From NCBI GenBank assembly GCA_035706365.1, contig DASSVD010000236.1:1526-65525 (forward strand): 64,000 bases of DNA. The letters are read 5' to 3'. The notes beneath the pieces are model-generated. The model searched no databases and was not told the origin of the DNA. It worked only from the letters and a program-made list of their open reading frames with translations. Position numbers and translations under genes: made by a program. Source of the stretch: Nocardioidaceae bacterium. Lineage in GTDB: Bacteria > Actinomycetota > Actinomycetes > Propionibacteriales > Nocardioidaceae. Positions 1-64,000 of the stretch are shown here, piece by piece (position 1 is the stretch's first letter; each line of letters starts with the position of its first letter).

Positions 1-1430
<1,430 letters not shown>

Positions 1431-1437
1431 CGGGGAC

Positions 1438-1926
1438 TCACGGCTCGTCGTCGCCGGTGAGGTAGCGCCCGGCGACGGCCCGGTTGTAGCGAGCCAGCAC
1501 GCCGGCCAGCGCCGCCCGCTCGGCAGGCTCCCAGTCGGCGAGCAGCGCATCGGTCTCGACCAGGCGGCGCCGGCGTACCTCCTGCATCAGCGCGCAGCCG
1601 CGCTCCGTGGGCTCCACGATCCCGCGCCGCCGGTCGGCAGGGTCGGGAGTACGCCGCACCAGGTCACGGGCGACCATCGCGTTGACCTGGCGGCCCGACG
1701 TCGAGGGATCCAGCCCCAGGCGGGCGGCCAGGCCGGCGATGTCCAGCGGCCCGGCGGCCTCCAGGGTGCGCAGCAGCAGGTACTCCGAGCGCTCCAGCTC
1801 GGCGTAGATGTCGCTGCGCCGGCGCAGCATCTCGAAGTGCCGGACCAGGACCACCGTCTCGAGCTCGATGCGTGCCAGGTCGTCGCCCGGCGCCTGTTCG
1901 GCCCGCTTCGTCGATTTCATGCCCAT
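1438..1926 (-). CDS. MarR family transcriptional regulator
   Basis: Winged HTH: LAARLGLDPSTSGRQV...DPADRR. Start probably ATG 1926 or 1920, downstream of a TATGAT -10 box. Confidence 0.88.
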   Translation of the reverse strand: MGMKSTKRAEQAPGDDLARIELETVVLVRHFEMLRRRSDIYAELERSEYLLLRTLEAAGPLDIAGLAARLGLDPSTSGRQVNAMVARDLVRRTPDPADRRRGIVEPTERGCALMQEVRRRRLVETDALLADWEPAERAALAGVLARYNRAVAGRYLTGDDEP

Positions 1927-1935
1927 CCCCAATGC

Positions 1936-1948
1936 CGGTATCATACCG
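1936..1948. promoter_or_regulatory. Palindromic candidate MarR operator overlapping the marR -10 box
   Basis: CGGTAT-C-ATACCG has perfect 6-bp arms and lies in the short divergent marR/FUSC gap. The minus strand reads TATGAT. Confidence 0.6.
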
Positions 1949-1985
1949 ATGTCCTGCTTCATCGTAACCGCCCGCGCCCGTCCGG

Positions 1986-4280
1986 GTGGACACCGGAGGT
2001 CTCGTGCTCGATCGCGTCCTGCGCCAGCTCGCCGCCGTCCCGGACCGGCTGCTCGCCTCCGACCCGGGGCTGGGGCGGCTGCGCACGGCGTTCAACGCGG
2101 TGTTCGCGCTGGGCAGCTCGCTGGCGGTGGAGTACCTCGTCGCCCGGCTGATCGGGGCCGACGCCCGGGCCACGCTGGTGTCCCTGCTGCTCGGCGCCGT
2201 GGTCGCGATGATGGGGTCGATGGCGCTGACCGGGCCGGGCGTGTGGCGCAAGGTCAAGCTCGCCGTGTTCTTCCCGGTGGCGGTCGGCGTGGGCATGGTC
2301 GGCGGCGCGGCGGCCGGGAGCCACACCACGGTGATGCTCACCGGCTTCGTCGCGGTGATGTTCGTCGCGGTGTTCGTCCGGCGTTTCGGGATCCCGTTCT
2401 TCTTCTACGGGTTCATGGCATGGATGGGCTACTTCTTCGCCTCGTTCCTGCAGGCGACCCTGGCCGTGGTGCCGAGCCTGCTGGTCGCCGTCCTGGTCTC
2501 GTCGGTGTGGGTACTGGTGCTGTCGGTCACCGTCTTGCGCACCGACCCGCGCCGGGTGCTGGGGTCGACCTGGCGCGCGTACGACGCCCGTGGCCGGGCG
2601 GTCGCTCGTGCCGCCGCCGAGCTGCTCGAGCACCGCGACGAGGCGCGCCGACGGGGACGCTGGCAACGCCGCCTGTCCGCCCGCGAGGCGGGGCTCGCCG
2701 AGGCCGCACTCATGGTCGAGGGATGGTCCGAGGAGCAGGGCGCCCTGCCCGAGGGCTGGTCCGGTGCCGCGCTACGCCGCCGGTTGCTCGACTCCCAACA
2801 GGCGCTCGACCGGGTCGTCGGGTCCGCCGCCGCGCTGCAGGACGCCGACCCGGAGCTGGTCGGCAAGGCCGTCGTCCTGCTCGACCGGCTGGCGCGCTTC
2901 GAGCCGGGCGCCCGCCGTCTGGCCGCGATCGCCGCCGCCGAGCAGCTCGCGGACGCCGCCCGCGCGGCGGAGGCGCACGGGCACGAGGGTTGGTGGCAGG
3001 CGCGCCACCTGGCCTTCGCCGCCATCGACCTGATCGACCTCGCGGGGTCAGCCGGCGAGCCGCCCGAGGTCGAGCCCACCGACGAGGAGTACTCCGCCAC
3101 CACGCCGCTGATGATGGGCAACCTGCCCGGCGCCCCGGCCGTGGCCAGGGAGGTGCCTGCCCGGGGGATCCGGTGGAACCCCCTGGCCCGGATGGACATG
3201 ACCAGTCGTCAGGCGCTGCAGGCGGCGCTGGCCGGCGCCATCGCCATCGTCGCCGGCCGGGCGCTGTCCCCCAGCCGCTACTACTGGGCGGTCATCGCCG
3301 CCTTCGTGGTGTTCACCGGGACGGCCACCCGCTCCGAGACCTTCCTCAAGGCGCTCAACCGGGTGGTCGGCACGCTGGTGGGCCTGGTCGTGGCGATCTG
3401 GCTGGCGCACCTGACCTCGGGGCACACCGCCTGGGTGCTCACCGTGGTGCTGATCTCAATGTTCCTCGGCTTCTACCTGCTCCGGCTGTCCTACGCCTAC
3501 ATGATGTTCTTCATCACGATCATGGTCGGGCAGCTCTACACGGTGCTGAACATGTTCAGCAGCGAATTGCTCGTGCTCCGGCTGGAGGAGACCGCGGTCG
3601 GAGCGGCCGTGGGCATCGCGGTCGCGCTGGCGGTCACCCCGCTGTCCACCCGCGACACGGTCAAGGTCGCCCGGGACACCCTGCTGGAGGCGGTCCGCGA
3701 CCTCCTCGAGGGCGTGGCCGACCGGCTCACCGAGGAGGAGTCCCGCCCCGACCTCGACGGCCTCTCCCGGACAGTGGACAACCGGGTGCGGCAGCTGGTG
3801 CTGGTCGCGCAGCCGCTGACCCGGCCGATGCTGCTGGGCAACGACTCGCGGCACACCCGGCACCGGTTGGCGCTCTACCGGGCGCTTGGTGCCCACGTCC
3901 GGGCGCTGGTGGTCGGCCTGCGGCGCACCCGCCGGGTGGGCAGCGGTACGGCGTACGCCACAGCCGGCACTCCCGGACGCTCCGGCGAGGTCGCCGCCCC
4001 GGCCGACCCCAACCCGGCCGACTCCGCCCCGCCGGTGGACGATCGCAGTGTCGCCCAGGCGTGCCGCGCGCTGGCCCGGGCAGCCGAGGAGCTCACCGAG
4101 GCCGCTCCCGGCAAGGCAACCCCTGCGCTGGCCGAGCCGCTGGGCCGCGCGGACACCGCGGTATTCACCGACCACGACGACGCCCGCTCGGCCGACCCCG
4201 TGCGCCGCGCCCTGGTGCACCTGCACAGCACGCTCGGTGAGCTCGCCGACCCGTCGGGCGCCCGCGCAGCGGGACATTGA
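1986..4280 (+). CDS. FUSC / aromatic acid exporter family membrane protein
   Basis: Two multi-TM blocks; YYWAVIAAFVVF...RVVGTLVG...RLEETAVGA FUSC motifs. Confidence 0.88.
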   Translation: MDTGGLVLDRVLRQLAAVPDRLLASDPGLGRLRTAFNAVFALGSSLAVEYLVARLIGADARATLVSLLLGAVVAMMGSMALTGPGVWRKVKLAVFFPVAVGVGMVGGAAAGSHTTVMLTGFVAVMFVAVFVRRFGIPFFFYGFMAWMGYFFASFLQATLAVVPSLLVAVLVSSVWVLVLSVTVLRTDPRRVLGSTWRAYDARGRAVARAAAELLEHRDEARRRGRWQRRLSAREAGLAEAALMVEGWSEEQGALPEGWSGAALRRRLLDSQQALDRVVGSAAALQDADPELVGKAVVLLDRLARFEPGARRLAAIAAAEQLADAARAAEAHGHEGWWQARHLAFAAIDLIDLAGSAGEPPEVEPTDEEYSATTPLMMGNLPGAPAVAREVPARGIRWNPLARMDMTSRQALQAALAGAIAIVAGRALSPSRYYWAVIAAFVVFTGTATRSETFLKALNRVVGTLVGLVVAIWLAHLTSGHTAWVLTVVLISMFLGFYLLRLSYAYMMFFITIMVGQLYTVLNMFSSELLVLRLEETAVGAAVGIAVALAVTPLSTRDTVKVARDTLLEAVRDLLEGVADRLTEEESRPDLDGLSRTVDNRVRQLVLVAQPLTRPMLLGNDSRHTRHRLALYRALGAHVRALVVGLRRTRRVGSGTAYATAGTPGRSGEVAAPADPNPADSAPPVDDRSVAQACRALARAAEELTEAAPGKATPALAEPLGRADTAVFTDHDDARSADPVRRALVHLHSTLGELADPSGARAAGH

Positions 4281-4357
4281 CGACGGGTCGGCGGCCTGCG
4301 TTGAGACATTGACGACGGGTCGGCGGCCGGCGTTGGGACATTGACGACGGGTCGGCG
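4271..4357 (+). repeat. 32-bp tandem REP-like repeat, family A, about 2.7 copies
   Basis: G(G/A)GACATTGACGACGGGTCGGCG at 4271, 4303 and 4335. Confidence 0.9.
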
Positions 4358-6409
4358 TCAGTTGAGGGCGGCCTCCTGGAGGCGGAGGAACTCCAGGTGC
4401 CGCTCGTACTGGTCCAGCACGTCGTCGATCAGCTGGCCGTGGGTGTAACCCATCACGTCGTACTCCTGGCCCCCGTCGTCGAGGTGCACCTCGAGCCGCC
4501 AGTACGTGTCGTGTCCGCGGTGGCTCCGCTCGCCGAACACCGGTACCGGCACCTCGCTGGGGATGATCCGGTAGCGGAAGGGGTGGGCGCCGCTGAGGTC
4601 CGCGGCCAGCTCGATCACCGGCTGCCCGTCCGGCTGTACCCGTTGCGCCAGTGCGTCGATGCCCTGCTCGCGCAGCTCGCCGGCGACCTCGGTCAGCGCC
4701 GGGAGGACGACCTCGTCGGCGTACTCGAGCACCTTCTCGTGCTCCGGGAAGCTCAACGTACGGCGCAGCCGCTGTTGCCAGGTGCGGTGCACCAGCCGGT
4801 CCTCGACCGCCGCGCTGCGCCCGGACAGCACCGTGGGCAGGCTGCGGCGACGCCCCTGGACGCGGAAGTGCTCGACGCGCAGCGCCTTGTAGAGCCCGAT
4901 CATCACCAGCACGATCACGAACGCGAACGGCAGACCCATGATGATCGTGGCGTTCTGCAGCGCGGTCACGCCGCCCACCACCAGCATCGCCACGGTCAGC
5001 AGGCCGGTCACCACCGCCCAGAAGATCCGCACGCCGGCGTTGGCGTCGTCCTGCGGGGTGCGCAGGTGCGAGGTGAGGTTGCCCATCACCAGCGCGCCGG
5101 AGTCCGCCGAGGTGACGTAGAACAGCAGCCCGACGAACGTCGCGACGGAAGCGATCAGCCCGAAGGCGGGGTACTGCTGCAGCAGGGTGTAGAAGCCCTG
5201 CTCAGGGTGGTTCATCGCGGTGTCGCCGAAGCCGGCGTTGCCGCTGCGCACGATGTCGATCGCGCTGTTGCCGAAGATCGAGACCCACATCAGGACGTAG
5301 GTGAAGGGGATGATCAGCGTCCCGGCGACGAACTGCCGGATCGTGCGCCCGCGCGAGATGCGGGCCAGGAACAGGCCGACGAACGAAGCCCAGGCGATCC
5401 ACCAGGCCCAGAAGAACAGCGTCCACGCGCTGAGCCAGTCCACCGGCTGGTCGAAGGCGAAGGTCTCCATGGTCAGCCCGGTGAAGCTGGTGACGTAGTC
5501 GCCGACGTTGGTGACCAGGGCGTTGAGCAGGAACACCGTCCTGCCGGTGACCAGGATCCACAACGCAAGGCCGATGGCGAGCAGGACGTTGAGCTGCGAG
5601 AGTCGCTTGATGCCCTTGTCCACGCCGCTCACCGCGGAGACCGTGGCCATCACCACCGCGACGGCGACCAGCCCGACCTGGGCGGCGGTGCCCTGCGGGA
5701 TGCCGAGCAGGATGTTGAGTCCGAAGTTGAGCTGCACCACGCCGATCCCCAGCGACGTTGCGATTCCGAAGATGGTGCCGAGCACCGCAGCCAGGTCGAC
5801 CGCGTGGCCGAGGCCGCCGTACACGCGCTTGCCGAAGACGGGGTAGAGCGCGGAGCGGATCGAGAGCGGCAGGTTCATCCGGTAGGCGAAGTAGCCCAGT
5901 GCCATGCCCATCAGCGCGTACATCCCCCACCCGCTGATCCCGTAGTGGAACAGCGTCCACACGGTGGCCTGGCGGGCCGCCTCGACGGTCTCCCCCTGGC
6001 CGGTCGGCGGCGCGAGGTACTGGGTGACCGGCTCGGCGACGGAGAAGAACATCAGGTCGGTGCCGATGCCCGCGGCGAACAGCATCGCAGCCCACGAGAA
6101 GGTGCTGAACTCCGGGCGGGAGTGCTCCGGCCCGAGCTTGGTGTGCCCGTAGCGAGACACACCCAGAAAGATCACGAAGGCGAGGATCGCGGTGGCCAGC
6201 GCGATGTAGAACCAGCCGAACCAGCGCGACGTCCAGCCGACCAGCGTCCCGATCACGTCGGCGGCACCGCCCGGGTCGATCATCGCCCACACCGCGACCA
6301 GCACCACCCCGGTGGCCGATCCCCAGAAGACCACGTGGTTGGTCCGGGCGGCCGGCTCGGTGCTACCGGCTCCGCCGCCCTGCGCTTCGTGCTCGGTGGT
6401 CACGCTCAC
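4358..6409 (-). CDS. betT: BCCT-family choline transporter
   Basis: [14 protein letters not shown] and [12 protein letters not shown] motifs plus a long BetT C-terminal domain. GTG 6409 overlaps the betA TGA. Confidence 0.92.
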
Positions 6410-8142
6410 GCGTCGGCCTCCTTCTCGGTCGCCGGCCGCGCGGGACCGGACCAGGACAGCTGGTCGTTGCGGGGGTCGCCGGGCGGGTACAGCGGCAGGT
6501 CGCCGCCGTGCCGGTAGTACGGCGCGTGCTGGGGCGGCAGCGGTTCGTTGCCCGCGATCAGGTCGGCCGCCTTCTCGGCGACCATCATCACCGGGGCGTA
6601 GATGTTGCCGTTGGTCACGAACGGCATCACCGACGCGTCGACGACCCGCAGACCCTCGACACCGTGCACGCGCAGGGTGCCCGGGTCCACCACGGCGTCC
6701 GGGCCGGAGCCCATCTTCGCCGTGCAGGAGGGGTGCAGCGCGGTCTCGGCGTCGGCGGCGACCCAGTCGAGGATCTCCTGGTCGGTCTCCACCGAGGGAC
6801 CCGGCGAGATCTCCCCGTCGTTGAACGGCGCGAACGCCGGCTGGGCGAGGATCCGGCGGGCGGCGCGCACCATCTCCACCCACTCCCGACGGTCGTTCTC
6901 GGTGGACAGGTAGTTGAACCGCAGTGCCGGGTGCACGGAGGGGTCGGTCGAGGTGATCTTCACGCTCCCCCGCACGTCGGAGTACATCGGACCGATGTGC
7001 ACCTGGTAGCCGTGCTCGGCCGCGGGGCGCGACCCGTCATAGCGGATCGCGATCGGCAGGAAGTGGAACATCAGGTTGGGATAGGGGACCTCGTCGTTGC
7101 TGCGGATGAACCCGCCGGCCTCGAAGTGGTTGGAGGCCCCGACCCCCTTGCGCATCAGCCACTCCAGTCCGATGCGGGGCTTGTGCCGGTGCTTGAGCCA
7201 CGGCGCGATGGACACCGGCTGCTTGCTCGCGTGCTGGATGTAGACCTCGAGGTGGTCCTGCAGGTTCTCCCCCACGCCGGGCAGGTCGGCGAGCACGTCG
7301 ATGCCCAGCTGCTCGAGCTCGGCGGCGTTGCCGATGCCGGTCAGCTGCAGCAGCTGCGGGCTGTTGATCGCCCCGCCGCACAGGATCACCTCGCCGGCAT
7401 CCACGGACCGCGCGAGGCGTCCGCCGCGCAGGTAGTCCACGCCGACGACCCGGTTGCCCCGGGTGCGCAGGCCGGTGACCCGCGACAGCGTGTGCACGGT
7501 GAGGTTCGGGCGGCTCATCACCGGGTGCAGGTAGGCGCGCGCCGCGGAGAGCCGGCGACCGCGGTGCACGTTGCGGTCGAAGGGCGCGAAGCCCTCCTGC
7601 CGGTAGCCGTTGACGTCGTCGGTCAGCGGGTAGCCGGCCTGCTGCGCGGCCTCGAAGAACGCCCCGAACAGCGGGCTGCTGGCCGGCCCGCGCTCGAGGA
7701 CCAGCGGACCGGATCCGCCGCGCCACGTGTCGGCCCCGGCCAGGCAGGTCTCCATCCGCTTGAAGTAGGGCAGGCAGTGCGCGTAGTCCCACTGCTCGAG
7801 CCCGGGCTCGGCGGCCCACCGCTCGTAGTCCATCGGGTTGCCCCGCTGGAAGATCATCCCGTTGATGCTGCTCGACCCGCCGAGCACCTTGCCCCGGGCG
7901 TGGAAGATCCGCCGGCCGTTCATGTGCGGCTCGGGCTCGGACTCGTAGCGCCAGTCGTAGAGCGGGTTCCCGATCGGGTACGGCAGCGCCGCCGGCATGT
8001 GGATGAACGGGTCCACCTTCACGTCGCTGCGGCCGGCCTCGAGGACCAGCACGCTGGTGGAGGGGTCCGCGCTGAGTCGGTTGGCCAGCGCCGACCCGGC
8101 GGATCCACCGCCCACGATGACCACGTCGTACCGCTTGCTCAC
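6406..8142 (-). CDS. betA: Choline dehydrogenase (GMC oxidoreductase)
   Basis: [34 protein letters not shown] and [11 protein letters not shown] motifs. GTG 8142 overlaps the betB stop. Confidence 0.93.
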
Positions 8143-9647
8143 TGCTGCGCCCCTTCCGCCGGCGTGCCGAACCAGTACTGCGGTGCCGGGTCGATGTTGT
8201 GCCAGATGTGCTTGGTCTCGGTGTACTCCTCGAGCCCGGCCAGGCCGAGCTCGCGCCCGATGCCCGACTGCTTGTAGCCGCCCCACTCGGCCTGAGGTAC
8301 GTAGGGGTGGTAGTCGTTGATCCAGACCGTGCCGTGACGCAGCCGGTTGGCCACCCGCTGCCCCCGCCCGGCGTCGTTGGTCCACACCGCGCCGGCCAGG
8401 CCGTAGATGGTCTGGTTAGCCAGCGAGACCGCCGCGTCCTCGCGGTCGCGGTCCGAGCCGCCGGTGAACCGCTCCACGGTGAGCACCGGGCCGAAAGACT
8501 CCTCCTGCACCACCCGCATGTCCGCAGTGCAGTCGTCGAGGATCGTGGGCGGGTAGTAGAAGCCGTCGCGCAGCCGCGGCTCGTCCGGTACGACGCCTCC
8601 GGTACGCAGCCGGGCGCCCTCGGCCAGGCCGGCGGCGACGTACCGCTCGACCTTCTCGCGGTGCTGCGCCGAGATCAGCGGACCGGTGGTCGCCTCCTCG
8701 TCGAAGGGGCCACCCATCCGGATCTGGCGCGCCCGGCGGACCAGCTCGTCGACGAACTCGTCGTGGATCGAGTCCTCGACGATCAGTCGGGTGCCGGCCG
8801 AGCAGACCTGCCCGGAGTCGAGGAAGACCGCGGTGAGGGCCATGTCGAGGGCGGCCTCGCGGTCGGCGTCGGCGAAGACGATGTTGGGGTTCTTGCCGCC
8901 GAGCTCGAGTGCGATCTTCTTCACCGTCGGCGCCGCTGCGGCCATGATCGCGCGGCCGGTGACCACGCCGCCGGTGAAGGACACCAGGTCCACCCCGTCG
9001 GCCTCGGTGAGCACCCGGCCCACCGGGTCGCCGGGACCGAGCACCAGGTTGGCGACCCCGGCGGGCAGGCCGGCGTCCTCCAGGGCGTGGGCCAGCCAGA
9101 GCGCGGTGGAGGGGGTCAGCTCGCTGGGCTTGAGGACGAACGTGTTGCCGGCGGCCAGCGCGGGGGCGACCTTCCAGGAGGTCTGCAACAGCGGGTAGTT
9201 CCACGGCGTGATCAGCGCGCAGACGCCGACCGGCTCGCGCACCACCTTGCTCACCACGGTGTGCATGCCCGGGTCGACGACCCGTCCTGCGTCCACCCCG
9301 GCGAGACCGGCGAAGTGGCGGAACACCGCGATCACGTCGTCCATGTCGATCTCGGACTCGACCAGGCGCTTGCCGGTGTCCAGCGACTCCAGCCGGGCGA
9401 CCTGACCCTTCTCACGCTCGAGCCGGTCGGCGACCGCGTGCAGGATCCTGGCCCGCTCGGTGTGGTCGGCCTCGCGCCACGGGCCCTGGTCGAATGCGCG
9501 CCGCGCGGCTTCGACCGCCCGGGTGGCCTCCGCCGCGCCGGCCTCCGCCACGGTCGCGACCGGGCTCTGGTCGGCCGGGCACCTGATCTCCCGGGTCGCG
9601 CCGTCGTCGGCGTCGCTCCACTCTCCGTCGATGAACAGCTCCGGCAT
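8139..9647 (-). CDS. betB: Betaine aldehyde dehydrogenase
   Basis: [23 protein letters not shown] and EESFGPV motifs. AAGGAAGGAA RBS before ATG 9647. Adjacent to betA. Confidence 0.88.
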
Positions 9648-9764
9648 GGCTTCCTTCCTTCCCGGGGGTCTGTCGTGGCAACCACTCCGGGTCTCGGTGG
9701 TCTGGTCAGGGGCGCCGCCCCGCAGCAGCCGGCGGCACCCCCGTGGGGATGCCGCCGGCCGTGA

Positions 9765-9783
9765 GGTCTCGACGGGCTCGACC
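9765..9783 (+). repeat. REP-like family B, single copy
   Basis: GGTCTCGACGGGCTCGACC in the ectD-betB gap; matches the copies at 37050-37098 and 58271-58322. Confidence 0.7.
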
Positions 9784-9813
9784 GCCCGTGGCGTGGGTCC
9801 TGCCCCGGTGGGC

Positions 9814-10716
9814 TCAGCCCACCGGGGTGAAGTCGCGGGCGCCGATGAACTCCGGGCGCGGCTTGGCGGCGCCGAAGGGCTCCACGCAGGTGTTGTCCAC
9901 CGAGTTGAACACGATGAACACGTTGGAGCGCGGCAGCGGCGTGATGTTGCCGTTCGAGCCGTGCATGCAGTTGCAGTCGAACATGGTCGCGCCGCCGGCG
10001 CGGCCCTCCAGCACGTCGATGCCGTGCCGGTCGGCCAGCTCGGTGAGGCTGGCGTGGTCCGGGGTGCCCGCCTTCTGCTCGACCAGTGACGACTTGTAGT
10101 TGTCGTCGGGGGTCTCACCCACGCACGAGACGTAGGTCTTGTGCGAGCCCGGCATGATCATCAGCGGCCCGTTGTAGGAGTAGTTGTCGGTCAGCGAGAT
10201 CGAGATGCTCACTGCGCGCATCCGCGGCATGCCGTCCTCGGCGTGCCAGGTCTCGAAGTCCGAGTGCCAGTAGAACTCCTTGCCGGCGAAGCCGGGCTTG
10301 AAGTTCACGCGGCTCTGGTGGATGTAGACGTCCGAGCCGAGCAGCTGCCGCGCCCGGCCGACCACGCGGGGGTCGTTCGCGATCGCGGCGAACACGTCGC
10401 TGGTCTTGTGCACCTCGAAGATCGACCGGACCTCCTGGGACTGCCGCTCCACGACCGTGCGCTCGTCGGCGCGCACCGTCGGGTCCTCGGAGAGGCGGCG
10501 CAGCTCGGCGCGGAACGTCTCCACTTCCTCGGGGGTCACCAGGTCGGGCACGCTGAGGTAGCCCTTGGCGTCGAAGCCGTCCAGGGTGCCCTGGTCCATC
10601 GGGCCGTCAGCGGCGTCGCCCCACACCACGGGGTCCTGCCGCTCGCGCGGGGGCTCGGGGGTCCCCAGCCGGGTCGGGTAGAGGTCCTGGTGCTGCTCGG
10701 TGGCGGTCTGGCTCAT
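9814..10716 (-). CDS. ectD: Ectoine hydroxylase
   Basis: FYWHSDFETWHAEDGMP signature; FDCNCMHGSNGNITP. Confidence 0.96.
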   Translation of the reverse strand: MSQTATEQHQDLYPTRLGTPEPPRERQDPVVWGDAADGPMDQGTLDGFDAKGYLSVPDLVTPEEVETFRAELRRLSEDPTVRADERTVVERQSQEVRSIFEVHKTSDVFAAIANDPRVVGRARQLLGSDVYIHQSRVNFKPGFAGKEFYWHSDFETWHAEDGMPRMRAVSISISLTDNYSYNGPLMIMPGSHKTYVSCVGETPDDNYKSSLVEQKAGTPDHASLTELADRHGIDVLEGRAGGATMFDCNCMHGSNGNITPLPRSNVFIVFNSVDNTCVEPFGAAKPRPEFIGARDFTPVG

Positions 10717-10777
10717 CGGTTGTCCCTTCTCGCTCGCATGTGAGTCGGTCTCGGTGCTCGCTGCCGTGCCTCGGGCC

Positions 10778-11173
10778 TCAGCCGGCCTCCTCGACCAGCA
10801 GCGGGTAGACGCCGTGCTCGTCGTGCACCTCGCGACCGGTCACCGGCGGGTTGAACACGCACGCCATGCGCAGGTCGGTGGTGGCCCGGACGCGGTGGTG
10901 CTCGTGGCCGTCGAGCAGGTACATCGTGCCGTCGCGCAACGGGTGCACCTCCCCGGTCTCGTCGTTGATCAGCTCGCCCTCGCCGCCGACGCAGTAGACG
11001 CACTCGATGTGGTTGGCGTACCACATCGACGTCTCGGTGCCGGCGTACAGCACGGTGTCGTGGAAGGAGAAGCCGACGCCGTCCTTCGCCAGGACGAACC
11101 GGCGGCTGCGCCAGGTCTCGGCGCGGACGTCGGCGTCGGTTCCGTCGAGCTCGTTGAGGTGCTTGACCTGCAT
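10778..11173 (-). CDS. ectC: L-ectoine synthase
   Basis: [25 protein letters not shown] and [14 protein letters not shown] motifs. Confidence 0.96.
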
Positions 11174-11254
11174 GTGTCTCCTTGGTCGATCGGTGTCGTG
11201 TGGGTCCGGGTGAGGTTGGGTTGGGTCGAGCGGAGTGGCGGTGCGCTCGAGGGC

Positions 11255-12544
11255 TCAGGCCGCCAGCGCTGCGTCCGCGGACTCCTCCAGGATCGCGATG
11301 CCGCGCGCCAGGTCCTCGGCGTCGATGGTCAGCGCGGGCATCACCTTGACCACCTCGCTCTCCGGACCGGACGTCTCGACCAGCAGCCCGCGGTCGAACG
11401 CCTCGGCGGCGATCCGTCCGGCCACCGACTCGTCCCGGAACGCGACGCCGGCCAGCAGCCCGCGGCCGCGTACCGCGGCTCCGTCGGCCTTCGTCGCGAT
11501 CCGGCGCAGGCCCTCGTGCAACGTCTCGATCGTGCCCTGGAGCTGCTTGGCGAACACGTCGTCGCTCCAGAACAGCTCCAGTGCCGCCGCGCCGGTCACG
11601 AACGCCGGGTTATTACCGCGGAAGGTGCCGTTGTGCTCGCCTGGCTCCCACGTGTCCAGCTCGGGGCGGAGCAACGTCAACGCCATCGGCAGCCCGGAGC
11701 CGGAGATGGACTTCGAGAGGCACACGATGTCGGGGACGATCCCGGCCTCCTCGAAGCTGAAGAAGGTGCCGGTGCGTCCGCAGCCGGCCTGCACGTCATC
11801 GACGATCAGCAGGATCTCGTGGCGCCGGCACAGCTCGGCCAGGGCGTGCAGCCACTCGGCCCGCGCAGCGTTGAGCCCGCCCTCGCCCTGCACGGTCTCC
11901 ACTATGATCGCGGCCGGCTTGTCCACGCCGGACCCGCTGTCCTGCAACACCCGCTCGAGCCACAAGAAGTCCTCGGTGGCGCCGGAGAAGTAGTCGTCGT
12001 AAGGGATCTTCGAGCTGTTGGTCAGCGGGATGCCGGCGCCCTTGCGCTTCATCGAGTTGCCGGTGACCGCCAGCGATCCCAGCGTCATCCCGTGGAAGGC
12101 GTTGGTGAAGGACAGCACGTGCTCGCGGCCGGTGACCTTGCGGGCCAGCTTCAGCGCCGCCTCGACGCTGTTGGTGCCGGTCGGCCCGGGGAACATCACC
12201 TTGTAGTCGAGTCCCCGCGGCTCGAGGATCAGCTCGTGGAAACGCTGCAGGAACGTCCGCTTGGCGGGGGTGTGCATGTCCAGCGAGTGCACCACGCCCT
12301 CGGAGCGCAGGTACTCCACCAGGGCCTCGATCAGCTCGGGGTGGTTGTGGCCGTAGTTGAGCGCGCCGGCGCCGGAGAAGAAGTCCAGGTAGGTGCGCCC
12401 GTCCTCGGTGTGCAGGTGGCTGCCCCGTGCGCGGGAGAAGACCGCAGGCCACGTGCGGCAGTAGCTGCGCACCTCGGACTCCAGCGAGTCGAAGACCGAG
12501 GTGCTCGTGCTGGTGTCGGGGGTCGTGCCGGCCGTGCTGGTCAT
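11255..12544 (-). CDS. ectB: Diaminobutyrate-2-oxoglutarate transaminase
   Basis: [23 protein letters not shown] and CLSKS (PLP Lys) motifs. GGAGG RBS before ATG 12544. Confidence 0.95.
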
Positions 12545-12702
12545 CGTCGTCCTCCGTAGCTGTCGTGTGCCTGTGCGTGGTGCTCTGGTGTGTCGTTCTC
12601 GTGCGTGGCCGCCGCCGGCTCCGGGCGGGCGGAGGGTGCTCGGCTCCCCGGCGGTACGGCGTGGCGAGCGGGCGCCACCACCGCCGCTGCGGTGGCGACG
12701 GC

Positions 12703-13281
12703 TCAGCCGATCGGCCCGATGCGGAACAGCATCTCCGCGTCGTGGCCGTCGGGAAACATCCGTGCCTCGAACAGCGGCTCGCGCTGCAGGGTGCACCCGC
12801 GCGACTCGGCGACCGAGCCGAACAGCGCGATCGAGGCTGCGTTGTCCGCGGTGATCGTGGTCTCGAGCCACCGGGCACCGGTGGTGTCCAGCAGGTGCTG
12901 GATCATCGCGGCGGCGATGCCGCGGCCGCGTGCCGCGGCATCCACCGCCACCTGCCAGACCATCAGCGTGTCCGGCCGGTCGGGCCGCAGGTAGCCGGTG
13001 ACGAAGCCGCCGACCGCACCGGTCTCGATCTCGGCGACCACCGACGTCGCGGCGAAGTCTCGCGCCCACAGCAGGTAGGCGTACGAGGCGTTCACGTCGA
13101 GGACCTGTGATTCGGCGGCGATCCGCCACATCCGGGCTCCGTCGGCCAGCCCCGGTGGTCGCAGCCGAGCCGCGGTCCCGGGTTGCTCTCGGGACGCTTC
13201 CCCCGATGCGGGGTCGGCGGGCCGTGCGGGCTCGGTCGGCCCGGTGGGTGTGCTGTCTTCCTCTGGGACGGAACGGGTCAT
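12703..13281 (-). CDS. ectA: Diaminobutyrate acetyltransferase
   Basis: [19 protein letters not shown] and [11 protein letters not shown] motifs. Start set at ATG 13281. Confidence 0.92.
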
Positions 13282-13409
13282 CGATGGCAACGTATCGGTC
13301 TGAGCGCAGAGTGCAACCCGACCGCGTGTCGCGAGGCCGTGTGGATCCTCACGTTTGACCGTCGCACTCGGCCCCGGCCTCACGTGGCTTCACGCGGCCT
13401 CAGGCGGCC

Positions 13410-16400
13410 TCACCCGACGTCGAGCAGCGCCCGGACGTCCTCGGCGCCCAGCGGGACGCCGGCCCCCTCGCCATCGCCGACGACCCGGTTGAACAGTGCC
13501 GCCTTGCGCTCCTTGAGCTCCATCACCTTCTCCTCGATGGTGCCGCTGGAGACCATCCGGTAGACCATCACCGGTCGGTCCTGTCCGATCCGGTGCGTGC
13601 GGTCGACGGCCTGCGCCTCGACGGCGGGGTTCCACCACGGGTCGAGCACGAAGCAGTAGTCCGCCTCGGTGAGGGTCAGTCCCACGCCGCCGGCCTTCAG
13701 GCTGATCAGGAAGACCGGTGCGTCGCCCTGCTTGAACGCCTCCACGACCTCGCCGCGGCGGCGGGTCCGCCCGTCGAGATAGCTGGAGGCGATGCCCTCT
13801 CGGTCCAGACGCGCCCGCACCCGCCGCAGGAAGGAGGTGAACTGGCTGAACACCAGGGCTCGGTGCCCCTCGGCGGCGAGCTCGTGCAGGTGGTCCACCA
13901 GCACGTCGACCTTGGCCGCGGTCGTTCCGTCGTACTTCTCGTCGACCAGCGCGGCGTCCAGGCTGAGCTGACGCAGCCGGGTCAGCGACCGGAAGATCGC
14001 GATCCGGTTCTTGTCGAAGTCCTGCACCAGGCCGAGGATGGTCTGCCGCTCGCGTTGCAGGTGGGTGTCGTAGATGCGGCGGTGCCGCGGGGTGAGCGCC
14101 ACCTCGAGCACCTGCTCCTGCTTGGCGGGCAGGTCGCTGGCCACGAGGTCCTTGGTGCGGCGCAGCAGGAACGGCCGGATGCGGCGCCGGAAGGCCTCCA
14201 GCGCCTGGGTGTCGCCCTCCTTCTCGACCGGGTTAGCGACCAGCTCGGCGAAGCGCCGCGGCCAGGGGTAGAGGCCCGGCGCCACCACGGAGAGCAGGGA
14301 CCACAGCTCCATCAGCCGGTTCTCCATCGGAGTCCCGCTCAGCGCCAGCCGGAACGGAACGTCGAGGCGTCGCACCGCCTGGTAGGTCTTGCTCTGGTGG
14401 TTCTTGATGGTCTGCGCCTCGTCGAGCACGAGCCCGCCCCAGCTGCGTGCGGCGTACGCCTCGATCTCGAGCCGGTAGAGGGTGTAGGAGGTGATCACCA
14501 CGTCGGCGTCGGCGGCCTCCTCGTCGATGCTGGTTCCTCGACGCGCCTGGGACTCCGTGATGGTGCGCACCACCAGCCCCGGCGTGAACGTCGCCGCCTC
14601 CCCGGCCCAGGTGCCGACCACGCTGGTGGGCGCGACCACCAGGAACGGTGCGGCTCCACCCTCGCGGGCGTGCGCGACCAGCGCGAGCGTCTGCAGGGTC
14701 TTGCCCAGCCCCATGTCGTCGGCGAGGATCCCGCCCAGCCGGCACTGCCAGAGGTAGGCCAACCAGCGGAAGCCCTGCAGCTGGTAGGGCCGCAGCTCGG
14801 CCTTCAACCCGACCGGGTCGGCCTCGGGCAGGGTGTCCAGCCCGCGCAGCGCCCGTGCCGCCTCCACCCACTGCGCCGCCTGGGCGTCCACGATGCCGAC
14901 CTCGGCGAGCTCGTCCCACAGGCCGAGATCGTGGTGGCTGACCCGGACGCCGTCGTCGGGCTGCTCGTGCAGCTGCCCTGCTGCGTCGACCAGCCGGGCC
15001 AGGTCGGCGAACTCCGGCCGGTCGAGCCGGATGTGCACGCCGCTGCGCAGGACGAGACGGTCCTTTCCCAGGGTGAGCGCCTGCAGCAGGTGGGCGAGCG
15101 CGACGAACTGCCCGTCGACGCTGACCACCACCTCGAGGTCGAGCCAGTCGGTGCGGGCGTCGACCGGCGTGGCCGGATCATCCTCGCCGCTGACACCGGG
15201 CTCTCCCGGCTCCGCACCTTCCTCGGCGCCGTGGGGCTCGCCGGACTCCCGGGAGTCCTGGTGCCGGCTGCGGAACCGGATCACCGGCTGCCCCGCCGCC
15301 TCCCGGTAGTCGGGCTGGTCGCCGATCTCGTCGACCTCGACCTGGTCGCGCAACCCGGGCAGGACGTCCTCGGCGAAGGCGACGGCGCCGCCGTCCCGGA
15401 AGGTGCGCTCGGGCTCGAGACCCAGGTCGCGGCTGCGCCCGCGGCACAGGTGGTGCTGCTGCTCGGCGTCGAGATCCAGGACGTCCAGCAGGCGCCGTTC
15501 GAGCTCGGGGCGGCGGATGCCGCGCAGACCGCGGGTCTCCTCCAGCGCGTAGACCCGGTCGTCGGTGCCGACCCGGTAGCGGAACGACCAGGCCACCCGC
15601 ACCTCGTCGGCGGCGACCCAGTGCACGGTCAGCGCGAGACGCGGTGTCACCGGGTCGGGCAGCGGGACCGAGGCGTCGGAGGAGATCACCGGCACGTGAC
15701 GCTGCAGGCGAGGCAGGTAGTCGGCGACCAGCTGCTGGCGGTCCTCGGGCGGGACGACGAGCAGCTCGGGGCGCTGCAGCAGGCGACGCACCTGCCCGGC
15801 CACCGGGGCCGTCAGCGGGGCGAGGGTGACCTCCCAGCCGCGCTCGCCCTCCAGCCAGAGCGCGACGCCGTGGCCAGCGGTGCCGAGGAGCTCCATCTCG
15901 GCAGGCCCGAACCACTGGTCGTCGTAGGGCACGCCGAGCCGTAGGTGCGCGTCACCGTCGGAGGTGGCGTTGACGTCGAGCTGCACCGTCACCGGCTCCG
16001 CACTGACGGTGAGCGCCTCCAGCCCCTTGTCCGCCAGCAGCGGCATGCCGGTCTCCTGGAGCCGCCGCAGCAGCGGCCACAGCCCCGAGCCGAAGGCTCC
16101 GAGCGGCAGGTGGGTCTCCGAGCCGAAGTAGCCGCCGCCGGAGGCGGAACGGAACGCGGTCAGCAGCTCGGCGAGCACCTCGAGCTGGCGGGGCGGGTGC
16201 TGCGGGGTCCGGCTGTAGTGGGCGGCGTAGGGGACCTGCTGCCACGAGATGCCGGTGCGCACCCAGTTGTCCCGCGCCCCGCGCTGGACCGGCCGCATCC
16301 GCAGGGTGCCGCGCGCGGACGCACCTGACGCCGTGGCCCACCGCGCCCGCGGTGGGGGCTTGAGGTCGAACTGCAGTCCCAGCGGCTTCAACCCGGCCGG

Positions 16401-16796
16401 CTCGACCGTGCCGGCCGCCTCGTCCAGCTCGTCGAGCAGGCTGCCGAGCTGACGCTCCCAGGGGCGGGTGCCGTCCTGGCCGGTCTCCTGCTGCTGCCGC
16501 TCGCGCACCGTGAGCAGCAGCGCCAGCGCGTGCTTGCAGCCCTCCGCCACCGGGCAGCTGCACCGGCTGTAGACCCAGGTGCCGTCCTCGATGCCGACGC
16601 TGACGTAGGTGGAGTACGGCACGCCGGCGCTGCCCTCGACGGTGCCGCGGACGTCCAGGTCACCCTCGGCGTCGACCGCGTGCGAGCAGCCGAGCACCCG
16701 GCCGTGGGCGACGTACTCGACCGCCCGGTCGAAGGTGGGCGCGCCGAACCGACGCCGCAGCTCTGCGTCGTCGAGCACCAGGAAGAGGTCCACCAT
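13410..16796 (-). CDS. SWIM zinc-finger SNF2-family helicase
   Basis: CSCPVAEGCKH (SWIM), GILADDMGLGKT, LDEAQ, SLKAGGVGL and DRTHRIGQ motifs. TAGGGT -10 box 7 nt before ATG 16796. Confidence 0.93.
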   Translation of the reverse strand: MVDLFLVLDDAELRRRFGAPTFDRAVEYVAHGRVLGCSHAVDAEGDLDVRGTVEGSAGVPYSTYVSVGIEDGTWVYSRCSCPVAEGCKHALALLLTVRERQQQETGQDGTRPWERQLGSLLDELDEAAGTVEPAGLKPLGLQFDLKPPPRARWATASGASARGTLRMRPVQRGARDNWVRTGISWQQVPYAAHYSRTPQHPPRQLEVLAELLTAFRSASGGGYFGSETHLPLGAFGSGLWPLLRRLQETGMPLLADKGLEALTVSAEPVTVQLDVNATSDGDAHLRLGVPYDDQWFGPAEMELLGTAGHGVALWLEGERGWEVTLAPLTAPVAGQVRRLLQRPELLVVPPEDRQQLVADYLPRLQRHVPVISSDASVPLPDPVTPRLALTVHWVAADEVRVAWSFRYRVGTDDRVYALEETRGLRGIRRPELERRLLDVLDLDAEQQHHLCRGRSRDLGLEPERTFRDGGAVAFAEDVLPGLRDQVEVDEIGDQPDYREAAGQPVIRFRSRHQDSRESGEPHGAEEGAEPGEPGVSGEDDPATPVDARTDWLDLEVVVSVDGQFVALAHLLQALTLGKDRLVLRSGVHIRLDRPEFADLARLVDAAGQLHEQPDDGVRVSHHDLGLWDELAEVGIVDAQAAQWVEAARALRGLDTLPEADPVGLKAELRPYQLQGFRWLAYLWQCRLGGILADDMGLGKTLQTLALVAHAREGGAAPFLVVAPTSVVGTWAGEAATFTPGLVVRTITESQARRGTSIDEEAADADVVITSYTLYRLEIEAYAARSWGGLVLDEAQTIKNHQSKTYQAVRRLDVPFRLALSGTPMENRLMELWSLLSVVAPGLYPWPRRFAELVANPVEKEGDTQALEAFRRRIRPFLLRRTKDLVASDLPAKQEQVLEVALTPRHRRIYDTHLQRERQTILGLVQDFDKNRIAIFRSLTRLRQLSLDAALVDEKYDGTTAAKVDVLVDHLHELAAEGHRALVFSQFTSFLRRVRARLDREGIASSYLDGRTRRRGEVVEAFKQGDAPVFLISLKAGGVGLTLTEADYCFVLDPWWNPAVEAQAVDRTHRIGQDRPVMVYRMVSSGTIEEKVMELKERKAALFNRVVGDGEGAGVPLGAEDVRALLDVG

Positions 16797-16892
16797 GGGC
16801 ACGACCCTACGGTCAGGCGGGGACAGTTCGCGCCGCCGCGCCCGTCGCCTGTGGACACCACACCGGACTCATCCGTCACGTAAAGTTCGTCC

Positions 16893-19800
16893 ATGCACCC
16901 ACGTCGCACCGGTATCCGCCGTGCCGCCCGCGCTGTCGCCCTCACTACCGCGCTCGCCACGGGTCTCGGGCTGGGCCCGACGACGACGGCCAGCGCCACG
17001 GACGGTACGCCGCCGGCGCCGGTCGAGCAGGACGCCCCGCGGCACAGCTCGGACCTGCGCGAGGCGACCGTCGCGGCCCCCCGCGTCGGCACGTCGGCCT
17101 CGTTCACCGTCGACCAGGACACCGTTCCGGTCGCGCCCGGGCTGGACCTGACCAGCTTCGACCGCTACGACGCGCGCGGCTGGATCCGGGTGGACGCGCT
17201 GCGCGCCCGACTCTCGACCCCGGGGCTCAAGCTGCGCTACCTCTCCCCCGGGAAGGTCACCAGCCGTGCCCCGCTGAGCCGCTCCTTGCAGCGCGCGCAC
17301 GGTGTCGCCGGCGTCAACGCCGACTTCTTCGACATCACCGACACCGGCGCCCCGCGCGGGGTCGGAGTCGACCGGCGCCACGGCCTGCTGCACGCCCCTG
17401 CCTCGGACTGGAACCACACGTTCAGCGTGGACAAGCGCGGCGTGGCCACCATCGCCCGCAGCTTCCTGGAGGCCCGGGTGGTGCGCACGGGCCGCCGGGC
17501 GATCCCGGTGAGCAACCTGAACTCGCCCACCCTCGCCCCTGGAGGGGTCGGCATCTACACGCACCTGTGGGGCGCCACCAGCCGAGCCCGAGTGATCCCC
17601 GGGTCCGGCAAGACCCGTGCGGTCGTCGTGCGCGGCGGCCGGGTCCGCGACAAGCGGGTGCACCTGCGCGCGGGTGCCATCCCCCGTGGGACCACCCTGC
17701 TGGTCGGTCACGGCGCCGGCGCCCGCAAGCTCGGTCAGCTGCGCCGCGGTCAGCGCGTCGGTGTCGAGTACGGCCTGGACCGGGACGCCGTGGTCGCGGT
17801 CGGCGGAAGCGACTTCCTGGTCCAGCGTGGCAAGGTGGTGGCTCCCGCCGACCCGGCCATGCACCCCCGCACCGCGGTCGGCATCGACCGCGACAGCGGC
17901 GAGGTCCTGATCGTCACCGTCGACGGCCGGCAGGCCACCAGCCGGGGCCTGACGCTGCGCGAGACCGGTGCGCTGATGCGGCAGCTGGGCGCGGAGACCG
18001 CGCTGAACCTCGACGGTGGCGGCTCCTCGACGATGCTGGCCCGCGAGTCCGGCGAGCCGGTTCAGGTGGTCAACTCGCCCTCGGACGGTCACCTGCGCAG
18101 CGTGCCCAACGGCCTGGGCTTCTCCTTCGCGAAGGGCTCGGGGCGGCTCCGCGGCCTCCGCCTCGAGCCTGCCGCGGACCTGCCGGACTCCCATCGCGTC
18201 CTGCGCGGGCTCTCCCGGGTGCTGGTGGCGCGCGGCCACGACGAGAGCTACGCCCCGGTGCGGGCGCGCCCGCGGTGGGACGGGTCGGCGCGAGTGAAGG
18301 CGCCCGGTGGGCGGCGTACCAAGGCGATCGTGGTGGGCACCCGGACCGGCGCCGGGACGGTCACCGCTCGCGCCGGTGGCGTCCGTGGCCGCTTCACGTT
18401 GCACGTCCTCGGCCGCGTCCACCGCCTGGAGACGAGCGTGGCCTCGCTGGCCCTGCCCGGACGCGGGTCGCGTGGCAGCTTCGAGGTGCGCGGGTACGAC
18501 GCCCGCGGCTTCGGCACCTGGATCGCCCCGCGCGACGTGCAGCTGCACTATGACCACGACAAGCTGCGGGTCCGCCGTACCGGCCGGGGGCTCACCGTGA
18601 CCGCGCTCAAGCGGTCCACGTCCGACGCGGTGCGGGTGCGCGTCGGGGGCCGCACCACCTATGTGGGCGTGACCGCCGGGCTCGCCCGCGACCTGGTGCA
18701 CCGCCTCAACGGCCGCGCCGGCTGGGAGGTCTCGGCGCGCCCGAAGCGCTCGGACGCGGCGCTGCGCCTGGTGCGTGCCCGCAAGGGACGCGCCGGGAAG
18801 GCGCTGGCGCTGCGCTACACCTTGCGTGGCGCCGGCGAGCGATCGGCGTACCTCTCCGCGACGACGCCGATCCGGCTTCCCGCGCGGGCCCGGCGGATCG
18901 GTCTGTGGGTTCGCGGCGACGGCCACGGCGGGTGGCTGCGGATGAACCTCGCCGACGCCAGCGGTGCACGGGCCACGGTCAACCTCGCCTCGCGCGTGAC
19001 GTGGAAGGGATGGCGCTTCCTCACCGTCGCCGTGCCCGCCGAGCTGGCCCAACCGTTGAGCTTGCGCGAGGTGTACCTGGTGCAGACCCGCCACCAGAAG
19101 AGGTACGCCGGCACCGTCGCCTTCGACGACCTCACCGTCTTCACCGAGCGCGTCCCGCACGTGCCGCAGACGCCGTTGCCGCGCGACCCGATGGTCGTGG
19201 ACGACCCGACCGGCGACGACGGCGCCGGCCGCGGAGGCCTGCGCGTCGCCGTGGTGGCCGACGCCGAGATCGTGGGCGGCCACCCGCGCAGCGGCGCGGT
19301 CCAGCGGCTGCGCCGGGTGCTGCGGGAGGCCGTCGCGGCAAGGCCCGACCTGGTCCTGGTCAACGGCGACCTGGTCGGCCGCAGCCGGGCGCGCGACTTC
19401 GCGTTGGCCGAGCGGGTGCTGGACCAGGAGCTGGGCGAGGTGCCGTGGCGCTACCTGCCCGGCGACGACGAGGTCAACGCCGGCACGCTGTCGCACTACC
19501 GGGCCCGGTTCGGTCCGCCGGTGCGCACCGTCGACCGGGCGGGGACCCGTTTCGTGTTGCTGAACTCCTCGCGCGGCACGTTCCGACTGGGCGGGTTCGG
19601 CCAGCTGGTGCAGCTGCGGCGCCAGCTCGACCGGGCCGCGAAGGACGCGTCGATCCGCTCGGTCGTGGTGGTCGCGCACCACCCCACCAGCGACCCGGAC
19701 GCCGGCGGCAACGCCGAGATCACCGACCCGCGCGAAGGCGCCCTGGTCGAGGACCTGCTCGCCGGCTTCCGCGCGGACAGCGGCAAGCAGGTCGCCTACG

Positions 19801-20261
19801 TCGGCGCGCACGCGCGACAGTTCGGGCTGAGCCGAACCGACGACGTGCCGCACGTGCTGGCCGGACCGGTCAACGCCGCGGCCCGCGGCGACGGCGGCTT
19901 CGCCGGGTGGACCCTGCTGCGGATCGGCGCGGACGAGGAGCCGTGGCTGCGCGCGGAGTTCCGGCCGCTCGCCGACGCGGTGACGGTGCGTGCGCCCGCC
20001 CGGCTCGCTCCCGGCAGCTCCCGCGCGGTCTCGGTGAGCGTGAGGCAACCGCAGCGCCGGGTGCGCGCGGGTTACCCGATGCCGGTGGCCTGGGTCTCGT
20101 CGCGGACGCTGTACGTCGGGCGTCCCGGGGCGGCGCCGTCCGCGGCGGTCGCGGCGTACAACCCGCGCACCGGCACGCTGACCGCCCTGCGCACCGGCCA
20201 CACCCGGCTGAAGGTTCGCGTCAACGGCGTCGAGGCGGTGCACGACCTGAACGTCACCTGA
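16893..20261 (+). CDS. Secreted phosphodiester glycosidase (NAGPA-like) fused to a metallophosphoesterase-like domain
   Basis: Signal peptide; GVNADFF, HPRTAVG and ALNLDGGGSS motifs; later NGDL and AHHP. TAAAGT -10 box 6 nt before ATG. Confidence 0.82.
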   Translation: MHPRRTGIRRAARAVALTTALATGLGLGPTTTASATDGTPPAPVEQDAPRHSSDLREATVAAPRVGTSASFTVDQDTVPVAPGLDLTSFDRYDARGWIRVDALRARLSTPGLKLRYLSPGKVTSRAPLSRSLQRAHGVAGVNADFFDITDTGAPRGVGVDRRHGLLHAPASDWNHTFSVDKRGVATIARSFLEARVVRTGRRAIPVSNLNSPTLAPGGVGIYTHLWGATSRARVIPGSGKTRAVVVRGGRVRDKRVHLRAGAIPRGTTLLVGHGAGARKLGQLRRGQRVGVEYGLDRDAVVAVGGSDFLVQRGKVVAPADPAMHPRTAVGIDRDSGEVLIVTVDGRQATSRGLTLRETGALMRQLGAETALNLDGGGSSTMLARESGEPVQVVNSPSDGHLRSVPNGLGFSFAKGSGRLRGLRLEPAADLPDSHRVLRGLSRVLVARGHDESYAPVRARPRWDGSARVKAPGGRRTKAIVVGTRTGAGTVTARAGGVRGRFTLHVLGRVHRLETSVASLALPGRGSRGSFEVRGYDARGFGTWIAPRDVQLHYDHDKLRVRRTGRGLTVTALKRSTSDAVRVRVGGRTTYVGVTAGLARDLVHRLNGRAGWEVSARPKRSDAALRLVRARKGRAGKALALRYTLRGAGERSAYLSATTPIRLPARARRIGLWVRGDGHGGWLRMNLADASGARATVNLASRVTWKGWRFLTVAVPAELAQPLSLREVYLVQTRHQKRYAGTVAFDDLTVFTERVPHVPQTPLPRDPMVVDDPTGDDGAGRGGLRVAVVADAEIVGGHPRSGAVQRLRRVLREAVAARPDLVLVNGDLVGRSRARDFALAERVLDQELGEVPWRYLPGDDEVNAGTLSHYRARFGPPVRTVDRAGTRFVLLNSSRGTFRLGGFGQLVQLRRQLDRAAKDASIRSVVVVAHHPTSDPDAGGNAEITDPREGALVEDLLAGFRADSGKQVAYVGAHARQFGLSRTDDVPHVLAGPVNAAARGDGGFAGWTLLRIGADEEPWLRAEFRPLADAVTVRAPARLAPGSSRAVSVSVRQPQRRVRAGYPMPVAWVSSRTLYVGRPGAAPSAAVAAYNPRTGTLTALRTGHTRLKVRVNGVEAVHDLNVT

Positions 20262-20314
20262 CCTGCACTGACCGACGCGGGACCTGCAACGCGGACGCCA
20301 GAGCCGGCTGCGGC

Positions 20315-21043
20315 TCAGCCGTAGCGGGCGACGAAGTTCTCCAGGATCCGCGGCGGTTCGCTGACGCGGGCTCGGTGTAGCCGGGCGACCACCTCGTCGA
20401 GCTCGGCGGGCGGGAAGTAGCCGGCGTGCCGGTAGACCCGGACGCGGGTGATGATGCCGTCGCGGTCGAGTTCGGGGTGGAACTGGGTGGCGTACAGGTT
20501 GGTGCGCACCCGGAACATCTGCACCGGGCACGTCGCCGACCCGGCCAGCAGCGTGGCCGCGGGGGGCAGCACCCGGCAGGCCTCCTTGTGTCCGACGAAC
20601 GCGTCGAACTCCTCGGGCAGTCCGTCCAGCAGCGGGTCCTTGCGCCCGTCGTCGCTCAGCCGGACGGCCACCGCCCCGATCGGCTCCGCGTAGCGGGAGT
20701 CCACGACCGCGCCCTGGTGGACCCCCAGCGTGCCCACCCCGTAGCAGGCGCCGAGGAAGGGGAAGTCGCGGGCGACGATCTGGTGCAGCAGCCCGCGCAG
20801 CTCTGCCTCCACCCGGCGCTGGTCGGCCGACTTGGTCTCCTCGGGGTCGCTGGAGTTGTAGGGGCCGCCGCCGACCAGGACGCCGGCGTAGCGGTCGAGG
20901 TCGATCGGGGGCAGTGGGCCGGCCTCCATCCGGACCCGGTGCAACCGTCCCTCGGGCAGTCCGGTGGCGCGCAGGAACGCGGCGTACTCCTCGTCGGCGG
21001 CCTCGTCCTCGGCGCGCGAGGCCAGCAGCAGGAACGGCTTCAC
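20315..21043 (-). CDS. Class I glutamine amidotransferase (GMP synthase-like)
   Basis: FLGACYG (catalytic Cys) and QFHPE (His-Glu). Start GTG 21043 or 21049 (VKPFLLLASR). Confidence 0.88.
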   Translation of the reverse strand: MKPFLLLASRAEDEAADEEYAAFLRATGLPEGRLHRVRMEAGPLPPIDLDRYAGVLVGGGPYNSSDPEETKSADQRRVEAELRGLLHQIVARDFPFLGACYGVGTLGVHQGAVVDSRYAEPIGAVAVRLSDDGRKDPLLDGLPEEFDAFVGHKEACRVLPPAATLLAGSATCPVQMFRVRTNLYATQFHPELDRDGIITRVRVYRHAGYFPPAELDEVVARLHRARVSEPPRILENFVARYG

Positions 21044-21107
21044 GCGCACATGCAACCACGCCGGACGCCGGGGGCCGGGCAGCGGATCGCTGCGCCGGGC
21101 GCGCCGG

Positions 21108-21262
21108 TCACTCGAACCGGGCGGCCTTGTAGACCTCCACCAGCTCGCGAGGGACCCGACCGCGGCGGACACGGGCAGGCCGCGCTCGTGGTCCTGGAAC
21201 TCCGCCAACAGGTCGGCGACGCACGCGGAACCACCCGATCGGGCCATCGGCGTCGCCGTCAT
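21108..21262 (-). pseudogene. Frameshifted Lsr2-like DNA-binding-domain mini-gene
   Basis: ATG 21262 frame reads ...DHERGLPVSA; a second frame reads RGRVPRELVEVYKAARFE* (stop 21108-21110). One extra base near 21164 joins them into GLPVSARGRVP...Y.AA. Confidence 0.6.
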
Positions 21263-21282
21263 TTCGCGGTAACGTCCTTTCC

Positions 21283-21879
21283 ATGAATTCGGGGACGCGG
21301 ACCTACCGGCAGACGACGCGGGCACGCGCGACCCGGCAGACCACCGAGCGCGTGCTGCAGGCGGCCCACGACCTGTTCCTGCGCCTGCCCTTCGACCAGG
21401 TCACCTTCAACGCCGTCGCCACCGAGGCGGGTGTCGGCGTGCAGACGGTGATCCGCCGGTTCGGCACCAAGGACGGGCTGGCTCGAGCGGTCGGAGAGTG
21501 GGTCGCGCCGCAGGTCGCCGCGAACCTGGGCGACCCGGTGAGCGGCGACCCCGCGCAGGTCGCGGGGGCCTTCGCACGCCACTACGAGCGGTGGGCGCTG
21601 CTCACCGAGCGGACCCTGCACCAGCAGGACGCCTCCCCGGTCCTCGCCGAGCAGGCCGAGGGCGGTCGTCGGGCTCACCGTGCCTGGGTGGCCGCGGCCT
21701 TCGCCCCTCGCCTGGGGGCACTCGGCCCCGACGCGCGGCGGCAGACCCTCGCCCGCCTGGTCGCGGTGACCGGGGTGGAGCTGTGGCTGGTGCTGCGGCG
21801 CGACGAGGGCCTCGAGCACGACGAGGCCTGCGCCGCCCTGACCGACCTGATCCGCGCCGTCCTTCCGCCCGCACCCTGA
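21283..21879 (+). CDS. TetR/AcrR family regulator
   Basis: VTFNAVATEAGVGVQTVIRRFGTK HTH. TAACGT -10 box 7 nt before ATG. Confidence 0.92.
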   Translation: MNSGTRTYRQTTRARATRQTTERVLQAAHDLFLRLPFDQVTFNAVATEAGVGVQTVIRRFGTKDGLARAVGEWVAPQVAANLGDPVSGDPAQVAGAFARHYERWALLTERTLHQQDASPVLAEQAEGGRRAHRAWVAAAFAPRLGALGPDARRQTLARLVAVTGVELWLVLRRDEGLEHDEACAALTDLIRAVLPPAP

Positions 21880-21933
21880 CCGACTCCTGACCCGATCCAG
21901 CCCGATCAATTCCACCCGCCCGAGAGGCCCCCG

Positions 21934-23190
21934 ATGACCCGCTACCTCGTCTACACCCCGCCCTCACCCGGCCACGTCTTCCCGCTGGTCCCCGGGCTGC
22001 TCGCGCTGTCTGCGCGCGGACACCACGTGGCCGTGCGTACGGCGCCTGACCTGGTGGCGACCCTGCGCGAGGCAGGCCTGGACGCCGCGCCGATCGACCC
22101 GCGGATCGTCGCCGCGCGACGCCCGTCGCCAGGCGCAGCGACCCCGGACAAGCCCGGTGACCTGATGGGGCTGGCCCCCGTCGAGCGTGACGACATCGCC
22201 TCCGCGATCGCGCAGACCCGGGCGCAGGCACTCCTCGTGGACGCGATCACCTACGGGGCCGCCACGCATGCCGAGGCCTCGGGGCTGCCCTGGGCGTTGA
22301 CCATGCCCTCGGTGCTGCCGATGCCGGGGCGGCACATCCCGCCGTACGGCCTGGGGCTGGTGCGGCGCACCGACCTGGCAGGACGGTTGCGTGACCGGGC
22401 GTTGTGGCCGCTTGTCGAGCGTATCTTCGCCCGGTCCATGCTGCCGGGGCTCAACGCCGTACGAGCAGAGTCCGGGCTTCGCGCGCTGCGCAGCCCGCTG
22501 GACCCGCTGGATCGCCCCGATGGCGTCCTGGTGTTGACCCAGGAGCCGCTGGAGTACCCGCGCAGCGACCTGCCCACGCACGTCGAGATCGTCGGCGCGC
22601 AGGTGTGGGACCCGCCGACCGAGCAGCCGGGTTGGCTGGACGAGCCCGGTGACCCCTGGGTGCTGGTGACCTGCTCGACCGACTACCAGGCCGACGAGGC
22701 GCTGGCCCGCGCCGCGGTGGAGGCGCTGCGCGACGAGCCGGTGCGGGTTCTGCTCACGCTGGCCGACGCCTACGACTCGGCCACCCTGCCCGCCGCCTCC
22801 AACGTGCGCGTGGAGCGCTTCGTACCGCACGCGGCGGTGCTGCCGCACGCCGCGGTCGTGGTCTCTACGGCGGGGATGGGCATCGTGCAGAAGGCGATGG
22901 CCTTCGGGGTGCCGGTTGTCGCGGTGCCGTTCGGGCGCGACCAACCCGAGATCGCCCGGCGGGTGCAGTCGGCGGGGCTCGGCGTGCGGCTGCCGGTACG
23001 CCGGCTGACCCCGGATCGGCTGCGTGACGCGGTGCGGGCCGCCCGCGCGATGAGCTCGCAGGTCCGGGCGGTGGCCGCCACGGTCGATCCCGCGGCAAAC
23101 GCCCTCCGGTTCGCCGAGGCCGCGGAACGGTTGTCCACCGACGTCGGGCGCTCCTCGTCGAGTGGTCCGCCGGTCGCGCCGGTCGTCTAG
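21934..23190 (+). CDS. GT1 (MGT/UDP-glycosyltransferase-like) glycosyltransferase
   Basis: PGHVFPLVP and RFVPHAAVLPHA...AGMGIVQKAMAFGVPVVAVPFGRDQ (PSPG-like box). Confidence 0.9.
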   Translation: MTRYLVYTPPSPGHVFPLVPGLLALSARGHHVAVRTAPDLVATLREAGLDAAPIDPRIVAARRPSPGAATPDKPGDLMGLAPVERDDIASAIAQTRAQALLVDAITYGAATHAEASGLPWALTMPSVLPMPGRHIPPYGLGLVRRTDLAGRLRDRALWPLVERIFARSMLPGLNAVRAESGLRALRSPLDPLDRPDGVLVLTQEPLEYPRSDLPTHVEIVGAQVWDPPTEQPGWLDEPGDPWVLVTCSTDYQADEALARAAVEALRDEPVRVLLTLADAYDSATLPAASNVRVERFVPHAAVLPHAAVVVSTAGMGIVQKAMAFGVPVVAVPFGRDQPEIARRVQSAGLGVRLPVRRLTPDRLRDAVRAARAMSSQVRAVAATVDPAANALRFAEAAERLSTDVGRSSSSGPPVAPVV

Positions 23191-23197
23191 CTGGCGC

Positions 23198-23284
23198 GGG
23201 ACATTCGCGACGGGTCGGCGGGGTGCGCTGGGACATTCGCGACGGGTCGGCGGGCTGCGCTGGGACATTCGCGACGGGTCGGGT
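23198..23284 (+). repeat. 32-bp tandem REP-like repeat, family A, about 2.7 copies
   Basis: GGGACATTCGCGACGGGTCGG at 23198, 23230 and 23262. Confidence 0.9.
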
Positions 23285-24291
23285 CAGCTGCTCTCGCGGA
23301 CGACCAGCCCGTGCGGCACGACCACGTCGCGGCCCGGCAGCGTCCGGTCGACCATCCGCTCGGCCAGGCAGTCCAGTGCCCGGGCGGCGAGGGCGTCCTT
23401 GTCCGGCGCGATCGTGGTCAGCCGGGGCACCGAGTAGGCCCCGTCCTCGATCCCGTCGAACCCCACCACGGCGACGTCGTCGGGGACGCGCAGCCCCTGG
23501 TCAGCGAGGACGCGCATCGCCCCCAGCGCGAGTTGGTCGGTGAAGCAGAACAGCGCGTCGACCGCGAGGCCCGGAGTCAGCATCCGGCGTACCGCCTCAG
23601 CCCCGTCAGCGCGGTGGAGCCGTTGAACAGCCACCTCCAAGGCAGGATCCGCCGGCAGCCCGGCCGCGGCCAACGCACGACGGTGGCCTTCCTGGCGCTG
23701 GACCGCCGTCTGGTTGGACAGGTGCGGCTGCAGCCCGATGGCGGCGATCCGGCGCCGCCCGCGCCGCAGCAGGTGGCCGGTCGCGGCCTCCGCCGCCGCG
23801 ACGTTGTCGACGGCGACGTGGTCGACCACCCCGAGCGCCGAGCGCTCCCCCAGCATCACCACCGGAGGCGCCGAGCTGGAGCGGGACAGCTCCTGGGGAG
23901 ACATCGCCCACGGACTGAACACCACCCCGTCCACGTCCTGGCCGTACCGGCCCTCCAGCATCTGACGCTCGCGGTCGGGATTCCCGTCGGTCTGCTCGAT
24001 CCGGAGCAGCCAGCCGCGCGCCTCGGCGGCGCGGACGAACCGCGCGGCCAGCTCGCTGAAGTAGGGCGAGTCCACCTCGGGCACCACCAGGCTGACCACG
24101 TCGCGCCGCCCGCTCCGCAGCTGCCGTGCGGCCAGGTTCGGCCGGTAGCCGAGCTCGTCGATGGCGCGCTGCACCCTGGCCCGCGTGGGCGCCGCGACGT
24201 ACGGGGCGTCGTTGACCACGTTGGACACCGTGCGCATCGACACGCCGGCACGCGCCGCCACGTCGCGCAGGTTGGGGCCTCGTCGCACCAC
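23284..24291 (-). CDS. LacI family regulator
   Basis: NLRDVAARAGVSMRTVSNVVN and LGYRPNLAARQL motifs. GAGGAGG RBS before GTG 24291. Confidence 0.93.
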   Translation of the reverse strand: MVRRGPNLRDVAARAGVSMRTVSNVVNDAPYVAAPTRARVQRAIDELGYRPNLAARQLRSGRRDVVSLVVPEVDSPYFSELAARFVRAAEARGWLLRIEQTDGNPDRERQMLEGRYGQDVDGVVFSPWAMSPQELSRSSSAPPVVMLGERSALGVVDHVAVDNVAAAEAATGHLLRRGRRRIAAIGLQPHLSNQTAVQRQEGHRRALAAAGLPADPALEVAVQRLHRADGAEAVRRMLTPGLAVDALFCFTDQLALGAMRVLADQGLRVPDDVAVVGFDGIEDGAYSVPRLTTIAPDKDALAARALDCLAERMVDRTLPGRDVVVPHGLVVRESS

Positions 24292-24344
24292 GTCCTCCTC
24301 CTCGCCACGTCTCAACGCTGGACCGGAATCTCCGTCTACCCTAT

Positions 24345-24370
24345 TGCAACGTTGCATTGCAACGTTGCAA
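24345..24370. promoter_or_regulatory. Two abutting palindromic LacI-type operators
   Basis: TGCAACGTTGCA (24345-24356) and TTGCAACGTTGCAA (24357-24370), both perfect palindromes with central CG. Confidence 0.8.
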
Positions 24371-24412
24371 GATGGGGTGTCCGCGACATCGAGGTATCGA
24401 GGAGAGGCCCAG

Positions 24413-25291
24413 ATGAGCTCCACCACGTCCACCGACCACCCCGCCACCGGCAATCCCGCCTACGGCCCCGGCGCCGCCGGGATCGACGAGGCGCTGATCC
24501 AGGAGTCGCTCTACGGCGACGGCATCATCGGGCAGAAGCAGGCCTTCACCCGCGACTGGGTGCGCGAGCTCGGCGAGGACGTGGACGCGGCGTTCACCGA
24601 GGCTCGGACCCGTGAGGGCGGCGCGGTCGGCCGCGGCCCGCAGCGGTGGTACGTCGAGATCCACCCACAGGCGCTGCGCGGCTTCGTCGACCTGGTCGAC
24701 CACCCGTGGGTCCGCGCGGTCTCCGAGAGCGTCCTGGGGCCGGACTACACCATCGTCGAGGTCGGCTTCGACATCCCGTTCGCCGGCGCGGTCAACCAGC
24801 CCTGGCACCGCGACTTCCCCAGCCCGCGGGAGACGCTCGAGGAGCGCCGGCTGACCTCGCTGGCGTTCAACGTCACCTGCGTCGACACCGAGGATGACAT
24901 GGGGCCCTTCGAGATCGCGCCGGGGACGCAGTTCGACTCCGGCGAGACCTTCGAGCACGAGATGTTCCCCCCGCGCTCGGAGTACCCGCGCTACGAGTCG
25001 CTGGCCGTGCGCAAGTACCCGCAGATGGGCGACATCTCGGCGCGCTCGGCGCTGACCATCCACCGCGGCACGAAGAACCACTCGCAGAAAGCCCGTCCGG
25101 TCCTGGTGCTCGGCATGGACGCCCCGGGCGCCGGCAACGCGGAGCACCACGACCTGGCCGTCACCCAGGACTACTGGGAAGCCCTTCCGGAGCGGGTACG
25201 CCGCCACCTGGCCTGCCCGGTCGTGGACGAGCTGACCCCGATCACCCAGAAGCACACCATCGAGGGCCTGGTGATGGGCGAGGCCGAGTAG
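24413..25291 (+). CDS. PhyH-family Fe(II)/2-oxoglutarate dioxygenase
   Basis: QPWHRDF (HxD) and IHRGTKN (distal His). GAGGAGAGG RBS before ATG 24413. Confidence 0.85.
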   Translation: MSSTTSTDHPATGNPAYGPGAAGIDEALIQESLYGDGIIGQKQAFTRDWVRELGEDVDAAFTEARTREGGAVGRGPQRWYVEIHPQALRGFVDLVDHPWVRAVSESVLGPDYTIVEVGFDIPFAGAVNQPWHRDFPSPRETLEERRLTSLAFNVTCVDTEDDMGPFEIAPGTQFDSGETFEHEMFPPRSEYPRYESLAVRKYPQMGDISARSALTIHRGTKNHSQKARPVLVLGMDAPGAGNAEHHDLAVTQDYWEALPERVRRHLACPVVDELTPITQKHTIEGLVMGEAE

Positions 25292-25321
25292 GGCCCGGCC
25301 CCGCGCTCCCGGCGGTCCTGG

Positions 25322-25342
25322 GACCCGAGCAGCTCTCGGGTC
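25322..25342. terminator. Hairpin between convergent genes
   Basis: GACCCGAG-CAGCT-CTCGGGTC, perfect 8-bp stem. Confidence 0.55.
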
Positions 25343-26368
25343 TCAGGACCGTTCGACGCGCGTGAGGTAGCGCTGCACGGTGACCACGACCAGCAGGATC
25401 GTGCCGCTGACCACGGCCTGCCAGTCGGAGTCGAGCGACCCCACCTGGTTGATCACGTTCTTGATCACCTGCAGCAGCAGGACTCCGACCAGGGTGCCGA
25501 GGATGGTGCCCGCTCCCCCGGTCAGCAGGGTGCCTCCGAGCACCACGGCGGCGATCGCGTCCAGCTCCATGCCCACGCCGAGGATGGTGACGCCGGACGC
25601 CGTGTAGGAGGCGATCATCGCGCCACCGAAGCCGGCCAGCACCGCGCTCAGCACGTAGGTGACCACCTTGGTGCGCTGCACGGGCAGACCCATCAGGTCC
25701 GCGGCGTCCTCCTGCCCGCCGATCGCCAGGACGGTGGAGCCGTACGACGTGCGGTGCAGCACCAGGCCTGCGATGAGGAAGAGCACCAGCACGATCCACA
25801 CCGGGTACTTGATCCCGAGCAGCTCGCCTCGGGCCAGCTCGAGGAAGCCCGACCCTTGGGGCACCTTGTAGGTGGTGGACCCCTCGTTGCTGATCAGCAG
25901 CAGCAGGCCGCGCGCGAACAACAGGCCGGCCAGGGTCACGATGAAGGCGGGCAACCCGGCCCGCGCGACCAGCAGACCCTGCACCAGCCCGATCAGCCCG
26001 CAGATCACCAAGGGCAGGAGGAGCGCGGCGAGGGCGCCGTACTGCGAGCCCCAGGCCGCCAGCACCCCGCCGAGCGCGAACACGGAGCCGACCGACAGGT
26101 CGATGCCCCCGGTCATGATCACGAACGTCATGCCCAGCGAGACCACTGCCAGGAACGATGACTGCATCGCGATGCCGGTCAGGTTCCCTCGCGAGCCGAA
26201 GGTGTCGAAGGCCAGGCTGGCGATCAGCATGACGGCCACGAGGATCACCAGCGCGCCCTGGCGCTGCACCACGCGGGCCACACGCGCCCCGGTCGGTGAA
26301 CCGGACCCGGACACGGCGCCGTCGACCGTGCCCGCCGTCGTTGCAGGAGGGGTGCTCGTCATGGTCAT
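25343..26368 (-). CDS. Sugar ABC transporter permease (YjfF-like)
   Basis: TGGIDLSVGS, ELDAIAAVVLGGT. ATG 26368 overlaps the upstream TGA. Confidence 0.9.
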   Translation of the reverse strand: MTMTSTPPATTAGTVDGAVSGSGSPTGARVARVVQRQGALVILVAVMLIASLAFDTFGSRGNLTGIAMQSSFLAVVSLGMTFVIMTGGIDLSVGSVFALGGVLAAWGSQYGALAALLLPLVICGLIGLVQGLLVARAGLPAFIVTLAGLLFARGLLLLISNEGSTTYKVPQGSGFLELARGELLGIKYPVWIVLVLFLIAGLVLHRTSYGSTVLAIGGQEDAADLMGLPVQRTKVVTYVLSAVLAGFGGAMIASYTASGVTILGVGMELDAIAAVVLGGTLLTGGAGTILGTLVGVLLLQVIKNVINQVGSLDSDWQAVVSGTILLVVVTVQRYLTRVERS

Positions 26369-27378
26369 GCCTTCCTTCGGCCGAGCTGGACGTAGACGGC
26401 GCCGACCACGATCACGGCCTGGGTGATCTGTGCGGTGGAGTCGGGGATGTTGTGGAAGATCAACGTCGCGGTGATCAGCTGCATCAGCAGGGCTCCGGCC
26501 ACGGTGCCGACGATCCGCACCTGGCCGCCGGACAGCGGCGTACCGCCCACCACGACCGCGGTGATCGCCGACAGCTCCATCAGCAGGCCGAGCTTCGTGG
26601 GGTCGCTGGCCTGGGACCGGGCCGCCAGGAGCACCCCGGCCAGCGCGGCCAGCAGGCCGCAGATGACGTACGTGGTCACCAGCACCCGTCGTACCGGGAG
26701 GCCGGAGAGCCGAGCGGCACGCACGTTGCCGCCGATCGCCACCAGCTGCCGGCCGTACGTCGACCGCTTCACCAGGAACCAGGTCACCAGCGCCACGGCC
26801 GCCGCGATGAGGACCACGTACGGGACGCCCACGACGCTGCCGGTGCCCAGGGCGACGATGCCCGGCTCGCGGATGCTCTTGATCTCGCCACCCATGAGGT
26901 TCGCCACCCCGCGGCCGGCGACCATCAGGCCGAGCGTGGCCACGATCGGCTGCACGCCTACCCGCGCCACCAGCACGCCGGCGATCACGCCGCTGACCAG
27001 TCCGGCCACCAGCCCCATCGCGACCGCGGCGACTGCGCCGTAGCCGACGTAGAGCGGGATCAGGGCCGCCGCCAGTGCCATCACCGCACCCACGGACAGG
27101 TCGATCCCCTCCGTGCCGATCACCAGCGCCATGCCCAGCGCCACGACCACGACGGGGACGACCTGGACCAGCTGGAGCCGCAGGGTCCCCTCGCTGACGA
27201 AGTTGTCGGTGAACGCGACGTTCAGCACGACCAGGACCGCGAGTGCGACGTACACCCCGTTGCGACGGACCCACTCGCTGTCGACCCGGCGGCGCCGGGG
27301 CGGGAGGCTCTCCTGACCGGACCCCCCAGCGGTCGACGTGGGGGTCGGAGTCGGGGTCGGGCTGGTGGTCTCGCTCAC
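26365..27378 (-). CDS. Sugar ABC transporter permease (YtfT-like)
   Basis: TEGIDLSVGAV, ELSAITAVVVGGT. Confidence 0.9.
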   Translation of the reverse strand: MSETTSPTPTPTPTSTAGGSGQESLPPRRRRVDSEWVRRNGVYVALAVLVVLNVAFTDNFVSEGTLRLQLVQVVPVVVVALGMALVIGTEGIDLSVGAVMALAAALIPLYVGYGAVAAVAMGLVAGLVSGVIAGVLVARVGVQPIVATLGLMVAGRGVANLMGGEIKSIREPGIVALGTGSVVGVPYVVLIAAAVALVTWFLVKRSTYGRQLVAIGGNVRAARLSGLPVRRVLVTTYVICGLLAALAGVLLAARSQASDPTKLGLLMELSAITAVVVGGTPLSGGQVRIVGTVAGALLMQLITATLIFHNIPDSTAQITQAVIVVGAVYVQLGRRKA

Positions 27379-28922
27379 GATGCCGCCTCCTCGATGTCGT
27401 CGCCGGCCAGCGCCTGCAGCAGGGACGCACTGGTCACCTGGTCCCCGGCGAGCTCACGGGCCACCGAGCCGTCGTGGAGCACCACGATGCGGTCCGCGCC
27501 CTCCACGAGCTCCTCGATCTCGCTCGAGATCAGCACCACGCCGAGCCCCTGCTGGGCGAGCTCGTCGATGAGGGCCTGCACCTCGGCCTTCGCGCCGACA
27601 TCGATGCCGCGGGTGGGCTCGTCGAGCAGGAAGACGGTGGGCTCGGTGCACAGCCAACGCGCGATGAGGACCTTCTGCTGGTTGCCGCCGGAGAGCTCCC
27701 CCACCCGTTGGTGCGGACCGGACGCCTTGATCCGCAGCCGGCGCATGAACGTCGCCACCACCTCGTCCACCCGGGCCTCGGAGACCACGCCACCGCGGGA
27801 GAGCCGGGGGAGCACCGCCAGGGCGATGTTGTCGCGCACCGACAGGTCGGGCACGATGCCCTCGGCCTTGCGGTCCTCGGAGAGCAGGGCGACGCCGTTG
27901 CGCAGCGCGTCAGGGACGGAGTTCGACTTCAGCCGCTTGCCGCCCACGCGCACCTGCCCACCGCGCGTGTGCAGGGCGCCGTAGATCGCCTTGACCGTCT
28001 CGCTGCGGCCGGAGCCGCGCAGGCCGCCCAGCCCGACGATCTCGCCGGGAGCCACCGAGAGGTCCACGTCGTGCAGACGGTGCTGGGCGTTGATCCCCTC
28101 GGCGACGAGGACCGGCTCGCGCTCGCGTGCATGGGAGTCCCCGAACTTCGTCGCGCCGGATCGCTCGACCTCGCCGACGTCGCGGCCGAGCATGTGCGAG
28201 ACCAGCGAGACCCGGTCCAGGTTCGCCATGGTCCCGGAGTGCACCCGCTCGCCGTCGCGCAGGATGGTGACCCGGTCGCACAGCTCCCACAGCTCGTCGA
28301 GTCGGTGCGACACGAAGACCAGGCCGACGCCTTGGTCGCGCAGTCCGCGGGCCACGCCGAAGAGGGTGTCGACCTCCTTGCGCTCCAGCGAGGAGGTGGG
28401 TTCGTCCATGATCACCACCCGGCTGTCCACCGACATCGCGCGCGCCAGGGCGACCATCTGCTGGGCCCCCAGGCCCAGCCGTCCGAGCTCCGCGGTGACG
28501 TCGATGGGTACGCCGAGACGGCCGAGCAGCTCGTGGGCGTCACGGTTCATCCGCTTGACGTCGATCAGACCGATCCGGTTGCGCGGCTCGCGTCCCAGGA
28601 AGATGTTGCGGGCCACCGACAGCAGCGGGACCAGGTTCACCTCCTGGTAGATCGTGGAGATGCCGGCGTCCTGGGCGTCCGACGGGCGTCGGAAGTGAAC
28701 CGGCTCGCCGGCGAAGCGCACCTCGCCGGCGTCGGGGGTGTAGACCCCGGTCAACACCTTGATCAGGGTCGACTTCCCAGCGCCGTTCTCCCCCACCAGC
28801 GTGTGGATCTCCCCGGGTTCCAGCGAGAAGTCCACGCCGGACAGGGCGTGCACTCCCCCGAAGGACTTGGTGACTGCCACCGTCTCGAGGACGGGGCTGC
28901 CCGTGGGCGGGTTCGCGCTCAT
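27375..28922 (-). CDS. Sugar ABC transporter ATP-binding protein, two NBDs (YtfR-like)
   Basis: GENGAGKST, DEPTSSL, LSGGNQQKV and DEPTRGIDVGAK motifs. Confidence 0.94.
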   Translation of the reverse strand: MSANPPTGSPVLETVAVTKSFGGVHALSGVDFSLEPGEIHTLVGENGAGKSTLIKVLTGVYTPDAGEVRFAGEPVHFRRPSDAQDAGISTIYQEVNLVPLLSVARNIFLGREPRNRIGLIDVKRMNRDAHELLGRLGVPIDVTAELGRLGLGAQQMVALARAMSVDSRVVIMDEPTSSLERKEVDTLFGVARGLRDQGVGLVFVSHRLDELWELCDRVTILRDGERVHSGTMANLDRVSLVSHMLGRDVGEVERSGATKFGDSHAREREPVLVAEGINAQHRLHDVDLSVAPGEIVGLGGLRGSGRSETVKAIYGALHTRGGQVRVGGKRLKSNSVPDALRNGVALLSEDRKAEGIVPDLSVRDNIALAVLPRLSRGGVVSEARVDEVVATFMRRLRIKASGPHQRVGELSGGNQQKVLIARWLCTEPTVFLLDEPTRGIDVGAKAEVQALIDELAQQGLGVVLISSEIEELVEGADRIVVLHDGSVARELAGDQVTSASLLQALAGDDIEEAAS

Positions 28923-28956
28923 CTCGGTACTCCTTGGCCGGGCTGGCCCGAACGTA

Positions 28957-28992
28957 CCGGTGCGGCGGGCGCTGGGCGCTCCGCCGCACCGG
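28957..28992. terminator. Stem-loop downstream of the substrate-binding protein gene (mRNA stabiliser or attenuator)
   Basis: CCGGTGCGGCGG...CCGCCGCACCGG, perfect 12-bp inverted repeat. Confidence 0.6.
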
Positions 28993-29006
28993 AGGGACTG
29001 GCAGCG

Positions 29007-30095
29007 TCAGAACGCGTTGTCGAGGTTCTCCTCGGCGTTCTCGCTGTTGTACTCGTCATCGGCGATGATCACGTCCTCGGGGATCGGCTCACCGTCGTAG
29101 AACTTCTGGGCGGTCTCGAAGGCGAGCGGCCCGAATCGGGGGTTGGACTCGATCACCGCGTTGATATCACCGTCGACGATCGCCTGCACCGCGTTGCGGG
29201 TGCCGTCCACGGAGACGATCTTCACGTCCTGACCGGGATCCTTGCCCGCGGCGCGGACCGCGGTCACGGCACCGAGCGCCATCTCGTCGTTGTGGGCGTA
29301 GATCGCGCTGATGTCCGGGTTGGACTGCAGCAGCTGCTCGGTGACCGCCTGGCCCTCGTCGCGGGCGAAGTTCGCGGTCTGCTCCGCCACGATCTCGAGG
29401 TCCGGGTACTCCGCCTTCACCTGGTCCTTGAACCCGGCGTTGCGGTCCTCGGTCACGTTGTTGCCCGAGGAGCCCAGCAGGATCGCCACCTTGCCCGACC
29501 CACCGGTCGCCTCGGCCATGGCGTCGGCCGCGCGCTTGCCCTGCTCGTAGAAGTCCGAGCCGAGGAAGGCGATGTAGTCCTCGCAGGGCTCGTTGGTCAC
29601 CTTGCGGTCGATCGTGAGGACCGGGACGCCCTTCTCCTTGGCCGCGTTCAGCGCCGGGTCCAGCCCGTCGGAGTTGACCGGCGCGACGATCAGGAACTGA
29701 ACGCCCTGGTTGAGCATGTTCTGGATGTCGGCGATCTGCTTGGGCAGCTGGGCGTTCGCGTTGGTCACGATCAGCTTCTTGACGCCCACCTCCTTGGCAG
29801 CCGCCTTGATCGAGGCGGTCTCGGCCGCCCGGAAGGCAGCGGTGTCCGGCTCGGACTGGGAGAAGCCGACGACGGCGTTGCCCAGGTCGATCTTCTCGGC
29901 GCCGTACTCCTCGAGCGTGCATCCGTCGCCGCTGCCGCTGGTCTCCTTGACCACCTGCTCGTCGCCGGCGTCGTTGCCCGCGGCGGCCGCGGTCGTGTCC
30001 GACTCACCCGTGTTGGTGCATCCGGCGAGCGCGAGGCTCGCCACACCCGCCACGGCGAGGGCCCGCCAGGGGGAGAAACGTCTGCTGCCTGTCAT
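29007..30095 (-). CDS. Sugar ABC substrate-binding lipoprotein (YtfQ-like)
   Basis: Lipobox LAGC; VGFSQSE...FRAAET resembles YtfQ VGFSQ...WRAAET. AAGGAG RBS before ATG 30095. Confidence 0.88.
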   Translation of the reverse strand: MTGSRRFSPWRALAVAGVASLALAGCTNTGESDTTAAAAGNDAGDEQVVKETSGSGDGCTLEEYGAEKIDLGNAVVGFSQSEPDTAAFRAAETASIKAAAKEVGVKKLIVTNANAQLPKQIADIQNMLNQGVQFLIVAPVNSDGLDPALNAAKEKGVPVLTIDRKVTNEPCEDYIAFLGSDFYEQGKRAADAMAEATGGSGKVAILLGSSGNNVTEDRNAGFKDQVKAEYPDLEIVAEQTANFARDEGQAVTEQLLQSNPDISAIYAHNDEMALGAVTAVRAAGKDPGQDVKIVSVDGTRNAVQAIVDGDINAVIESNPRFGPLAFETAQKFYDGEPIPEDVIIADDEYNSENAEENLDNAF

Positions 30096-30292
30096 CCACA
30101 CTCCTTGGTCACGCCGGCTGACCGGCACGGTGAGAGGTGCGTCACAACACCTGACCTCAACTAAACAACAACGCACACACAAGCGCAAGAAACAACCCGA
30201 GATGGATTCACAACGAACAGGACACGACGGGCGGCCCGGCACCAGCCGGACCGCCCGCCGCGGCACTCTCCTCGCGCGTGGGTCACCGATGA

Positions 30293-32872
30293 CTACTGGG
30301 CGACCTGCCGAACCTCCTCTGCCGACAGGGCCCGGTCGTAGACCCGCACGTCGTCCACGTCCCCGCGCAGGTAGTCGACCTTGTTGCCGCCGAACTCCGC
30401 GCGCCCGATCACGGTGTGACCGTCGCTGGCGCCGGCCGTGCAGGCGTTCTTGGAGTCCTGCTTCTCGCCGTCCACGTAGAGCTCGATCGTTCCGGCCTGC
30501 GCGTCGCGCACGCCGGTGAGGTGGTACCAGCGACCCGGCTCCGGCTTGACGTCGGACAGCGCCCGCAGGCCCACGAAGCTGAAGGCCCACCGCTGGTCGG
30601 CGCCCGAGTACTGCAGGAAGAAGGCGCTGTCGCGTCCGGTGTCCTGACTGACCGCGGTCTGGAACGACGTCCCGGCCTCGTCCAGCTTCACCCACGCCGA
30701 GACGCTGTAGCTCCCGGCGGTGTCCACCAGTCGCGCGCCGGTGTCGGCCTCGCCGTCCCCGGCGAACGAGGCAGCCGTGCCCTCGTGGCCGGGAGCCCAG
30801 GCGACGTTGCGCAGCTGCGCGTCCGCGTCGCCGACCGCGTCGTGCGCGACGTCGCCGCTACCCTCGTCGAACCGGTAGGCGTGCACGCCGTCGAGGCCCG
30901 GTGTGCCGGGGTCCGGCTCGGGTAGGCCGGCGCCGCTGCCGTCGGCGTTCCGGATGATCGACTGGTTCACCGCCCGCACCTGGTCGAAGTCCATCTTCTC
31001 GACCTGGCGGTCGTAGGTGAAGAAGCCGTTGACCTCGTGCTCGACGTCGGTGATCTGGGTGTAGATCGCGCCGCTGATGCCGCAGCGCTGCGCGGCCGTG
31101 AGCACGTCGCGCTGGTTCTCGACGTACCGGCGGGTCAGGGTCGCGGAGTCGGGCTCCATCTCGTAGGCGTGGCCGTCGCCGAACCACATGTGCCCGGGCA
31201 CCTCCAGGCCGAACCCGCCGTGCTCGCCGTCGATGGACACCCGGTCCCCGCTCGGCATCGGCTGGGCGGGGCCGACGTACTGGTGCCAGTCGATGACGTC
31301 ACCGGCACCGGAGTCGCCGTGCGAGTCACAGCAGTTCACGCCGCTGTGCGCGTCGACAAGCCGGCTGGGGTCCTGCGCCTTGACGTCGCCGGCGATGCGG
31401 CCGGTGGCCTCCTTGGACCACTCGCCCCAACCCTCGTTGAACGGGACCCATCCGATGATCGAGGTCCAGTTCTTCTTCTGCTCCACCATCTCGTGCAGCT
31501 CGCGCTCGAACTGTTTGCGGGCCTCCACCGGCGGCTCTCCCCCGGTCCGCATCGCCGGCATGTCCTGCCAGACCAGCAGACCGAGACGGTCGGCGTGGTA
31601 GTACCACCGGGCCGGTTCGACCTTGATGTGCTTGCGCACCGTGTTGAAGCCCAGCCGCTTGTGCTGCTCGAGATCCCAAGCCAACGCCTCGTCGGTGGGT
31701 GCCGTGTAGATGCCGTCGGGCCAGTAGCCCTGGTCCAGAGTGGACATCAAGAAGGTGATCTTGCCGTTGAGCGTGATCCGCAGCTTGCCGTCGGCACCCT
31801 TCTTGGTGCCGATCTCCCGCATCCCGAAGTACGACGACACGCGGTCGATCTTGCGGTGCCCGTCCAGCAGCTCCACCTGCAGGTCGTAGAGGTGCGGCGA
31901 CGAGGGGCTCCACAGCTTCGCGTCCGGCACGGGAACGGTGATCGGCTGGTCGGCCGGACCGACCAGGCGGGTCACCTTCCGGTGGCCGTCCAGCACGGTG
32001 ACCCGGGCCCGCAACGCGTCCCCGTCGCTTCCGGGGGCACTCTCGGTGTCCACGGCGAGCTGCAGGGTGCTCGTGTCCACGTCCGGCGTCATCTCCAGCC
32101 GCGAGACGTGCCGGGACGAGACCGGCTCCATCCATACGGTCTGCCAGATGCCCGAGGCGCTCTCGTAGAAGATCCCGCGGTCCGGCACCCGGCGCTGCTT
32201 GCCGACCGGCTGCCAGGTGGCGTCGGTACGGTCCTCGACACCGACCACGATCTCCTGCGGGCCGGAGGCGGTCAGCGCGTCGGTCACGTCCGCGGTGAAC
32301 GTGCCGTAGCCACCCTGGTGCTCGGCGACCTTCTCGCCGTTCACGTAGACAGTGGCCCGGTAGTCGACGGCCCCGAAGTGGAGCAGCAGCCGGTCGTCGG
32401 ACGAGCCGACGTGCCACTTGCGCGGCACCTCCACCGTGCGGCGGTACCACATGTAGTCCTCGTGGCGCTCGATACCGGACAGCGCCGACTCGATCGGGTA
32501 GGGCACCAGCACCCGCTCGGCCAGGTCCTCGCCGAACGGCGGCTCCTCGCCTGCCGAGGCGCCGGCGAACTGCCACACGCCGTTGAGGTTCTGCCAGTCC
32601 CGGCGGGTGAGCTGCGGCCGCGGGTACTCCGGCAGGGCGTTGTCGGGCGAGACGTCGTCGGTCCACGGCGTGGTCATGCGCAGGTCACCGCGCTGCCACG
32701 TCGTACCGCTGGGGTCCTGGTCGCTGCCTCCCGGCGCCGCCGGCGCCGGGGCCGCGGCACCGCTGAGCAGGACCGTCGAGGCGAGCATGGCCGTCGAGGT
32801 CGCGACCGCCAGCGTGCGGCCGGACCCGCGGATGCGGTCCCGCCCGCGCCGTCGGATGGTGGCTAGGTTCAC
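30293..32872 (-). CDS. Secreted GH2 glycoside hydrolase with C-terminal LamG-like domain
   Basis: WQNLNGVWQF, LHFGAVDY, LDQGYWPDGIYTAP, RKHIKVEP and PFNEGWG motifs; C-terminal WYHLTGV...DDVRVYDRALS. Start GTG 32872. Confidence 0.9.
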   Translation of the reverse strand: MNLATIRRRGRDRIRGSGRTLAVATSTAMLASTVLLSGAAAPAPAAPGGSDQDPSGTTWQRGDLRMTTPWTDDVSPDNALPEYPRPQLTRRDWQNLNGVWQFAGASAGEEPPFGEDLAERVLVPYPIESALSGIERHEDYMWYRRTVEVPRKWHVGSSDDRLLLHFGAVDYRATVYVNGEKVAEHQGGYGTFTADVTDALTASGPQEIVVGVEDRTDATWQPVGKQRRVPDRGIFYESASGIWQTVWMEPVSSRHVSRLEMTPDVDTSTLQLAVDTESAPGSDGDALRARVTVLDGHRKVTRLVGPADQPITVPVPDAKLWSPSSPHLYDLQVELLDGHRKIDRVSSYFGMREIGTKKGADGKLRITLNGKITFLMSTLDQGYWPDGIYTAPTDEALAWDLEQHKRLGFNTVRKHIKVEPARWYYHADRLGLLVWQDMPAMRTGGEPPVEARKQFERELHEMVEQKKNWTSIIGWVPFNEGWGEWSKEATGRIAGDVKAQDPSRLVDAHSGVNCCDSHGDSGAGDVIDWHQYVGPAQPMPSGDRVSIDGEHGGFGLEVPGHMWFGDGHAYEMEPDSATLTRRYVENQRDVLTAAQRCGISGAIYTQITDVEHEVNGFFTYDRQVEKMDFDQVRAVNQSIIRNADGSGAGLPEPDPGTPGLDGVHAYRFDEGSGDVAHDAVGDADAQLRNVAWAPGHEGTAASFAGDGEADTGARLVDTAGSYSVSAWVKLDEAGTSFQTAVSQDTGRDSAFFLQYSGADQRWAFSFVGLRALSDVKPEPGRWYHLTGVRDAQAGTIELYVDGEKQDSKNACTAGASDGHTVIGRAEFGGNKVDYLRGDVDDVRVYDRALSAEEVRQVAQ

Positions 32873-32990
32873 GGGTCTTCCCCTTCCGAGACACGACGCC
32901 AGCACGGTGCTGGCGTGAGTCGCGCGGGGAGCCGTGCGGTGATGCTCTGCGGTGTGGCTGTGACGCCGGTGTCGCACCCCCCGTGTGACT

Positions 32991-33006
32991 CGTGAGCCAT
33001 CTCACA
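32991..33006. promoter_or_regulatory. CRP/GlxR-like site
   Basis: CGTGA-GCCATC-TCACA, one mismatch to TGTGA-N6-TCACA. Minus-strand TTGACA lies at 33023-33028. Confidence 0.55.
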
Positions 33007-33140
33007 ACCAAAGTAAAGACAATGTCAACATTTCTGCTCAGAAATCGACGGAACTCGACAGCAGTCGCCGACATGTACGAACATGGCTGCGCGCCGATGT
33101 GATCTGGATCATGATCGGGCCGACGAGATGAGAGGACGAG

Positions 33141-33935
33141 ATGCTCGCAGCGGAACGCCAGGCGCGGATCCTGCAGGAGGTGCAGGCCAAGGGGGCGGTG
33201 CGGGTCAGTGACCTGTCCCGGCTGCTCGAGGTCTCCGACATGACCATCCGCCGGGACCTGGACATCCTGGCCTCGCAGAACCGGCTGTCCAAGGTGCACG
33301 GCGGGGCCACCGTGCCGAGCACGCTGAGCACCGACGAGCCCGGGTTCGAGGCCAAGTGGCAGCGCGAGACCGCGGAGAAGGAGGCCATCGCCTCGGCCGC
33401 CGCGCAGTTGGTGCGCCCGGGCTCGGCCATCGGCCTGTCCGCCGGGACCACGACCTGGACGCTGGCACATCACCTGCGGCACAGCCCCGACCTCACCGTG
33501 GTCACCAACTCGATGCGCATCGCCGGCGTATTGCACAGCGGCGGGCCGCAGGCGCCCAACGTGGTGCTGACCGGCGGGGTGCGCACGCCGTCCGACGCGC
33601 TGGTCGGCTCCCTGGCCGTCACATCCTTGAAGCTGCTGCACCTCGACATCGTCTTCCTGGGGGTGCACGGGATGGATCGCGACGCCGGGTTCACCACTCC
33701 CAACCTCGCCGAGGCCGACACCAACCAGGCCTTCGTGGCTGCAGGGCGCCAGCTGGTCGTGCTGGCCGACCACACCAAGTGGGGCACCGTCGGGATCAGC
33801 ACCATCGTGCCCCTGGACCGCGCCGACGTGCTGATCACCGACGACGGTCTGGCGCCCGACGCGCTCTCCGCGCTGCGCGAGACGGTCGGCGACGTGGTGG
33901 TGACGCACCAGGGCGAGGGGCGGGCGCCGTCGTGA
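33141..33935 (+). CDS. DeoR/GlpR family regulator
   Basis: VSDMTIRRDL, KVHGGA, AGTTT, VVTNS. Confidence 0.93.
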   Translation: MLAAERQARILQEVQAKGAVRVSDLSRLLEVSDMTIRRDLDILASQNRLSKVHGGATVPSTLSTDEPGFEAKWQRETAEKEAIASAAAQLVRPGSAIGLSAGTTTWTLAHHLRHSPDLTVVTNSMRIAGVLHSGGPQAPNVVLTGGVRTPSDALVGSLAVTSLKLLHLDIVFLGVHGMDRDAGFTTPNLAEADTNQAFVAAGRQLVVLADHTKWGTVGISTIVPLDRADVLITDDGLAPDALSALRETVGDVVVTHQGEGRAPS

Positions 33936-34843
33936 GCCTGGGCGGGGACGAGTACGCGCTGGCCTTCGGCGACTACTCCGCGGTGATCACCCAGGTGGGC
34001 GCCGGGCTCCGGGTCCTGCGGTACGGCGAGCGCGACCTCGTCCTGTCCTACCGCGCGGACGAGGTGCGCCCCCGCTACCGGGGCGCCCTGCTCGCTCCGT
34101 GGCCGAACCGGATCGCCGACGGGCGCTACGACTTCGGCGGGGCCACGCATCAGTTGCCCCTGACCGAGCCGGAGCGGCGTACCGCCTTGCACGGGCTGGT
34201 GTGCTGGGAGCGCTTCGACCTGATCGAGCGCGACGCAGCGTCGGTCACCCTCGAGCACCGGCTGGTCCCCCGGGGCGGCTATCCCTTCCCGCTTCGCATC
34301 CGGACGGCGTACCGGCTCGACGAACGCGGGCTGTCCTGCGAGGTCGGCACCACCAACACCGGCGGAGAACCCGCTCCCTACGGGGTGTCCACGCACCCGT
34401 ACCTGGTGGCCGGTCCAGGCGGGGTCGACCAGTGGGAGCTGCAGGTGCCGGCCGAGCAGTACCTCGAGGTGACCCCCGACCGGCTGCTGCCCACCGAGCT
34501 GCACTCGGTCGAGGCCACCGCGTTCGACTTCCGTGGCGGTCGCGGCCTCGCGGACGTCGTCGTCGACCACGCGTTCACCGGGCTGCGTGCCGAGCAGGAC
34601 GGGCGGGTGCGTGCCCGGCTGAAGGCCGAGAACGGCAGCGGAGTCGTCTGCACCTGGGATCCACAGCTGCTGGGGTGGCTGCAGCTGCACACCGCCGACC
34701 TGCCCGACCCGCAGGAGACCCGCCGTGGGCTGGCGCTCGAGCCGATGACCGGTCCCCCGGACTGCTTCAACTCGGGAACCGACCTCGTCACGCTCGAACC
34801 CGGCGCGTCCCACACAGCGTCCTGGACGATCGGGGCGCTCTAG
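33932..34843 (+). CDS. Aldose 1-epimerase family protein
   Basis: LAPWPNRIADGRY, ALHGLV, THPYL and LALEPMTGP motifs. GTG 33932 overlaps the DeoR TGA. Confidence 0.9.
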   Translation: MSLGGDEYALAFGDYSAVITQVGAGLRVLRYGERDLVLSYRADEVRPRYRGALLAPWPNRIADGRYDFGGATHQLPLTEPERRTALHGLVCWERFDLIERDAASVTLEHRLVPRGGYPFPLRIRTAYRLDERGLSCEVGTTNTGGEPAPYGVSTHPYLVAGPGGVDQWELQVPAEQYLEVTPDRLLPTELHSVEATAFDFRGGRGLADVVVDHAFTGLRAEQDGRVRARLKAENGSGVVCTWDPQLLGWLQLHTADLPDPQETRRGLALEPMTGPPDCFNSGTDLVTLEPGASHTASWTIGAL

Positions 34844-34856
34844 GGCTTAGGGCCCC

Positions 34857-34908
34857 GGGACATTCGCGACGGGTCGGCGGGCTGTGCTGGGACATTCGCG
34901 ACGGGTCA
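34857..34908 (+). repeat. 32-bp tandem REP-like repeat, family A, about 1.6 copies
   Basis: GGGACATTCGCGACGGGTC at 34857 and 34889. Confidence 0.88.
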
Positions 34909-35784
34909 GCGTCCGGGGATGGTGCGCCAGCCTCCGTGCGTGCGGTCGTCCTCCGGCCGCGGCTCGAGAACGTTGCCCGGCCCTGGCTCGCGCGGCTCGC
35001 GTGAGGTGGCCAGCAGCCGCATCAGCGGCCCGATCAGCACGTCGAACAGCCCGGGAAGCAGCCGGAAGCCGGCCACCATCAGCGGGTTGGCCAGCCCCAC
35101 CGACGACTCGCGACGCGGCCGGTCCAGGGCGCCCACGATCACCCGCGCCACGCGCTCGGGCGGATCCACCGGCGGCGGTGGCCGCCCGTCGTACCCGACG
35201 TAGTTGCCCGCCTGGGTGTAGATCGGCGTGCTCACCCCGCCCGGCGCCACCAGGGTGACGCCGATGCCGGGCAGGTGCCGGGCCTCGGCCTGCAGGGTCC
35301 GCACCAGACCGTGCACGGCCCACTTCGAGGTCGCGTAGGAGCTCATCGTGGTCGCCGAGATCTTGCCGAGCACCGACCCGACCACCACCAGCGACCCGGC
35401 GCCCTGCTCCCGGAACACCGCGAGGGCGGCCCGGGCAACGTTGGCGGTCCCGAGCACGTTGGTGCGCTGCACCCCGTCGAACACGTCGGGCGGGACGTCC
35501 TCGAAGCGACCGTAGGCCAGAACCGCCGCGGCGTGGACCACGCCGTCGACGCGGCCGAACTGGGCCTCGGCCTTGCCGAACAGGGTCTCGACCGCGTCCC
35601 GGTCCCCCACGTCGGTGGGTACGGCGAGGGTCTGCGCGCCAGCCGCCTCGCACTCGGCGCGCGCCTCCTCGAGCGACCGGGCGGATCGCGCCGCCAGCAC
35701 CACCGCGTCGCCTCTCTGGGCCAGCATCAGCGCGGTGGCCCGGCCGATACCGCTGGAGGCACCGGTGACGATCACCACGCTCAT
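34906..35784 (-). CDS. Short-chain dehydrogenase/reductase
   Basis: TGASSGIG and YATSK motifs. ATG 35784 overlaps the upstream TGA. Confidence 0.92.
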   Translation of the reverse strand: MSVVIVTGASSGIGRATALMLAQRGDAVVLAARSARSLEEARAECEAAGAQTLAVPTDVGDRDAVETLFGKAEAQFGRVDGVVHAAAVLAYGRFEDVPPDVFDGVQRTNVLGTANVARAALAVFREQGAGSLVVVGSVLGKISATTMSSYATSKWAVHGLVRTLQAEARHLPGIGVTLVAPGGVSTPIYTQAGNYVGYDGRPPPPVDPPERVARVIVGALDRPRRESSVGLANPLMVAGFRLLPGLFDVLIGPLMRLLATSREPREPGPGNVLEPRPEDDRTHGGWRTIPGR

Positions 35785-36962
35785 GGTGTGAGCACGACCT
35801 TCACGCAGCCGTCTTCCTTCTTCTGGAACATCTCGTACGCGCCGGGAGCCTGGTCGAGCGGAAGGACGTGGGTGGCCAGGTCCTGGACCCCGAGCGGGTC
35901 GGCGTCGTCGGCCACGTGCGGCATGATCTCGTCGATCCAGCGCTTGACGTGGCACTGGCCCATCCGCATCTGCACGCCTCGGTCGAACATCTCCATCATC
36001 GGCAGCGGGTCCACCTCGCCGCCGTAGACCCCGCTGATCGAGACCGTGCCGCCCCGGCGTACCGCCTTGATCGCGGTGCGCAACGCGTCGAGCCGGTCGA
36101 TCGCCATCTTGTCGGTCATCGGCTTGGCCAGCGCGTCGGGCAGCATGCCGACCGCGGCGTGCGCCGCCTTCCCCACTGGCGAACCGTGCGCCTCCATGCC
36201 GACCGCGTCGACCACGCCCTCGGGGCCGCGGCCTCCGGTCAGCTGCAGCAGCGCCTCGGTCACGTCCACGTCGGCCGGGTCGACGGTCTCCGCGCCGTAC
36301 TTCTCGGCCAGGACGCGCCGCTCGGGCACCGGGTCGACGCCGATCACTCGCTCGATGCCCTGCACCCGGGCGGCCCGGACGCAGAACTGCCCGACCGGTC
36401 CCAGGCCGAGCACCGCCAGCGTGCCGCCCTGCTCCACATCGGCGAACTTCACGCCCTGCCAGGCCGTGGGCAAGATGTCGGAGAGGTAGAGCCAGCGCTG
36501 GTCATCGTGCTCGTGGGGGACCTTGATCGGGCCGAACTGGGCCTGCGGCACCCGCAGGTACTCTGCCTGCCCGCCGGGCACCGAGCCGTAGAGCTCGGTG
36601 TAGCCGAACAGCGAGGCCCCCTTGCCGGTCTTGTAGTTCTGCGTGGTCTCGCACTGCGCGAACAGCCCGCGCGAGCACATGAAGCAGGAGCCGCAGGAGA
36701 TGTTGAACGGGATCACCACGCGGTCACCGGGCTTGATGTGGGTCACGTCGGAGCCGACCGCCTCCACGATGCCCATCGGCTCGTGACCGAGGATGTCGCC
36801 CGGGGACAGGAACGGGCCCAGCACCTCGTACAGGTGCAGGTCCGACCCGCAGATGGCCGTCGAGGTGACCTTGATGATCGCGTCGGTGGGGTCCTGGATC
36901 GTGGGGTCGGGGACCTCCTCGACCCGTACGTCGCGCTTGCCGTGCCAGGTCAGTGCCTTCAC
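35781..36962 (-). CDS. Zn-dependent alcohol/formaldehyde dehydrogenase (glutathione-independent FDH-like)
   Basis: ICGSDLH, GHEPMG, CGSCFMC and LSDILPTAW motifs. GGGAGG RBS before GTG 36962. Confidence 0.9.
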   Translation of the reverse strand: MKALTWHGKRDVRVEEVPDPTIQDPTDAIIKVTSTAICGSDLHLYEVLGPFLSPGDILGHEPMGIVEAVGSDVTHIKPGDRVVIPFNISCGSCFMCSRGLFAQCETTQNYKTGKGASLFGYTELYGSVPGGQAEYLRVPQAQFGPIKVPHEHDDQRWLYLSDILPTAWQGVKFADVEQGGTLAVLGLGPVGQFCVRAARVQGIERVIGVDPVPERRVLAEKYGAETVDPADVDVTEALLQLTGGRGPEGVVDAVGMEAHGSPVGKAAHAAVGMLPDALAKPMTDKMAIDRLDALRTAIKAVRRGGTVSISGVYGGEVDPLPMMEMFDRGVQMRMGQCHVKRWIDEIMPHVADDADPLGVQDLATHVLPLDQAPGAYEMFQKKEDGCVKVVLTP

Positions 36963-37049
36963 AGGTGCCTCCCGCGTTGCGTCGGGCCCCGGCGGGGCCG
37001 AGGGCGTCGGACCGGGGGCGTACCCCATGCCTCACGGGATATCCGCGCA

Positions 37050-37098
37050 GTCTCGACAAGCTCGACCGACCGACCGGCGGGTCTCGACAGGCTCGACC
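37050..37098 (+). repeat. REP-like family B, two copies
   Basis: GTCTCGACAAGCTCGACC and GGTCTCGACAGGCTCGACC. Confidence 0.8.
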
Positions 37099-37112
37099 AG
37101 CCGGAAGGGCGG

Positions 37113-38105
37113 TCAGTCGCGCTGCTTGGGGTGGAAGCTGACGCGCACCTTCTCGAACCCCTTGTGCCGCTGGGCCTGGGCGTACTCGGTGTAGACGCGG
37201 CGGTCGGCGTCGGTCAGCTCCACGTCGTCGGTGAACGGGGTCAGCAGCGCCCGGGGCCACAACCGCTTGGCGAGCACCACGTTGAGCTCCAGGCCCAGCA
37301 CCCCCATCACCGCGGCGACGTAGAGCAGGGCGACCAGCCCGAGCACGAGGGCGAACACGCCGTTCATCTCGCTGACCCGCGAGATCACCCGGTCGACGTA
37401 GACGCCGCCGAGCGTCTGGAGCAGCTGCCACATCACCGCGATCGCCAGCCCGCCGGGCAGGACGGTGCGGAACCGGTGCCGTCGGGACGTCGCGAAGACG
37501 AGCATCACGGTGAGCACCACCCCGGTGAGCACCACCGAGACCAGCGAGAACAGCAGCCGGATGCCGACGTCCACGTCGCTGCCGAACACCTCGACGTGGC
37601 TGGTGATGCTGGACAGCACGGCGACGGCCAGCACCGCGACGCCGGCCACCACCAGCAGGGCCAGGGAGCGCAGCCGGCTGACCACCGGGTTGAGCCGGCT
37701 GTTGCGCGGGATCGCCCAGGTCGCGTTCACCGAGTTCTGCGCGGCCTGCCCCAGGCCGAGGACGCCGTACAGCGCGGTGAGCGAACCGACGACCACCGCC
37801 GACGCGCTGCCCTGGATCCCGCCGGGGCGACCGAGCTGGGTGCCCACGATCGGGAACTGCGCGAGGGCGGAGGTGAGCAGCTCCTGCTTCAGCTCCTGGT
37901 TGCCCTGCAGCAAGAATCCCAGCACCGAGGAGGCGATCAGCATCAGCGGGAAGATCGCGATGAACGCGTAGTAGGTCAAGATCGCGGCCAGGTAGTTGCC
38001 CTGGTCGTCGAAGAACTTGTAGACCACCGCGAGCGGCAGGCCGACGACCGCGTGGCCGCGCTGGAACCGGTCGAACCGGTCCGCCTGCTCCGCCGCGCCG
38101 CGCAT
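37113..38105 (-). CDS. YihY/virulence factor BrkB family membrane protein
   Basis: AAILTYYAFIAIFPL and GVFALVLGLVALLY...LELN motifs. Start ATG 38105. Confidence 0.88.
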   Translation of the reverse strand: MRGAAEQADRFDRFQRGHAVVGLPLAVVYKFFDDQGNYLAAILTYYAFIAIFPLMLIASSVLGFLLQGNQELKQELLTSALAQFPIVGTQLGRPGGIQGSASAVVVGSLTALYGVLGLGQAAQNSVNATWAIPRNSRLNPVVSRLRSLALLVVAGVAVLAVAVLSSITSHVEVFGSDVDVGIRLLFSLVSVVLTGVVLTVMLVFATSRRHRFRTVLPGGLAIAVMWQLLQTLGGVYVDRVISRVSEMNGVFALVLGLVALLYVAAVMGVLGLELNVVLAKRLWPRALLTPFTDDVELTDADRRVYTEYAQAQRHKGFEKVRVSFHPKQRD

Positions 38106-38283
38106 GGGCACACGGTACGGCGTCGGGGGTCGCCGCGGAGATTCTGTGGACGCGTGGCCCGGGTCGTGGCCTATGCCGTCTGCTGCGCGGTTTCTTCGTC
38201 TTGCAGGGCCGTGCGCAGCGTGCCAGCGTGAGAGGTGGCCGGCTGCGCCCGGCAACCGGCTCCGGTCCGGTAGGAGGTTCGCG

Positions 38284-39057
38284 ATGGCTGAGTTCCTGAG
38301 CACCAGGTTGAGCACGGACGGGGAACGTCGGCCCTTCGCCGACCACGGCCACGCTGTCCTCGCCAACGCGGGCGGCGCGGCGCTGCTGTACAGCCGGTTC
38401 GAGCCGGGGTGGCGCTGGTCCCAGGACGTGGCGCCGATCGCGGGCACGGAGCGCTGCCGGATGCACCACCTCGGCTACGTGCTGTCCGGCTCGATGCACA
38501 TCGTCCTGGAGGACGGCACCGAGGCGGACTTCGCCGGCGGCGACCTGCTCGACATCCCGGCCGGGCACGACGCCTGGGTGACCAGCGACGGCCCCTGTGA
38601 GATGGTCGACTTCTCCCCCGACGCGACGCGCTACGCGGTGGCGCGTCCCACGGACATCGCGGCTCCGGACGACCCGGCGATGACGCAGGTACGCCGCGGC
38701 TACGAGGCCTTCAACACCGGGGACGTGGAGACGTTGCGCAGCATCCTGGCGCACGACGTGCTCCAGCACGTCGCCGGTCACGGGCGGTTCGCCGGGACCC
38801 ACAAGGGCATCGACGCGGTGCTGGACTACTACGGCAAGCTCGCCGAGAGCACCCAGGGCACGTTCCGCTGCGACCTGATCGACGTGCACGGCGACGGCGC
38901 CGGTCACGTGGTCGCGATGCACCAGATGTCGGCGACGATCGACGGCGCCAAGCGCGTGTCGCGCGGCTCGATCGTGTTCACCTTCGTCGGCGACAAGGCG
39001 ACCGACCTGCTCGAGCTGCACGGCGACCTGCCCGGAGACGACGCCTTCTTCGGCTGA
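38284..39057 (+). CDS. Cupin domain fused to a SnoaL/NTF2-like domain
   Basis: FEPGWRWS...HLGYVLSG...IPAGHDAWV (cupin), then VRRGYEAFNTGD...G.HKGIDAV (NTF2-like). AGGAGG RBS. Confidence 0.8.
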   Translation: MAEFLSTRLSTDGERRPFADHGHAVLANAGGAALLYSRFEPGWRWSQDVAPIAGTERCRMHHLGYVLSGSMHIVLEDGTEADFAGGDLLDIPAGHDAWVTSDGPCEMVDFSPDATRYAVARPTDIAAPDDPAMTQVRRGYEAFNTGDVETLRSILAHDVLQHVAGHGRFAGTHKGIDAVLDYYGKLAESTQGTFRCDLIDVHGDGAGHVVAMHQMSATIDGAKRVSRGSIVFTFVGDKATDLLELHGDLPGDDAFFG

Positions 39058-39119
39058 CCCGTCGTGAATGTCCCCACGCGGACCGCCGACCCGTCGTGAA
39101 TGTCCGCACGGGTCGGCGG
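39056..39119 (-). repeat. 32-bp REP-like repeat, family A, two copies on the minus strand plus an inverted partial copy
   Basis: GACCCGTCGTGAATGTCC at 39056 and 39088; 12-bp inverted repeat 39083-39094 / 39108-39119. Confidence 0.88.
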
Positions 39120-39122
39120 GGC

Positions 39123-39356
39123 TCACTCGATGCGGGCGATCGGCGTGCCCTGAGAGACGGTCTGCTCCTCCTCCACCAGGAGCCGGACCACCCCGGCGAC
39201 GGGCGCAGGTACCTCGGCCGAGACCTTGTCCACCTGCACCTCGGCCAACAGCTGGTCGGCGGCGACCGGGGCGCCGTCGGCCACGAACCAGGTGGTCAGC
39301 ACTCCCTCGGCTCCCGGCGTGTCCTTCGACAGGGGCGGGAACAGCACGTCGGTCAC
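39123..39356 (-). CDS. Stand-alone lipoyl/biotinyl carrier protein
   Basis: 77 aa; EVQVDKVSAEVPAP (DK lipoyl site). Confidence 0.88.
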   Translation of the reverse strand: MTDVLFPPLSKDTPGAEGVLTTWFVADGAPVAADQLLAEVQVDKVSAEVPAPVAGVVRLLVEEEQTVSQGTPIARIE

Positions 39357-39369
39357 GCGTAGCCGCCGT

Positions 39370-40404
39370 TCACCGGTCGATCGCGGCCCGGATCGCCCGC
39401 TCGATGCGGTCGTGCCGCGGCAGCACGGCGTACTCCAGGTCGTGGGCGTAGGGAATCGGTACGTCGGGGACGGCCACCCGCTGCGCCGGGGCCCGCATCA
39501 TCCCCGGGTCGACCTCGGCCACGGTGGCCACGATCTCGCCGGAGACGCCGTAGGACAGGTAGTCCTCGTCGACGACCACCAGGTGTCCGGTCTTGCCGAC
39601 CGACTCCAGCACCGTCTCCCGATCCAGCGGCACCAGGCTGCGCAGGTCGATCACCTCGACGTCGATGCCCTCGGTCGCCAGCGACTCGGCTACGTCGAGC
39701 GCGTGGTGCACCGACAGCGACAGCGTCACCACGGTCACGTCGCTGCCGGGGCGGACCACGCGGGCCCGACCGATCGGGACCTCGACCTCGCCTTCGGGCA
39801 CCTCGTCGAGACTGCGCGGGTTCTTGACCATCCACGGCAGCCCCATCACGCCCTTGTGGAACACGTAGACGACGGGGTTGTCGTCGCGGATCGCGGCGGT
39901 CATCAGGCCCTTGGCGTCAAGCGGCGTGCTCGGGACCACGACCTTCATCCCGGGCAGGTGGGCGAACGTGCCCCACAGGCACTGCGAGTGCTGCGCGCCG
40001 TCGGAGTAGCCACCGCCGGCCGCCATGGTGAGCACCATCGGCACGCGAACGTTGCCGCCGGACTCGAAGTGGATCTTGGCCATGTGGTTGTAGATCTGGT
40101 CCAGGCACACGCCCATGAAGTCGGCGAACATCAGCTCCACGACGGGCCGCATCCCCTCGACGGCGGCGCCGATCCCCAGCCCGATGAAGGCCGACTCGGA
40201 GATCGGGGTGTCGATCACCCGCTGTGGCCCGAACTGCTCCAGCAGCCCGGTCGTGGAGCTGAAGATGCCGCCGTACGCCCCGACGTCCTCGCCGAGGTAG
40301 ATCACCGAGGGGTCCCGCTCCATCTCCTGGGCGAGCGCCTCGACCATGGCCTTGGACGTGGTGAGCCGGCGGGTGGCGTGCGGGGCTTGCGCGGTGGTGG
40401 TCAT
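39370..40404 (-). CDS. acoB: TPP-dependent acetoin/2-oxoacid dehydrogenase E1 beta
   Basis: GEDV, DTPISESAFIG, ELMFADF and HSQC motifs. Start ATG 40404. Confidence 0.8.
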   Translation of the reverse strand: MTTTAQAPHATRRLTTSKAMVEALAQEMERDPSVIYLGEDVGAYGGIFSSTTGLLEQFGPQRVIDTPISESAFIGLGIGAAVEGMRPVVELMFADFMGVCLDQIYNHMAKIHFESGGNVRVPMVLTMAAGGGYSDGAQHSQCLWGTFAHLPGMKVVVPSTPLDAKGLMTAAIRDDNPVVYVFHKGVMGLPWMVKNPRSLDEVPEGEVEVPIGRARVVRPGSDVTVVTLSLSVHHALDVAESLATEGIDVEVIDLRSLVPLDRETVLESVGKTGHLVVVDEDYLSYGVSGEIVATVAEVDPGMMRAPAQRVAVPDVPIPYAHDLEYAVLPRHDRIERAIRAAIDR

Positions 40405-40411
40405 CGGTACC

Positions 40412-41494
40412 TCACGAGAAGACGTGGTCGGTGGCGGTGGACGGGTCCGGGACGGGGCTCTGCTTGGCGAAGGTGATGGCGTCCTCGACCCGCTCGTGCG
40501 CCTGGTCGTGCAGGCGCTGCAGTGTCGCGTCGTCGAGCAGGCCGTCCTCGCGCAGCCGCGCCTCGTAGGCCGGCAGCGGGTCGCGGCCGGGCGCCGTGTC
40601 CAGATCGGACCGGTAGCCCTGTGCGTCACCCTCGAAGTGCCCCCACAGCCGCAGTGTGTGCACCTCGATCAGGCTCGGACCTTGGCCGGCCCGCGCCCGG
40701 GCGACTGCCTTCTTGGCGGCTTCGTAGACCGCCTCCACGTCGTTGTCCTCCACGCGTTCCCCCGGCATGCCGTACGCCGCGGCCCGGGCGGCGTTCGACC
40801 GCACCGCCGTCGACCCCTCGCGGGGCACGGAGATCGCCCAGTCGTTGTCCTCCACGACGAACACCACCGGCAGCGACCACAGCGCGGCGAGGTTGAGCGA
40901 CTCGTGGAAGGCGCCCTGGTTGGCGGCACCCTCACCGGTCACGGCCACCGCGACCCGGTCGCTGCCCCGGCGCTGGAACGCGAACGCCTGCCCCAGGGCG
41001 GGCGGATACCCCTCGGCGATGATCCCGGAGCAGCTGAAGTGGGTGTCCGGGTCGAACAGGTGCATGTGGCCGCCGCGCCCGCGTCCCAGCCCGGCCTCGC
41101 GGCCGAAGATCTCCGCGGTCATCCGGCGCAGGTCGACACCGTGCGCGATGGCCATGTGGTGCGGCCGGTGCGTCGCGGTGACCGCGTCGTCGGTCGTGAG
41201 GTGCGCGCAGACACCGGCCGCGACGGGTTCCTGCCCGGCGGACAGGTGCATCTCGCCGGGCACCAGGCCCTTGCCGATGTCGAAGCCGGGCCCCTTGTCG
41301 GCGTGGTACTCCCGCAGGATCGCCTCCTCGTAGGTGCGGCACAGCAGCATCGTCTCGAAGAGGTTCAACCGTGCGGCGGTGCTGGGCCGTGGCGTCTCGG
41401 CTCTGCGCGGCTCAGGCACGGCGCCCGATGCGGTGGGGGCGCTGGAGGTGACGGCCTCGCTGGGAGCGGGATTGGACGGTGAGGGGCTCGTCAT
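40412..41494 (-). CDS. acoA: TPP-dependent acetoin/2-oxoacid dehydrogenase E1 alpha
   Basis: HLSAGQE, THRPH, GEGAANQGAFHESLN...NDW and GHFEGD motifs. Confidence 0.8.
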   Translation of the reverse strand: MTSPSPSNPAPSEAVTSSAPTASGAVPEPRRAETPRPSTAARLNLFETMLLCRTYEEAILREYHADKGPGFDIGKGLVPGEMHLSAGQEPVAAGVCAHLTTDDAVTATHRPHHMAIAHGVDLRRMTAEIFGREAGLGRGRGGHMHLFDPDTHFSCSGIIAEGYPPALGQAFAFQRRGSDRVAVAVTGEGAANQGAFHESLNLAALWSLPVVFVVEDNDWAISVPREGSTAVRSNAARAAAYGMPGERVEDNDVEAVYEAAKKAVARARAGQGPSLIEVHTLRLWGHFEGDAQGYRSDLDTAPGRDPLPAYEARLREDGLLDDATLQRLHDQAHERVEDAITFAKQSPVPDPSTATDHVFS

Positions 41495-41591
41495 GCGGAC
41501 CTCCCGGAGTCAGGGGACGAGCGGCCGATCTGGGCAACCTAGGACGCCGCCTCCGCCGGACACCATGGCCCTTCGGCCCCATTTCCACTAC

Positions 41592-41651
41592 GCCGTCCAG
41601 TGGGCCGTCCAGTGGGCCGTCCAGTGGGCCACCCAGTAGGCCACCCAGCGG
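41592..41651 (+). repeat. 12-bp tandem repeat, five copies
   Basis: GCCGTCCAGTGG x3, then GCCACCCAGTAG and GCCACCCAGCGG. Confidence 0.9.
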
Positions 41652-41678
41652 GCCGGGCGCTCGTGCAAGAGTGGGGCC

Positions 41679-42623
41679 ATGACCGGCGTCCAGGTGATCA
41701 CCTCCCGCGAAGTCCCGCTCGGTGGGCCACGGGCGATGACGGTGCGGCGCACGCTGCCGCAGCGCGAGCGGTCCCTGGTCGGTGCCTGGTGCTTCGTCGA
41801 CCACTACGGACCCGACGACGTCGCCGCCACCGGCGGGATGGACGTCCCACCGCACCCGCACACCGGCCTGCAGACGGTCAGCTGGCTGTTCACCGGCGAG
41901 ATCGAGCACCGCGACAGCTCCGGCGTACACGCGCTGGTCAGGCCCGGTGAGCTCAACCTGATGACCGCCGGCCACGGGGTGGCGCACTCGGAGGTGTCCA
42001 CGCCGGCCATAACCACCCTTCACGGGGTGCAGCTGTGGCTGGCACTGCCGGACGCCACGCGCGACGTGGAGCGCGGGTTCGAGCACTTCGCACCGGAGCC
42101 GACGTCCCTGTCCGGCGGCACCGCCCGGGTGTTCCTGGGCGAGCTGGCCGGGGCGGGTTCGCCGGTGCGTACCCACTCGCCGCTGCTCGGCGCCGAGCTG
42201 GTGCTCGATCCGCGGGCGACGATGCGGCTCGCGGTCGACCCGGACTACGAGCACGGCGTGCTGGTGGACACCGGTGCCGTGGAGCTGCTGGGCGTCGCGG
42301 TGGGCCGTGCCGAGCTCGGGTACGCAGCTCCCGGCGCGCGCGAGCTGGTGCTGCGCAACACCGGCCCGAAGGCCGCGCGCGTGGTGCTGCTCGGTGGCAC
42401 GCCGTTCGAGGAGCCGCTGGTGATGTGGTGGAACTTCGTCGGTCGCAGCCACGAGGAGATCGTCGCCTTCCGCGAGGCGTGGGAGCAGGGCTCGTCCCGC
42501 TTCGGCGACGTCGAGGGGTACGCCGGCCGGCCGCTCCGGCTGCCCGCCCCCGCCCTGCCGCACGCGCGGATCAGGCCACGTCTGGCGCCACCGGGTCCCG
42601 GCGACCGCAGCGCCTGGGGCTGA
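41679..42623 (+). CDS. Pirin family protein
   Basis: PHPHTGLQTVSWL, MTAGHGVAHSE, HGVQLW and MWWNFV motifs. Confidence 0.93.
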   Translation: MTGVQVITSREVPLGGPRAMTVRRTLPQRERSLVGAWCFVDHYGPDDVAATGGMDVPPHPHTGLQTVSWLFTGEIEHRDSSGVHALVRPGELNLMTAGHGVAHSEVSTPAITTLHGVQLWLALPDATRDVERGFEHFAPEPTSLSGGTARVFLGELAGAGSPVRTHSPLLGAELVLDPRATMRLAVDPDYEHGVLVDTGAVELLGVAVGRAELGYAAPGARELVLRNTGPKAARVVLLGGTPFEEPLVMWWNFVGRSHEEIVAFREAWEQGSSRFGDVEGYAGRPLRLPAPALPHARIRPRLAPPGPGDRSAWG

Positions 42624-42645
42624 GCCGCGCGGCGGGAGCCTCAGG

Positions 42646-43527
42646 TCAGCCGCACACCCGGTCGAGCATCGCCAGCAGGCGCTCCTGCTCCGCGCGCTTG
42701 GGGATCTGCACCACCCGCTGTACCGGGTCGCCCCCGCGGCGGACGAAGATGCCGAGCAGGAAGGTCTGCGAGCTCTGACTCCGTGCGTGACCGTCGCAGC
42801 GGCCCGTCGACGCGAGCAGCACCGGCAGCACGAGCCGGTCCTGACCGGAACTCAGCGACGCCGGCAGGGTCCCGCCGCCGGCCCGGGGCGACAGGCTGAT
42901 CAGCACGCTGCCGGCCAGGTCCTCGATGGTGACCGGCGCGGTGGATCCCGGCCTGCGCTCGACGACCACCTCGGCGGGCAGCTGCTCGGTGCCGCGCACC
43001 ATCTCGGTGGTCCGGGACAGCCGCAGCTGCACGGAGGCGACCGACGTCAGGCGCTGCTCGGCGCAGGCGTCGTCGCGCAGACGACCGAGAAGTCCGGGGA
43101 TGTCCACGTGCAGCGGCAGCGTCATCGCCCGGTCGTCGACCCGGACCTGCATTCGCGGCGCCGCCTGGACCGGTGCATCGCAGCGGGCCTGGTCGTACTC
43201 CACGGTGAACGCTGCCGTCTCCCCCGGCTCGATCCGCGACTCGTCGAGGTGCACGGACGGGAAGCTCAGCCCTGGCCAGTCCACCTGGGCGTCGGTGATC
43301 CGCACCGTGCGGCGGCTGGCGTTGGTGACGCCGGCCAGCACGGACCGGGTGCCCTCGGCGAAGCGGTCCTGGGTCAGCGACGCCCTGAGCTGGTCCGCGA
43401 CGACGGGGGCTGCCGCCGGCGTCGCTTTGGAGCGGTCGGGGGCGTCCGGGGAGTCCTGCGCAGCACCGCTGCATCCACCCGTCACCAGCAGGAGCAGGGC
43501 GAGGAGGATCCCGGACGGCACGCGCAT
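42646..43527 (-). CDS. Hypothetical lipoprotein
   Basis: MRVPSGILLALLLLVTGGC lipoprotein-like signal; no catalytic motif recognised. Confidence 0.6.
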   Translation of the reverse strand: MRVPSGILLALLLLVTGGCSGAAQDSPDAPDRSKATPAAAPVVADQLRASLTQDRFAEGTRSVLAGVTNASRRTVRITDAQVDWPGLSFPSVHLDESRIEPGETAAFTVEYDQARCDAPVQAAPRMQVRVDDRAMTLPLHVDIPGLLGRLRDDACAEQRLTSVASVQLRLSRTTEMVRGTEQLPAEVVVERRPGSTAPVTIEDLAGSVLISLSPRAGGGTLPASLSSGQDRLVLPVLLASTGRCDGHARSQSSQTFLLGIFVRRGGDPVQRVVQIPKRAEQERLLAMLDRVCG

Positions 43528-43615
43528 CGTCTCCGAGTCTCGCGCAACACGGCACGGTTGTCCGGCCAATTTCGCGGCCACCGCTCCGACCTGTGCACCG
43601 CCGGGCCGGCACGAG

Positions 43616-45361
43616 TCAGCGGGCCAGGCGCTGGCGGAGCCCGCTGGCCCGTTGCACCCGGCGCTCGACGGCCGCACGCACAGCGGCCTCTGAGCCGACC
43701 ACCCGCACCGACCGGCGCGCCCGGGTGACCGCGGTGTAGAACAGCTCCCGGCTGAGCAGCCGGGAGTCGTCCTCGGGGAGCAGCACGGTGACCTCGTCGG
43801 CCTGGCTGCCCTGGCTCTTGTGCACCGTCATCGCGTGCATCGTCTCCACGTCCCTGATCCGCCCGGGCGCGAAGCCGATCAGACCCCGCGAGGACCCGAT
43901 CACCGCGCGGATGCCGTCGCCGTGCGCGACCACGACACCGGTGTCGCCGTTGTAGAGCCCGAGCCCGTAGTCGTTGCTGGTGACCAGCAGCGGCCGGCCG
44001 AGGTACATCGGTGAGTACAGCGGGTCGCCGGTCGCCTCGCTCAGCCAGTGCTCGGCCTGCCGGTTCCAGTGCCGCACGCCGAACGGCCCCTCCCGGTGGG
44101 CGCACAGCAGCCGGTGGCGGTCCAGGGCGGCCACCGCCCCCGCGCCCTCCCCGGCCGCGGCGAGGCGGCGTACCTCGAGTGCGGTGGGCACCAGCGCCTG
44201 GCGGAGCACCGGGCCCGGGTCTGGGTCCTCGTGCAGACGCAGGCCGCCCTCGCCGGCGCGCAGCAGCGCGACCACCCGGTCGCTGTCACCGGCACGGATG
44301 GCGGCAGCCAGGGCTCCGATCTCGTCGCCGAACCGGTGGGAGGTGCGCAACGTGACGACCGGGCTGTCGTCGGACCCGTCGAACCCGGCGACCAGGTCGG
44401 CCAGCACCGCACCGGCCTCGACCGAGGCGAGCTGGTCGGGGTCGCCGACCAGGATCAGCCGCGCATCGGGGCGCACCGCCTCGACCAGGCGAGCCATCAT
44501 CGTCAGCGACACCATCGAGGTCTCGTCGACGACGATCACGTCGTGCGGAAGCCGGTTGCCGCGGTGGTGGCGGAAACGGGTGTCGTTGTCCGGGCGTCGC
44601 CCCAGCAGCCGGTGCAACGTGGCGGCGGGGAGCGTGCCGAGCCGGTCGCGGTCCGCGTCGGGCAACCGCTCGGTCGCCTGGGCGACCGCCTCCTGCAGGC
44701 GCGCTGCCGCCTTGCCGGTGGGCGCGGCCAGCGCGACGCGCAGCGGCGTCTCGTGACGGGCGGCCTGCTCGGCGAGCACGGCGAGCAGGCCGGCCACGGT
44801 GCTGGTCTTGCCGGTGCCGGGGCCCCCGGTGAGCACCGTGGTCCAGCTGGCGGCGGCCGCCCGGCAGGCGGCGCGCTGCTCGGCCCAGGTCTCGCCGGCG
44901 AAGACCCGCTCCACCGCGGCGTCGACCAGGTCGTGGTCCACGGGCGGCGCCGGCCGGCGGATCCTGGCCAGGATGTCGGCGCAGACCTGGGCCTCCTGAC
45001 GGTGGTACCGGTCGAGGTAGAGCAGTCCCTCCTCGAGATGCAGCATGCCGTGGGCGACCAGCGGGCTGGCCTGCACGGCCCGCGCCCAGGGCCCGGGCTC
45101 GGGCCAGTCGAGCGCGGGCGCCACCTGTGACGCGGTGGCCAGGTCCAAGCACACCGAGCCCAGGCGTACGGCGCGCGTGGCCAGCCCGACCGCGAGCTGC
45201 ACCGCCTCGGACTCCTCGCCGGTCAACACCGCGAGCCGCCGTGCCACATGCACGTCGGCCGAGGTCAGCACGCCGGCCTCGTTGAAGGTCCGCAGCAACC
45301 CGTTCGCGGACAGTGCGAGGCGCCGGTCGGCGGCGTCGGTCGGCTCGAACAGCTCGGTCAT
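43616..45361 (-). CDS. recD: Exodeoxyribonuclease V alpha subunit
   Basis: TGGPGTGKT, VDETSMV, HKSQGSQ and YTAVTRAR motifs. ATG 45361 overlaps the recB TGA. Confidence 0.94.
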   Translation of the reverse strand: MTELFEPTDAADRRLALSANGLLRTFNEAGVLTSADVHVARRLAVLTGEESEAVQLAVGLATRAVRLGSVCLDLATASQVAPALDWPEPGPWARAVQASPLVAHGMLHLEEGLLYLDRYHRQEAQVCADILARIRRPAPPVDHDLVDAAVERVFAGETWAEQRAACRAAAASWTTVLTGGPGTGKTSTVAGLLAVLAEQAARHETPLRVALAAPTGKAAARLQEAVAQATERLPDADRDRLGTLPAATLHRLLGRRPDNDTRFRHHRGNRLPHDVIVVDETSMVSLTMMARLVEAVRPDARLILVGDPDQLASVEAGAVLADLVAGFDGSDDSPVVTLRTSHRFGDEIGALAAAIRAGDSDRVVALLRAGEGGLRLHEDPDPGPVLRQALVPTALEVRRLAAAGEGAGAVAALDRHRLLCAHREGPFGVRHWNRQAEHWLSEATGDPLYSPMYLGRPLLVTSNDYGLGLYNGDTGVVVAHGDGIRAVIGSSRGLIGFAPGRIRDVETMHAMTVHKSQGSQADEVTVLLPEDDSRLLSRELFYTAVTRARRSVRVVGSEAAVRAAVERRVQRASGLRQRLAR

Positions 45362-48300
45362 CCCACCTCCTCCGGCGCGTCGACTCGGTCGGGCACGGCG
45401 GCCCCGTCGAGCAGATCGGAGACCGCGACGACCAGGGCGCTGGGCGGACGCCAGGAGAACACCCCACACGGGCGGCCGTCGACCAGCGGGGTGTCGGCGC
45501 CGCACATGCCGCGCAGGTAGAGGTACAGCACGCCACCCAGGTGCCGGTCCGGGTCGTAGCCGGGCTGGCGCCAGCGCAGGAAGCGGTGCAGCACCACGGC
45601 GTACAGCAGCGCCTGCAGGGGGTAGTCGGAGTGTGCCATCGCCTCGGCCAGCGCCGCGGGCCGGTAGTCCTCGGAGGACAGCGGCGGGCCGCCCTCCCCC
45701 GGGAACGCGCCCAGCCAGTTGGTCTTGTAGTCGACGACGAGGTAGCGCGGCTGCCCGTCCCCGTCGCCGTCGCCCTCGCCGTGCCCGTCGCCGAGCCGGA
45801 GCACCACGTCGACCGAGCCGGTCAGGTAGCCGCGCAGGTCCTGATCGCCCAAACCAGGATCGTCCAACGCGTCGGCGTAGGGCCGGACCGGGTCGTCGGC
45901 GGGCAGGTGGGCGCGCAGCAGCGGGGCGAGGTCGCCCAGGCGCACCGGGGTGGCGGCCAGGCCCGGATAGTCGCGCAGGTCGCCTCCGGACAACGGAAGC
46001 TCGAAGTCCAGCTCGCACAGCCGGTCACGCCGACCGACCCGGGCCAGGGTGGTGCCCGCAGCCAGTGGCCCGAGCGGACTGTGGCACACCGCGAGCAGCG
46101 CGTCGGCGAGCTCGCCGGAGTCGAGGTCGACCGGCCAGCGCACCCGCTGCTCCTCGACCTGGGTCAGCAGCTCCGCGCGCAGGTCCTCGGCTCCGGGGTC
46201 GGCCAGCTCGAGCACCGCGTGGACCAACGAGCCGAAGGTCGCCCCGACCGGCAGGCCCGCCATCGGGGAGAGCACCGCGCCCGACGGTAGTCCGACGTCA
46301 CCGGTCGCCTCACCGCCCGCACGGGCTTCGCCAGGTCCGCCCCCCGCGACCAGCACGGCTTCGTCGCTGCCGCTCGGCGCCGGTTGATCGTCGTCGCGCG
46401 GGCGCTCCTCGGGCTCACTGCCGGCACCCCCTGCACCGCCCGCAGCGCTCGTCGCCCCGCCCGCAGTGCCGGGCACGGCCGGCGTGCTCAGCGCGGTGTA
46501 GGAAGTGCGTCGCCAGGCGGTGTCGACCCGGCGGGTGAACCGGCGTGCGTCCAGTGGCCGGGTCTCCTCCTCCAGCGCCTCGGCCGGCAGCGCGGCTGCT
46601 GCGGCCGGCTCCCAGCACGGTCCGCCGATCTCCTGCCAGTGGTCGAGGATCTCGTGCACCCTCTGCGGCTCGTGCAGCGCCATCTCCGCAGGGACGGTCG
46701 ACCAGCCCGGCAGCCGACCGAACAGCATCCGCTGCAGCGGCGAGCAGGGCGTGTTCTTCGGCGCGGGCGCCCACCACGCCACCACCTGCGAACGGGCCCG
46801 GGTCAGCGCGACGTAGAGCAGGCGCAGCGACTCCCCGTCGTCCTCGGTCATCGCCTGACGGAGGTGCCGGTCCCAGCCGGGGCCGCCAGAACCGACGTCG
46901 ATGCAGCGCGTGCCGACCGCGAGCGGATCCACGGCCTCGACGGCATCCGCGTCGGTGGCGTGGTAGCGCGGCACCTTCGGCTTCTGCGGGAACCGGTCCC
47001 ACAGCGTCGGCACGTAGACGACGGGGTACTCCAGCCCCTTGCTGCCGTGGATCGTGACCAGCTGCACGGCCGCGGCGTCGCTGTCCAGCCGTCGGGTGCG
47101 CTCGCTGGCCACCTCGAGCTTGTCCTCGGCCATCTGCCCGCGCAGCCAGGTGAGCAGCGCCACCGGCCCCAGCCGCTCCTCCACCGCTACCTGGTGCAGC
47201 GCCTGACCGATGTGGCGCAGGTCGGTGAGCAGCCGCTCGCCGTCGACGCGGGCCAGGACGGTCGCGTAGAGCCCGTCGTCGATCGCCGCCTCGAGCACCG
47301 CCGCCACGCCGCGGGTGGCGTGCAGCTCGGCCCAGTCGCGGAGCTTGTCGGCGACCCGGTCGGTGAGGGCGTCTCCCTGCTCGTCGAGCTCCACGGCGGT
47401 GTGGCCGAGGAAGCTGGTCAGCGCCGCGCTGCGCACCCGCCCGGAGCGGTGCGGCTGCTCGAGTGCCTCCAACAAGCGCAGCCACTCCGTCGCAGCGGGG
47501 GTGCCGAACACGCTGCCGGAGCCGGCGACCACGGCGGGTACGCCGATCGCGGCGAGGGCGCGCTGAATCGCCTGCAGGTCGTCGTTGCGGAAGGCGAGCA
47601 CGGCGACGTCGCGCGGGCGCAACCGCTCCCCGCACCAGGTGGCGCCGGAGGTGAGCAGCCGTTTGATGTCGCGGGCGACGTCCTCGACGACGTAGCTGCG
47701 CACGTCCTTGACCGCCAGCCGTGCCCCGGGGCGACGGCCGAGGTCCTCGTGGCGCACCACCCGCAGCCGGAAGGGCGCGCCGGCGCGCTCCAGGCGACTG
47801 CCCTGGTGCACGGCGTCGACATCGCCGACGACGATCTGGTCGTCGCCGAGCGCCGCACCGCGCAGGACCGCCTGCAACGAGGACAGCAGGGCGGCGTCCG
47901 AGCGGCGGTTGGTGGCCAGCGTCTGCCGGGAGGTGGCGGTGGCGGCCGCCTGCAGGTAGGTGGTCACGTCGCCTCCGCGGAAGGCGTAGATGGCCTGCTT
48001 CGGGTCACCGATCAGCACCATCGTGGCGTGCCCGCTGAACGCGCGGTCCAGCACCTGCCACTGCACCGGGTCGGTGTCCTGGAACTCGTCGACCAGGACG
48101 ACCTTCCAGCGCTGCCGCATCCGGTGGCGCGCCGGTGCGTCCGGCTGGCGCAACGCATGGGCGAGCTGGGAGAGCAGATCGTCGTAGCTGAGCAGTCCGA
48201 GCCGGCGCTTGCGTCGGTCCAGCTCGGAGCGCACGTCCCGGGCGAAGGCCACGCGCTGCGCCGGAAGCGGCGGAGACGCGCCGTCGCCCGCGCTCCCCGT

Positions 48301-48909
48301 GTCGGGCGCGGACGGCTCGAGCCGGGCCTGCGGGTCGCCGGCGGCGGCCCGGCCCAGAGCGAGGGCGTCGGCGCGGCTGAACGGCGGCTGCTCGGGAGCG
48401 TCGGCGAACCGGCGCAGGTACAGGTCGTCGACGACCTCCGCGAGCAGGTCGTCGAGGTCCTCGACGAGGGTGGCGTTCGCGTCGGTGTCGCCGGCGACCC
48501 CCAGGCTGCGCAGCACCATCTGGCAGAACTGGTGCGTGGTCGCGATGGTGGCGGCGTCGAAGCCGGCCAGCGCGTCGCGCAACCGGCGGCGGCGTACCTG
48601 ACGCTGGTCGGGGTCGGCCAGCAGCAAGGCGATCACATCGTCGAGCCCGTCGGAGTCGGCTGTGGTGTCCGGGTCTGCCAGGGCGCGCTCCGCGGCGACC
48701 AGCTGGGACCGAACGCGCTCGCGCAGCTCCTGGCTGGCCGCGCGGCCGAAGGTGACCACGAGGAGCTGGTCCAAGGTGGCATGCCCCTCGGCGACGTAGC
48801 GGGTGACCAGGGCGCCGATGGTCCAGGTCTTGCCGGTGCCGGCGCTGGCCTCGAGCAGCGTGGTGGCGCCCGGCCGGGGCAGCGGGTCGGCGATGTGGAA
48901 GGCCGTCAC
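45358..48909 (-). CDS. recB: Exodeoxyribonuclease V beta subunit
   Basis: EASAGTGKT, VDEFQDTD, IGDPKQAIYAFRG, HGSKGLEYP and nuclease GSVD...VDYKTN motifs. Start GTG 48909. Confidence 0.94.
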   Translation of the reverse strand: MTAFHIADPLPRPGATTLLEASAGTGKTWTIGALVTRYVAEGHATLDQLLVVTFGRAASQELRERVRSQLVAAERALADPDTTADSDGLDDVIALLLADPDQRQVRRRRLRDALAGFDAATIATTHQFCQMVLRSLGVAGDTDANATLVEDLDDLLAEVVDDLYLRRFADAPEQPPFSRADALALGRAAAGDPQARLEPSAPDTGSAGDGASPPLPAQRVAFARDVRSELDRRKRRLGLLSYDDLLSQLAHALRQPDAPARHRMRQRWKVVLVDEFQDTDPVQWQVLDRAFSGHATMVLIGDPKQAIYAFRGGDVTTYLQAAATATSRQTLATNRRSDAALLSSLQAVLRGAALGDDQIVVGDVDAVHQGSRLERAGAPFRLRVVRHEDLGRRPGARLAVKDVRSYVVEDVARDIKRLLTSGATWCGERLRPRDVAVLAFRNDDLQAIQRALAAIGVPAVVAGSGSVFGTPAATEWLRLLEALEQPHRSGRVRSAALTSFLGHTAVELDEQGDALTDRVADKLRDWAELHATRGVAAVLEAAIDDGLYATVLARVDGERLLTDLRHIGQALHQVAVEERLGPVALLTWLRGQMAEDKLEVASERTRRLDSDAAAVQLVTIHGSKGLEYPVVYVPTLWDRFPQKPKVPRYHATDADAVEAVDPLAVGTRCIDVGSGGPGWDRHLRQAMTEDDGESLRLLYVALTRARSQVVAWWAPAPKNTPCSPLQRMLFGRLPGWSTVPAEMALHEPQRVHEILDHWQEIGGPCWEPAAAAALPAEALEEETRPLDARRFTRRVDTAWRRTSYTALSTPAVPGTAGGATSAAGGAGGAGSEPEERPRDDDQPAPSGSDEAVLVAGGGPGEARAGGEATGDVGLPSGAVLSPMAGLPVGATFGSLVHAVLELADPGAEDLRAELLTQVEEQRVRWPVDLDSGELADALLAVCHSPLGPLAAGTTLARVGRRDRLCELDFELPLSGGDLRDYPGLAATPVRLGDLAPLLRAHLPADDPVRPYADALDDPGLGDQDLRGYLTGSVDVVLRLGDGHGEGDGDGDGQPRYLVVDYKTNWLGAFPGEGGPPLSSEDYRPAALAEAMAHSDYPLQALLYAVVLHRFLRWRQPGYDPDRHLGGVLYLYLRGMCGADTPLVDGRPCGVFSWRPPSALVVAVSDLLDGAAVPDRVDAPEEVG

Positions 48910-51900
48910 AGCACACCCACCCTCTCGACGCCGTCCAGCAGCGGGGCCCACAGCCGCAGCGCGTAGCGCCCGAGCCGGTGGGGCGCGTCGTTCCAGTCCT
49001 CGTCCGGTCGCGGCGGGGTGGTGAGGCAGTCCATCCCGGGGTGCTCGCCGAAGACGCGCACGTGCGCGACGTCGCCGTCCTCGCCGGTGATGCCGAACTT
49101 GTTGAACGGGTCGGTGACCCACTCGCGGGCCGCCATCCGGTCGGGGTCGACGCCCTCGCCGCGCAGTGCCCGGTGCGCGGCCTCGGCGTAGGCGCAGGCG
49201 GTCTTCACCGGCAGCGGCAGCGGCTCGCACAGCCCGCGGTCGAAGAGGTCGACCAGCTCGCGGAGCCAGTCGCGGGCGCGGTGGTCGAGCGGACCGGTCT
49301 GGGCGCAGGAGACGCCGGTCCCGCGGGGGGCGTTGCCGACGGCGTGGCCGGTCCAGTTCTGGTCGGGGTGGCCCGCGCTGAGGGCGAGCAGGTCGATCCA
49401 GGCGCGCAGCCGGTGCTTGGGCGCGAGCCGGGAGTAGTTGACGGTGACCAGCCTGTTGCCGAACACCGGGCCCACGGTGCCGGTCAGCCGTCGTCCCTCG
49501 CCCAGGTCGACGTCGACGTCGAGCGTGCGCGGCTCCCCCTGGCGCAGCTGCAGCGCTGCCTGGTGCAGGGGCCGGACCTTGTCGATCACCTCGGTGAGGG
49601 TGCGGCCGCCCAGTGCGCCGGGCGGCAGCAGCCCGCGCAGGCGCTCGGCGGCGATGCTGCTCTGCGGCTGGAGCCCGGCCAGCACGCCAGCGAGCAACCG
49701 GTCACCGACTTGCCACCTGGCAAGGCCGTCCAGCTCGATGGGGATCGCGTCGAGGATCTCCTCGGCCTCCAGGGGCGCGCTGACGTCGAGTCGCGCCCGC
49801 AGGAAGCCGCGCACCGGGTGGCTGAAGAAACTCTGGAGCGCGGTGAGCTCGACGTCCTCGCGCGGCGGCGCCGGCAACGGCCCCGGCAGGAACCGGTCGG
49901 CCGGAAGGCGCTCACCGCGGGCTGCCTCGGCGCCCGCGAGAGCCGCGGCGTCGAAGCTGAACGGTCGGTCGGCACCGTTTACCAGCTCCCCCGCGATCAG
50001 GTTGCGCTCGTCGAACGGCTGCAGCGGGTGCCGCACGAGCACCGTCTCTCGCAACGCCGTCGCGGTGGTGGTGTCGACGGCGTCGAGCAGCTCCCCCAAC
50101 GGGACGGCGGGCGGGCGCTCGGCACCGGTGTGCTCGTTGGCGCCGGTGTAGGTGATCACCAGGGTCTCGGTGGCGGCGTTGACCGCGTCGAGGAGGAGCT
50201 GGCGGTCCTCGGAGCGTACGTCGCGCTCCCCGGTGAGCGGCGTGCGCGCGAGGACGTCGTCCCCGTCGATCGCCTGCGTGCGGGGGAAGACGCCGTCGTC
50301 GAGGCCGACCAGGCAGACCACCCGGTGCGGCACCGAGCGCATCGGCACCATGGTGCAGACGGTGAGGGTGCCGGTGCGGAAGTTGGCCCGGGTCGGACGA
50401 CCCCCGAGACGGTGTGCGAGCAGGTGACGCACGTCGGCCAGCAGGAGCCGGGTCCCGTCGGTGGGCTCACCCGCCTGGGCGGCGGCGGAGTCGTGCATCC
50501 GGGCCAGCTCGCGGTCGAACTGCGCGGTCTGCCACTCCTCTCGCGGGTCGGCGGCCGCAAGGCGGGTCACCGCGACGGACAGGGCGCCGGTCCAGTCGGC
50601 GATGGTGGTGGCCGCGTGCGCCTCGTGAATGAACTGCTCGAGCCGGTCGACGAACTCGGCGAACCGCCCGGCCAGGTCGATGTCGCCGCTGGGCACGTCG
50701 TCGACGGGCAGCGCCATCGGGGGGATGCGGTCGCCGTCCTCGGCCATCGCCGCCCCGAGCAGGACCCGGTCGAGCCCGGCGCGCCAGGTGTTGTCGGGAA
50801 GGGTGAGCCCGTAGTCACGGCGATGGTCCGGGTCCAGCCCCCAGCGGATGCCCGCCCGGTCGACCCACGAGGCGAGCTGGTCGAGGTCGTCGTCGCCGAA
50901 GCCGAACCGTCGACGTACGGCGGGCGCGGCGGCCAGGTCGAGCACCTCGGTGGCGGTGACCCGGCTGCCCGCCAGCTCCACCAGCGTGCCGGCCACCGCG
51001 AGCAGCGGGTTGGTGCTGGTCAGCGCCCGGTCGGCGAGCCGGACCCGGAGCCGGTGCGCCGGGTGGCCGCCCTGCCCGGCGCTGACGTCGGCGAGACCGA
51101 AGCCCGCCTGGATCAGCGGTGCGTAGCTCTCGATGTCGGGGCACATCACCAGGATGTCGCGCGGCTCGAGCGTGGGGTCGTCCTCGAGCAGCCCGACGAG
51201 CACCTCGCGCAGCACGTCGATCTGGCGGGAGGCGCCGTGACAGGCGTGCACCTGGACCGACCGGTCGCCGCGCTCACCGAGGCGGGCGGTCCGTGCCGCG
51301 CGAGTGGCGGAGTCCGGCTCGACGTTGGCGCGGAGGTCGTGTTGCAGCCAGCCCAGCACCGAATCCGGGCCCGCCGGGGCAGCCGCTTCCCCGGTCGGTC
51401 CGCCCGGCGCCTGCCCGAGCTCGCCCACCAGGGTGCGCTGCAGCTCGCGTGCGTCGCGGCCCAGCGTGGCCAGCAACGGGTGCCGCACCAGCTCGGCGGA
51501 GCGGTCCTCGGCGCGTGGCACCGGGCCCGCGGACGGCAGGGCGGCGATCTCGTTCGCCAGGGCCAGGGAGGGCTGTGGCAGCCACAGGTGCACCTCGCGC
51601 AGCTCGCCGAGCGCCGCGAGCAGCTGGATCTCGGTCACCGGCATCCGGGTGTGGCCGAACAGCGACAGCCGCGGCGGCAGGTCCAGGCCCGCCCCGCCGT
51701 CCTCGCGCAGCCGCTGCACCGTGCTGCGGTGGCGCTCGTCCGGCGGGGGCTGCCCGATGGTGGTCACCCGCCGGCGCCACAGCTCGGGCTGCCAGCGCAG
51801 GTCGTCGTCGAGTGGATTGCCGGCGCCGTCGGTGTCGCGGCCCTGCCCCCAGTCGGTGATCAGACCGGGCCGCTGGACGGCGTACGCCGCGAAGAGGCCG

Positions 51901-52325
51901 GCCAGGCGCCGCGCGACGGAGTAGCGCCGACTGCGTCGAAGCAGGCCCTCCTCGCCCGGGTCACCGTGGCCCAGATGCGCCGAGAGGGCCGCGCACCACG
52001 GCTCCCCCATCGCGGCGTCGATCACCTGGAGCAGCGGCCACACCATCCGGTCGGGCTCCCACACGTCGTCGCGCTCCTTGCCGAGAAGCATCGCCACCAG
52101 CGAGTGCGGGTTGAGGAACCGGACCCCGGCGCACACCCCGTCACCGCCACGCGCGCCCACCCCGAGCCGGTGCGAGAGCCGCTGGGTCAGCCACCGCTCC
52201 ACGCCGCGCGCCGGCACCACGACGACCTCCTCGGCGAACGGGTCGTCCAGCGGCGTCGCCAGCAGGCCGGCCAGGTCGTCGGCCAGCAGGTCGGTGCGCT
52301 CCGCGCGATGGATGGTGACGCTCAC
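48906..52325 (-). CDS. recC: Exodeoxyribonuclease V gamma subunit
   Basis: ERWLTQRLS, PRDILVMCPDI, TLVPMRS-like CTMVPMRSVP and HPLQPF motifs. Start GTG 52325. Confidence 0.93.
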   Translation of the reverse strand: MSVTIHRAERTDLLADDLAGLLATPLDDPFAEEVVVVPARGVERWLTQRLSHRLGVGARGGDGVCAGVRFLNPHSLVAMLLGKERDDVWEPDRMVWPLLQVIDAAMGEPWCAALSAHLGHGDPGEEGLLRRSRRYSVARRLAGLFAAYAVQRPGLITDWGQGRDTDGAGNPLDDDLRWQPELWRRRVTTIGQPPPDERHRSTVQRLREDGGAGLDLPPRLSLFGHTRMPVTEIQLLAALGELREVHLWLPQPSLALANEIAALPSAGPVPRAEDRSAELVRHPLLATLGRDARELQRTLVGELGQAPGGPTGEAAAPAGPDSVLGWLQHDLRANVEPDSATRAARTARLGERGDRSVQVHACHGASRQIDVLREVLVGLLEDDPTLEPRDILVMCPDIESYAPLIQAGFGLADVSAGQGGHPAHRLRVRLADRALTSTNPLLAVAGTLVELAGSRVTATEVLDLAAAPAVRRRFGFGDDDLDQLASWVDRAGIRWGLDPDHRRDYGLTLPDNTWRAGLDRVLLGAAMAEDGDRIPPMALPVDDVPSGDIDLAGRFAEFVDRLEQFIHEAHAATTIADWTGALSVAVTRLAAADPREEWQTAQFDRELARMHDSAAAQAGEPTDGTRLLLADVRHLLAHRLGGRPTRANFRTGTLTVCTMVPMRSVPHRVVCLVGLDDGVFPRTQAIDGDDVLARTPLTGERDVRSEDRQLLLDAVNAATETLVITYTGANEHTGAERPPAVPLGELLDAVDTTTATALRETVLVRHPLQPFDERNLIAGELVNGADRPFSFDAAALAGAEAARGERLPADRFLPGPLPAPPREDVELTALQSFFSHPVRGFLRARLDVSAPLEAEEILDAIPIELDGLARWQVGDRLLAGVLAGLQPQSSIAAERLRGLLPPGALGGRTLTEVIDKVRPLHQAALQLRQGEPRTLDVDVDLGEGRRLTGTVGPVFGNRLVTVNYSRLAPKHRLRAWIDLLALSAGHPDQNWTGHAVGNAPRGTGVSCAQTGPLDHRARDWLRELVDLFDRGLCEPLPLPVKTACAYAEAAHRALRGEGVDPDRMAAREWVTDPFNKFGITGEDGDVAHVRVFGEHPGMDCLTTPPRPDEDWNDAPHRLGRYALRLWAPLLDGVERVGVL

Positions 52326-52384
52326 GGGCTGCACAATGCCATGGCGCACCGACAGTCCGTGCCGTCACGTGGCAGGCTGGCGAC

Positions 52385-52774
52385 ATGACGGAGCGCAACG
52401 TGCTCGGCGGCGCGCTCGAGCCGTGCGGCACCGACCCGATGACCGGCTTCTACCGCGACGGCAGCTGCCGCTGCGGCGAGGAGGACGTCGGCCTGCACGC
52501 GGTGTGCGCGGTGATGACCGCGGAGTTCCTCGAGCAGCAGCGTGGCGTCGGCAACGACCTGGTCACGCCGATGCCGCAGTGGCACTTCCCCGGCCTGCAT
52601 CCCGGTGACCGGTGGTGCGTGGTGGCCGCCCGCTGGGTGCAGGCCTTCCAGGACGGGGTGGCCGCTCCGGTGGTGCTCGCGAGCACGCACGAGCGGGCGC
52701 TGGAGGTGATTCCGCTGCGGGTGCTGCAGGCCCACGCCGTCGACGTACCCGACGACCTGAGGTCCCTGGACTAA
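52385..52774 (+). CDS. DUF2237 family protein
   Basis: NVLGGALEPC...TGFYRDGSC, GNDLVTP and GDRWCV motifs. Confidence 0.88.
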   Translation: MTERNVLGGALEPCGTDPMTGFYRDGSCRCGEEDVGLHAVCAVMTAEFLEQQRGVGNDLVTPMPQWHFPGLHPGDRWCVVAARWVQAFQDGVAAPVVLASTHERALEVIPLRVLQAHAVDVPDDLRSLD

Positions 52775-52778
52775 CCGC

Positions 52779-53507
52779 TCAGGGCTGGCGCGGCGGCGTC
52801 CCGAACGGGCTGGTGGACTGCAGGCTCAGCAGTCGCGAGAGCAACCACACCATCCCGGCCTGCCAGCCGATCGCGACGATCAGCACCAGCGGCCACCAGC
52901 GGGTCATCGCCTCCGAGACGGCCTCGCGCGGGATCGCGGCCAGGCCGTACGTGGGCAGCAGCACCGTGCACCACAGCGCCACCGCGGCGGCCCGGTAGCC
53001 GCGGCTGCGGTCGCGCGGCGGGTCGATCCCGAGGCCGCGCACGTCGTCGGGCGGGTGGTCCTTGAGCATCCGGCGGGTGCTGTCGTAGACCACGGTGTCG
53101 GGGTACGTCGCCTCCAGCATCGCCCGCGCCCGCTGCGCCGACCCCGGGCTCAGCCGGACCCGCAGCGGCAGCGCGACCGCGTCGATGTGCGCCTGGGAGG
53201 CACGGAAGCCCCTGTCGCCGAGGATGCACCGCCCGCGCACCGAGACCACCGCGCTGGCCGGCCCGAGGGCGACAGTGGCGCTGCCGGGCAGGTACCAGCC
53301 GTAGAGTCCACAGCGGCACTCCGCCGCGGGCGCCGGGTGATCGCCCCCGCGGGCGCACACCGCGTGCTCGACGTCGCTGCTCCAGCGTCCGTTCTCACTG
53401 TGCACCAGCGGGTACAGCCCGTCGGGGCGGAGGTCGAACTGACGGAATCCGCGCAACTCCCCTGGCACCAGGTCCGGACCGGGCAGCCGGCGCCGAGGCG
53501 ACGTCAC
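52779..53507 (-). CDS. Hypothetical protein with C-x5-H-x-AP-x3-CxCG motif and two C-terminal TM helices
   Basis: ELRGFRQF...CARGGDHPAPAAECRCGLYG...VRGRCILGDRGFRA. GTG 53507 overlaps the small-ORF TGA. Confidence 0.7.
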   Translation of the reverse strand: MTSPRRRLPGPDLVPGELRGFRQFDLRPDGLYPLVHSENGRWSSDVEHAVCARGGDHPAPAAECRCGLYGWYLPGSATVALGPASAVVSVRGRCILGDRGFRASQAHIDAVALPLRVRLSPGSAQRARAMLEATYPDTVVYDSTRRMLKDHPPDDVRGLGIDPPRDRSRGYRAAAVALWCTVLLPTYGLAAIPREAVSEAMTRWWPLVLIVAIGWQAGMVWLLSRLLSLQSTSPFGTPPRQP

Positions 53508-53626
53508 GACGGCGCGGGTGCCGGCTCCGGCTGCTCCTGCTCGGTCCGGCGGTCAGGCTCCCGGGGTGGAATGTCCGGAAGCGGCTCGAACTCGACCTCG
53601 CGGCGCTCTGTCCCGATGTTTCCCAT
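53504..53626 (-). CDS. 40-aa acidic/Pro-rich small protein (not in the ORF track)
   Basis: MGNIGTERREVEFEPLPDIPPREPDRRTEQEQPEPAPAPS*. AGGAG upstream; GTGA coupling to the next gene. Confidence 0.65.
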   Translation of the reverse strand: MGNIGTERREVEFEPLPDIPPREPDRRTEQEQPEPAPAPS

Positions 53627-53763
53627 GTGCACCACCCCGCTCCTGCGCGGTACCGACGGCACCTCACCCTCATGGTCCGATGCCGGGGCGGCGTTGTCGA
53701 GACCCTGCCGGCGCGCCGTGTGAGCGCAGCGATCCGTCGGTGCGATCTGGCAAGCTGCCGGCT

Positions 53764-56700
53764 GTGGAACGGGGACTGTACGAGGCGCTGCTCACCGCCG
53801 GGCTGGAGGATCGCCTCGCGGTCCACGACGCGCTGCAGGCGCACGTCGACGCCGTCGACCTCGCCGACCAGCCGCACGTGCTGGCCCGCCATGTCCACGG
53901 TGCCCTCGAGCGCACCTTGGCGGGCACGAGGGATCCGGCGGCGCGGATCAGGATCGTCAACGAACTGCTGCACCACCTCGACGAGGTCGCGGAGTCGGTG
54001 TCGTCCCCGCCCCGGCAGCTGCTTCAGCTCGTCGACGGCGCGGCGTTCCCGGACGGCACGCCGGCCTCGGCCCGCCCGAGCACCCCGCTCAGCGACGCGG
54101 CGCTACTGACCAACGCGCACGGCGAGCCGAGCCTGGGTGCGGAGCTCCGCGCGGAGCTGGCCTCCGCCGACACCGTGGACCTGCTCTGCGCGTTCGTGAA
54201 GTGGCACGGCCTGCGCCTGCTCGAGGAGCAGCTGGGGCGGTTGCGCCAGCGCGGCGTCCCGCTGCGGGTCGTCACCACCACCTACCTGGGCGCCACCGAG
54301 CGGGCGGCGCTCGACCGGCTGGTGCGTGAGTTCGGTGCCGAGGTGAGGATCCAGTACGACGCCCAGCGCACCCGGCTGCACGCCAAAGCCTGGCTGTTCC
54401 GCCGCCGCACCGGCTTCGACACCGCCTACGTCGGCTCCTCCAACCTGTCCCGGGCGGCACTCCTCGACGGCGTGGAGTGGAACGTACGGCTCTCGCGCGT
54501 GGGCACCCCCGGCCTGCTCGAGAAGTTCCGGGCGACCTTCGACACCTACTGGAACGACCGGTCCTTCGAGCGCTACCACCCCGACGCCGACCGCGACCGG
54601 CTCGACGACGCGCTCGCCGAGTCCTCGGGCCGGTCGTCCTCCGGCCGGGTCACGATCTCGCTGTCCGGCCTGGAGGTGCGGCCCTACGCCTACCAGCAGG
54701 AGATGCTGGAGAAGCTCGACGCGGAGCGGTCGGTCCACGGCCGGCACCGCAACCTGATCGTGGCGGCGACCGGCACCGGCAAGACGGTGATCGCCGCACT
54801 CGACTACCGCCGCCTGTGCAACGAGGTGACCGGCGAGCTCCCGTCGCTGCTGTTCGTGGCGCACCGGCGGGAGATCCTCGAGCAGTCCGTGCGCACCTAC
54901 CGTGAGGTGCTCGCGGATGCCTCCTTCGGCGAACTGTACGTCGGCGGAGCGCGTCCGGAGCGATGGCGCCACGTCTTCGCCAGCGTCCAGTCGCTGACCG
55001 CCTACGGCGTCTCGAACATCCCCGCCGACGCGTTCGACGTGGTGGTGGTCGACGAGTTCCACCACGCCGAGGCGCGGACCTACCGCCGCATCGTGGAGCA
55101 CCTCGCTCCCCGGGAGCTGCTCGGCCTGACCGCAACGCCGGAGCGCGCAGACGGAAGCGACGTACGCGCCTTCTTCGACGGGCGCACCGCCGCCGAACTG
55201 CGCTTGTGGGACGCCTTGGGCGCGGATCTGCTGTGTCCCTTCCACTACTTCGCGCTGGCCGACGGGACCGACCTGCGCAACGTGACCTGGCGACGTGGCC
55301 GCTACGACGAGGACGAGCTGTCCACGGTCTACACCGGCAACCACGCGCGTGCCGCGATCGTGCTCAAGCAGCTGCGCGACAAGGTCGCCGACCCCGGCGC
55401 CATGCGCGCCCTGGGATTCTGCGTCAGTGTCGCGCATGCCGAGTTCATGGCCGAGTGCTTCAACCGCGCGGGAGTGCCGGCGCGCGCGGTGAGCGGTCAG
55501 ACGGGTGCAGCGGACCGAGCGCAAGCCCTCGCCGACCTGCGCGAGCGCCGCGTGAACGTGCTCTTCGCGGCGGACCTGTTCAACGAGGGCCTCGACCTCC
55601 CCGACGTGGACACCGTGCTGTTCCTGCGCCCCACAGAGAGCGCAACCGTGTTCTTGCAGCAACTGGGTCGCGGCCTGCGACGCACGCCCACCAAGCCGGT
55701 GCTCACCGTGCTCGACTTCGTGGGCCACCACCGCACGGAGTTCCGATTCGACACGAAGCTGCGCGCGCTGACCGGGCAGACGCGGCGCGGGCTGACTCGC
55801 GACCTCGAGCGCGGCTTCCCGTTCCTGCCCGCCGGGTGCCAGATCGTGATGGACCGCCAGGCGCAGGCGCTGGTGCTGGAGAACCTCAAGGCGCAAGTGG
55901 CCAACCGGTGGAAGCAGATGGTCGCCGAGCTGCGAGCGTACGGCGACCACGACCTGGCGGGCTTCCTCGCCGAGTCCGGCCTGGAGCTGCCCGACGTGCT
56001 ACGCCGCGGCACCCGGTCCTGGACGCACCTGCGCCGCGACGCGGGCCTGTCGACACCCAGCGGTGCGGCGCTGGAGGAGCGGTTGCTCAGGCGGGTCCGC
56101 GCCTTCACCCACGTGGACGACCGGTCGCGAGCCGAGACATATCGACGCCTGCTCGCCGACGACGCTCCCGACTACGGCGACCTCGAGTCCCCGGAGCAGC
56201 GGATGGCACGGATGCTCTTCTTCTCGCTCTGGCCCGACGGCGGCGGCCACCGCTCGTACGCCGATGGGCTGGCCGCGCTGCGGTCGGAGCGGGCCACCCG
56301 GGCTGAGCTCGCCTCGGTCGTCGACATCTCCTTCGACTGCGCGCGTCATCACCCGGTCGAGCTGGGCGGCCCGCTTGCACACCTCCCGCTGCGGGTGCAC
56401 GCGCGCTACCAGCGCGAGGAGGTGCTGGCGGCGCTGGACTACGCCAGCCTCGAGCGGCGCCCCAACTCCTTTCGCGAGGGCGTGCTCCACGTGCCGGATC
56501 TGAACGTGGACGCGTTCTTCGTGACGCTGGCAAAGTCCGAGGCGGACTACTCGCCGACCACGCTGTACCGCGACTATCCGATCAGCCCGACGCTGTTCCA
56601 CTGGGAGTCCCAGTCGACCACGTCGGTCGGCTCCGCGACCGGGCAGCGCTACCTCACCGGCTCGAGCCAGGTGCTGTTGTTCGTGCGGGAGCAGAAGCAG

Positions 56701-56847
56701 GACGACTACGGAACCGCTCCGTACCTGTTCCTCGGCCAGGCGCATTACGTCGAGCACTCGGGCGACCGGCCGATCGCCCTCACCTGGCGCCTGGAGCACC
56801 CCATGCCGACCGAGTTCTTCACCGCCGCCAGCGTGGCGGCCAGCTGA
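53764..56847 (+). CDS. PLD nuclease-SF2 helicase-DUF3427 protein (SauUSI-like type IV restriction enzyme)
   Basis: RLHAK...YVGSSNLS, ATGTGKT, DEFHH, LTATPER, QQLGRGLR and C-terminal LFHWESQS motifs. CAAGCT -10 box 7 nt before GTG 53764. Confidence 0.85.
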   Translation: MERGLYEALLTAGLEDRLAVHDALQAHVDAVDLADQPHVLARHVHGALERTLAGTRDPAARIRIVNELLHHLDEVAESVSSPPRQLLQLVDGAAFPDGTPASARPSTPLSDAALLTNAHGEPSLGAELRAELASADTVDLLCAFVKWHGLRLLEEQLGRLRQRGVPLRVVTTTYLGATERAALDRLVREFGAEVRIQYDAQRTRLHAKAWLFRRRTGFDTAYVGSSNLSRAALLDGVEWNVRLSRVGTPGLLEKFRATFDTYWNDRSFERYHPDADRDRLDDALAESSGRSSSGRVTISLSGLEVRPYAYQQEMLEKLDAERSVHGRHRNLIVAATGTGKTVIAALDYRRLCNEVTGELPSLLFVAHRREILEQSVRTYREVLADASFGELYVGGARPERWRHVFASVQSLTAYGVSNIPADAFDVVVVDEFHHAEARTYRRIVEHLAPRELLGLTATPERADGSDVRAFFDGRTAAELRLWDALGADLLCPFHYFALADGTDLRNVTWRRGRYDEDELSTVYTGNHARAAIVLKQLRDKVADPGAMRALGFCVSVAHAEFMAECFNRAGVPARAVSGQTGAADRAQALADLRERRVNVLFAADLFNEGLDLPDVDTVLFLRPTESATVFLQQLGRGLRRTPTKPVLTVLDFVGHHRTEFRFDTKLRALTGQTRRGLTRDLERGFPFLPAGCQIVMDRQAQALVLENLKAQVANRWKQMVAELRAYGDHDLAGFLAESGLELPDVLRRGTRSWTHLRRDAGLSTPSGAALEERLLRRVRAFTHVDDRSRAETYRRLLADDAPDYGDLESPEQRMARMLFFSLWPDGGGHRSYADGLAALRSERATRAELASVVDISFDCARHHPVELGGPLAHLPLRVHARYQREEVLAALDYASLERRPNSFREGVLHVPDLNVDAFFVTLAKSEADYSPTTLYRDYPISPTLFHWESQSTTSVGSATGQRYLTGSSQVLLFVREQKQDDYGTAPYLFLGQAHYVEHSGDRPIALTWRLEHPMPTEFFTAASVAAS

Positions 56848-56898
56848 CCGGCTGCGGCCCCGACCGCCCAGACGATCCGCGATTGAGAGGATGCCCCC

Positions 56899-57249
56899 AT
56901 GGCGACACTGAGCGCGCGTAACGGGACCCTTGCAGTCCGCTTCACCCGAGTCGAGAAGGTCTTCGGGCTGCTCCGCGATCACGACTACCCGCTCAGCGCC
57001 GTCCTCTCTGTCGCAACCGAGCCGGACGGGCTCGGAGCGGTGCGCGGCATCCGAGCGCCCGGGCTCGGACTGCCGGGCGTCGCGAGGATCGGCACCTTCT
57101 ACAGCTCGGACGGCAAGACGCTGGCCTCGGTGACCCGTGACCGCGGCGCGGTGATCGTGCGCCTCGTCGGCGAGAAGTTCGACCGGCTGGTGATCGGAGC
57201 CGACGATCCGCGTGGCTGCGCTCGGGAACTGAACGCCGCCCGCCGCTGA
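56899..57249 (+). CDS. Hypothetical protein
   Basis: 116-aa ORF with plausible globular composition (RAPGLGLPGVARIGT...RLVIG). Confidence 0.6.
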   Translation: MATLSARNGTLAVRFTRVEKVFGLLRDHDYPLSAVLSVATEPDGLGAVRGIRAPGLGLPGVARIGTFYSSDGKTLASVTRDRGAVIVRLVGEKFDRLVIGADDPRGCARELNAARR

Positions 57250-57271
57250 ACCGCCTCGTTCGCCGCCCGCC

Positions 57272-58036
57272 TCAGTCGGTTCGATCGGTTCGATTCCGGG
57301 TCAGATCCGCGAGGCGGCCCGCGTCTCGCCGGTAGAGCGCCGCATGCTCGTGCAGCTCCGCGCCGCGCTCGTCCGCTGCGGCGTCGCTGTAGTCGGCCAG
57401 CTCGAGCAAGCGCCGCTCGAGCACCTCGAGCAGAGCTTCGGACGTGGCCGTGGAACCGTAGGCCTCCAGCAAGGCATGCAGCCGATCGCTACGCGCGTCG
57501 GCGTCGAGCCCGTCGCCCCAGTCTGCCGTGCTCAACGGCACGATGCGGTAGGCGAGGTAGGCCAGGTCCCACAGCCTCGGACCGGGTGAGGCGAAGTCCC
57601 AGTCGATCGCACCGACGACACGGCCCGCGTCGAAGACCAGGTTGTACGGCGCGAAGTCGTTGTGGCAGATGACCTCCTCCGGCTGGTGGACCGGTGATCG
57701 CCACGGTCCGGCCTGGTGCACGCCCACGGTTGCGTCGTGTAACCGCCGAAGGTAGACCGCCGCCGACACCAGGGCGGCCCGCGACCACACCCAGCACGGC
57801 ATCGGGTAGGCAGGCACCGTGCCGGGCACGAAGCTCACAACTTCGCTATCCGGGTGATCCACCCTCAGGGGCCGCGGAACTCCGTCGAGCCCGGCCACGT
57901 CGGCGAGTTGCCGCAACAGCCGGTGCACCGCCGGTGTCCAGGGTCCGGCTGGTCGGATGACCTCGTCCCCGCGACGCTGAACCGTGCTCGCGTACATCTT
58001 GCTACCCGGCTGCGACTCCACGTCTCTCCTCAGCAC
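57272..58036 (-). CDS. Aminoglycoside phosphotransferase / choline kinase-like protein
   Basis: ICHNDFAPYNLVF and IDWD motifs. Start uncertain. Confidence 0.85.
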   Translation of the reverse strand: MLRRDVESQPGSKMYASTVQRRGDEVIRPAGPWTPAVHRLLRQLADVAGLDGVPRPLRVDHPDSEVVSFVPGTVPAYPMPCWVWSRAALVSAAVYLRRLHDATVGVHQAGPWRSPVHQPEEVICHNDFAPYNLVFDAGRVVGAIDWDFASPGPRLWDLAYLAYRIVPLSTADWGDGLDADARSDRLHALLEAYGSTATSEALLEVLERRLLELADYSDAAADERGAELHEHAALYRRDAGRLADLTRNRTDRTD

Positions 58037-58054
58037 CGATTCACCAGTACATGC

Positions 58055-58090
58055 GCGAGGGGCCCGGTCGGTGACGACCGGGCCCCTCGC
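58055..58090. terminator. nrdJ terminator hairpin
   Basis: GCGAGGGGCCCGGTCG-GTGA-CGACCGGGCCCCTCGC, perfect 16-bp stem. Confidence 0.75.
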
Positions 58091-58105
58091 ATCACGCGCT
58101 GGCTC

Positions 58106-60979
58106 TCAGCTGCAGCCGCTGGTGCTGCCGCAGCCCTCGCAGACGAAGCAGCTGCCCGCCGGGCGCATCTTCGTGCCGCAGGTGAAGCACAGCGGGCTGT
58201 CGACCGCGGTGCCCGTGATCGCCTCCATCAGCTCCGCGGAGGTGTGGGCACCGGCCGGGGCCTGACGGGCGGTCTCGACAGGCTCGACCGTCCGGTTGCC
58301 CGCGGTCTCGACAGGCTCGACAGTCCGGGACTGCTCGACCGGCCGGGAGGTCTCGACGCTGCCCTGGTCCACCTCGGTCTCGTCGTCGCTGGGGAGGTAG
58401 GAGCCGGTCTCCAGCTGACGCTGCCGCTCCTCGGCCGTGTAGATGCCGATCGCCGAGCGGGTCTCGAAGGGCAGGTAGTCCAGCGCCAGGCGGCGGAAGA
58501 TGTAGTCCATGATCGACTGCGCCATCCGCACGTCCGGGTCGTCGGTGAGACCGGCAGGCTCGAAGCGCAGGTTGGTGAACTTCTGCACGTAGGTCTCCAG
58601 CGGCACGCCGTACTGCAGACCGATCGACACCGCGATGGAGAAGGCGTCCATCACGCCGGCCAGGGTCGAGCCCTGCTTGCCGAGCTTGAGGAACACCTCG
58701 CCCAGCCCGTCGTCGGGGTAGGACCCGGAGGTCATGTAGCCCTCGGCGCCACCGACGGTGAACGACGTGGTCCGCGAGGGACGCGACTTGGGCAGCCTCT
58801 TGCGGGTCGGGCGGTACTCGACCACCGTCTCCACCTTGGTCTCCCCGGCGGCGTTGTCTGCCTTCTTCGCCTTGGCGTCGGCCAGCGGCTGCCCGACCTT
58901 GGCGTTGTCGCGGTAGATCGCGGTCGCCTTCAGGCCGAGCTTCCACGACTGCAGGAAGATGTCCTCGACGTCCTCGACCGTCGCGGTCTCCGGAAGGTTG
59001 ACCGTCTTGGAGATCGCGCCGGACAGGAACGGCTGCGCCGCGGCCATCATCCGCACGTGGCCCATCGGCTTGAGCGCCCGGGCACCCATCGCGCAGTCGA
59101 AGACCTCGTAGTGCTCGGGCTTGAGACCCGGGGCGTCGATGACGTGGCCGTGCTCGGCGATGTACTCGACGATCGCTTCGATCGACTCGGTCTGGTAGCC
59201 GAGCCTGCGCAGCGCCCGCGGCACGGTCTGGTTGACGATCTGCATCGACCCGCCGCCGACCAGCTTCTTGAACTTGACCAGCGAGAAGTCCGGCTCGATG
59301 CCGGTCGTGTCGCAGTCCATCATGAAGCCGATGGTCCCGGTCGGCGCCAGCACGGAGGCCTGCGCGTTGCGGAAGCCGTTCTTCTCCCCCAGCTTGACCA
59401 CGTCGGCCCAGGCCTGGGTGGCGAGCTTGTGCACCCGCAGGTCCTCGGTGTGCAGCGTACGCACCGCGTCGTTGGCGGCCTGGTGCTTGCGCATCACGCG
59501 GTTGTGCGCCTCGGCGTTGCGGGCGTAGCCGGCGTACGGACCGACCACGGTCGCGAGCTCGGCCGAGCGCTTGTAGGACTGACCGGTCATCAGCGACGTG
59601 ATCGCCGCCGCCATCGCCCGGCCGCCGTCGGAGTCGTAGCCCAGGCCCATCGCCATCAGCAGCGCACCGAGGTTCGCGTAGCCGATGCCGAGCTGCCGGT
59701 AGTTGCGGGTGGTCTCGCCGATCGGGTCGGTCGGGAAGTCCGCGAAGCAGATCGAGATGTCCATCGCGGTGATGATCAGCTCGACGGCCTTGGCGAACAG
59801 GTCGGCGTCGAAGGTGTCGTCGTCGGTGAGGAACTTGAGCAGGTTCAGCGAGGCCAGGTTGCACGAGGAGTTGTCCAGCGACATGTACTCGCTGCACGGG
59901 TTGGACGCGGTGATCCGCCCGGTCTCGGGGTTGGTGTGCCAGTCGTTGATGGTGTCGTCGTACTGCAGACCCGGGTCTGCGCACTCCCACGCGGCCTGCG
60001 AGATCTTGCGCCACAGCTCGCGGGCGTCGACCTCCTCGATGACCTCGCCGGTGCCGCGGGCGCGCAGACCGAAGGTGGTGCCCTCCTCGACCGCGCGCAT
60101 GAACTCGTCGCTGACCCGCACCGAGTTGTTCGCGTTCTGGTACTGCACGGAGGTGATGTCGCGGCCGCCGAGGTCCATGTCGAAGCCGGCGTCGCGCAGC
60201 GCGCGGATCTTGTCCTCCTCGCGCGCCTTGGTCTCGACGAACTCCTCGATGTCGGGGTGGTCGACGTCGAGGACGACCATCTTGGCCGCGCGGCGGGTGG
60301 CACCGCCGGACTTGATGGTCCCGGCGGACGCGTCCGCGCCGCGCATGAACGAGACCGGCCCGGACGCCGTACCGCCGCTGGAGAGCAGCTCCTTCGACGA
60401 CCGGATCCGGGAGAGGTTCAGGCCGGCACCGGATCCGCCCTTGAAGATGAAGCCCTCCTCCTTGTACCAGTTCAGGATCGAGTCCATCGAGTCGTCGACG
60501 GAGAGGATGAAGCACGCGGAGACCTGCTGCGGGGACTTGGTGCCGACGTTGAACCAGACCGGGGAGTTGAACGAGAAGTACTGGTGCACCAGCAGCCAGG
60601 TGATCTCGTGCTCGAAGACCTCGGCGTCCGCGGCGGTCGCGAAGTAGCCGTGCTCCTCACCGGCCTTGCGGTAGGTCTTGACCACCCGGTCGATGAGCTG
60701 CTTGAGGCTCCACTCGCGGGCGTCGGTGCCGACCGCGCCGCGGAAGTACTTCGTGGTCACGATGGTCGAGGCGTTCAGCGACCACGACTCGGGGAACTCC
60801 ACGCCCTTCTGCTCGAAGACCGTCTCGCCGGTCTTCCAGTTCTGCTGGAGGACGTCGCGGCGCTCCCAGGTGACCTCGTCGTAGGGATGCACACCCTCGG
60901 TGCTGAAGACCCGGTTGATCTTGAGGCCCTTGCCCTTGGCCTTGCGTCCGGTTGCCGGGCCGCTGACCGTCTCCGTCAT
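58106..60979 (-). CDS. nrdJ: Vitamin B12-dependent (class II) ribonucleotide reductase
   Basis: FNSPVWFN, QVSACFI, SNPCSEY, SSCNLASLN and LAPTGTI motifs; C-terminal CxxC...CxxC. GAGGAG RBS. Confidence 0.95.
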   Translation of the reverse strand: MTETVSGPATGRKAKGKGLKINRVFSTEGVHPYDEVTWERRDVLQQNWKTGETVFEQKGVEFPESWSLNASTIVTTKYFRGAVGTDAREWSLKQLIDRVVKTYRKAGEEHGYFATAADAEVFEHEITWLLVHQYFSFNSPVWFNVGTKSPQQVSACFILSVDDSMDSILNWYKEEGFIFKGGSGAGLNLSRIRSSKELLSSGGTASGPVSFMRGADASAGTIKSGGATRRAAKMVVLDVDHPDIEEFVETKAREEDKIRALRDAGFDMDLGGRDITSVQYQNANNSVRVSDEFMRAVEEGTTFGLRARGTGEVIEEVDARELWRKISQAAWECADPGLQYDDTINDWHTNPETGRITASNPCSEYMSLDNSSCNLASLNLLKFLTDDDTFDADLFAKAVELIITAMDISICFADFPTDPIGETTRNYRQLGIGYANLGALLMAMGLGYDSDGGRAMAAAITSLMTGQSYKRSAELATVVGPYAGYARNAEAHNRVMRKHQAANDAVRTLHTEDLRVHKLATQAWADVVKLGEKNGFRNAQASVLAPTGTIGFMMDCDTTGIEPDFSLVKFKKLVGGGSMQIVNQTVPRALRRLGYQTESIEAIVEYIAEHGHVIDAPGLKPEHYEVFDCAMGARALKPMGHVRMMAAAQPFLSGAISKTVNLPETATVEDVEDIFLQSWKLGLKATAIYRDNAKVGQPLADAKAKKADNAAGETKVETVVEYRPTRKRLPKSRPSRTTSFTVGGAEGYMTSGSYPDDGLGEVFLKLGKQGSTLAGVMDAFSIAVSIGLQYGVPLETYVQKFTNLRFEPAGLTDDPDVRMAQSIMDYIFRRLALDYLPFETRSAIGIYTAEERQRQLETGSYLPSDDETEVDQGSVETSRPVEQSRTVEPVETAGNRTVEPVETARQAPAGAHTSAELMEAITGTAVDSPLCFTCGTKMRPAGSCFVCEGCGSTSGCS
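58271..58358 (+). repeat. REP-like family B copies in-frame inside nrdJ
   Basis: GGTCTCGACAGGCTCGAC at 58271 and 58304 (33-bp period), degenerate copy near 58349. Encodes RTVEPVETA twice. Confidence 0.85.
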
Positions 60980-61132
60980 CTGCTCCTCTTTCCCCTGGGT
61001 CGGCGTGCTGCTGGTCGTCTGCTGGTGTGGAACTCGGATGCTGCTGGAATCTGGTCTCAGTGGTCTGAGTGGTCTGAGTGGGTGGTGTGCCCGACGCGCC
61101 GCTTCCCCACGACGCGCCGGGCAGTCTGTGGG

Positions 61133-61603
61133 TCAGGCCCCGACCGGGGCCACGGGCGCTCGCTCGGCGCGCAGCAGGGCGATCTCGGACTCGAAGTCGT
61201 CGGCGGACTCGAACGCCCGGTAGACGCTGGCGAAGCGCAGGTACGCCACCTCGTCGAGCTGTCGCAGCGGGCCGAGGATCGCCAGGCCCACCTCGTTGGC
61301 CGGCACCTCCGCCCAGCCGCTGGCGCGCAGCGCGTCCTCGACCGTCTGGCCGAGGCAGGCCAGATCGTCCTCGGAGACCGGCCGGCCCTTGCACGCCTTG
61401 CGCACCCCGGCGATCGCCTTCTCCCGGGCGAACGGCTCGGTCGCGCCGGAGCGCTTGAGCACGGTGAGCTGCATCTGCTCGACGGTGCTGAACCGCTTCT
61501 CGCAGGCCGGGCAGGTGCGCCGGCGCCGGATGGCGCCGCCGTCGTCGGCGACACGGCTGTCGAGCACCCGGGTGTCGGTGTTGCGACAGTAGGGGCAGTG
61601 CAT
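61133..61603 (-). CDS. nrdR: Transcriptional repressor NrdR
   Basis: MHCPYC...[13 protein letters not shown] (Zn ribbon) and [10 protein letters not shown] (ATP cone). Confidence 0.96.
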
Positions 61604-61736
61604 CCGTCTCGCCTCCTCTCCGGGTGGGTCATGCCTATGAGTGGAACACCCAGCACCGACAGTTTCTGCCCGTCTTCGCGGGTCGGGATCCTGTGGACGA
61701 GCTGGGGACAACCGGTGGTTTCATGTGGGTAAGTGA

Positions 61737-61783
61737 CCACTACCTGTGGAAACTTACATCCGTGTAACTACTAGATGTTGTGG
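61737..61783. promoter_or_regulatory. Tandem NrdR boxes
   Basis: CTACTAGATGTTGTGG (61768-61783) and a weaker CCACTACCTGTGG.. box 31 bp upstream, the canonical spacing. Confidence 0.7.
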
Positions 61784-61985
61784 TAACCCTAGGACCCGCG
61801 CACCAGGGGCGCAAGCCGATCGGGAAAAGTCGGCTCGAAAGATTCGGGCGGCTCGGAAAACCGCAGGTCAGCGGCCGGTCCGCGACCCAGCAGCCCCAGG
61901 AGTACCGGCGTGTCGGCGCTGGCGTGTCGGGGCCGGCGCGGGGCCCCGAGGTGTCCCGGCCGGGCCCCGCGGGAACACTGGGCAC

Positions 61986-62516
61986 ATGCGGGAGCGGACC
62001 CTGCGCAAGCAGCTCGTCCTGGGCGCCATGGTCGCCGTCGTCACGGCCGTGGTCGCGCCGGGGGTGTGGCTGGCCCTGCGCGATGCGGTGGACGCGGTCC
62101 GCGCCGGCGACGGGTCCACCGCGACGGCGCAGGGGGTGACCGCACTGGTCCTCGTCGCCGTCCCCGTGTTGGCGCTCGCGGCGTACGCGCACTGGCTGAC
62201 CGCGACCACCCGGCGCCGTGCGGGCGAAGGTACGGAGGACACCACGAGCACCGGGAGCACCGGGAGCACCGGGAGCACCGCGGGCGTCGGCGCCAAGCTG
62301 CTGGTCGGCCTGCTCGTGCTCGCCCTGCTCGTCGTCGCGTGGCCCGCGACCCGCTGCCTGGCTCTGACCGCCGGTGACGCCTGGGCCGACGGCGCACTGA
62401 CCACGGCGGTCCCGGCGGCGCTCGCGGTGCCGGCCTACCTGGCGTTCGTGGTGTTCTGCGTGGTGCGCTACCTGCGGTGGCTGCGCCGCCGCTCCCCCGC
62501 CCGGCGCGGCTGGTAG
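61986..62516 (+). CDS. Hypothetical membrane protein (four TM helices) with an STG repeat loop
   Basis: Four hydrophobic segments; GAGCACCGG tandem repeats encode STGSTGSTG. Confidence 0.65.
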   Translation: MRERTLRKQLVLGAMVAVVTAVVAPGVWLALRDAVDAVRAGDGSTATAQGVTALVLVAVPVLALAAYAHWLTATTRRRAGEGTEDTTSTGSTGSTGSTAGVGAKLLVGLLVLALLVVAWPATRCLALTAGDAWADGALTTAVPAALAVPAYLAFVVFCVVRYLRWLRRRSPARRGW

Positions 62517-62797
62517 TCCCGGATCAGGCCCACCGTGCGCAGGGCCCGGGCCACCAGCACCAGGACCAGCAGCGCGCACACCGTCGCGCCCACGCTCGCT
62601 CCGAGGGTGAACGCCCAGGCCCCGGCGTTGCCCTGCCGGGCCAACCGGCCGAACTCGACCGCCGCACGGACCAGGAACACCCAGGCGACGGCGGAGAGGA
62701 TCGCTCCCAGCGCCATCGCCGTCGTCATCGCCAGCACCGGCAACCCCGGCGCGCGGGCCCGCTCGCGGTTGACGCGTTGTCCTCCCCGGGTGGTCAC
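62468..62797 (-). CDS. Small two-TM membrane protein with basic tail
   Basis: AVAWVFLVRAAVEFG...AWAFTLGASVGA. CATAAT -10 box 6 nt before GTG 62797. Confidence 0.6.
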   Translation of the reverse strand: MTTRGGQRVNRERARAPGLPVLAMTTAMALGAILSAVAWVFLVRAAVEFGRLARQGNAGAWAFTLGASVGATVCALLVLVLVARALRTVGLIRDYQPRRAGERRRSHRR

Positions 62798-63011
62798 GGG
62801 CGGATTATGGCACCCGTCCTGCCCGGGGACGGGTTGGCCGGTACCTCCCCGATGGGACTTTCCTCCTGTGCCGTCCCGGCTCACCTGAACCACGACGGGC
62901 ATGACCCACGTGCCCGCATGGGCACGCCTTTCCTTGTCCTGATGTGCCATCGATTCCCATCCTCGATCCGTACTACGTTCGCAACGCCGGGATTTCGGGA
63001 GCGGGGTTGGG

Positions 63012-64000
63012 GTGAACGTCTTGTCTTTGCATGCGAACGAGCACGTGCCGTGGGGGCCTGAGGAGCACGACGAGGGCCGGGGGCACAACGAGAGTCGGGT
63101 GCACCGGGACCACAGTTCGGTGTGGTGCCTCCCGCACAAGCGCCAGGAGCGCAATCTGCACGATCCGCGCGTGAGCGTGGTGATTCCGGCCCGCAACGAG
63201 GCCAAGAACCTGCCGGCGGTGATCGCACGACTGCCCGAAGGGTTGCACGAGGTGATCCTGGTGGACGGCGCGTCGGTGGACACCACCGTCGAGGTCGCCC
63301 GCCGGCTGATCCCGGACGTCGTGGTCGTGGAGCAGACCGGGAACGGGAAGGGCAACGCGCTGGCCATCGGCTTGCACGCTGCCACCGGCGACATCCTGGT
63401 CACCGTCGACGCCGACGGCTCGACCGACCCCGCGGAGATCCCGCGGTTCGTCTCGGCGCTGGTGGCCGGCGCGGACTTCGTCAAGGGGTCGCGCTTCGCC
63501 TCGGGCGGCGGCAGCGCGGACATCACGCTGGCCCGTCGCCTGGGCAACCGGGTGCTCACCGGGATGGTCAACCGCGTCTACGGGACCCACTACACCGACC
63601 TGTGCTACGGGTTCACCGCGTTCTGGGCGGACTGCCTGCCGGTGCTGCAGTCGGTCAGTCCGCTGCTGAACGTCGAGCCCGGGCACGACGAGTCGCCGTT
63701 CGGCAGCGGCTTCGAGGTGGAGACGGTGATCAACGTCCGCGCGGCCAAGGCGGCGCTGCGGGTGTGGGAGGTGCCCAGCTACGAGCTGCGCCGGATGTAC
63801 GGCGCGAGCAACTTGTCCGCGCTGCGCGACGGGCTGCGGGTCGCGCGCCGGATCTGGAGCGAGAGTCCGGCGTTCGCGGCGCGCTACCACAAGACCATGT
63901 CCGCGCCCCTCGAGGCGGTGGGCGGCCAGCTGCCCAACCCGGTGCGCGCCCTGCCGACGCAGCGGGTCCGGTCGCAGGTCCCCGGCGTACCCGTCGAGCA
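63012..64000 (+). CDS. GT2 glycosyltransferase (DPM-synthase-like), 3'-truncated by the window edge
   Basis: Absent from the track because it has no stop. VSVVIPARNEAKN (63171), VDGASVD, GKGNAL, DADGS and GFEVET motifs. Frame is open from GTG 63012. Confidence 0.9.
   Translation, partial: MNVLSLHANEHVPWGPEEHDEGRGHNESRVHRDHSSVWCLPHKRQERNLHDPRVSVVIPARNEAKNLPAVIARLPEGLHEVILVDGASVDTTVEVARRLIPDVVVVEQTGNGKGNALAIGLHAATGDILVTVDADGSTDPAEIPRFVSALVAGADFVKGSRFASGGGSADITLARRLGNRVLTGMVNRVYGTHYTDLCYGFTAFWADCLPVLQSVSPLLNVEPGHDESPFGSGFEVETVINVRAAKAALRVWEVPSYELRRMYGASNLSALRDGLRVARRIWSESPAFAARYHKTMSAPLEAVGGQLPNPVRALPTQRVRSQVPGVPVE

Follow-up and report, generated by a model that had tools for sequence, protein, structure and literature searches.

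The gene pair considered here lies on the minus strand of the window, a stretch of 64,000 nucleotides from a Nocardioidaceae genome. The upstream small ORF (53504..53626) starts with ATG and comprises 40 codons followed by TGA, and the large ORF (52779..53507) starts with GTG and encodes a protein of 242 aa. The two are joined by a GTGA overlap, in which the small-ORF stop codon (TGA) and the large-ORF start codon (GTG, 53507) have bases in common. A G-rich Shine-Dalgarno-like stretch, AGGAGCGGGG, is located 8–18 nt 5′ of the small-ORF ATG. Both the overlapping arrangement and the Shine-Dalgarno sequence belonging to the small ORF had been pointed out in an earlier sequence-only reading and are confirmed here. 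Each of the two genes, for the peptide and for the large protein, is present in one copy in the genome of the window, and a search across this genome for further copies of the peptide found none. The neighbours in the window are a convergent DUF2237 gene, with recC, recB, and recD just beyond, and a divergent gene for a SauUSI-type type IV restriction enzyme that matches the PADLOC model mREase_IV (E = 0), so that the proximity to recCBD and the divergent SauUSI-like nuclease had both been read correctly.

The large protein is basic (pI 9.7, charge +7.9). Its residues from about 9 to 160 (53028..53483, minus strand) form a conserved domain rich in beta-strands, as judged from profile search and AlphaFold2, and two transmembrane helices are predicted in its C-terminal part. 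The first of them (residues about 173–193, 52929..52991, minus strand) is indicated by Kyte-Doolittle window values above 1.6, and the second (residues about 204–227, 52827..52898, minus strand) by hydrophobicity together with the first structural model. Two C-terminal membrane helices had been expected from the sequence, and both hydrophobic segments are indeed helical in the first model, where a helix occupies residues 168–190. A positively charged stretch, RDRSRGYR, precedes helix 1. The charges flanking the helices fit an N-in/C-in hairpin topology, which would place the N-terminal domain in the cytoplasm. Conserved residues in the region of helix 2 include W204, W205, P206, W215, Q216, and R225, of which W205, P206, W215, and Q216 are invariant in the close family.

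Within the N-terminal domain, conservation in 142 diverse homologues marks a putative zinc site, C51-x5-H57-x6-C64-x-C66 (53310..53357, minus strand). C51, C64, and C66 are invariant in this set, and H57 is conserved in at least 90% of it. The motifs noticed previously, namely ELRGFRQF, C51-x5-H57-x6-C64-x-C66-GLYG, and VRGRCILGDRGFRA, were all found in the protein. A Cys3His set is usually a structural zinc site, and the four residues probably bind zinc. Besides these four, the only invariant or near-invariant polar residues among the 142 homologues are R19, R22, R102, and W42, with some Gly and Ala conserved to the same degree; no conserved Glu, Asp, Ser, Lys, or Tyr, and no His other than H57, was found across the 142. 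An enzymatic role is unlikely because no acid, Ser, or Lys is conserved in the family, and a polar set made up of Cys/His, Arg, and Trp would favour binding over catalysis. An ADP-ribosyltransferase fold had been proposed from the spacing of a few residues, and this idea fails for want of any conserved acidic residue: the 142 homologues share neither a catalytic Glu nor an R-S-E or H-Y-E triad, and no ADP-ribosyltransferase appears among the fold matches of the better model described below. The parallel suggestion of a Zn-dependent catalytic effector finds no footing in a family whose polar conservation is limited to Cys/His, Arg, and Trp.

The AlphaFold2 model of residues 1–168, built from the 142 diverse homologues, has a pLDDT of 88.3 and a pTM of 0.83 and consists of long antiparallel strands and three helices. 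A Foldseek search with this model against the PDB returned no solved fold (best E 0.27, TM ≤0.25), a PDB fold search with the first model (pLDDT 69) gave no match, and a PDB sequence-profile search with the large protein detected no relative. The protein belongs to no family in Pfam, NCBIfam, PHROGs, or PADLOC, weak chance matches to PHROGs being the only hits, and Pfam searches with 10 long remote homologues and with the 142 alignment members yielded only weak families, situated in membrane regions. A weak fold resemblance was seen to predicted models of T4-type rIIB and DUF7666 proteins from phages and giant viruses: a Foldseek search of BFVD returned several rIIB/DUF7666 models, with TM 0.35–0.43 over about 100 columns and E from 2e-3 to 0.15. 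None of the 142 members has a DUF7666 match in Pfam, and hhalign of the large-protein family against T4 rIIB gave a probability of 0.1. Since this profile comparison is negative, the resemblance to rIIB, which is annotated as a protector of membrane integrity, is kept as a lead only.

The product of the small ORF, MGNIGTERREVEFEPLPDIPPREPDRRTEQEQPEPAPAPS, is an acidic peptide of 40 aa (pI 4.4, charge −5.5) with 9 Pro residues. It begins with a conserved 17-residue segment, MGNIGTERREVEFEPLP, behind which comes an acidic tail that varies between loci and has a high content of Pro, Ala, and Glu. Across the family, residues 1–17 (MG[DN]IGTERREVEFEPLP) are near-invariant, as compared with 47–73% identity in the partner protein, and the conservation of the peptide N-terminus, which the sequence-only reading had named as a check, is thereby borne out. 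Over peptide codons 2–17, the first, second, and third codon positions have entropies of 0.24, 0.15, and 0.96, respectively, and synonymous codons are used freely: Gly at residue 2 is written with four codons and Arg at residue 8 with five. The near-invariance of the N-terminus, combined with variation at third codon positions, shows that the peptide is translated, and this codon pattern identifies it as a product under purifying selection. The tail has a composition of 31% Pro, 17% Ala, and 14% Glu (48 peptides). Peptide length ranges from 36 to 73 aa, every length difference being a multiple of three, and the NTGA (ATGA or GTGA) overlap with the start of the partner gene is kept in 39 of 48 loci. 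Apart from weak chance matches to PHROGs, the peptide has no match in Pfam, NCBIfam, PADLOC, or PHROGs, and no DNA-binding domain is present in its 40 residues, which comprise the 17-residue motif and the Pro/Glu tail. A single possible in-frame fusion of the peptide with the large protein was encountered (P0137). Two sequences listed with the peptide's cluster, P0413 and P0415, proved to be unrelated aminotransferase-like sequences and were discarded.

The association of the two genes was followed through their relatives. The large protein has 367 close homologues, every one of them named "hypothetical", and is present in 11 of 24 genomes of the same genus. In all 11 of these loci the peptide ORF lies directly 5′ on the same strand. 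The same holds for named genomes: upstream sequence is available at 50 of the 51 loci, and at every one of these the peptide ORF is found directly 5′; among the sources are Nocardioides gansuensis, N. caldifontis, N. koreensis, N. immobilis, and N. antri, as well as Nocardioidaceae, Frankiales, Mycobacteriales, and Oryzihumus MAGs. Among 41 related genomes, strong peptide matches (E ≤1e-10) occur in exactly the 12 that encode a closely homologous large protein; directly 5′ of the one remote homologue there is a weaker match, and three marginal matches, which fall within long Pro-rich frames, are apparently spurious. The proposal that peptide and partner gene form an uncharacterised system thus stands up well, the small ORF being conserved beside the homologues at 50 of 50 loci and co-occurring with them across the 41 genomes, and no characterised family in Pfam, NCBIfam, PADLOC, or the PDB accounting for the large protein. 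By the evidence of these comparisons, the pair is a genuine two-gene unit that is always co-inherited in the close family, with both ORFs under purifying selection, and it is distributed over many soil Actinomycetota and a few of their phages. In a tree, the sequences group broadly by taxon, with no obvious sign of rampant transfer.

Beyond the close family, a profile search of 1.84 billion cluster representatives retrieved 2,440 representatives of 50%-identity clusters at E ≤1e-3, of which 468 reached E ≤1e-10. The majority of matches cover only profile positions from about 9 to 160, which defines the N-terminal domain as the conserved unit. The C-terminal part varies among homologues and may contain one, two, four, or many membrane helices or long extensions; in one remote homologue, the membrane anchor is replaced by GcvH-like and SCP2 lipid-binding domains. 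Such variation of the anchor suggests that the N-terminal domain is the functional core. A second homologue search, started from the diverse alignment, recovered close relatives only.

Related peptides accompany many of the distant homologues as well. An upstream peptide is recognisable at 6 of 8 remote genomic homologues, with M.LPGPSRRI.VEP..PE and GDIGEGQREWEFEPLEVP as examples, and also 5′ of the homologues L087 and L088. In a large soil subfamily that is 30–35% identical to the window protein, a peptide of the form MGNIGKERRRIEVLPLP...EPAPAK precedes the large gene in at least 58 of the 70 metagenome loci with enough upstream sequence. On the IMG/VR viral contig L083, a peptide beginning MADVGDPVREVTFEPLEEP shares an ATGA overlap with a homologue of 267 aa. 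The N-terminal domain also has homologues in the Streptomyces phages BRock (gp216) and GiJojo (gp5), both annotated as "hypothetical protein"; with the L083 homologue as the query, tblastn finds them at E from 3e-17 to 7e-11, and Foldseek aligns the window model with the BRock gp216 model at TM 0.76 (E 1e-11). These two phage proteins share with the window protein the motifs C...H..P...CxCG[IL]Y[AG] and G.V..G..GFRAE.A.I, but they differ from it in lacking the upstream peptide and the membrane helices and in having unrelated C-terminal halves. Hence, the domain can evidently work without the peptide. Taken together, the sequence and model comparisons place the window protein in a BRock gp216-like family of predicted Cys3His domains that has no database name.

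Conservation also extends to a promoter-like motif, CTCGACA-N17-GAC[GC]ATGG, that precedes the small ORF in 37 of 48 loci. One of these is the window, where the -35-like element TCGACA (the core of CTCGACA) occupies 53695..53700 and the -10-like element GACCAT occupies 53672..53677 on the minus strand, 17 nt past the former. The spacing of 17 nt is fixed across loci. A PWM built without the window gives its site a score of 26.8, the next best site in the whole genome scoring 15.6. The genome scan revealed no second strong site that could point to a regulon; the next-best site is weak and lies 5′ of a glyoxalase-like ORF. As the motif is strong only at the pair, it would be a module-specific promoter rather than the mark of a regulon. 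We infer that the motif acts as a promoter and that transcription starts after the -10-like element. In five loci, the start codon is only 6–7 nt past the -10-like element, and transcripts there would therefore be leaderless. Rfam and simple sequence scans gave nothing relevant.

In contrast to the promoter-like motif, the genomic surroundings of the pair are not maintained. In 10 relatives, neither recC nor the DUF2237 gene nor the restriction enzyme lies closer than 8 kb to the pair, and the other neighbours are shared only between sister genomes. A survey of the flanking genes at 50 loci, 150 in all, returned 135 different Pfam families, none of which occurs more than three times and most of which belong to ordinary metabolism, and only 2 of the 150 match PADLOC models (E ≤1e-10). 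The neighbours being ordinary and unconserved genes, the link to a defence island that had been drawn from the SauUSI-like nuclease and recCBD is not supported. A functional connection with recBCD was considered and rejected as well. At the locus L094, the pair lies between recC and recB, but the L094 contig is the same as that of L037 and belongs to the window's own clade, so the adjacency reflects shared ancestry of position and is absent at other loci. With neighbours that change and a promoter motif that travels with it, the pair has the appearance of a self-contained module. At the locus L093, the pair stands beside a ScoMcrA_N protein.

These features can be combined into a tentative mechanism. 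The two-gene operon, expressed from its own promoter-like motif, would encode an acidic micropeptide and a basic membrane-anchored protein, and translational coupling through the GTGA overlap would ensure that both are made together. The Cys3His domain, probably zinc-binding, would face the cytoplasm and be tethered to the membrane by the C-terminal helical hairpin. The 17-residue N-terminus of the peptide, with its alternating, strand-like pattern, might dock on the beta-sheet domain, leaving the Pro/Glu-rich tail extended and disordered. The peptide would then be a subunit that regulates or neutralises, loosely like an antitoxin, a domain that binds a ligand rather than catalyses a reaction. 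The gene overlap, the co-inheritance, the selection on 17 residues, the opposite charges of the partners (−5.5 for the peptide and +7.9 for the large protein), the binding-type domain, and the variable anchors all fit a two-subunit complex. That the peptide docks on or regulates, as a subunit, a zinc-domain protein tethered to the membrane, possibly in the manner of an antitoxin, is plausible, though it falls somewhat short of probable; both the binding of the peptide to the domain and its inhibitory role are deduced from sequence features. Several observations count against this reading: the peptide is near-invariant, unlike typical fast-evolving antitoxins, and has no DNA-binding domain; the module occurs in one copy and shows no enrichment in the vicinity of mobile or defence genes; the phage homologues lack the peptide; and the only possible fusion is a single one.

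Two groups of known systems come close to this proposal in part. MgrB, AcrZ, and KdpF-type regulators are likewise peptides of up to 50 aa that are encoded with a membrane protein and presumed to act on it. Such peptides are hydrophobic membrane helices, whereas the window peptide, acidic and with many Pro residues, is predicted to be soluble and would bind to a domain in the cytoplasm. The ZAS factors RsrA and RslA resemble the large protein in being actinobacterial and in combining a cytoplasmic N-terminal Cys/His metal-binding domain with C-terminal membrane helices. In them, however, the motif is HxxxCxxC in a helical anti-sigma domain, as opposed to C-x5-H-x6-C-x-C in a beta-rich domain; moreover, the window family has no Pfam match, no sigma-factor gene is linked to the pair, and no sigma family is enriched among the neighbours of the family.

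In the alternative that survives best, the peptide exerts no inhibition but is an obligate partner of the large protein, as a structural subunit or in a chaperone-like manner, the complex serving an accessory membrane function such as lipid or envelope sensing. Extreme purifying selection on the peptide and its strict co-occurrence with the large protein would be expected of such a subunit, and the ordinary metabolic genes on the flanks and the grouping of the tree by taxon without obvious rampant transfer agree with it. The GcvH-like and SCP2 lipid-binding domains that take the place of the anchor in one remote homologue would also suit a function in lipid sensing. On the other hand, the pair is absent from about half of the species of the genus, and therefore dispensable, no functionally linked neighbour is conserved, and copies exist in phages. 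We regard a purely structural role as a serious but rather unlikely explanation.

Somewhat lower stands the possibility of a true toxin–antitoxin or abortive-infection pair, in which a growth-inhibitory membrane protein would be neutralised by a labile acidic peptide, and loss of the peptide, for example upon phage takeover, would free the toxin. The gene organisation is that of type II toxin–antitoxin modules, with a small acidic upstream gene overlapping, here by 4 nt, a larger basic gene in a two-gene operon. The patchy distribution (11 of 24 genomes of the genus), the variable chromosomal location with unconserved surroundings, and the relatives in phages are also shared with these modules, and close-family members of the large protein are always accompanied by the peptide. 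In the window, the pair adjoins a type IV restriction enzyme, as it does a ScoMcrA_N protein at L093. Several differences stand against this reading. The window peptide has 40 aa, is conserved much more strongly than the large protein, and carries no HTH, RHH, or AbrB domain, and there is one copy of the pair per genome. The large protein falls into no toxin superfamily in Pfam, NCBIfam, PADLOC, or the PDB, and no toxin or antitoxin model in PADLOC, Pfam, or NCBIfam is matched. Its N-terminal domain has no conserved catalytic residues, its membrane part differs between subfamilies, neither protein of the pair matches a PADLOC model of known defence systems, and defence-model matches amount to only 2 of the 150 neighbouring genes. 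A true toxin–antitoxin or abortive-infection pair is unlikely.

It can also be asked whether the small ORF is a regulatory uORF, a leader peptide that controls translation of the large gene, the free peptide having no role of its own. The overlap of stop and start codons, together with the lack of an obvious Shine-Dalgarno sequence for the large gene, implies termination–reinitiation, and a Pro-rich stretch could slow ribosomes; some loci, in addition, look leaderless. But what is conserved is the N-terminus, 20–55 residues away from the stop, and selection at the amino-acid level on 17 residues exceeds the needs of coupling. The variable length of the tail, in peptides of 36–73 aa, leaves no fixed nascent-chain geometry at the stop codon. 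Given a conserved part so far from the stop and a tail so variable in length, a leader function is disfavoured and seems improbable. Finally, that the large protein is an enzyme, either ADP-ribosyltransferase-like or a zinc-dependent effector, or else the maturase of a RiPP-like peptide, is suggested by the Cys/His cluster and by the conserved N-terminal "leader" and variable C-terminal "core" of the peptide, but it is highly improbable in view of the absence of any conserved Glu, Asp, Ser, or Lys, or of a His beyond the zinc-site His57, of any ADP-ribosyltransferase, peptidase, or maturase match by fold or profile, of a maturase or RRE domain in Pfam, of recurrent or conserved Cys, Ser, or Thr in the low-complexity Pro/Ala/Glu core, and of other biosynthetic genes nearby.

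The pair matches no described protein family, solved fold, or defence model, and a literature search found no relevant paper on either protein. The N-terminal domain represents a large family (2,440 clusters at 50% identity) of soil Actinomycetota and some actinophages that has neither a Pfam model nor a solved relative. A bolder reading, which we consider possible but doubtful, is that the pair constitutes a new actinobacterial and actinophage conflict or regulatory module: a zinc-stabilised new fold, anchored in the membrane, would be switched by a docking micropeptide that is ultra-conserved and ends in an acidic tail of the polyproline type. If so, it could embody, for instance, a new mechanism of toxin–antitoxin action or abortive infection, or a switch that sequesters at the membrane a conserved cellular target that phages, too, have captured. 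A peptide serving as the switch or antidote of a membrane-tethered zinc domain would introduce a two-component module of a new kind along with a new fold; were it a simple structural subunit, the family would still be new and worth naming. With a 17-residue N-terminus better conserved than almost anything in its partner, the peptide offers a clean and testable case of a bacterial micropeptide. Its treatment by annotation pipelines is uneven: gene finders miss it in L094 and L095 and call it in L088, L092, and L093, and where it is named in public records, it appears as "hypothetical protein" (e.g., WP_182481499.1).

The SauUSI-like type IV restriction enzyme gene lies divergent from the pair, and its long open frame (window 53518-56847, + strand), identified by a PADLOC match, begins at position 53518, where it overlaps the oppositely oriented peptide gene. 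Since the first residue covered by the PADLOC match is residue 184 of this frame, the true start of the restriction enzyme is probably much further downstream than 53518. Such a downstream start would leave a divergent intergenic region, and this region would contain the promoter motif of the pair, CTCGACA-N17-GAC[GC]ATGG.

The runner-up to this motif in a genome-wide search of the same genome is found on contig C26 at about 2155-2200 (CTCTCGACAGG...GGCCATGG), immediately 5′ of a glyoxalase/VOC-like ORF. The C26 match is probably due to chance, because its score is 15.3 versus 26.8 at the pair's own site. The predicted 5′ untranslated region of the peptide gene also bears a 15-nt near-perfect palindrome (window 53649-53663, minus strand, GGTGCCGTCGGTACC), with the -10-like element on one side and the peptide start on the other.

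The surroundings of the pair have been inspected in relatives as well. In one of them (locus L094, 6001-6726), the pair is flanked by recC on one side and recB/recD on the other, alongside 2-oxoacid dehydrogenase genes; in another (locus L093), a 158-aa protein with a ScoMcrA_N domain is encoded directly upstream of the pair (5282-5758).

The peptide itself varies in other loci. An uncultured bacterium MAG encodes an expanded peptide of 73 aa (locus L061, 2248-2469), which owes its gain in length to tandem VEPEP/VQFEPVEPEP repeats in the tail; its gene ends with a TAG stop and does not overlap the partner gene. On a 46.7-kb phage-like metagenome contig (locus L090), the start of the large-protein homologue is overlapped (ATGA) not by a micropeptide gene but by the gene of a 122-aa protein (4636-5004), whose N-terminus, TGTTIEILEFGEDGE, is loosely similar to the strand motif of the peptide.

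Altered architectures are also seen for the large protein. In a remote homologue (locus L025, G350:C1), a GcvH-like segment plus an SCP2 lipid-binding domain, fused to the N-domain, take the place of the membrane helices, with a peptide (LPGPSRRIRVEPLRLPEP...) still encoded upstream of the fusion. The only apparent in-frame fusion of the peptide with the large protein, which may be genuine or may stem from misassembly or a contig edge, is the 261-aa cluster representative P0137, whose N-terminus (VVLEPLPEHPTPEPAP...) resembles the end of the peptide motif and the tail and runs on into the large protein.
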